In this document: positions 1 to 27,760 of the stretch, one piece after another
Numbering within the stretch: position 1 is the stretch's first letter
Layout of the letters: every line of letters begins with the position of its first letter
Assembly: GCA_037443265.1 (NCBI GenBank)
Contig: JBBIOR010000024.1
Location: forward strand, 1-27,760
DNA length: 27,760 nucleotides
Reading direction: 5' to 3'
Source of the DNA: Candidatus Fraserbacteria bacterium
GTDB lineage: Bacteria > Bipolaricaulota > Bipolaricaulia > RBG-16-55-9
Translations under genes and position numbers: made by a program
Notes under the pieces: generated by a model
Seen by the model: the letters and a program-made list of their open reading frames with translations, nothing else
Database searches by the model: none
Told to the model about the DNA's origin: nothing

Positions 1-69
1 GGAGGTGAAACCTCCCTGCTGGCTGGCGTGTAGCTCTTTAGATAGCATAGACGGTGAGGAGGGAAAATC

Positions 70-1029
70 ATGAGATTCGCGAAGGTGTTGGCCGTTGCGC
101 TTTCGGCCCTTATGGGGACGATCCAGCCTGCCCCCGCCCAATCCCAACAAGGACCCACCCCACAGACGGTCGCCTTGCTGGTCCAGCAGGCCCAGATCAT
201 TCTCCCTTCGGATTCACGCTTCAGCCAATGGCTCGGTCAATTCGCCGTTCGGGTCGGCCTAAGCGGTCCGGCGCTCGGCCACGCGTTTGTCGGCGCGGCC
301 AGCCCCGTCGTCTCTTTGGGCAACGGCATCTCGTACTACCCGTTGCCCTCTGCTTCCGGTCTCGATCTGAGGCAGATCGCCGGCGGACAGACCCCGGCCG
401 CTCTTCTAGGTGTAATGACGGTTCCTCCAGGGGCGACGTTGGCCGGCCAGACCCTGCCTCAGAGGCTGGGTCTGGTCGCCATGACCGGCTCACTCGTCGT
501 GGTGCTCATCGATCTCTCCACAGGGAATGTGATCGCCTTTCTCATTCTGCCCGCAACGCCCATTCTTGCCTTCTCGTTCTTCCCTGTGAGCTTCCTGCTG
601 CCGGTGGTCGTCCAGTTCATCTCCGTTCCGATCTTCCCCTTTGTCTTCTTCCCATTCCCGATCTTTCTGGCCTGCCCGGCGCTGCCTGTATCTGTGCCCA
701 TAAACGTCTCCGTCGGAAGCGGAGCTGTGCTCGCCACCGTGATAAGCGACGGCAGCCCCGTCTTTCAGATCCAAGAGGGGGGCTTTGAGGAGGGAAAGCC
801 AGCTTTAAGGATCACTTCCTTTGGGCCTTCGCTGCAGTTTACGCTGATGAGTGCCGGTAGCCTGCAGATCGGCTTCATGGGCGGCGGCTCTACGGCTAAG
901 GCCCAGTTGCCGTTGCTCTCTTCCTTCCGGCTGCTGGTGCAAGGGGGAGGGAAGACGGCCTGCGTGGCCGCCGCGGTGATCCCCTTGGGCTTCGGCCTGC
1001 TCATCAGCGGGATGGCCGCCATGAATTGA
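70..1029 (+). CDS. Hypothetical exported protein, very hydrophobic, with a Phe/Pro-rich central segment
   Basis: 319-aa ORF; GAGGAGG RBS at about 56-62; signal-peptide-like N-terminus (MRFAKVLAVALSALMGTIQPAPA-Q); no family recognised. Confidence 0.75.
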   Translation: MRFAKVLAVALSALMGTIQPAPAQSQQGPTPQTVALLVQQAQIILPSDSRFSQWLGQFAVRVGLSGPALGHAFVGAASPVVSLGNGISYYPLPSASGLDLRQIAGGQTPAALLGVMTVPPGATLAGQTLPQRLGLVAMTGSLVVVLIDLSTGNVIAFLILPATPILAFSFFPVSFLLPVVVQFISVPIFPFVFFPFPIFLACPALPVSVPINVSVGSGAVLATVISDGSPVFQIQEGGFEEGKPALRITSFGPSLQFTLMSAGSLQIGFMGGGSTAKAQLPLLSSFRLLVQGGGKTACVAAAVIPLGFGLLISGMAAMN

Positions 1030-1119
1030 CGGCGCTGGGCGCGGAATTTGCCAAAAACCACGGCTATGGGCTAGGCTAGGGGTCATCCGTAACTCAATCT
1101 TACGAAAGGATGTGGAGGA

Positions 1120-1401
1120 ATGAACAAGGGTCAGCTGGTGGAGATTGTATTCCAGGGGGCGAAGCTGCCCAGCAAGGCCGCGGCGCGGCGGGCCGTGGAG
1201 GCAGCCCTCCAAGCCATTATGGAAGCCGTCGCCCGAGGGGAGTCCGTCACCCTGGCTCGCTTCGGCACCTTCCGGCCCGCCATGCGCCAGGGAGGAAGGC
1301 GCTTTAACCCGAGGACCCGACAGCCCATGGACGTGCCAGCCAAGAGGGTCCCTCGATTTCGAGCCAGTCAACGATTTAAGAAGATAGTAGCGAGGGGATA
1401 G
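1120..1401 (+). CDS. hup: HU/IHF-family DNA-binding protein
   Basis: 93 aa; MNKxxLV start, GESVTL..FGTF, NPRT arm, VPAKRVPRF; GGAGG at 1114-1118. Confidence 0.92.
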   Translation: MNKGQLVEIVFQGAKLPSKAAARRAVEAALQAIMEAVARGESVTLARFGTFRPAMRQGGRRFNPRTRQPMDVPAKRVPRFRASQRFKKIVARG

Positions 1402-1473
1402 CTGAGAGACACCAAGCGCTCTGGCATGTGATAGGCGGAAGGCCGGCCGGACTGCCCAGTAGCCGGCAATATT

Positions 1474-2499
1474 TTAGCTGCTGCTAAGCCAGCTCTCCAT
1501 GGGCTCGGTCGAGTGGACGACGTGCATGCCCGCGCCCGCGAATCTCTTAAAGGCCGCATCGGCTTGCTCCGTGTAATCGACCACGCTGGGCACGACCACC
1601 GGCGACGTGCAGTCTTCGAGTAGATAGACTCTCTTTGCTAGGCGCTCATCCCGAGCTCGCACCTCCTCTAAGAGATCATCAATCGTCCAGGCCACACAAT
1701 GGCTCTTGGCCTGCCCCGCGATGATCACCGCATCAAACTCGAGAAGCTCCTGGACGAAGGCATCGTTCTTCTGAGCAATCGGCTTCCCGTCTGGCCCCTC
1801 TAGCATCTCTGGCCCCAGGATAGAATAGTGCTCCGTCAAGGGATTATTGCCCTTGATCTGAAAGTTAGGCTGGCTGTAGCGGGCGATCGAGTGGAAGAAG
1901 ATCGCTTCTTCCACAGCTGAGACGAGTGCATGGCCAATGCCGCCCAGCATCGCATGATAGGGCCAGATGGTCAAATCGTACTTTCCACTCTGCTTCAGCG
2001 TCTTTGTGTAGTGCTCCAGATGGAGCTGCCCATAAGATGGCTCTATTTGAAGGCTCTTGGCCACGGCCGGATTGAATCTCCACCGGCCCTTCTGGATGTC
2101 CTCGGCAGAGATAAGCGTGAACGGCCCTGGATGTTCGCCCTTCTCGTTGACCAGAAAGATCGAGTGGAAGATCTGCAGCGCTTGATGGGTGTCCATCGTC
2201 AGGGCAATCTGCGTGATCACATCGAGATTTCTGTAGATGAACTCGCACAGACGACGGTTGTCGTCCACAGCTGCCGTCCCCGAGCGCCCGCCCACATAAA
2301 GCTCATAGCCGGGAATGCAAAACGTGTTCTGCACATCCACCGCGACTAGACAGATGCGAAATCTGTCTTCCGAGGCCGGTCGGATATGGTGCTGCTCCGC
2401 CCATCGGCGGGCCTCTTCGGCCCGCTCTTGATAGGGCACCCTCCAGACTTCGCCCACGGTCTCAGGATTAAAATGGGGTGGAATGGGCAATGCGGCCAT
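1474..2499 (-). CDS. Isochorismatase/nicotinamidase-like cysteine hydrolase
   Basis: VDVQNTFC (catalytic Asp), [21 protein letters not shown] (catalytic Cys); start moved to ATG 2499, which has GGAGG at 2506-2510. Confidence 0.85.
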
Positions 2500-2578
2500 A
2501 GACAACCTCCTTCCCCTGCATGTGCTTTCTGTATCCGTCCCAGTGTAAGGCCGGGGGAGCCGTTCTCGCAAGGCCAGG

Positions 2579-4012
2579 CTACGGAGAGCGAACGAGAGAG
2601 GGTGCAGGAGAAAGCTCGATCAGACGATAAGCCGACTTGGAGATAGTCATCCCGCCTCTTAAGAGCTCAGCCCCCAGCATGATCGCTGGTGGATCTCCCA
2701 GTCTTTCCAACGGCAGGCGCAGCCAGAAAGTCCTCTGGTGAATGTCATGAGCGATCCTCAGGTCGCGCAAGAGCTCGCCGTTCAGATAGAGCCTTCCCTG
2801 GGATCGCACAAAGCGCCACGTCGATGGCAGCGCCCCATCGCCCCCGATCGTCTTGATATGCAGGAAGACAGCGCTCGTCGAGCGGAGGGGGTTGAAGAAT
2901 TCCACTTCGATCACAAGAGCATCGTCTGGGGTTTTGGCCAGACGCACCATCCGGATGTCGTTCTCTCCTCGGATTCCTCCCAGAAGAGTGTGTTCTCTGG
3001 GGTCCGGGTATGAGAGCCAGAACTCTGGCTGGGAGGAGCCATCGTCGAAGAGCTTTAGGGTGGGGACGCTGCCGAACAGCTCGTTGGCGCGCGCGAAGCT
3101 GATGAGATACAGCGGCATGTATTGCACCTGCGATTTGTACTCTCTGATGGCTCGATATTTTCTCAGGGTCTCATCCGGCGTGAGCGGAATGCTCCACCAT
3201 CGAGTGTCCGTGTAGTGCAACGAGCGAGGGAGCGAAAGCTTCGCCTTCAAAAATTTCCCCCGCGGCATGGGCCAGCGCCCATAATGGACCAGATACGCCC
3301 ATAGCTGGGCCCCTCGGAGAGTCTCGTCTGGCGGGTGCTGACGCTTGAGTTGTTCTAAGGCGTAGAGCGTGAACGCATGCGCGCTCCAGTGATCGGCGTG
3401 TAGGTCATTGGGGTGCGGCAGATAGATCGTCTTTGGCTTCTCTCGCTTTAGGAGGGCTTCGAGATCTCGCACGACCGAGAGGCCGCAGTAGGGTGCTCCG
3501 GGGGTGAAGCTGTTCGCATAGGGGGATCGGTTTGCTCCAGTCTGTGAGGAAGTATAGAGGCGATCGCAGTCCCAGTAGTGGTTCCAAAGTTGGGCAAGAC
3601 CCCGATCGGGATAGCCTAGGAAGATGACGTTTTCCTCCGGGACTCCGAGTTGCCGCAGGGCTTTGCGGCTCTCCTCCTGCCGCAGGTAGCCGAATTGGAT
3701 CGCCTGCGCCCGCTTGTGGAACAGTCCGCGATATTGCCCATCCCCGTTAGTGAATAGCACGACGACCACCCGATCCCCCTGGGCGAGATGCCGCTGGATG
3801 ACTCCCCCAGCTCCCAGCACCTCGTCGTCACTGTGCGGTGCGATGACCATCGCCGGCCCCAGAAGCTCGCCGTCGAAGATCTGGACCACCTCTCCTGAGT
3901 TGCTGAGATACCCGTAATAAACACCCATGGCGCCCCCCAGGGCTAAGAGCACCGCCAAAAGGGTGCGCCGCGCCCTGGTCATCGTTATTTTGGGAAGCAC
4001 CCTTCGAATCAT
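2579..4012 (-). CDS. PIG-L/LmbE family deacetylase with N-terminal membrane anchor and extra C-terminal domain
   Basis: APHSDDE and HADH metal motifs, [19 protein letters not shown]; hydrophobic N-terminal helix. Confidence 0.88.
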
Positions 4013-4133
4013 GATTCTACTCCCTCGGCTCCGGTACCCTCAAGGCCGCGCCAGCTTCCCATTGTATAGGAATTCCCCTATTTTCTGACCAAACAGGCTC
4101 AACAGGGCTGGCCTTGCCGGGGGAGGGGGAATC

Positions 4134-4147
4134 ATGATCAAGATCAT
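4134..4147 (+). promoter_or_regulatory. FNR/CRP-like palindrome ATGAT-CAAG-ATCAT upstream of cox operon
   Basis: TGAT-N4-ATCA inverted repeat centred at about -41.5 relative to promoter TTGCAG(4147)-17-TATATT(4170). Confidence 0.6.
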
Positions 4148-4175
4148 TGCAGAGCGGCCGTCCGGATCGTATATT
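4147..4175 (+). promoter_or_regulatory. Putative sigma70 promoter P1 of cox operon
   Basis: TTGCAG 4147-4152, 17-bp spacer, TATATT 4170-4175. Confidence 0.55.
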
Positions 4176-4190
4176 GCCATCAATTATCGT

Positions 4191-4219
4191 TTGCAGACAA
4201 GGGGCGTTGTCTTTAGAAT
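4191..4219 (+). promoter_or_regulatory. Putative sigma70 promoter P2 giving a leaderless coxB mRNA
   Basis: TTGCAG 4191-4196, 17-bp spacer, TAGAAT 4214-4219, then 6 nt to ATG 4226; no SD next to the ATG. Confidence 0.55.
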
Positions 4220-4225
4220 CGAGCC

Positions 4226-5035
4226 ATGCAAGGGATCGCTCTAGCTATCGTTCTGGTCGGGATCGTCCTCGGAGCCGTGCTGGTGACCCTAAGTGGGATC
4301 TGGTGGCTGCCTCCTCTGGCCTCCAACTGGGGCAGCATCGACACGATGCTCATCATCACTCTTGTGGTGACCGGGCTGGCCTTCATCGGGGTCAACGTGG
4401 TTCTGGCCTATTTTGTCTTCCGCTATCGAGTGAAGGAGGGGCAAACGGCTATCTTCTTGCCGGATCAGCCGAAATTGGAAAAGGTGCTCCTTTACATCAC
4501 CAGCTTGGGGATCATCGTCCTGCTCGCTCCGGGTCTTTTCGTCTACTCGCGCTTCATCAGTCCGCCCCGAGAGGCCATGGTCGTGGAGGTGGTCGGGCAG
4601 CAGTGGACGTGGGGCTATCGCTATCCTGGAGGGGACGAGCAGCTGGGCCGCGCGGACCCTAGGCTCATCGGCCCGCAAAATCCCTTCGGGCTCGATCTGG
4701 ACGATCCGGCCAGCCAGGATGACATCCTGATCGCCCCAGGCGGTCAACTCCATCTGCCCGTAGGGAAACCCGTTCTATTAGAGATCCGCGCCAAGGATGT
4801 GCTTCATAGCTTTTATGTGCCCCAATTTAGGATCAAGATGGACGCGGTGCCGGGCTTGGTCACGAAGCTCTGGTTCACCCCGACCAAGACGGGGACGTTT
4901 GAAGTGCTCTGTGCGGAACTCTGCGGCATCGGGCACTTCAACATGAAGAGCGCCGTGGTGGTCGAAGGCCCCGAAGAGTTCGAAAGATGGCTCAAGGAGC
5001 AGCCCACCGTCGCCCAGACGCTGGGGCCAAGATGA
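4226..5035 (+). CDS. coxB: Cytochrome c oxidase subunit II (CuA), no fused cytochrome c
   Basis: QQWTWGYRY, DVLHSF, CAELCGIGHFNM CuA ligands; N-terminal TM helices. Confidence 0.96.
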   Translation: MQGIALAIVLVGIVLGAVLVTLSGIWWLPPLASNWGSIDTMLIITLVVTGLAFIGVNVVLAYFVFRYRVKEGQTAIFLPDQPKLEKVLLYITSLGIIVLLAPGLFVYSRFISPPREAMVVEVVGQQWTWGYRYPGGDEQLGRADPRLIGPQNPFGLDLDDPASQDDILIAPGGQLHLPVGKPVLLEIRAKDVLHSFYVPQFRIKMDAVPGLVTKLWFTPTKTGTFEVLCAELCGIGHFNMKSAVVVEGPEEFERWLKEQPTVAQTLGPR

Positions 5036-5050
5036 AGGAGGTCTTAAGCG

Positions 5051-6802
5051 ATGGAGCATCCAACCCATAGGGCTCGGGTTGAGCACGAGGCCCATCACGA
5101 GCCGACGGGCTTCTGGAGGCGATATATTTTCAGTCAAGATCACAAAGTGATTGCGCTGCAGTACACGATCACGGCCTTGCTTGTGGGGGCCGTGGGGATG
5201 GGCTTCTCGTGGCTCTTGCGCCTGCAGCTGGGCTTCCCTGGGGAATTTAAATTCATCCAGCCTGAGAATTACCTGCAATTTGTGACCCAGCACGGCATGA
5301 TCATGATCGTCTATCTCTTGACGGCGCTGCTCTTGGGCGGCTTTGGGAATTATCTCATCCCCTTGATGATCGGCGCGTGGGACATGGCTTTTCCGTTCCT
5401 CAACATGCTGAGCTACTGGACGTATCTGGTCTCAGTAATTCTATTGTTTGCGGCCTTCTTTGTGGCAGGCGGGCCCACTGGGGCCGGCTGGACCCTCTAC
5501 CCACCTCAATCCGTCATCGAGGGAGCCTCGCCGGGGGCCGGGTGGGGCATCCGGCTCATGCTGATCTCGTTGGCCGTCTTCGTCGCCGCGGCGACCATGG
5601 GCGGTCTCAACTACGTGACCACCGTACTACAAGGGCGCACCCGCGGCATGACCCTGATGCGCCTGCCTCTTTCGGTCTGGGGCATCTTCGTGGCTTCGGT
5701 GCTGGCACTGCTGGCCTTCCCCGCGCTGTTTGTGGGCGGGGTGATGCTGCTACTCGACAGCCTCGCTGGCACCAGCTTCTTCGTCCCCACGGTCAATCTG
5801 TTCGGGCGGCAGCTCGGACATGAGGGCGGCAATCCCATTCTATTCCAGCACCTATTCTGGTACTTCGGCCATCCGGAAGTTTATATTGTCATCCTGCCAG
5901 CCATGGGTTTAGTTTCAGATATCATCGCCAACCACGCGCGTAAGCCAATCTTCGGCTACCGCGCCATGATCTGGGCGATTCTGGCCATTGGCGCCATCAG
6001 CTTCGTCGTCTGGGCCCACCACATGTTCGTGAGCGGCATGAACCCCTACTTCAGCTTCTGGTTCGCCGTCTCCACGCTGGCTGTGGCCATTCCTTCCGCG
6101 ATTAAGACCTATAACTGGCTGCTCACCCTGTGGGGGGGGAATCTTCGCTTCACGACTCCGATGCTCTTTGCCATTGGGTTTGTGAGCACGTTCGTGGCTG
6201 GGGGGCTCACAGGGCTCTTCTTGGGCAACGTCGTGGTCAATGTGCATCTGACGGACACGTATTTTGTAGTGGGCCACTTCCATCTGGTGATGGGAGTCTC
6301 AGCCATCCTGGGAATCTTTGCCGGGCTCTATCACTGGTTCCCCAAGGCGACCGGACGCCTCTATAACGAGACGCTGGGCAAGATTCACTTTTGGGTGACT
6401 TTCATCGGGACATATCTCATCTTCTTCCCGATGTACTGGCTGGGCTTTCTGGGTGTGCCGCGCCGCTACTTCTCGTTCTCGGCCGTCGAGTCGCTGCCGC
6501 CATCGGCCCAAGGGCTTAGCGCCTTCATCACCGTGGTGGCGCTCATCGTGGGGGCCGCTCAGCTCCTCTTCGCCTTCAATCTGATCTGGAGCGCCCTAAG
6601 GGGTAAGAAATCCGATGGGAACCCCTGGCATGCCACGACGCTGGAGTGGCAGACGCCCACCACCCCGCCGCCGCACGGCAACTGGGGGCCTGAGGAGCCT
6701 GCCGTCTACCGCTGGGCGTATGACTACAGCGTCCCCGGCGCACCTCAAGACTACATCCCGCAGAATGTGGCAGAAGTCCCCGCTGCGACCCAAAAGAAAT
6801 AG
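5051..6802 (+). CDS. coxA: Cytochrome c oxidase subunit I, type A1
   Basis: DHKVI (D-channel), QHGMIM, GWTLYPP, FGHPEVY (A1 motif), WAHHMF, PSAIK (K-channel), GHFH, PRRY. Confidence 0.97.
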   Translation: MEHPTHRARVEHEAHHEPTGFWRRYIFSQDHKVIALQYTITALLVGAVGMGFSWLLRLQLGFPGEFKFIQPENYLQFVTQHGMIMIVYLLTALLLGGFGNYLIPLMIGAWDMAFPFLNMLSYWTYLVSVILLFAAFFVAGGPTGAGWTLYPPQSVIEGASPGAGWGIRLMLISLAVFVAAATMGGLNYVTTVLQGRTRGMTLMRLPLSVWGIFVASVLALLAFPALFVGGVMLLLDSLAGTSFFVPTVNLFGRQLGHEGGNPILFQHLFWYFGHPEVYIVILPAMGLVSDIIANHARKPIFGYRAMIWAILAIGAISFVVWAHHMFVSGMNPYFSFWFAVSTLAVAIPSAIKTYNWLLTLWGGNLRFTTPMLFAIGFVSTFVAGGLTGLFLGNVVVNVHLTDTYFVVGHFHLVMGVSAILGIFAGLYHWFPKATGRLYNETLGKIHFWVTFIGTYLIFFPMYWLGFLGVPRRYFSFSAVESLPPSAQGLSAFITVVALIVGAAQLLFAFNLIWSALRGKKSDGNPWHATTLEWQTPTTPPPHGNWGPEEPAVYRWAYDYSVPGAPQDYIPQNVAEVPAATQKK

Positions 6803-6810
6803 TCTGGACC

Positions 6811-7455
6811 ATGATGAAACTCAAGGCGCAATTCAAGAGAGGGATCAGCAGAGCCCTCAATGGCTATGGCAGCGATGGCAGCTGGGGTGCCCGCGGCTGG
6901 GGCTCTGATGGGAGCAGAGAGTTCCCCATGCCGGCAACGAAGCTCGGGCTCTTCGCTTTCTTGGCCGCGGCTACTGTGCTGTTCGCCATGCTCACCAGTG
7001 CCTATCTGATGCAGCAGGCCATGTCTGACTGGCGCCCGTTGCCCCTGCCCGCTTTACTCTGGCTGAACACCGGGCTCTTGCTTCTAAGCAGCGCAGCGTT
7101 AGAGTGGGCCAGGCGCTCAGCTCGCCGCCATCTTCCTCGCACGAGTCTCTGGTTGCTGGCGGCCGGGGTCCTGGCCATTCTCTTCATCACTGGGCAGCTT
7201 TGGGCCTGGCAGAAGCTGAGCGCAGCTGGCTACTTTCTGGCGACCAACCCGTCCAGTAGCTTCTTCTATCTGCTGACGGCCATCCACGGCCTGCACGTGC
7301 TGGGGGGTCTTGTGGCCTGGGGCCGAACGATGACTCAAATGCGACAGAAGACTTTTGCCCCCCAGACTCAGTTGAGCGTAGAGTTGTGCGCCCTCTACTG
7401 GCACTTTCTCTTGCTCGTCTGGCTGGTGATGCTCTTACTCTTCTGGCTGACGTGA
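6811..7455 (+). CDS. Heme-copper oxidase subunit III-like protein (first of two; CoxO-like)
   Basis: LWLNT..LLLSS, TAIHGLHV, LYWHF motifs; start could be 6811, 6814 or 6928. Confidence 0.88.
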   Translation: MMKLKAQFKRGISRALNGYGSDGSWGARGWGSDGSREFPMPATKLGLFAFLAAATVLFAMLTSAYLMQQAMSDWRPLPLPALLWLNTGLLLLSSAALEWARRSARRHLPRTSLWLLAAGVLAILFITGQLWAWQKLSAAGYFLATNPSSSFFYLLTAIHGLHVLGGLVAWGRTMTQMRQKTFAPQTQLSVELCALYWHFLLLVWLVMLLLFWLT

Positions 7456-7494
7456 CGGCAACGAAACGAAAGGGAAGGGGGAAGACACGACCTC

Positions 7495-8193
7495 ATGCCA
7501 TCGCAACCGCAGGAGTGGGTGACTGCACCGCTGCCGGAGAAGCAGCGCACCTCGTTGCGCCAGCTTTTGACCGATTGGGCGTCCGACCGGCAGGCGTTTC
7601 GAGTCCGCTGGAGCAAGGCGATGATGTGGATCTTCATTTTGGGGGACGCCTTCGTCTTCGGGAGTCTCCTGACGAGCTACGGGGCGGCTCGGGCGGCCGC
7701 TACTGCTCCCTGGCCGAACGCAGGGGAAGTCTTTGCACTGCGGATCGGCGGGGCCCAGATCCCGCTCCTTCTTGTAGCCATCATGACTTTGATCCTGCTG
7801 AGCAGCGGGGGCACGATGGCCCTCGCGGTGGCCTATGGGTTCCGCCATGATCGCAAAAGAGCGGCGCTGTTTACGGCACTGACGGCCCTATGTGGCGTGC
7901 TGTTTGTGGGCTTGCAAGCGTTCGAGTGGACGAATCTCATCCACGAGGGCGCGCGGCCGTGGACCAACCCCTGGGGTGCGCCCCAGTTCGGCGCTTCGTT
8001 CTTTCTGCTTACGGGCTTCCACGGCCTCCACGTGAGCGTCGGGGTCTTAATTTTGACGATTGTAGCCGCACGCGCCGCCCGCGGCCTCTACGACCAGAAA
8101 GGCGACTATCTCGCCGTCGAGCTCGCTGGACTCTACTGGGGCTTCGTGGATCTCGTGTGGGTCTTCCTATTCCCGTTCTTCTATCTCTTCTAG
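7495..8193 (+). CDS. Heme-copper oxidase subunit III-like protein (second; CoxP-like)
   Basis: KAMMWIFILGD, QAFEW, LTGFHGLHV, GLYWGFVDLVWVF. Confidence 0.9.
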   Translation: MPSQPQEWVTAPLPEKQRTSLRQLLTDWASDRQAFRVRWSKAMMWIFILGDAFVFGSLLTSYGAARAAATAPWPNAGEVFALRIGGAQIPLLLVAIMTLILLSSGGTMALAVAYGFRHDRKRAALFTALTALCGVLFVGLQAFEWTNLIHEGARPWTNPWGAPQFGASFFLLTGFHGLHVSVGVLILTIVAARAARGLYDQKGDYLAVELAGLYWGFVDLVWVFLFPFFYLF

Positions 8194-8211
8194 CCGGGAG
8201 GAGACGCTAGG

Positions 8212-8901
8212 ATGAGCCAAAGCAAAGAAAAAGAAAGAGGAGAGCCACTGCCGAGCATCGGGACGTATCTTAGAGTCTGGGGTGCGATCGCCGTTCTCAT
8301 CACGCTCTCGTATGTGATCTTCCTTCTTGAGCTTGAGCCCTTGTGGCTGAGGAGGTTTCTCTTTACCGCTATTGCCCTCACCCAAGCGATTCTCGCTGTA
8401 AGTTATTTCATGCAGCTGCGTATGGAGCGGCCCAGTCTGGTCTACGCCGTCGTGCTCCCGCTTTTGTTGCTGATGGCGTTGATCGTCTTCGCCTTGGGCG
8501 AGGGGAGCTATGTCTTCGGCGTCCGGGAGGCGCAGCAGCTGACGACTCCGCTGGCAGAGAAGCCCTCTGAAAGACCCAGCCCCAAGCCGCAGGATCTCGT
8601 GGAGCTGGGCAAGCAACTGGCGCAGGCCAATGGGTGCTTAGCCTGCCACAGCACCACCGGCGAAAGGCTCGTCGGCCCCACATGGAAGGGGCTGTACGGC
8701 AGCCCAAGAGAACTGCAAGACGGCACCCTAGTCACCGCGGATGAGGGCTATCTGCACGAGTCCATCGTAAGCCCCAACGCCAAGATCGTGAAGGGTTTTC
8801 CTGCCGTGATGCCTCCCTTCGCCCATCTCAGTGAGGAGCAGATTCAAGCGATCATCGCCTTCATCAAGAGCCTCTCGCAGGAATCATCCAAAGGGGAGTG
8901 A
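8212..8901 (+). CDS. Cytochrome c oxidase subunit IV fused to a C-terminal monoheme cytochrome c
   Basis: Three TM helices with YFMQLRME (FMHL-like COX4 motif), Pro-rich linker, CLACH, VGPTWKGLYG, YLHESI..P, axial Met in VMPPF; GGAGG RBS. Confidence 0.88.
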   Translation: MSQSKEKERGEPLPSIGTYLRVWGAIAVLITLSYVIFLLELEPLWLRRFLFTAIALTQAILAVSYFMQLRMERPSLVYAVVLPLLLLMALIVFALGEGSYVFGVREAQQLTTPLAEKPSERPSPKPQDLVELGKQLAQANGCLACHSTTGERLVGPTWKGLYGSPRELQDGTLVTADEGYLHESIVSPNAKIVKGFPAVMPPFAHLSEEQIQAIIAFIKSLSQESSKGE

Positions 8902-8902
8902 G

Positions 8903-9802
8903 ATGCTGCGGGGTTGGACGCTCGTCTCTGTGATGGCCACATACGTCTTGCTCATCATAGGGGGTGTGGTGAGCAGTACGGGCTCAGGACTGGGCTGCGG
9001 ACCGGACTGGCCCCTCTGCCACGGCTATCTCATTCCGCCCTTCAGCGAGCCTGAGATCTTGATCGAATGGCTCCATCGTCTGGTGGCCGGGCTAGTGGGC
9101 TTGCTGGTGCTGGCGACAGCCATCGAGGCCTGGAGAGGGACCCGCGATCTGCCATCTATGTCTGCGCTGGCTGGGATAGCCGTTCTGTTGCTTTTGACCC
9201 AAGTGATCTTGGGGGCGATCACGGTACGCTGGGAGCTGCCCCCGCAAGTCTCCACGGCCCACTTGGCCACGGGGACGGCTCTGTTTGCGGTGCTCGTCAT
9301 GATGAGCACGCTGGCGTTTCGTCGAGATAGAGCAAGGCCGCCGCTGGAGGCCAGCCCGCAGAGGTTCCTCTGGCTGGCGGTCGGGTTCACTTTTGTGCAG
9401 ATGGTGCTGGGGGCCTACGTACGCCACAGCGGGGCGGGGATGGCCTGCTCCGATCCCATTGTCTGTGTGCCGTCTACGCACCCCCTCGTTCTGGTACAGT
9501 TTGCTCATCGTGCTCTCGCCCTTGTGGTCCTCGGATTCGTCCATAGCGCTGCGGGTCGAGTACTGCGCGCCACCTCTGAGCCTAGCTTAAGAATCGCTGC
9601 GTTTGCGGCCATGATCTTAGTGTTTGTTCAGATCGGGCTTGGCATTCTCTCTGTGGCCACGTCTCTTGCACCTCACGCGACTACAGCCCATCTGGGCGTC
9701 GCTTTAGCGTTGTTGGGAGCGCTTGTGTTTATGGCCACGCGGGTGACCATCGTGGGTCGCATTCCGGCCGTGACGGCCAAACCCAAGGAGGCCGCGGCGT
9801 GA
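8903..9802 (+). CDS. ctaA: Heme A synthase (COX15/CtaA, Cys-pair type)
   Basis: GSGLGCGPDWPLCHG, EWLHR, AHL, GMACSDPIVC, AHR; start moved to ATG 8903 after GGGGAG. Confidence 0.92.
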   Translation: MLRGWTLVSVMATYVLLIIGGVVSSTGSGLGCGPDWPLCHGYLIPPFSEPEILIEWLHRLVAGLVGLLVLATAIEAWRGTRDLPSMSALAGIAVLLLLTQVILGAITVRWELPPQVSTAHLATGTALFAVLVMMSTLAFRRDRARPPLEASPQRFLWLAVGFTFVQMVLGAYVRHSGAGMACSDPIVCVPSTHPLVLVQFAHRALALVVLGFVHSAAGRVLRATSEPSLRIAAFAAMILVFVQIGLGILSVATSLAPHATTAHLGVALALLGALVFMATRVTIVGRIPAVTAKPKEAAA

Positions 9803-10680
9803 CTGGGGTTTGGGCCATCCCTCTGCGCCAGGTCTTGACGGATTATCTGAGCCTCACCAAGCCGCGCATCACGTTCTTGGTGCTGATCACGACCCTGGCG
9901 GGGCTTGGGCTGGCCGCTCGCGGGCTGCCGTCTTTCGAGATCGTCTTTTTCACGCTATTGGGAACGGGGCTGGCGTCGGCCTCCGCCAGCACGCTCAACA
10001 ACTTCCTCGATCGCGAGTTGGATGCCCTCATGGAGCGCACGCGGGGCCGCCCGCTGCCGGCAGGACGCCTCAGGCCCTCTGAAGCGCTGGCCCTTGGGAT
10101 CACATTGGGGGCGGGCTCTTTTGTGATCCTAGGGGTCTTCGTCCATCTCTTGAGCGCGCTGCTGGCGCTGCTGGCGATTCTCATCTACACAGGCATCTAC
10201 ACGGCCTGGCTCAAGAGGACGACGCCTCTTTGTACCGTCATTGGCGGTGTCGCGGGGGCGCTTCCGCCAGTGATCGGCTGGACAGCGGTAACGAACCAGA
10301 TCGATCTGGGAGCCTTAGTGCTCTTTATGATTTTATTCCTGTGGCAGCCGCCGCATTTTTGGGCGCTGGCCCTGCTTCGCAAAGACGAGTACAGCAAGGC
10401 GGGCCTGCCCATGCTGCCGGTCGTGCATGGAGCAGAGCGGACCCGTCGTCAGAGCTTGTTCTATGTCTTGGCGCTTCTGCCCATTTCACTTTTACCCTAC
10501 CCGTTGGGCGTTGTGGGCCCAGGCTATGTCGTGGCCGCTTTGGTGTTGGGATTGGGCTTTGTCGCGCTGGCCATTTATCTCCTGTGGGTGCGCGAAAGCG
10601 AGCGCCTCACGCGGCTACTCTTCCTCTATTCCACACTCTATTTGGGAGCGCTCTCGCTGGCCATGCTGCTGCGCTTCTGA
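9799..10680 (+). CDS. ctaB: Protoheme IX farnesyltransferase (heme O synthase)
   Basis: LTKPRI, NNFLDRELDALMERTRGRPLPAG, WLKRTT, WQPPHFWALA; GTGA overlap with ctaA stop. Confidence 0.96.
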   Translation: MTGVWAIPLRQVLTDYLSLTKPRITFLVLITTLAGLGLAARGLPSFEIVFFTLLGTGLASASASTLNNFLDRELDALMERTRGRPLPAGRLRPSEALALGITLGAGSFVILGVFVHLLSALLALLAILIYTGIYTAWLKRTTPLCTVIGGVAGALPPVIGWTAVTNQIDLGALVLFMILFLWQPPHFWALALLRKDEYSKAGLPMLPVVHGAERTRRQSLFYVLALLPISLLPYPLGVVGPGYVVAALVLGLGFVALAIYLLWVRESERLTRLLFLYSTLYLGALSLAMLLRF

Positions 10681-10730
10681 GATTCATTCGAACAGATTCT
10701 GCTCGCGGCGGTGCCTGTCTTAAATCCTGC

Positions 10731-10772
10731 TGATAAAGATCATGGTGCATCTTGCGGCGATTCATATAGAAT
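10731..10772 (+). promoter_or_regulatory. FNR/CRP-like box TGAT-AAAG-ATCA plus -10 TAGAAT upstream of acuB-like gene
   Basis: Box 10731-10742; TAGAAT 10767-10772; box centre at about -42.5; no good -35. Confidence 0.55.
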
Positions 10773-10817
10773 AAAATAATAAGCGGGATGAGAGATGGCT
10801 GAAGGGAGGCCTATAGC

Positions 10818-11468
10818 ATGTTTGTGCGCATGTGGATGACCCAGGATGTGATCACCGTTCCACCGGAGACGCCCATTCTGGAGGCGCGCGACGTCATGAA
10901 ACAGCACATGGTCCGCCGCCTTCCGGTGCTCAACAGAGGGAAACTGGTGGGCATCGTCACCCAAGGGGACATCCAAGAGGCCGGGCCCTCCGGGGCGACC
11001 TCGCTTAGCATCTGGGAGCTCAATTATCTTCTGGCCCGCATCACCGTGGGCGAGGTCATGACCCATTCCCATAAGCTCATCACCGTCTCGCCGGATGACA
11101 CCATCGAGCGCGCCGCACTTCTTATGAGAAAGCGCAAGGTGGGTGGACTTCCCGTCCTCGAGAAGGACAAATTGGTCGGAATCATTACAGAATCTGATAT
11201 TTTTGGAGTTTTGATTGAAGTGATGGGAATCGAGCGGGGCGGGACGCGTCTTACTCTCGAGCTGGAAGACCGGCCTGGAGCGCTCGCCGAGGTCTTCCAA
11301 GTGATCAAGGCCTATGAGGCCAATGTGCTCAGCGTCGTCACGTGCGAGCAGTGCCGCCGCGCGGGGAATCGCGGCGTGGTCGTCATCCGCATCGACCACT
11401 ATGATTGGCGCCCCATCGTAAAAGAATTGAAAGACCAGGGCATCGTAGTCCTGGACGCGCGGACGTGA
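10818..11468 (+). CDS. acuB: Tandem CBS + ACT domain protein (AcuB-like)
   Basis: MFVRMWMT, VRRLPV, LVGIVT, ATSLSIWELNYLL, GIITESDI, EDRPGALA (ACT); GGAGG RBS. Confidence 0.88.
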   Translation: MFVRMWMTQDVITVPPETPILEARDVMKQHMVRRLPVLNRGKLVGIVTQGDIQEAGPSGATSLSIWELNYLLARITVGEVMTHSHKLITVSPDDTIERAALLMRKRKVGGLPVLEKDKLVGIITESDIFGVLIEVMGIERGGTRLTLELEDRPGALAEVFQVIKAYEANVLSVVTCEQCRRAGNRGVVVIRIDHYDWRPIVKELKDQGIVVLDART

Positions 11469-11472
11469 CTCG

Positions 11473-12513
11473 TTAAGGCAAGAGGACGACCTTGCCACAC
11501 TCGCCGGAGATCATCAATTGAAAAGCTCTTTCAAAATCTTCCAGCGGGAAGCGATGGGTGATGACTGGGCTGAGATCCACGGCCTTCGCCCGCAACAGTC
11601 CTCGCGCTTGATACCACGTCTCCCAAAGCCGGCGACCTATGACGCCATAGACAGTAAGGCCCTTGAAGATGAGAAGATTGTCGAAGTCGAACTCCAGGGG
11701 TCGACCGGGCAGGCCCAAGAGGGCCGCTTCACCTCCGGGCTTGAGCAGCGCAAAGCCCTGGCGAAGCGCGGAGGATGCCCCAGACATCTCTAAGAGCACA
11801 TCCACGCCCTCGCCCTCGGTGTACTCTCGAATAGCTTGAACGACATCCCTCTCGTGGGCGTTGAAGACCGCGTCCGCACCCATCTTCTTGGCAAGCTCCA
11901 GCCGATAGGGGCTGATGTCCGTGGCATAGACGGCCCGCGCTCCGATGGCTTTGGCTACTGCGATGGTCATCAGGCCCACTGGCCCACAGCCGGTGACGAG
12001 AATCTTTTTGGCGCGCACGTCGGCTGTGAAGGCCGTATGCACCGCATTGCCAAAATTCTCTTGGAGCGAGGCGATTTCCACGGGCATCTCGGGCGGATTC
12101 TTCCAAGCATTGATGGCCGGCATGGCCACATACTCTGCAAAGCAGCCGTCGCGATCGATACCCAGAATACTCGTATTGCGACAGAGATGCCCACGCCCGG
12201 TGCGACACATATCGCAGATGCCGCAGATCACGTGACTCTCGGCTGAGACGTAGTCGCCTATCTTCACTTCCGTGACGTCGCAGCCGACTTCCACAATTTC
12301 GCCGCAGGCCTCATGCCCGATCACCCGAGGGAGCCGGAGGCGCTGCTGAGCCCAAGGATTCCAGCGATAGATGTGCAGATCCGTCCCGCAGATGGAGGCG
12401 GCTTTCACTTTGACGAGCACATCTCGGGGCCCGATGCGGGGTATGGGGACGCGACAAAGCTCCAAGCCCGTCGCGGCCTTTGCCTTAACGAGGGCGCGCA
12501 TCGTCTCGGTCAT
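11473..12513 (-). CDS. tdh: L-threonine 3-dehydrogenase (Zn-dependent MDR family)
   Basis: ICGTDLHIY.W, GHE, CxxCxxC...C structural Zn, GNAVHT, GCGPVG, LEMSG, GRRLWETW; start 12513 or 12501. Confidence 0.93.
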   Translation of the reverse strand: MTETMRALVKAKAATGLELCRVPIPRIGPRDVLVKVKAASICGTDLHIYRWNPWAQQRLRLPRVIGHEACGEIVEVGCDVTEVKIGDYVSAESHVICGICDMCRTGRGHLCRNTSILGIDRDGCFAEYVAMPAINAWKNPPEMPVEIASLQENFGNAVHTAFTADVRAKKILVTGCGPVGLMTIAVAKAIGARAVYATDISPYRLELAKKMGADAVFNAHERDVVQAIREYTEGEGVDVLLEMSGASSALRQGFALLKPGGEAALLGLPGRPLEFDFDNLLIFKGLTVYGVIGRRLWETWYQARGLLRAKAVDLSPVITHRFPLEDFERAFQLMISGECGKVVLLP

Positions 12514-12668
12514 GATGTGAGTCAAGTATAGTCTGCGCGCGATGATTTGGCCAAGCCTGCCCTATGCAGGCCGTGATGGCCGATCCTGAAGTATCGGCCC
12601 ATCTGGATGACGGGGATTCGTCGTTGCCATGGTGAGGCAAGTGCTGCCGCCTTGGAGCGTGACCACGT

Positions 12669-13058
12669 TCAAGGCAGGACCTTGAGCTGGCCCTCCATCA
12701 GGCCCGGATGTAGAAGGCACGCATACAGCCACGTGCCTGTCTTGGAAGGCACAAATTCCAGCGTCTCCGACTCCCCTGGCTTTAGATACCCCGTGCGCAG
12801 ACCCAAGCCCACGATCACGAGATTGTGCGTGATGGGCTCTTCTTCCTCGTTTCGCATGAGCAAGCGAATCCGCTCGCCCATGCGAACTGTGATGGGCTCT
12901 TCTTCTGCCCCCTGAAGGTGAAAGTTCATGTCTTTGGCGATGATCACAAGCTCTTTGACGTCTCGATTCATCGCGTTCCGGGCGATGCTCGTCCCCAAGG
13001 CCAGGGCCAAACCAGCAACAGCGATGATCGCGATGACGACGGCATGTTTGAACTTCAC
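12669..13058 (-). CDS. Exported cupredoxin (type-1 blue copper) protein
   Basis: Signal peptide; THNL and YACLLHPGLMEG give His/Cys/His/Met ligands; GTG start 13058 with AAGGAG RBS. Confidence 0.85.
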   Translation of the reverse strand: MKFKHAVVIAIIAVAGLALALGTSIARNAMNRDVKELVIIAKDMNFHLQGAEEEPITVRMGERIRLLMRNEEEEPITHNLVIVGLGLRTGYLKPGESETLEFVPSKTGTWLYACLLHPGLMEGQLKVLP

Positions 13059-13080
13059 GCTCTTATCTCCTTTCAAGCCT

Positions 13081-14259
13081 TCAGCCGGCGACGAACAACC
13101 CCGTGATGTACATGATCAGAAGTCCCAGCGCCAGCCCTGCGAAGTTGGGCAGACTGCCAAAGACAACTTTGCCGGTGCGCTGTGAGTCTTTCGCGATGAG
13201 TTTGAAGATCTCATAGACGACTTGAAAGATGGCTCCGGCTCCGATGGCCAAAAAGAGCATCGAGAAAAGATCAGAGTACGTGAAGCCGCCGATCCAAGCT
13301 CCCAGGATCGTCGGCGCACCGGCGATCAGGCCCAACGCAAAGAGATGCCTCAAGACTCTTATGTTCTCTTTGGCCAGGGGCGCGATAATCCCGAAGCCCT
13401 CTGTCGTATTGTGGATTGTAAAGCCGATCACGAGAAATGCCCCTAGCGCGATCTCACCCAGGGCATAGGCAGCCCCGATGGCCAGCCCTTCGCCCAGATT
13501 GTGCAGGCCGATGCCCATAGCGATGAGATAGCTGAGAGAGAGGCGCGCTCGGGCCGGATCTAGCTTGGACCCAACGATCTTTTGTCCAAGCACACTCAGA
13601 GCCAGAAAGCTCAAGACGAGCGCGCTTGCGATGACTCCTACGCCTTTAAAGATTTCCGGCACACGAGCCGCCAGCTCAAAGGCTTCTTTGAGCGCGTCCA
13701 CGCCCAAAAAGAGCAAAAGACCCGCCGTAAGGCTCAAAAGAAAGCCCATCCAGTGTCTTCCCGTTCTTCGCAGAAACGGAAACCAGAAGAATCCCAAAAA
13801 GACAGGGATGACACCCACATACGTCCCCAAGAGGGCAAACGCTCCCAGGGCCTCCCAATTGAACGGCGGGGTCGCCACGGCAATGTCAACGGTATGGGCA
13901 AACTTGAAGCCGTTGGGAGTGAGTAACTCAATCGTCACCGGCTCGCCCTCTACCCAGGGATAAGACAACGCAACCGTGGCCCGGCCCAGGCGGGGGATTG
14001 TCTCAGTCGGCTGCATCGAAAAACTCCACAGCGCGCCGTTGATGATCACATGGGCAATGGTGACAGCGTTTGGGCCACTGTTGCGCACATAGACTAAGAC
14101 TTCGTCCGGCCGGAAGACTACGCGCTCAAAGTCGAGCTGTTCGATGGGCACGGGTGCAGTGCCAATGGGACCCGGCCCTTGAACGAGAAAGAAATAGATC
14201 ACTCCCGCCAAGAGCGCCAATGGCAGAAGGGCAAGCAGAATCTGGCCCACTCGGTTCAT
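13081..14259 (-). CDS. ZIP-family divalent metal transporter with N-terminal extracytoplasmic domain
   Basis: GLHNLGEGLAIG and IHNTTEGFGI metal motifs; multiple TM helices; about 100-aa soluble segment after TM1. Confidence 0.9.
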   Translation of the reverse strand: MNRVGQILLALLPLALLAGVIYFFLVQGPGPIGTAPVPIEQLDFERVVFRPDEVLVYVRNSGPNAVTIAHVIINGALWSFSMQPTETIPRLGRATVALSYPWVEGEPVTIELLTPNGFKFAHTVDIAVATPPFNWEALGAFALLGTYVGVIPVFLGFFWFPFLRRTGRHWMGFLLSLTAGLLLFLGVDALKEAFELAARVPEIFKGVGVIASALVLSFLALSVLGQKIVGSKLDPARARLSLSYLIAMGIGLHNLGEGLAIGAAYALGEIALGAFLVIGFTIHNTTEGFGIIAPLAKENIRVLRHLFALGLIAGAPTILGAWIGGFTYSDLFSMLFLAIGAGAIFQVVYEIFKLIAKDSQRTGKVVFGSLPNFAGLALGLLIMYITGLFVAG

Positions 14260-15260
14260 GGCACCACCTCGAAGGTGCCCAGCCAGCCACGCTCGGAGAA
14301 TTCATTTTGATGGGCGTGAAAGATATATTTCCCCGGGTATTTGTAGCGGAACTCGAGGATGCAGCGCTCGCCCTGACAGAGCATGACAGTGTCCGTGATC
14401 TCGTATTGATCGAGCCGCGTGCCCGTGCGATAGAGTTTGAAGACATTCGCATGCAGATGGAAGCTGTTAATGAGATCGAACTCCGTCATGTTGATCAAAT
14501 AGACGCGCACGAGTTCTCCGGCTTTGACCTTAATGGGGTGCTCGAAATAATAATTGGCGATGCCGTTTACGGTGTAGAATTCATTTTCTTCGTCGAAGTC
14601 GGGATCGAAGCCGTTCATGATCATGATCATCTCGTGGGCGGGCTCGCGGGGCTTCTTGGGATCAATGATAAGAGCCCCGTAGAGGCCCTTCATGATGTGC
14701 TTGGTAACGGGCATCGTGTGGCAGTGATAGAGAAAGAGCCCGAAGGGTTCCGCGATGAATTCATAAATATATTCGCCTCCGGGCGGGATCTGCTCGAAGA
14801 CCCCATCCATGTGGGCCGGGTGGACTCCATGAAAATGGATCGAGTGCGTGTGAGAGGCCTCGTTGCGAAAATAGACGCGCACGAGGTCTCCCTCGGTGGC
14901 GCGCAGTGTGGGCCCTGGCACCGTGCCGTTGAACGTCCAAGCGGGAAACTTCATGCCGCGGACAATCTCGATCTCTTGATCCAGCGCCATGAGTTCATAC
15001 TCGCGCAGCGTGCGCCCGTCCGCGAGTTGACTCATCCTGCCATAATCGAAGTGGGTCAAGAACGTCAATGGGTCCATAGCCGTAGGATGCTGACGCCCCG
15101 CGGAGATCCCTAAGGGCATGTCGTGAGGCCTCTCAGGGGGAGCCGTCTCCTGCCCCCCAGGCTCAGAGGGAGCTCTAGCTAGGACGGCGGCACCGGTCAG
15201 GCCGGCAGCGCCAATCGAGAAGAGGCGCAGGAGCTCGCGTCTCGATAGTCTCGGGTTCAT
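14256..15260 (-). CDS. Tat-exported two-domain multicopper oxidase (T1 site in domain 1)
   Basis: SRRELL Tat motif; HSIHFH, YHCH-x6-H, FHLH, FHAH (no Cys in domain 2). Confidence 0.9.
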   Translation of the reverse strand: MNPRLSRRELLRLFSIGAAGLTGAAVLARAPSEPGGQETAPPERPHDMPLGISAGRQHPTAMDPLTFLTHFDYGRMSQLADGRTLREYELMALDQEIEIVRGMKFPAWTFNGTVPGPTLRATEGDLVRVYFRNEASHTHSIHFHGVHPAHMDGVFEQIPPGGEYIYEFIAEPFGLFLYHCHTMPVTKHIMKGLYGALIIDPKKPREPAHEMIMIMNGFDPDFDEENEFYTVNGIANYYFEHPIKVKAGELVRVYLINMTEFDLINSFHLHANVFKLYRTGTRLDQYEITDTVMLCQGERCILEFRYKYPGKYIFHAHQNEFSERGWLGTFEVVP

Positions 15261-15931
15261 CTTGACCCTCCCGCCTTTTCGATCTTGGTCACGTAGACGT
15301 ATCGAGCAGCTTCGGGGCTGATCGTGTGCGCGGCCTCTCCGACGCGGATGGTGAGAGGCCCGTTGAAGGGGGCGATAGCGAGGATGGTGACTTGCACTTG
15401 GGGATAGAGCCCTAAGCTACCCAGATAGCGCAAGAGAGCCGGATCATGATCGCTCACTTCCGCGATGCAGGCTGATTGCCCAGGCCGCAGTTCCGTAAGA
15501 CGCACGCGGGCCGGATGAGCGAGAGTCCCTTCGCGGCTGGGGATGGGGGCGCCATGCGGATCCGTCGTCGGGTGTCCCAAAAGATTATCGATGCGCTCTT
15601 CGAGCTCTTCAGAGAGCACATGCTCCCATCTTTCGGCCTCGGCGTGGACTTGATCCCAGGGCACGCCCAAAGCCTCGTTGAGATATAGCTCAACGAGGCG
15701 ATGGTGGCGAATGACTTCGAGGGCGATCTTCCGTCCGGCCCGGGTGAGTCTTACGCCTTGATAGGGCTCGTGGGTGACGAGCCTTATATTTGCGAGTTTT
15801 TTGATCATGCCCGTGGCGGAAGCCGGAGTGACACCCAGGCGTTCGGCCAAGGCCATCGTGGTGACTTTGCCCTGCTCGCGCTCGATCTCGTAGGCGGCCT
15901 TGAGATAATCTTCGACGGCTTGTGTCTGCAT
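15257..15931 (-). CDS. mntR: DtxR/MntR-family metal-dependent repressor with C-terminal FeoA/SH3-like domain
   Basis: EDYLK, LAERLGVTPASATGM, RHHRLVELYL, HAEAERWEH, DPHGAPIP, LRYLGSLGL.P. Confidence 0.93.
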   Translation of the reverse strand: MQTQAVEDYLKAAYEIEREQGKVTTMALAERLGVTPASATGMIKKLANIRLVTHEPYQGVRLTRAGRKIALEVIRHHRLVELYLNEALGVPWDQVHAEAERWEHVLSEELEERIDNLLGHPTTDPHGAPIPSREGTLAHPARVRLTELRPGQSACIAEVSDHDPALLRYLGSLGLYPQVQVTILAIAPFNGPLTIRVGEAAHTISPEAARYVYVTKIEKAGGSR

Positions 15932-15951
15932 TTCGACTCTCCGAAACCCAA

Positions 15952-15969
15952 ATTTAGATATGGCTAAAT
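15952..15969. promoter_or_regulatory. DtxR/MntR-type operator ATTTAG-N6-CTAAAT
   Basis: Perfect 6-bp inverted repeat overlapping the -10 and predicted +1 of the repressor gene; TTTAG-N6-CTAAA matches MntR/SirR-type boxes. Confidence 0.8.
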
Positions 15970-15995
15970 ATAGCCGGGCTTGAGAGGATTGTCAA
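15967..15995 (-). promoter_or_regulatory. Sigma70 promoter of mntR-MCO-ZIP-cupredoxin operon
   Basis: TTGACA (15995-15990), 17 bp, TATATT (15972-15967). Confidence 0.8.
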
Positions 15996-16094
15996 GATGG
16001 CGGGCCTTGAGTTCCCCTGGAGCAAGCCCTGCCCAAAAGCTATAATCAAACTCAGGTGAGAACTCACGGAACAGTCAACAGGAGGCAAAGCATC

Positions 16095-16820
16095 GTGCCT
16101 GAAAATAAAACCCTCAAGAAGAAACAAGAAGAGCACCTGCAGAAGATCACCACCTACACCGGCATCGCCGTGTTGATTATTATAATTGCCGTCGTTGGCT
16201 ATTACCTCGTCGCAAACCGATCTGCTTCTAGCCCCGTGAGCCCGAACCCTGAAGCCATCGACTTCCAACTCGATAAGCAGCCCTCGCTGGGCGAGCCCAC
16301 GGCTCCGGTCAAAATCGTCGAATTCGCCGATTTTAAGTGCCCCGCCTGCAAGCTCTTCCACGACCAGGTCTTTCCCCAGCTCAAACGGGAGTACCTCGAC
16401 ACCGGCCAGGTCGAGTTCTTCTTCCTCAACTTCCAGTTCCTCGGCCCAGATTCCACTACCGCCGGCATCGCCGCCGAGTGTATCTACCGCCAGAACGAGA
16501 CCGCCTTCTGGGCCTACTATCAAGCCGTCTTCGAGAACCAAGGCCCGGAGAGCCAAGTCTGGGCCACGCCCGAATTTCTCATCCGCTTAGTGCGAGATCA
16601 CGTCCAGCACGTGGCGGATGTGAACATCGAGGATTTAGAGCAGTGCATCGCCCAGCGAAGGCATCTCAAAGACGTCGAAGATGATCTCAATAGGGGCAAG
16701 AGCGTCGGAGTGACAGCTACTCCCACCTTCTTCGTCAACAAACAGAAGTTCGTGGGCGCCGGGCCATATGCACGCCTTCGGGCACTCATCGAGCAGGAAC
16801 TCGAAAAATCTGCCCCATGA
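16095..16820 (+). CDS. dsbA: Membrane-anchored DsbA-family thiol-disulfide oxidoreductase (BdbD-like)
   Basis: EFADFKCPACK, GVTATPTFFVN cis-Pro loop, N-terminal TM; GTG 16095 with GGAGG 16081-16085; TATAAT at 16041-16046. Confidence 0.88.
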   Translation: MPENKTLKKKQEEHLQKITTYTGIAVLIIIIAVVGYYLVANRSASSPVSPNPEAIDFQLDKQPSLGEPTAPVKIVEFADFKCPACKLFHDQVFPQLKREYLDTGQVEFFFLNFQFLGPDSTTAGIAAECIYRQNETAFWAYYQAVFENQGPESQVWATPEFLIRLVRDHVQHVADVNIEDLEQCIAQRRHLKDVEDDLNRGKSVGVTATPTFFVNKQKFVGAGPYARLRALIEQELEKSAP

Positions 16821-17269
16821 CCACGCTTCTTGAGCGATATGGCCTATACTTCTCCTGGCTAGTCTCTATTATGGCCACCGGAGGGAGCCTCTACTTCAGC
16901 GAGGTGAGGCACTTTATCCCCTGCGATCTCTGTTGGTTCCAGAGGATCTTGATGTACCCACTTGTGATTCTCTTGGGAATCGCCAGCTATCGCAATGATA
17001 GACACATTACGGGCTACATCCTGCCGATGAGCCTCTTGGGATGGCTCATCGCATCCTATCACTATTTCATCGTGGAGAGGAAGTTGCTCGGCGCGGTTGA
17101 GTCCCCTCTTTGTAGGCCGTTTGCGCCCTGCGATGCCAAGTGGATCGAATGGGCGGGCTTTATCACGATCCCCTTCATGTCGCTTGTGGCCTTCACGCTG
17201 ATCACATTCTTCATGCTCTTTGTGCGCCGAGCGACCCGACATCCAGCCGTGGAGGCATCAACCCCATAG
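16817..17269 (+). CDS. dsbB: Disulfide bond formation protein DsbB (BdbC-like)
   Basis: GSLYFSEV, PCDLCWFQRILMYP, second Cys pair CRPFAPC, FITIPFMS; ATGA overlap with dsbA. Confidence 0.92.
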   Translation: MTTLLERYGLYFSWLVSIMATGGSLYFSEVRHFIPCDLCWFQRILMYPLVILLGIASYRNDRHITGYILPMSLLGWLIASYHYFIVERKLLGAVESPLCRPFAPCDAKWIEWAGFITIPFMSLVAFTLITFFMLFVRRATRHPAVEASTP

Positions 17270-17677
17270 CTACACCTGTGCTTTGAGCACCTTCCTCTCT
17301 CGATGCTTTCTCAGGGCCATCTTGAGCGTGTCTAAAGAAAGCAGCGCGCAGCGCGTTCTGTTTTGCACGATCCCCTGACCCAAAACTTCGATCAGCTCCT
17401 CATGAGTGAAAGCTTTTAGCTCTTGGATCGTCTGGCCTTCGACCATCTCGGCCAGAACATCAGCGGACGCCTGGCTGATTGTACACCCCTGACCCTCAAA
17501 CGAGATCTTTGCTAGACGGTCTCCGTCGAATTTCAAATACAGGCGCACGATGTCTCCACAGCCGGGGTTGCCTCCCTCCATGGAGACATCGGCATCTTCG
17601 AGTCTTCTCTTATAGCGTGGGTTCTCGTAGCGATCGAGCAGAAACTCGATCTGCGCCTGACGATCCAGATTCATCAC
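17270..17677 (-). CDS. IscU/SufU (NifU N-terminal) family protein
   Basis: YENPR, NPGCGD, GQGCTISQASA, RTRCALL. Confidence 0.9.
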   Translation of the reverse strand: MMNLDRQAQIEFLLDRYENPRYKRRLEDADVSMEGGNPGCGDIVRLYLKFDGDRLAKISFEGQGCTISQASADVLAEMVEGQTIQELKAFTHEELIEVLGQGIVQNRTRCALLSLDTLKMALRKHRERKVLKAQV

Positions 17678-18529
17678 TTAGGGCTTCTCGATGGGTGCGC
17701 CCACGAGATTGCCCCACTCCGTCCAGCTGCCGTCATAGTTCTTCACTTTGGGATAGCCCAAGAGATACTTAAGCACAAACCAGGTGTGGCTGGAGCGCTC
17801 CCCGATTCTGCAGTAGGCGATGATCTCCTTGTCCGGCGTGATGCCCTGGCTCTCATAGAGCCTTCTAAGCTCCTCTGCGGGCTTGAAAGTCTGATCCTCG
17901 CGCACGGCAGAAGACCACGGGATGTTTTTCGCTCCGGGGATGTGGCCGCCGCGCATCGCGCCTTCTTGTGGGTAGCCTGGCATATGTAGAAGCTCCCCGC
18001 GATACTCCTGAGGCGAGCGCACATCGACTAAGGGCAGCTTCTTCTCTAGATGCTTGAAGACGTCAGTGCGAAAGGCCCGGACGCTAAGATCGGGATCCTG
18101 CGCTTTGTATCGCGTCTTGGGGTAAGAGGGGACGTCTTTCGTCAAGGGACGTCCTTCAGCCACCCACTTGGCCCTTCCTCCGTCCATGATCTTCTTCTTC
18201 TGGTGGCCGTAGAGATTGAAGAGCCAGAAGGCGTAACAGGCGAACCAGTTGCTTTTATCCCCATAGAAGACAACCGTCGTGTCGTTGGAGATGCCCAGCT
18301 CACCCATCAGCTTCTCAAAGCCCTTCTTGTCGATAAAATCACGCTTGAGGGGATCTTGCAGGATCGTGAACCAGTCGACTTTCACCGCTCCGGGGATGTG
18401 GCCCTGCTCATAGAGCAGATAATCCTCATCAGATTCTGCGATGCGAACGGTGGGGTCATTTGAGTGTTGGGCCACCCACTCCGTGCTCACTAGCACATCG
18501 GGATTCGCGTAGCTCCTGTCCTCCGCCAT
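17678..18529 (-). CDS. Two-domain thiosulfate sulfurtransferase (rhodanese, CysA/SseA-like)
   Basis: LVSTEW, GHIPGA twice, DVRSPQEY, active loop [23 protein letters not shown]. Confidence 0.93.
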
Positions 18530-18568
18530 GAGATTGCTCCCTCCTCATGAGTTATGTCCTTGATCTTT

Positions 18569-18596
18569 ATGATAAAAAGTGGACCGGATTTGTCAA
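18569..18596 (-). promoter_or_regulatory. Putative sigma70 promoter of rhodanese-sufU pair
   Basis: TTGACA (18596-18591), 16 bp, TATCAT (18574-18569). Confidence 0.6.
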
Positions 18597-19078
18597 GTTT
18601 TTTGGAGCTTGCGCTCCAGAGCCCTTTCGACGCTGGGGGGCACGAAGCGCGAGACGTCTCCGCCGAAGCTTTTGATCTCCTTGACGATACTGGAACTCAA
18701 AAAAGAATATTCGCCGCTGGTCATGAAGAAGACGCTCTCGATGTCTCCATTGAGATCCCGGTTGGTGAGGGCCATCTGGAACTCGCGCTCAAAATCTGAA
18801 TTCGCCCTCAGGCCACGGATGATCGCCTGCGCTCTATAGCGCTTGGCACACTCGATGACCAATCCCTCCCACGTGATCACTTGCACCGGGATGCCCTCCT
18901 CTTTGAGCGCCTGCTCGCAGAGCTTGCGCCGCTCCTTAAGCGAAAAGAGCGTCTGCTTCGAGGGATTGGTGACGACGGCCACGATCAGCTCATCGAAGAT
19001 CTTTCTGGCCCGCTGGACGATGTCGATGTGGCCATAGGTGATGGGGTCGAAGCTGCCGGGGTAGATCGCTCGGGGCAT
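18593..19078 (-). CDS. coaD: Phosphopantetheine adenylyltransferase
   Basis: IYPGSFDPITYGHIDI, NPSK, IIRGLRANSDFEREFQMA, LSSSIVKEI. Confidence 0.96.
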   Translation of the reverse strand: MPRAIYPGSFDPITYGHIDIVQRARKIFDELIVAVVTNPSKQTLFSLKERRKLCEQALKEEGIPVQVITWEGLVIECAKRYRAQAIIRGLRANSDFEREFQMALTNRDLNGDIESVFFMTSGEYSFLSSSIVKEIKSFGGDVSRFVPPSVERALERKLQKT

Positions 19079-19083
19079 GGCCC

Positions 19084-19632
19084 TCAGGCTCCTTTGGAAT
19101 AGTGAGGGTGGGTCTCCGGCATGCCCGCCTGATGATTGACTAGGCGCGCCATCAAGAAGAGCAAGTCTGAGAGGCGGTTCAAATATTTTATCACTTCGGG
19201 GTTGATCTCTTCATGGGCGGCGAGTTCCACGGTGCGGCGCTCGGCGCGGCGCGCGACGGTGCGAGCAAAATGCAAGAGCCCTCCCGCAAACGTCCCGCCG
19301 GGCAGAATGAATCTCTTGAGCGGGGGGAGCTTCTCATCGAGCTGATCGCAAAGATTCTCAAGACCCTCGACGTGAGGAGCAGAGATCCGCGGGCCGTCTC
19401 TTTTAAGATCCGGATTCGCCAGATCCGCGCAGACGATGTGCAGATCGTTCTGTACTCTCTCAATCCATTCTTTGAGCTTGGGATCTTCCACTTGAACGGC
19501 GGCCACTCCCAAAAGAGCGTTCAGCTCATCGACGGTGCCATAGGCTTCGATGCGCAGAGAGGCCTTGCTCACGCGTCTTCCACCGAAGAGGCCCGTCTCG
19601 CCCTTGTCCCCCCTGCGCGTGTAGATCTTCAT
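19084..19632 (-). CDS. pduO: ATP:cob(I)alamin adenosyltransferase, PduO type
   Basis: KIYTRRGDKGET, YGTVDELN, FILPGG, RTVARRAER, YLNRLSDLLF. Confidence 0.94.
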   Translation of the reverse strand: MKIYTRRGDKGETGLFGGRRVSKASLRIEAYGTVDELNALLGVAAVQVEDPKLKEWIERVQNDLHIVCADLANPDLKRDGPRISAPHVEGLENLCDQLDEKLPPLKRFILPGGTFAGGLLHFARTVARRAERRTVELAAHEEINPEVIKYLNRLSDLLFLMARLVNHQAGMPETHPHYSKGA

Positions 19633-20558
19633 AGAATGCCCTCCACAGGGTACACAGAACCCTCTGGCACTTCCAAATCGCTGAAGAGCTCTGGGTGGAC
19701 GATCTTTGCCAGAATCTCAAGCCCTATCACGATCCTGGGGCCGGGGCGATTGAAATAATATGAGCCATGCACGATATAGACTTGCCCGTCCTTGACAGCT
19801 CGCAACTCACCCCAGTTCTCATAGTCTAGCAGAAGGTCGAGCTCCTGCATCGTCTGCTCTGGCGTAAAGCCGCAGGGCATGAGCACGATGATCTCCGGGT
19901 CGAATCTTTCAATATCGATCCAGGTAATCTCATAGGAGGGCTCTCCAATCTCTCCCAGCGGCTCGCCTCCGGCCAGCTCGACCATCTCCGGCACCCAGTG
20001 GCCCGCCACAAAGAGCGGCTCCAGCCACTCGATCGCCAGTGTCCTCGGACGCTCTTCTACTCTTTCCGTGCACGCTCGCACCCGCTCGATTCGCCCGCGC
20101 AATCTGGCAATGAGCTTGTGCGCTTGTGCTTCTCGATTCGTCAATTGCCCGATGAGCTCGATGTTCTCCAGGATCTCATCCAAGCGCGTGGGCTCCAGCG
20201 AGACGATTTTGGGCTCCACGTCGAGGATTTTGGCCGCTTTCAGCACTTCGCTGAAGGAGGGAGCGCAGACCTCGCAAAGCTCTTGCGTTACGATGAGATC
20301 CGACTGAAGCGCTCGAAGCTGCTCCGCATCCAAGTGATAGACGCTCAGCCCACTATGCACGAGCTCTCTCACTATCTGGTCAATCTCGCGGCTGGAGAGG
20401 TCGCCGGGGATAGCGGGCTGGCTGAGCACGGGTTTTCCGATGATCTCCGGTGGCCAGTCGCAGTCGTGGGAGATGCCCACAAGCTCATCGCTTAGCCCCA
20501 GCGCGCAGATGATCTCCGTGGCGCTGGGCAGAAGTGAGATTATACGCATGTTTCTCAT
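19629..20558 (-). CDS. BtuF/TroA-like cobalamin-binding-fold protein lacking a signal peptide
   Basis: RIISLLPSATEI, SHDCD, TQELCEVCA, GHWVPEM, MPCGF, FNRPGPR; start 20558 (ATGA overlap) or 20549. Confidence 0.82.
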   Translation of the reverse strand: MRNMRIISLLPSATEIICALGLSDELVGISHDCDWPPEIIGKPVLSQPAIPGDLSSREIDQIVRELVHSGLSVYHLDAEQLRALQSDLIVTQELCEVCAPSFSEVLKAAKILDVEPKIVSLEPTRLDEILENIELIGQLTNREAQAHKLIARLRGRIERVRACTERVEERPRTLAIEWLEPLFVAGHWVPEMVELAGGEPLGEIGEPSYEITWIDIERFDPEIIVLMPCGFTPEQTMQELDLLLDYENWGELRAVKDGQVYIVHGSYYFNRPGPRIVIGLEILAKIVHPELFSDLEVPEGSVYPVEGIL

Positions 20559-21223
20559 CCTCTCGGCAGAAGATCACAGAAGTAGTGACCATCCCGCAGG
20601 ACGATTTCACCTGGCTGAAAGTTTATCGGGCATGAGAAGAGCGGACCATCGTAGACGAAGCTGTGGAACTCCCCCCGCTCGCCGCAGGGATCGACTCCCT
20701 CAGGCAAACTGACAAGAAACTCTTCATCGATCTTGCGCCCCACGAACTCTGCCCCCAAATGCTGAGCGCTCACGCAAACGGTCATGGCCTGAAACCCCAA
20801 CTCCAGAAATCGGCGGACCAGGAGGTTCGTATCCCGACCCCACAGAGGGGTGAGCAGCTCCATATCGACCATCCTGAGTTTTTCTTCTCGGTAGCGCCGG
20901 ATGTCCTCCAGGAAGATGTCTCCTGTGGCGATGCTGCGGATGCCAACCTCCTTGAGTTCAAGCATGATCTTCAGGAGACTTTGCTCGTATTCTTTGTTTG
21001 TATGGGTTTTCACGACGTACATGGGGATGAGCTTCTGGCCCAGCGCTCGCGCTTGAGCAAGCAGAAGCTCGTGGCGGACGCCGTGCATGCTGACACGATC
21101 ATAGTCTTTTGTGAACGTCGTGAGTAACCCACAGACTTCAAATTGCGGATCGTGGAGCAGTTCGTATAGGGCGAGGACGCTGTCCTTGCCTCCGCTCCAC
21201 TGTAACACGATCTTCTTCTTCAT
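20555..21223 (-). CDS. PP-loop ATP pyrophosphatase, Dph6/DUF71 (COG2102) family
   Basis: WSGGKDS, MHGVR, GDIFLED, PLW, DPCGERGEFHSFVYDGP; ATG 21223 overlaps upstream TGA. Confidence 0.9.
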   Translation of the reverse strand: MKKKIVLQWSGGKDSVLALYELLHDPQFEVCGLLTTFTKDYDRVSMHGVRHELLLAQARALGQKLIPMYVVKTHTNKEYEQSLLKIMLELKEVGIRSIATGDIFLEDIRRYREEKLRMVDMELLTPLWGRDTNLLVRRFLELGFQAMTVCVSAQHLGAEFVGRKIDEEFLVSLPEGVDPCGERGEFHSFVYDGPLFSCPINFQPGEIVLRDGHYFCDLLPRG

Positions 21224-22041
21224 GATGAGCGGATGACGGCCTGAGATGCGGATCGCACGGAAGAGCGGGGCAAGATCCAAATCTCTCCGGATTCTTTGAA
21301 AATTTCGATCTCGATGTGCCAGATCTCCCGAATGCGCTCGAGAGTGAACACTTCATCCGGTGGCCCGCATGCCACCAGACGCCCCTGGGAGAGCACACCC
21401 ACCCGATCTGCATATCGGGCCGCGAGATTGAGGTCATGGAGCGCGCAGATCACCGTGAGTCCTCGCTTCGATAGCCCTCGAATCAACTCCATGATCTCGA
21501 TTTGATATTTCAGATCGAGATGGGCTGTAGGCTCATCGAGCAGGAGGACCTTGGGCTCCTGGGCGAGCGCCATAGCCAGAAAGACCCGCTGGCGCTCCCC
21601 GCTGGAGAGCGAATGGATGCTGCGATCCGCAAATTGCGCCACCCCGACGCGCTCCATGGCCTCTTCCACAACGCGCCGGTCTTCTTCCGCCAGAGGTTTC
21701 AGCTTGCGTGAGTGCGGCAGACGCCCGAGCGAGACGGTCTCCCGCACCGTGAAGTCGAAGGCCACGTGGACTTCTTGCTCAAGGGCCGCCAAGGAGCGAG
21801 CCAGCTCTTTGGGCGCAAGCTGAGATACGGGATGCGACTGACCGTCGACAAAATCGAGATAGACAGTCCCCGTGTCCATAGGGATCACCCCGGAGATGGC
21901 GCGCAAAAGGGTCGTCTTGCCACTTCCGTTAGGCCCGATGAGCGCGAAGAATTCCCCAGCCTTTACCGCGAGCGTGATCTCTGCCAGAATGGGTCGGCCC
22001 TTGTACGCAAACGTCAAGTCCTCCACACGAATGGCGGTCAC
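21220..22041 (-). CDS. ABC transporter ATPase (BtuD/FecE-like)
   Basis: GPNGSGKT, LSSGERQR, LLLDEPTAHLD, LHDLNLA. Confidence 0.93.
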   Translation of the reverse strand: MTAIRVEDLTFAYKGRPILAEITLAVKAGEFFALIGPNGSGKTTLLRAISGVIPMDTGTVYLDFVDGQSHPVSQLAPKELARSLAALEQEVHVAFDFTVRETVSLGRLPHSRKLKPLAEEDRRVVEEAMERVGVAQFADRSIHSLSSGERQRVFLAMALAQEPKVLLLDEPTAHLDLKYQIEIMELIRGLSKRGLTVICALHDLNLAARYADRVGVLSQGRLVACGPPDEVFTLERIREIWHIEIEIFKESGEIWILPRSSVRSASQAVIRSS

Positions 22042-23087
22042 GAATACATCCCTCCTTGAGGGCTCATGGCACGACGGGAGTGCCTAAGCAGATACAGAAA
22101 GAAGGGCGCGCCCCATAGGGCCGTGATGATCCCGACGGGAAGCTCCGCGGGAGCCAGCACCGTTCGAGCCGCTGTATCGCACAATACGAGAAAGGCAGCT
22201 CCGGCCAAGGCTGAAGAGGGGAGCAATCGGCTGTGATCCGGCCCGACGATCAGGCGTATCGCGTGCGGGACGATCAAGCCGACGAAGCCGATTGTTCCAG
22301 CCACGGCCACCGCCGAGGCCGTCAGGAGGGTGACGACTAGAAGGAGCCCTTTCTTGAGCGTCTCAGGGTTTGCGCCCAGATGGCGGGCCATGGGCTCGCC
22401 CAAGGCCAGAGCGTTCAGCTCTCGGCTGAAGAGGAGCAGCGCCAGTGTTCCTAGCACGGTCAAGGCGAGGAGCGGTGCAACGTAAGGCCAGCGGGGCGCC
22501 CCCAGGCCCCCCATGAGCCAGAAGACGATCTTTCTGAGATCCTCGCTCTGAGCTGTGAAGATCAAAAAGCTTGTCACAGCGGAGAAGAGCGCGGCCAGCG
22601 CCACGCCCGTGAGAATCAGCGTATAGTTGTCAAACCGGACGGCGTGTGAGCCCGAGCCGCTCACGCGATAGACCAAGAGCACCACGATCCAAGCGCCGAG
22701 AAACGCTCCCGCGGGCAGAGCAAAGGGCCAGCGCTCCAGTCCCAGGGCGATGGTGAGCGCGGCTCCTGCGGAAGCCCCGCTGGCAATGCCCAGCAGATAC
22801 GGGTCAGCTAGAGGATTCCGGAAGATCCCCTGCATGACGCCTCCAGAAAGAGCCAAGGCCCAGCCGACGAGCATTCCCAAAAGCACACGCGGCAGTCGCA
22901 CATCGAGGAGAATCCGCTCGTACACGCTGCCATCTGAGAAGCCGAGCAGTGCTTTAAGACCCTCACCCAACGGGATTGGCACTGAGCCCACGGCCACTCC
23001 GATCAGCAAGGCGGCAGACAGGAGCGTAAGCAACACGAGAAAGACACTCGTGCTCTTCCCTCTGTGCGTGATCCATTGGGCTCTCAT
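22038..23087 (-). CDS. ABC transporter permease (BtuC/FecCD family)
   Basis: VRLPRV, FRNPLADPYLLG, FWLMG, IGFVGLIVPH, ELPVG. Confidence 0.93.
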   Translation of the reverse strand: MRAQWITHRGKSTSVFLVLLTLLSAALLIGVAVGSVPIPLGEGLKALLGFSDGSVYERILLDVRLPRVLLGMLVGWALALSGGVMQGIFRNPLADPYLLGIASGASAGAALTIALGLERWPFALPAGAFLGAWIVVLLVYRVSGSGSHAVRFDNYTLILTGVALAALFSAVTSFLIFTAQSEDLRKIVFWLMGGLGAPRWPYVAPLLALTVLGTLALLLFSRELNALALGEPMARHLGANPETLKKGLLLVVTLLTASAVAVAGTIGFVGLIVPHAIRLIVGPDHSRLLPSSALAGAAFLVLCDTAARTVLAPAELPVGIITALWGAPFFLYLLRHSRRAMSPQGGMYS

Positions 23088-23974
23088 CGTCGCTCTTCAA
23101 AGGCTTCGGGGTGGAGGAGCTGGGCGACCGTGCGCAGCGTTTGAGCTACGCGGGAAGAGGTCCATTGGGAAGCCTTCACGCCGAAGATCTTCTTTTGGCG
23201 CACCGCTTGCAAGTCCTTCAAGCGCTCATCGTTCTCAAAGAACTGGATCTGGGATGGATCGGTGATGATCACTTCCGGGTCGCGCGCCAAAAGAGCCTCC
23301 AGGCTCACCTCGCCCCCGAAGGGCGTGATATCTGAAAAGACATCGAGGCCTCCGGCACGCGTGACGATCTCATGCTCTGGAGAAGCCGGGCCGGGGGCAA
23401 AGGGTAGACTCTCAAAGGAGCCGCGATAGAGCACGGCCACCCTCACTTTGGGGCGATCGAAAACTCTCTCTTCAAGGGCGATGATCTCCTCGGCCAAGCG
23501 CCCGATGAGTCGATCGGCTCTTTCAGAATCTCCCCAAAGCAGCAGGCCGACGTTGCGGATCAATCTGAAAATCTCTGTGATGCGATCTATGAAGCCTCCC
23601 GATTTTCCGCCCAAGAAGACGACTAGGCCTGCGTCCTCCAGCGTGAGGCGCACGGGATCAAAGGCCCCCAGGACCAGATCCGGCTGAAGCGCCAAGATCC
23701 GCTCGACGCTGGGGTTAAAAGCCGTGCCCACTTTGGGAAGATCTTTGAGTTCGGGCGGGTTATCGGGAGAGTCGGCCACTCCGACGATGCGCGCTCCGGC
23801 TTCCAGATCGAGCACGATCTCAGCATAGAGCGGCAAGATCGTCACAATCCGCTGGGGCTCTTGGAGAAGGGTGATCTCCCGACCGCGCTCGTCGATGACC
23901 GTGACCGGAAAGCCAGCCCAAAGAGTCCCGCTGATGAGTACCACAAGCAAGACGAAAAGAGCAAACTTTCGCAT
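23084..23974 (-). CDS. ABC transporter substrate-binding protein (BtuF-like)
   Basis: Signal peptide without lipobox; VIDERGREI, PQRIV, VERILALQPDLV, LLARDPEVI, LHPE. Confidence 0.88.
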   Translation of the reverse strand: MRKFALFVLLVVLISGTLWAGFPVTVIDERGREITLLQEPQRIVTILPLYAEIVLDLEAGARIVGVADSPDNPPELKDLPKVGTAFNPSVERILALQPDLVLGAFDPVRLTLEDAGLVVFLGGKSGGFIDRITEIFRLIRNVGLLLWGDSERADRLIGRLAEEIIALEERVFDRPKVRVAVLYRGSFESLPFAPGPASPEHEIVTRAGGLDVFSDITPFGGEVSLEALLARDPEVIITDPSQIQFFENDERLKDLQAVRQKKIFGVKASQWTSSRVAQTLRTVAQLLHPEAFEERR

Positions 23975-23977
23975 AGT

Positions 23978-24571
23978 CTATCCTCCTGATTGCGTTTTCA
24001 TGGGGAACAACTCGGTCAGAACGCACCAGAGGCCGCCCGCGGCTACACGACGCGTGGGGCCAAAGACGATGACCATCCCATCTCCGGGCTGTGAATCGAA
24101 GGCGAAGGCGCGCTCAAGATGGGATGCATCGTGGGGATTCTGTCGGGCAAGCGGCGTCGGATCATCGCTCAACGTCCAGCTGCTCTGGCGTCGGATCAGC
24201 AGGAGGGCCCCAGTGGCACCCGCCCGCACGGCCGCATCTCGATAGCGCCAGCTCTCGCGAAACCGCTCGCCCATGCCTCGGATGAGAGCAGCAACGTTCT
24301 TATGATCCAGAGCGAGTTCTTTCAATGGTAGCTCCTCGACGCGGGGCACTCTCTCAAAGAGCCTCTGAAACGCCCGGCGGCCCGCCGGGGTGAGTGTCGT
24401 GCCCCCCTTGGCCATCTTCACATAGCCTGCTGTCCGCAGCTTGTTCAGATGCGTGCGCACGGTGCTCTCCGTGATGCCCGTGCGCTGCACGAGCGTTCTG
24501 CGCCCCAGCGCGTGCTGATCCAGTGCGTAGACCAGTTGATAGACCGTCGGCAGATGGCCGAGTTCTGCCAT
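23978..24571 (-). CDS. Winged-helix protein resembling archaeal DUF4443/PH0730 family; putative transcription regulator
   Basis: LGRRTL..TGITESTVRTHLNKL..G..LTPAG wHTH; RDAAVRAGATGALLL and GDGMVIVFG match my recollection of that family; GGGGAG RBS. Confidence 0.75.
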   Translation of the reverse strand: MAELGHLPTVYQLVYALDQHALGRRTLVQRTGITESTVRTHLNKLRTAGYVKMAKGGTTLTPAGRRAFQRLFERVPRVEELPLKELALDHKNVAALIRGMGERFRESWRYRDAAVRAGATGALLLIRRQSSWTLSDDPTPLARQNPHDASHLERAFAFDSQPGDGMVIVFGPTRRVAAGGLWCVLTELFPMKTQSGG

Positions 24572-24592
24572 CCGGACCGTCTCCCCATCGAT

Positions 24593-24611
24593 GTGGGATA
24601 GTATATCCCAC
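24593..24611. promoter_or_regulatory. Perfect palindrome GTGGGATA-GTA-TATCCCAC, candidate operator
   Basis: 8-3-8 inverted repeat between the predicted TSS (about 24619) and the RBS of the wHTH gene. Confidence 0.7.
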
Positions 24612-24625
24612 TGGCGTTAGCATTG

Positions 24626-24654
24626 ATCATACCCGAAGTCGCTTCTAGTGTCAA
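24626..24654 (-). promoter_or_regulatory. Sigma70 promoter of the corrinoid uptake/salvage-like operon
   Basis: TTGACA (24654-24649), 17 bp, TATGAT (24631-24626). Confidence 0.8.
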
Positions 24655-24754
24655 GCGCAGCTCGGCGTTCATCCCACTTGACTTACCTCTGGGATTCTGT
24701 TAATAAGATTCAATCTCACGGATCTCGCAGTCTTCTGCGGGAAAGGGGAAAGTC

Positions 24755-25591
24755 ATGACCAATCTGCCGAACTGGGCGCTCGTGCTAGTGCTCATTGCAG
24801 CGATCGTGTTGCTAGGGATCATGCGAATGGGATCGGGGCCGACGCTGCAGCCTGCCGTGATGAACGTCAGCGAGTTGGCATCAAAGTCTCAAGAGGTGAT
24901 GGGGTTTAAAGGCTTTTATAGTGCGCCGGTGGCAGGCGTGCGCAGTGGTGGGCTGATCTGGGGACGGTTTGAGAATGCCGACATCCCGATGCATTACCAC
25001 CCTCAGAACGAAGTGGTCTACACGCTTCAAGGGCAAGTCACATTGAACTCGGCCGATGGGTCAAGCAGCACGCTTGGGCCGGGACAGCTCGTCATTCTTC
25101 CCGCCAGCGTGGCCCATGCGGCGAGTGGCTCTGGGGACTTTCTACTCTTTGCGACCCCGCCTAGTAACTTCCAAGACACCGTTTGGCTGGAAGGGCCGAT
25201 GACCAAGCCCGGAGCCAAAGCCGACCCGACGAAGACCCCACAGATCATCGACGCCGCTCAGCGCATCGCCCAAGGGCTGGAGCAGCAACGGGAGGGATTC
25301 CAATTTAGCATGGTCTTTGATGCGAAGACCGGCAGCGCCGAGCTCTTCCGCATCGAAAAGGGCGTTGCCCTACACAAACACCCGAAGGAGAATCACTTCC
25401 TCTACATTCTGAAGGGTCGCGGTCAGGGCCAAGTGGGGAATATGACCGCTGAAGTCGGACCGGGGCAGATCGTCGTCATCCCGGCAGATGTTCCGCACAA
25501 ACTGGAGCGCATTGGCAGTGATCCTCTCGATTTCATTCTCTTCTCGACGCCGCCCTTCCGCGTGGATGACATCGTCTGGCTCAAACCATGA
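24755..25591 (+). CDS. Bicupin protein with N-terminal signal/anchor
   Basis: Two cupin repeats: HYHPQNE..LGPGQLVILPASVAH and HKHPKENH..VGPGQIVVIPADVPH. Confidence 0.85.
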   Translation: MTNLPNWALVLVLIAAIVLLGIMRMGSGPTLQPAVMNVSELASKSQEVMGFKGFYSAPVAGVRSGGLIWGRFENADIPMHYHPQNEVVYTLQGQVTLNSADGSSSTLGPGQLVILPASVAHAASGSGDFLLFATPPSNFQDTVWLEGPMTKPGAKADPTKTPQIIDAAQRIAQGLEQQREGFQFSMVFDAKTGSAELFRIEKGVALHKHPKENHFLYILKGRGQGQVGNMTAEVGPGQIVVIPADVPHKLERIGSDPLDFILFSTPPFRVDDIVWLKP

Positions 25592-25625
25592 AGAATTTCG
25601 CATCCAGGAGGAGGAAAGATCGTAG

Positions 25626-25808
25626 ATGAAAGTATTACGCTGCCGAGACACGGGCAGTAGCTGTGACTTTGTCGCCCGTGCCCAGACAGAACAAGAGCTA
25701 TGGCAGAAGGTCGCCGAGCACGCGCAGAAAGCGCATAACATGAAACTCACGGACGAGATGAAAGCTCAGCTGCGCAGATTCGTGCGTGAGGAGCTGCCTA
25801 AGCGCTAG
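25626..25808 (+). CDS. DUF1059-family small metal-binding protein
   Basis: MKVLRCRDTG..CDFVARA.TE.EL...AEHA...H pattern; AGGAGGAGG RBS. Confidence 0.85.
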   Translation: MKVLRCRDTGSSCDFVARAQTEQELWQKVAEHAQKAHNMKLTDEMKAQLRRFVREELPKR

Positions 25809-25812
25809 GACT

Positions 25813-27438
25813 TCAGCCCAGATATGGCCGGCGCCAGTCGCGCGCGGGCACGAGCGTCTCTTTGATGGCCCGGGGGCTCATCCAGCGAATGATATTGAGC
25901 CAGAAGCCGGCCTTGTCATTAGTGCCCGATCTTCGCGCGCCTCCGAAGGGCTGCCTTCCTACGATGGCGCCCGTCGGCTTGTCATTAATATAAAAGTTGC
26001 CCGCGGCAAAGCGCAGAATCCTTTCGGCTGTGGCAATAGCCACTCGATCCCGTGCGAAGATCGAGCCTGTAAGCCCATAGGGAGTCGTCTCATCGCAGAG
26101 CCGAAGCGTCTGCTCGTATTGCTCATCGGGGTAGACATAGACTGTGAGCACCGGCCCGAAGATCTCTTCGCTCATGAGCTTGCCCCTGGGTTCTTTCGTG
26201 AGCACCACGGTGGGCATCACAAACCAACCCTTCGAGTCGTCGTACTCACCTCCGTAGAGAATCGAGTATTCCTTGGGGTGCTGCTTAGCGTATTCAATAT
26301 ATGAGACGATCTTCTGAAAGGCTTCTTCAGAGATGATGGCTCCCATGAAGACGTTTAAATCTTCCACCGGGCCGACTTTCAGTTGAGATAGCTCCCGTTG
26401 CAAGCCCGACTTGATGGGCTCCCACAAGCTCTTGGGCACGTAGAGGCGCGAGGCCGCTGAGCATTTTTGGCCTTGATACTCGAACGCCCCACGAATGGCA
26501 TTCGCCACGACGGCCTCGACGTCGGCAGACGAGTGCACAAATATGAAATCTTTACCGCCGGTCTCACCCACGATCCGCGGGAAGTTTTTATATTGCGGGA
26601 GATTTTCGCTGATCCGCTGCCAGAGCTGCACGAGCGTCTCATAGCTGCCCGTAAAGTGCAGGCCGGCGAAGTCGGGATGGGAGAGCACGACATCGGTGTA
26701 TTTGCTTAAGAAGGGCACGAAATTGATCACGCCGTCGGGGAGGCCCGCCTCTAGCAAGACTTGCATGATGCGATAGTTCGCTAAGAGCACGGAACGCGCG
26801 GGCTTCCAGAGGGCCACGTTGCCCACCAGAGCCGGAGCCGTCGGGAGATTCCCTCCAATAGAGTAGAAATTGAAGGGTGGGATCGCTAATACAAAGCCCT
26901 CCAGCGGTCGCCAGTCGAAGCGATTGATCTCCCCCGCTGCCTGATCGGGTTGCTGATCGTAGAGAAATTGCATGTAGTAGGCATTGAATCTCCAGAAATC
27001 GACCAGTTCGATGAGATCGATCTCGGCCTCAAAGGGCGTCTTCGATTGATTGGCCATAATCGCTGCGATGTTCTCGATCCTTCGAGGTCCGGCTAGGAGC
27101 TCTGCGGCGCGGTGGAAGACGGCCGCTCGCTGATAGCCATCCAGAGAAGCCCAAGCCTCTTGGGCGTCCAAAGCGGCATCGATGGCCTGCGTGAGCTCTG
27201 CTTCGCCGGCCAGGTGGGCTCGGACGAGAACTCTTCGATGATCATGGGGGCAGCGGACTTCAAAGATCTCGCTTGTCCGGACAGGCTTCCCATTGATGAT
27301 CAGAGGGATCTCCTCTGTCTTCGCCTGGAGAGTTTTGAGTTCGTGGATCAGTCGCTCGCGTTCCGGCGTCCCTGGAGCATACGTGGGAATCCGATCCATG
27401 GCGTTCTTTGGTTTCTCGAGCTTCCAGTTGGTCTGCAT
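25813..27438 (-). CDS. pruA: L-glutamate gamma-semialdehyde (delta-1-pyrroline-5-carboxylate) dehydrogenase
   Basis: RPLEGFV, PFNF, FTGS, GETGGKDF, FEYQGQKCSA, EEIFGP, INDKPTGA, QPFGGARRSGTNDKAG; ATG 27438 with AGGTGA RBS. Confidence 0.93.
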   Translation of the reverse strand: MQTNWKLEKPKNAMDRIPTYAPGTPERERLIHELKTLQAKTEEIPLIINGKPVRTSEIFEVRCPHDHRRVLVRAHLAGEAELTQAIDAALDAQEAWASLDGYQRAAVFHRAAELLAGPRRIENIAAIMANQSKTPFEAEIDLIELVDFWRFNAYYMQFLYDQQPDQAAGEINRFDWRPLEGFVLAIPPFNFYSIGGNLPTAPALVGNVALWKPARSVLLANYRIMQVLLEAGLPDGVINFVPFLSKYTDVVLSHPDFAGLHFTGSYETLVQLWQRISENLPQYKNFPRIVGETGGKDFIFVHSSADVEAVVANAIRGAFEYQGQKCSAASRLYVPKSLWEPIKSGLQRELSQLKVGPVEDLNVFMGAIISEEAFQKIVSYIEYAKQHPKEYSILYGGEYDDSKGWFVMPTVVLTKEPRGKLMSEEIFGPVLTVYVYPDEQYEQTLRLCDETTPYGLTGSIFARDRVAIATAERILRFAAGNFYINDKPTGAIVGRQPFGGARRSGTNDKAGFWLNIIRWMSPRAIKETLVPARDWRRPYLG

Positions 27439-27626
27439 GAGCGCGTCACCTAGCTCCAACGTAGCAGATCGTCTCCTCCAAGGCAAGGAGCTGGGACGCC
27501 AAGTTTCGGGTTCTGAACTGTGGTTTGGATCCGTGTCCGACTATGAGATAGAGGCCTACACCTCCGCCGCTGCCTTAAAGGCGCGCTCTTTGGCGGTGTG
27601 CAGCACGGCCTCTTCTCCGAGGACTT

Positions 27627-27760
27627 TTATTTTTGAGTCGGCCCTTTGATTGCGCTCCTGCCGGCTGCGAGTTCTTCCAAGATTTGCAGCAACTGTGCGG
27701 CTCCGCGGCAGAGACGTTTCTCACTCGACTGCACGTACTCTACTTGACTTGGCCGCGCCA
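27627..27760 (-). other. Possible 3' end of a small gene or pseudogene entering from the right edge
   Basis: Open frame ..QVEYVQSSEKRLCRGAAQLLQILEELAAGRSAIKGPTQK*; truncated by the window. Confidence 0.3.

Follow-up and report, generated by a model that had tools for sequence, protein, structure and literature searches.

We propose that a 197-aa protein joining a winged helix-turn-helix (wHTH) to a DUF4443 domain is probably the transcription factor behind the regulon for corrinoid (vitamin B12) uptake and salvage in the phylum Bipolaricaulota. Its gene heads an operon of B12-type genes in the 27,760-nt stretch of DNA analysed here, hereafter the window. According to the mechanism that we infer, the regulator, presumably as a dimer, would bind a 19-bp palindrome, GTGGGAT-N5-ATCCCAC, which in the window spans about +8 to +26 relative to a near-consensus sigma-70 promoter; from there it would prevent transcription of both its own gene and the downstream genes btuF-btuC-btuD-DUF71-btuF2-pduO-coaD. 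The DNA-binding form would be the corrinoid-loaded regulator, so that uptake would be shut off when B12 is sufficient, as in the logic of cobalamin riboswitches. Riboswitch control has its textbook example in the bacterial homeostasis of B12, and, if the proposal is true, a DUF4443 protein would fill the role of the B12 riboswitch across an entire bacterial phylum.

The regulator gene lies at 23978..24571 on the minus strand. Pfam searches matched the N-terminal wHTH of its product to CggR_N (34.4 bits) and HTH_5 (27.8 bits, cut-off 22), and its C-terminus to DUF4443 (PF14544, E = 1.4e-11, 44.7 bits against a cut-off of 27), which scored 46.1 bits in a six-frame search of the genome. A profile search of the PDB retrieved 2p8t_A with residues 16-186 of the query (E = 8.3e-24), and an AF2 model of the regulator (pLDDT 94.2) aligned with the same structure in Foldseek over 189 columns (E = 1.2e-10, TM 0.70). 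HMM and structure searches thus agree on the PH0730-like, wHTH-DUF4443 identity that a preliminary description of this DNA had assigned from the sequence alone. The structure 2p8t is PH0730 of Pyrococcus horikoshii, the structural-genomics representative of DUF4443, and represents a full-length homolog of the regulator; the two proteins share the wHTH, the C-terminal domain and an RD-A-x3-GA-GA motif, at 22% identity. PH0730 appears as a transcription factor family name in a table of PMC6316755, and our literature search found nothing on DUF4443. The recognition helix motif (T/S)E(S/M)xVR is retained in most of 40 orthologs of the regulator. A homodimer prediction returned a score of 0.00, which gave no answer either way.

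CggR_N-type wHTH domains like this one occur in CggR/SorC repressors, and the CggR-type structures 2o0m, 8r3g and 7oyk were recovered in the PDB profile search with E-values of 1e-8 to 2e-9, the Foldseek match to 7oyk covering 72 columns. CggR/SorC proteins are operator-binding repressors of the operons that they head, the very arrangement proposed for the regulator. The effector domains differ, however: CggR has a sugar-phosphate-binding domain of the SorC type (about 250 aa), whereas the regulator has DUF4443 (about 100 aa). Beyond PH0730, Foldseek places this C-terminal domain nearest to insertion domains in the aspartyl-tRNA synthetases of bacteria, for which we know of no precedent of corrinoid binding. 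Protein regulators with a cobamide as ligand, of the CarH/LitR and AerR types, act as light sensors and carry the canonical B12-binding domain (PF02310). Unlike CarH/LitR-type proteins, the regulator has no match to PF02310 and is predicted to govern B12 uptake itself; neither PF02310 nor PF02607 nor any other known corrinoid motif was found among its 14 Pfam hits at E <= 0.01. It is the content of the regulon, described below, that suggests a possible role of the C-terminal domain in sensing a corrinoid.

The genes that follow the regulator are all encoded on the minus strand, the first of them after a gap of 3 nt. They specify a BtuF-like substrate-binding protein with a signal peptide (23084..23974; Peripla_BP_2, 77.9 bits, hydrophobic N-terminus), a BtuC-like permease (22038..23087; FecCD, 331 bits), a BtuD-like ABC ATPase (21220..22041; ABC_tran, 113 bits), a DUF71 PP-loop ATPase (20555..21280 as the longest ORF; Diphthami_syn_2, 126.8 bits), a second BtuF-like protein that has no signal peptide and is presumably cytoplasmic (19629..20558; Peripla_BP_2, Pfam), and a PduO-type corrinoid adenosyltransferase (19084..19632; Pfam 206 bits, and TIGR00636 199.9 bits, above its cut-off). 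The translation of the DUF71 gene probably starts at an internal ATG because the Pfam match begins at residue 23. This order of genes bears out what had been noted beforehand, and the operon was found to extend to coaD, its last gene (18593..19078; NCBIfam). A separate promoter matching 11 of 12 positions (18596-18569) stands ahead of the genes after coaD.

The three parts of the importer (secreted class-III binding protein, FecCD permease and ABC ATPase) are all present, and none of the transporter genes reached the curated NCBIfam equivalog cut-offs for BtuF, BtuC or BtuD. The best NCBIfam model for the permease was BtuC PRK09535 (301.8 vs a cut-off of 461 bits), that for the ATPase was the corrinoid ABC transporter ATPase PRK09536 (280.8 vs 537 bits), and the BtuF model PRK03379 gave 46.6 vs 234 bits on the binding protein. 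We infer from context, namely PduO, the B12-linked type of DUF71 and the shared operator, rather than from model scores, that the substrate is a cobamide. In the account of the DUF71-B12 subgroup given by de Crecy-Lagard et al. 2012 (PMC3541065), its members adjoin B12 transporters in 75 of 102 cases, and the subgroup is recognised as bacterial DUF71 clustered with B12 transporter genes; the gene in the window lies between btuD and btuF2. The genome also encodes a methylmalonyl-CoA mutase with a B12-binding subunit, and CobS and CbiC were not found in it (the assembly is 88% complete).

Upstream of the regulator, a promoter scan found a -35 hexamer, TTGACA (24649..24654), and a -10 hexamer, TATGAT (24626..24631), on the minus strand, which together score 11/12 across a 17-nt spacer, just where the preliminary description had placed a near-consensus promoter. 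The number of promoter-like sites is by itself unremarkable, as 4 occurred in 8.4 kb vs 2.1 +/- 1.4 in shuffled sequences. The predicted operator, a perfect palindrome GTGGGATA-N3-TATCCCAC (24593..24611, no strand assigned), has 8-nt arms and a 3-nt spacer; read on the minus strand as GTGGGATATACTATCCCAC (24611-24593), it begins 14 nt past the -10 hexamer. A further 21 nt, which contain the Shine-Dalgarno-like GGGGAG (24581..24586, minus strand; 9 nt before the ATG), separate the palindrome from the start codon at 24571. Taking transcription to start about 7 nt after the -10 hexamer, the leader measures about 48 nt, in line with the repeat-bearing leader of some 50 nt described earlier.

The palindrome has no other match in the window even at <=3 mismatches, with 0.02 expected, and a match arose in 2 of 100 shuffles of the window. 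Its only exact copy in the 1.69-Mb genome is the window's own, which is also the sole genome site scoring above 14 bits with a matrix built from 16 orthologous sites. Three sites with 3 mismatches in the same genome were set aside as chance occurrences; their number is near the level of reversed-pattern controls and none exceeds 14 bits.

Comparison across the phylum ties the regulator, the site and btuFCD together. A profile search found the regulator in 88 of 184 genomes, and 40 of these loci, spread over families and lying on long contigs, were sampled. BtuF-, BtuC- and BtuD-like genes directly follow the regulator on the same strand in 32 of the 40, and in exactly those 32 one matrix hit (12.3-33.9 bits) lies beside the regulator, at the promoter that drives btuFCD. 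The site is upstream of the regulator in 15 of these loci, as in the window, and between the regulator and btuF in the other 17. The matrix search found no operator adjoining the regulator in the eight sampled loci without btuFCD, and the remaining 590 kb searched held three hits only, of 13-15 bits. Both the linkage of homologs to btu genes and the conservation of the palindrome, on which the earlier repressor proposal depended, are thus observed in this phylum.

The site tracks btuFCD even when the regulator is encoded elsewhere. Among the eight genomes with an unlinked regulator, six have it before their best btuFCD operon, with scores ahead of btuF of 30.4 (L090), 14.1 (L091), 20.3 (L092), 24.6 (L100), 31.1 (L101) and 30.1 bits (L102). 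Another, L089, has a perfect site ahead of a gene for a protein with a B12-binding (corrinoid) domain, and in the eighth the contig ends at the place in question. None was found at five paralogous FecCD loci in these genomes. Furthermore, of 20 additional sites fetched from among the matches listed, three stand before btuFCD, one before btuF-DUF71-btuC, two before cbiM-cbiQ-ATPase beside hemD and six before a B12-binding protein, so that corrinoid and cobalt genes recur; the rest are five sites at unknown secreted proteins and three at contig ends. A site with <=1 mismatch occurs in 77 of the 88 genomes with the regulator vs 23 of the 96 without it, counts that overstate the support because relatives are not independent; the other 11 regulator genomes have no site at this threshold, and reversed-pattern controls match about 15 genomes. 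At the btuF, cbiM and unknown targets the order is -35, -10, 8-14 nt, site, whereas at the seven genes for B12-binding proteins that were examined, the site precedes the -35 box and stops 8 nt short of it.

Taken as a prediction, an autoregulatory repressor that stands in for a riboswitch at the head of a B12 operon, as first suggested from the window, is supported by this comparative evidence, because the site accompanies the regulator and btuFCD and follows btuFCD when the regulator is unlinked, because it lies just downstream of the -10 hexamer, in a position that blocks transcription, and because other sites mark cbiMQO and B12-binding-protein genes. Replacement of the riboswitch is supported because RF00174 was detected neither in this genome nor in 149 of the 151 genomes searched from the phylum. 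In agreement with the cobalamin riboswitch having been thought absent, covariance-model searches found no Rfam family in the window at the gathering score and no RF00174 in the genome at E <= 0.001; two genomes of the phylum do have RF00174. The target set is shared with cobalamin riboswitch regulons, namely btuFCD, cobalt transport of the cbiMQO type and corrinoid salvage; the presumed logic is alike, plentiful B12 meaning less uptake, and the control element lies between the promoter and the first gene in both. However, the riboswitch is an RNA element of about 190 nt, whereas here a 19-bp DNA palindrome occupies a leader of about 48 nt, and the sensor would be a protein instead of an RNA. 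In a phylum nearly devoid of the B12 riboswitch, control of the same genes appears to fall to a protein and a 19-bp operator. No protein regulator of btuFCD of this kind appeared in the titles and abstracts searched, although an older prediction may exist.

The same regulator and operator could instead respond to an effector other than a corrinoid, for example Co2+, a precursor of the corrin or a general signal of metabolic or redox state, which we regard as unlikely. Cobalt transporters of the cbiMQO type belong to the regulon, as expected of a cobalt sensor, weak matches of the ArsR/SmtB and MntR/DtxR types were obtained with the N-terminal domain, and Pfam detects no known B12-binding domain in the regulator. 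Metal sensors usually retain Cys/His ligands, however, and neither residue occurs in the invariant or near-invariant columns of a 24-sequence alignment or of an archaeal alignment. Metalloregulator models of NCBIfam remained far below their cut-offs (ArsR/SmtB model NF033788, 23.3 vs 55 bits), the Pfam HTH_5 helix-turn-helix alone passing, so that the regulator lacks the hallmarks of an ArsR/SmtB metalloregulator. Moreover, the majority of the targets serve in the import or use of intact corrinoids (btuFCD, PduO, DUF71-B12 and B12-binding proteins). The cobalt transporters are no argument for metal sensing because B12 riboswitch regulons also include cbiMNQO, according to PMC2667541, in the relevant part of which riboswitches are the only B12 control mentioned. 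It is extremely unlikely that heme, a siderophore or some other metal chelate is both the cargo of the transporter and the compound sensed by the regulator, with the link to B12 a coincidence. The Peripla_BP_2 and FecCD families do carry many chelates, and models for heme, F420-0 and Fe-dicitrate/iron-siderophore transport score in the range of BtuC and BtuD on the transporter genes, the heme ATPase model PRK13548 even attaining its own cut-off (263.9 vs 261 bits). Against this stand the presence in the operon of PduO, above its NCBIfam cut-off, and of a DUF71 of the B12-linked type, the occurrence of the same operator before cbiMQO beside hemD and before genes for B12-binding-domain proteins in other genomes, and its absence from paralogous FecCD operons in the same genomes.

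Very little probability also attaches to the palindrome being a hairpin of the leader RNA (an attenuator, a stabiliser or a protein-binding RNA) or the site of another protein, with DUF4443 in an unrelated role. The palindrome does fall within the transcribed leader in the window, and the 23 of 96 genomes that have a site at <=1 mismatch and no detected regulator would fit such a role. At the seven B12-binding-protein genes, however, the site is not transcribed, as it lies ahead of the -35 box. Conservation of the arms is at the level of sequence, without compensatory change, and the sites of one family (f3), GTGGGAGA...CATCCCAC, show an uncompensated asymmetry. We rejected the RNA hairpin because the predicted fold of the leader has no exceptional stability (z -1.58; 12 of 200 shuffles folded as well) and the minimum-energy structure leaves the palindrome hairpin unused; the window likewise has no Rfam match. 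The co-occurrence of regulator and site in 77 of 88 genomes, and their adjacency in 32 of 40 loci, also weigh against this alternative.

Beyond a corrinoid-responsive repressor of uptake, we tentatively entertain a broader reading, which we would not yet favor over its negation. DUF4443 could be a new cobamide-sensing domain with a GAD-like fold, unrelated to the canonical B12-binding domain, and the regulator a dual-function, light-independent sensor adopted phylum-wide from an archaeal family. With corrinoid bound, it would act as a repressor at the promoters for uptake and cobalt import, which have the site immediately past the -10 hexamer. It would be an activator at genes for corrinoid-dependent methyltransferases, where 8 nt separate the site from the -35 box downstream.

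The corrinoid regulator proposed here would give a testable function to DUF4443, a family of about 1,250 clusters at 50% identity, and to the orphan structure 2p8t; with one protein of 197 aa and a site of 19 bp, it is compact enough for binding assays to test it. The operator may serve as an annotation marker for B12-related genes in uncultured Bipolaricaulota, and it also marks unknown secreted proteins that may capture corrinoids. The proposal further bears on how organisms without the riboswitch, archaea above all, sense the B12 cofactor.

Consistent with the family having been described as mainly archaeal, relatives of about 209 aa bear Nitrososphaerota and Bathyarchaeia names. We assembled 80 archaeal-type metagenome loci from a 7-sequence alignment. 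Btu-type genes lie nearby in four of them (L128, L129, L164 and L183) and DUF71 in 12, and in 14 sampled loci the neighbours are mostly housekeeping genes (ATP_bind_1, AdoMet synthetase, aminotransferases). No site of the Bipolaricaulota type above 12 bits was found in 434 kb of these loci. Adjacency thus fails to establish that the archaeal majority of the family has a role in B12, and we rejected the extension of that role to archaea on these grounds. The suggestion that a function could be given to the whole family therefore holds for the bacterial clade and not for the archaeal loci. L128 and L129 look like one sequence. Short inverted-repeat scans near L128 and L164 yielded a single 8-nt pair. 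The archaeal clade is marked by an N-terminal extension and by a recognition helix that reads GEGxVRT.

The DUF4443 regulator most probably acts as an autoregulated protein repressor of corrinoid uptake, with predicted DNA binding, sign of regulation and ligand; if this reading is true, it replaces the B12 riboswitch throughout a bacterial phylum. The arrangement reported in the preliminary description (promoter, palindrome, short leader and winged helix-turn-helix gene) proved exact. On the minus strand, a -35 box (TTGACA, 24654-24649) is followed after 17 nt by a -10 box (TATGAT, 24631-24626), a hexamer pair scored 11/12 in a promoter scan, and 14 nt further by the inverted repeat GTGGGATATACTATCCCAC (24611-24593, read on the minus strand). 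Within a leader of about 48 nt, GGGGAG falls inside the 21 nt that separate the palindrome from the regulator ATG at 24571. The palindrome is the sole match in the window even when up to three mismatches are allowed (0.02 expected), has no other exact copy in the genome (1.69 Mb, 88% complete), and is the sole genome site above 14 bits using a position weight matrix built from 16 orthologous operators. A third GTGGGAT half-site lies just 5' of the -35 box (24671-24677, minus strand), so that three of the five copies in the window fall inside 85 nt, and an ATCCCA occurs 13 nt upstream of it (around 24692-24697). This extra half-site, which the orthologs do not share at the corresponding position, may be an auxiliary site or may be due to chance. 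Genes divergent from the regulator encode a two-cupin protein whose N-terminus bears a hydrophobic segment (24755-25591, plus strand) and a DUF1059 protein (25626-25808, plus strand), neither with an evident link to the operon.

The 197-aa product of the regulator gene (24571..23978, minus strand) combines an N-terminal winged helix of the CggR_N/HTH_5 type with a C-terminal DUF4443 domain (PF14544, E 1.4e-11, 44.7 bits, cut-off 27), which confirmed the family proposed initially. A profile of 24 homologs matched Pyrococcus horikoshii PH0730 (PDB 2p8t) over almost its full length (E 8.3e-24), and the confident AlphaFold model (pLDDT 94.2) superposes on 2p8t with a TM score of 0.70. The N-terminal half of the model matches the operator-bound DNA-binding domain of CggR (7oyk). 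The recognition-helix motif (T/S)E(S/M)xVR is retained by most of 40 orthologs, in agreement with the constant half-site GTGGGAT. In the C-terminal domain, the most conserved motif is R111-D112-x-A114-x3-G118-x2-G121. The structural matches ranking after 2p8t were bacterial aspartyl-tRNA synthetases (E ~1e-4), and a profile search gave a weak sequence match to one such enzyme (6wom, query 118-182 against chain 352-413, E 0.19) in a region that we take to be the GAD insertion domain.

No Rfam family reached its gathering score in the window, as the preliminary description had anticipated for this operon, and the cobalamin riboswitch RF00174 was not found in the genome. Throughout the phylum Bipolaricaulota, RF00174 was detected in 2/151 genomes and in none of the 69 high-quality ones, a result that, given stricter filters and many incomplete genomes, reads as "not found" and not as "absent"; the same search was positive in 7 of 14 control genomes. 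The two matches lie at G131:C30:27141-27307 (L085) and G030:C60:290-441 (L086). Genome G131 carries both the riboswitch match and a DUF4443 regulator, and the ORF located 3' of its riboswitch has no Pfam match.

A word-indexed search returned 56 homologs of the regulator, all metagenomic and all containing PF14544, and the records bearing names were Candidatus Bipolaricaulota or Candidatus Fraserbacteria MAGs. Using a profile search, the gene was found in 88 of the 184 phylum genomes, representing 35 of 54 genera. A sample of 40 loci from these genomes, selected for family spread and long contigs, recovered the suspected association with btu genes: same-strand BtuF-, BtuC- and BtuD-like genes follow the regulator in 32, and the longer operon is partly kept (second BtuF-like gene in 11, PduO in 5, DUF71 in 3). 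The eight exceptional loci have housekeeping neighbours. The conservation of the palindrome was likewise borne out. With up to two mismatches it occurs 5' of the regulator in 15/40 loci, all with the gene order of the window, and a matrix scan of the 590 kb fetched placed one site (12.3-33.9 bits) beside the regulator in exactly the 32 btuFCD loci and none in the eight loci lacking btuFCD, with just three matches elsewhere (13-15 bits). Seventeen of the 32 have the site between the regulator and btuF, behind a separate promoter, a layout in which the operator governs btuFCD, not the regulator.

The association extends to genomes in which the regulator is unlinked. Six of eight such genomes have the site right before their best btuFCD operon (14.1-31.1 bits; loci L090, L091, L092, L100, L101 and L102), and five paralogous FecCD operons in this set of genomes have none. 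One of the eight has a btuF that begins at a contig end, and locus L089, from an 85%-complete assembly that yielded no BtuC homolog, presents a perfect site before a gene whose product has both B12-binding domains. Sites with at most one mismatch occur in 100/184 phylum genomes, namely 77 of the 88 with the regulator vs 23 of the 96 without it, counts that describe a pattern and not independent trials since the genomes are related; a reversed control pattern matches about 15 genomes. Twenty further sites were fetched, of which three precede btuFCD, one btuF-DUF71-btuC, two a cbiM-cbiQ-ATPase cluster adjoining hemD, six a gene for a B12-binding protein followed by one for a GDC-P-family protein, and five a gene for a 435- to 463-aa secreted protein without a Pfam match, while three are at contig ends.

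The secreted proteins (L108:3543-4853, L109:3545-4855, L110:3542-4849, L111:2166-3557 and L112:1112-2500, the last two on the minus strand) occur in one family of the phylum, are 42-68% identical in the three compared, and are preceded by a second, perfect operator. At L108, the next gene also encodes a secreted protein, which weakly matches a beta-propeller. These proteins, of which no homolog was found in the genome of the window, may capture corrinoids extracellularly.

Upstream of btuF, cbiM and the secreted-protein genes, the order is -35 box, about 17 nt, -10 box, 8-14 nt and palindrome. Judged from sequence, this placement is a repressor layout, as a protein bound just after the -10 box would hinder promoter escape or elongation. 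The possibility that the palindrome acts as an RNA stem was rejected: its arms are conserved as sequence and their changes are uncompensated (e.g. GTGGGAGA...CATCCCAC in one family), which fits a protein-DNA site, and the predicted leader fold is unremarkable (z -1.58) and leaves the palindrome unused. At seven genes for B12-binding proteins, the palindrome ends 8 nt 5' of a TTGTAA-16-TATAAT promoter, which puts its centre near -54, a typical activator position. A DNA-binding form consisting of the corrinoid-loaded protein would reconcile both layouts. In the presence of B12, import of corrinoid and cobalt would then go down and the corrinoid-dependent enzyme system up, and we infer opposite B12 responses for the two layouts. 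The B12-binding corrinoid protein and its ~447-aa GDC-P-family partner (L089:787-1422 and L116:2771-3406, both minus strand, and five similar loci) may be an undescribed corrinoid methyltransferase system that the regulator turns on, not off. In the two annotated loci, L089 and L116, the pair adjoins an OpuAC glycine-betaine-type binding protein.

A corrinoid is the probable effector by analogy, as the regulon matches the targets of B12 riboswitches elsewhere. The C-terminal domain of the regulator is small, has no sequence feature that identifies a corrinoid pocket, and gave no PF02310 match. The main rival explanation is that the protein senses cobalt. However, neither the bacterial nor the archaeal alignment contains a conserved Cys or His, and whole-corrinoid genes dominate the targets, both of which argue against a cobalt sensor.

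The regulator is followed, with few-base gaps or overlaps, by genes for a BtuF-like protein with a signal peptide, a FecCD permease, an ABC ATPase, DUF71, a second BtuF-like protein, a PduO adenosyltransferase and CoaD. A separate promoter (TTGACA-16-TATCAT, 18596-18569, minus strand, 11/12) at the 3' end of coaD precedes rhodanese and SufU genes; hence, we set the end of the operon at 18593. For the permease and ATPase, the B12 models of NCBIfam ranked top yet fell under their curated cut-offs, with heme, F420-0 and siderophore models close behind, so the assignment of the substrate rests on context. PduO scored above its NCBIfam cut-off, and DUF71 is of the kind that de Crecy-Lagard et al. 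reported beside B12 transporters (75/102 cases; PMC3541065). Together with the corrinoid and cobalt make-up of the regulon, this context points to a corrinoid as the transported substrate. The second BtuF-like protein (Peripla_BP_2, 19629-20558, minus strand) has the conserved fold from its first residues and no signal peptide, and is therefore presumably cytoplasmic; a possible role is the intracellular retention of corrinoids for DUF71 or PduO. Besides methylmalonyl-CoA mutase and its B12-binding subunit, the genome encodes another B12-binding, mutase-like protein. CobS and CbiC were not found in this 88%-complete assembly, and the organism looks like a corrinoid auxotroph requiring adenosylcobalamin.

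A full HMMER scan gathered 1,248 clusters (50% identity) at E <= 0.001, of which 779 reached E <= 1e-10. Members of about 209 aa bear Nitrososphaerota or Bathyarchaeia names, in line with the description of the family as mainly archaeal, and those of about 197 aa are named Bipolaricaulia; both are annotated solely as DUF4443 proteins. Our literature search found no paper mentioning DUF4443 and none giving PH0730 a function. Among 80 archaeal-type metagenome loci, only four are near btu-type genes, DUF71 adjoins in 12, and none has the bacterial operator, as their different recognition helix predicts. Hence, the function suggested for the family has good support in the bacterial clade; for most archaeal members, gene neighbourhood gives no indication of a B12 role. 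Neighbours in 14 sampled archaeal-type loci are mostly unrelated to B12; in five of these (L139, L141, L160, L161 and L188), a gene for an ATP_bind_1 (GPN-loop GTPase-like) protein lies convergent to that for DUF4443.
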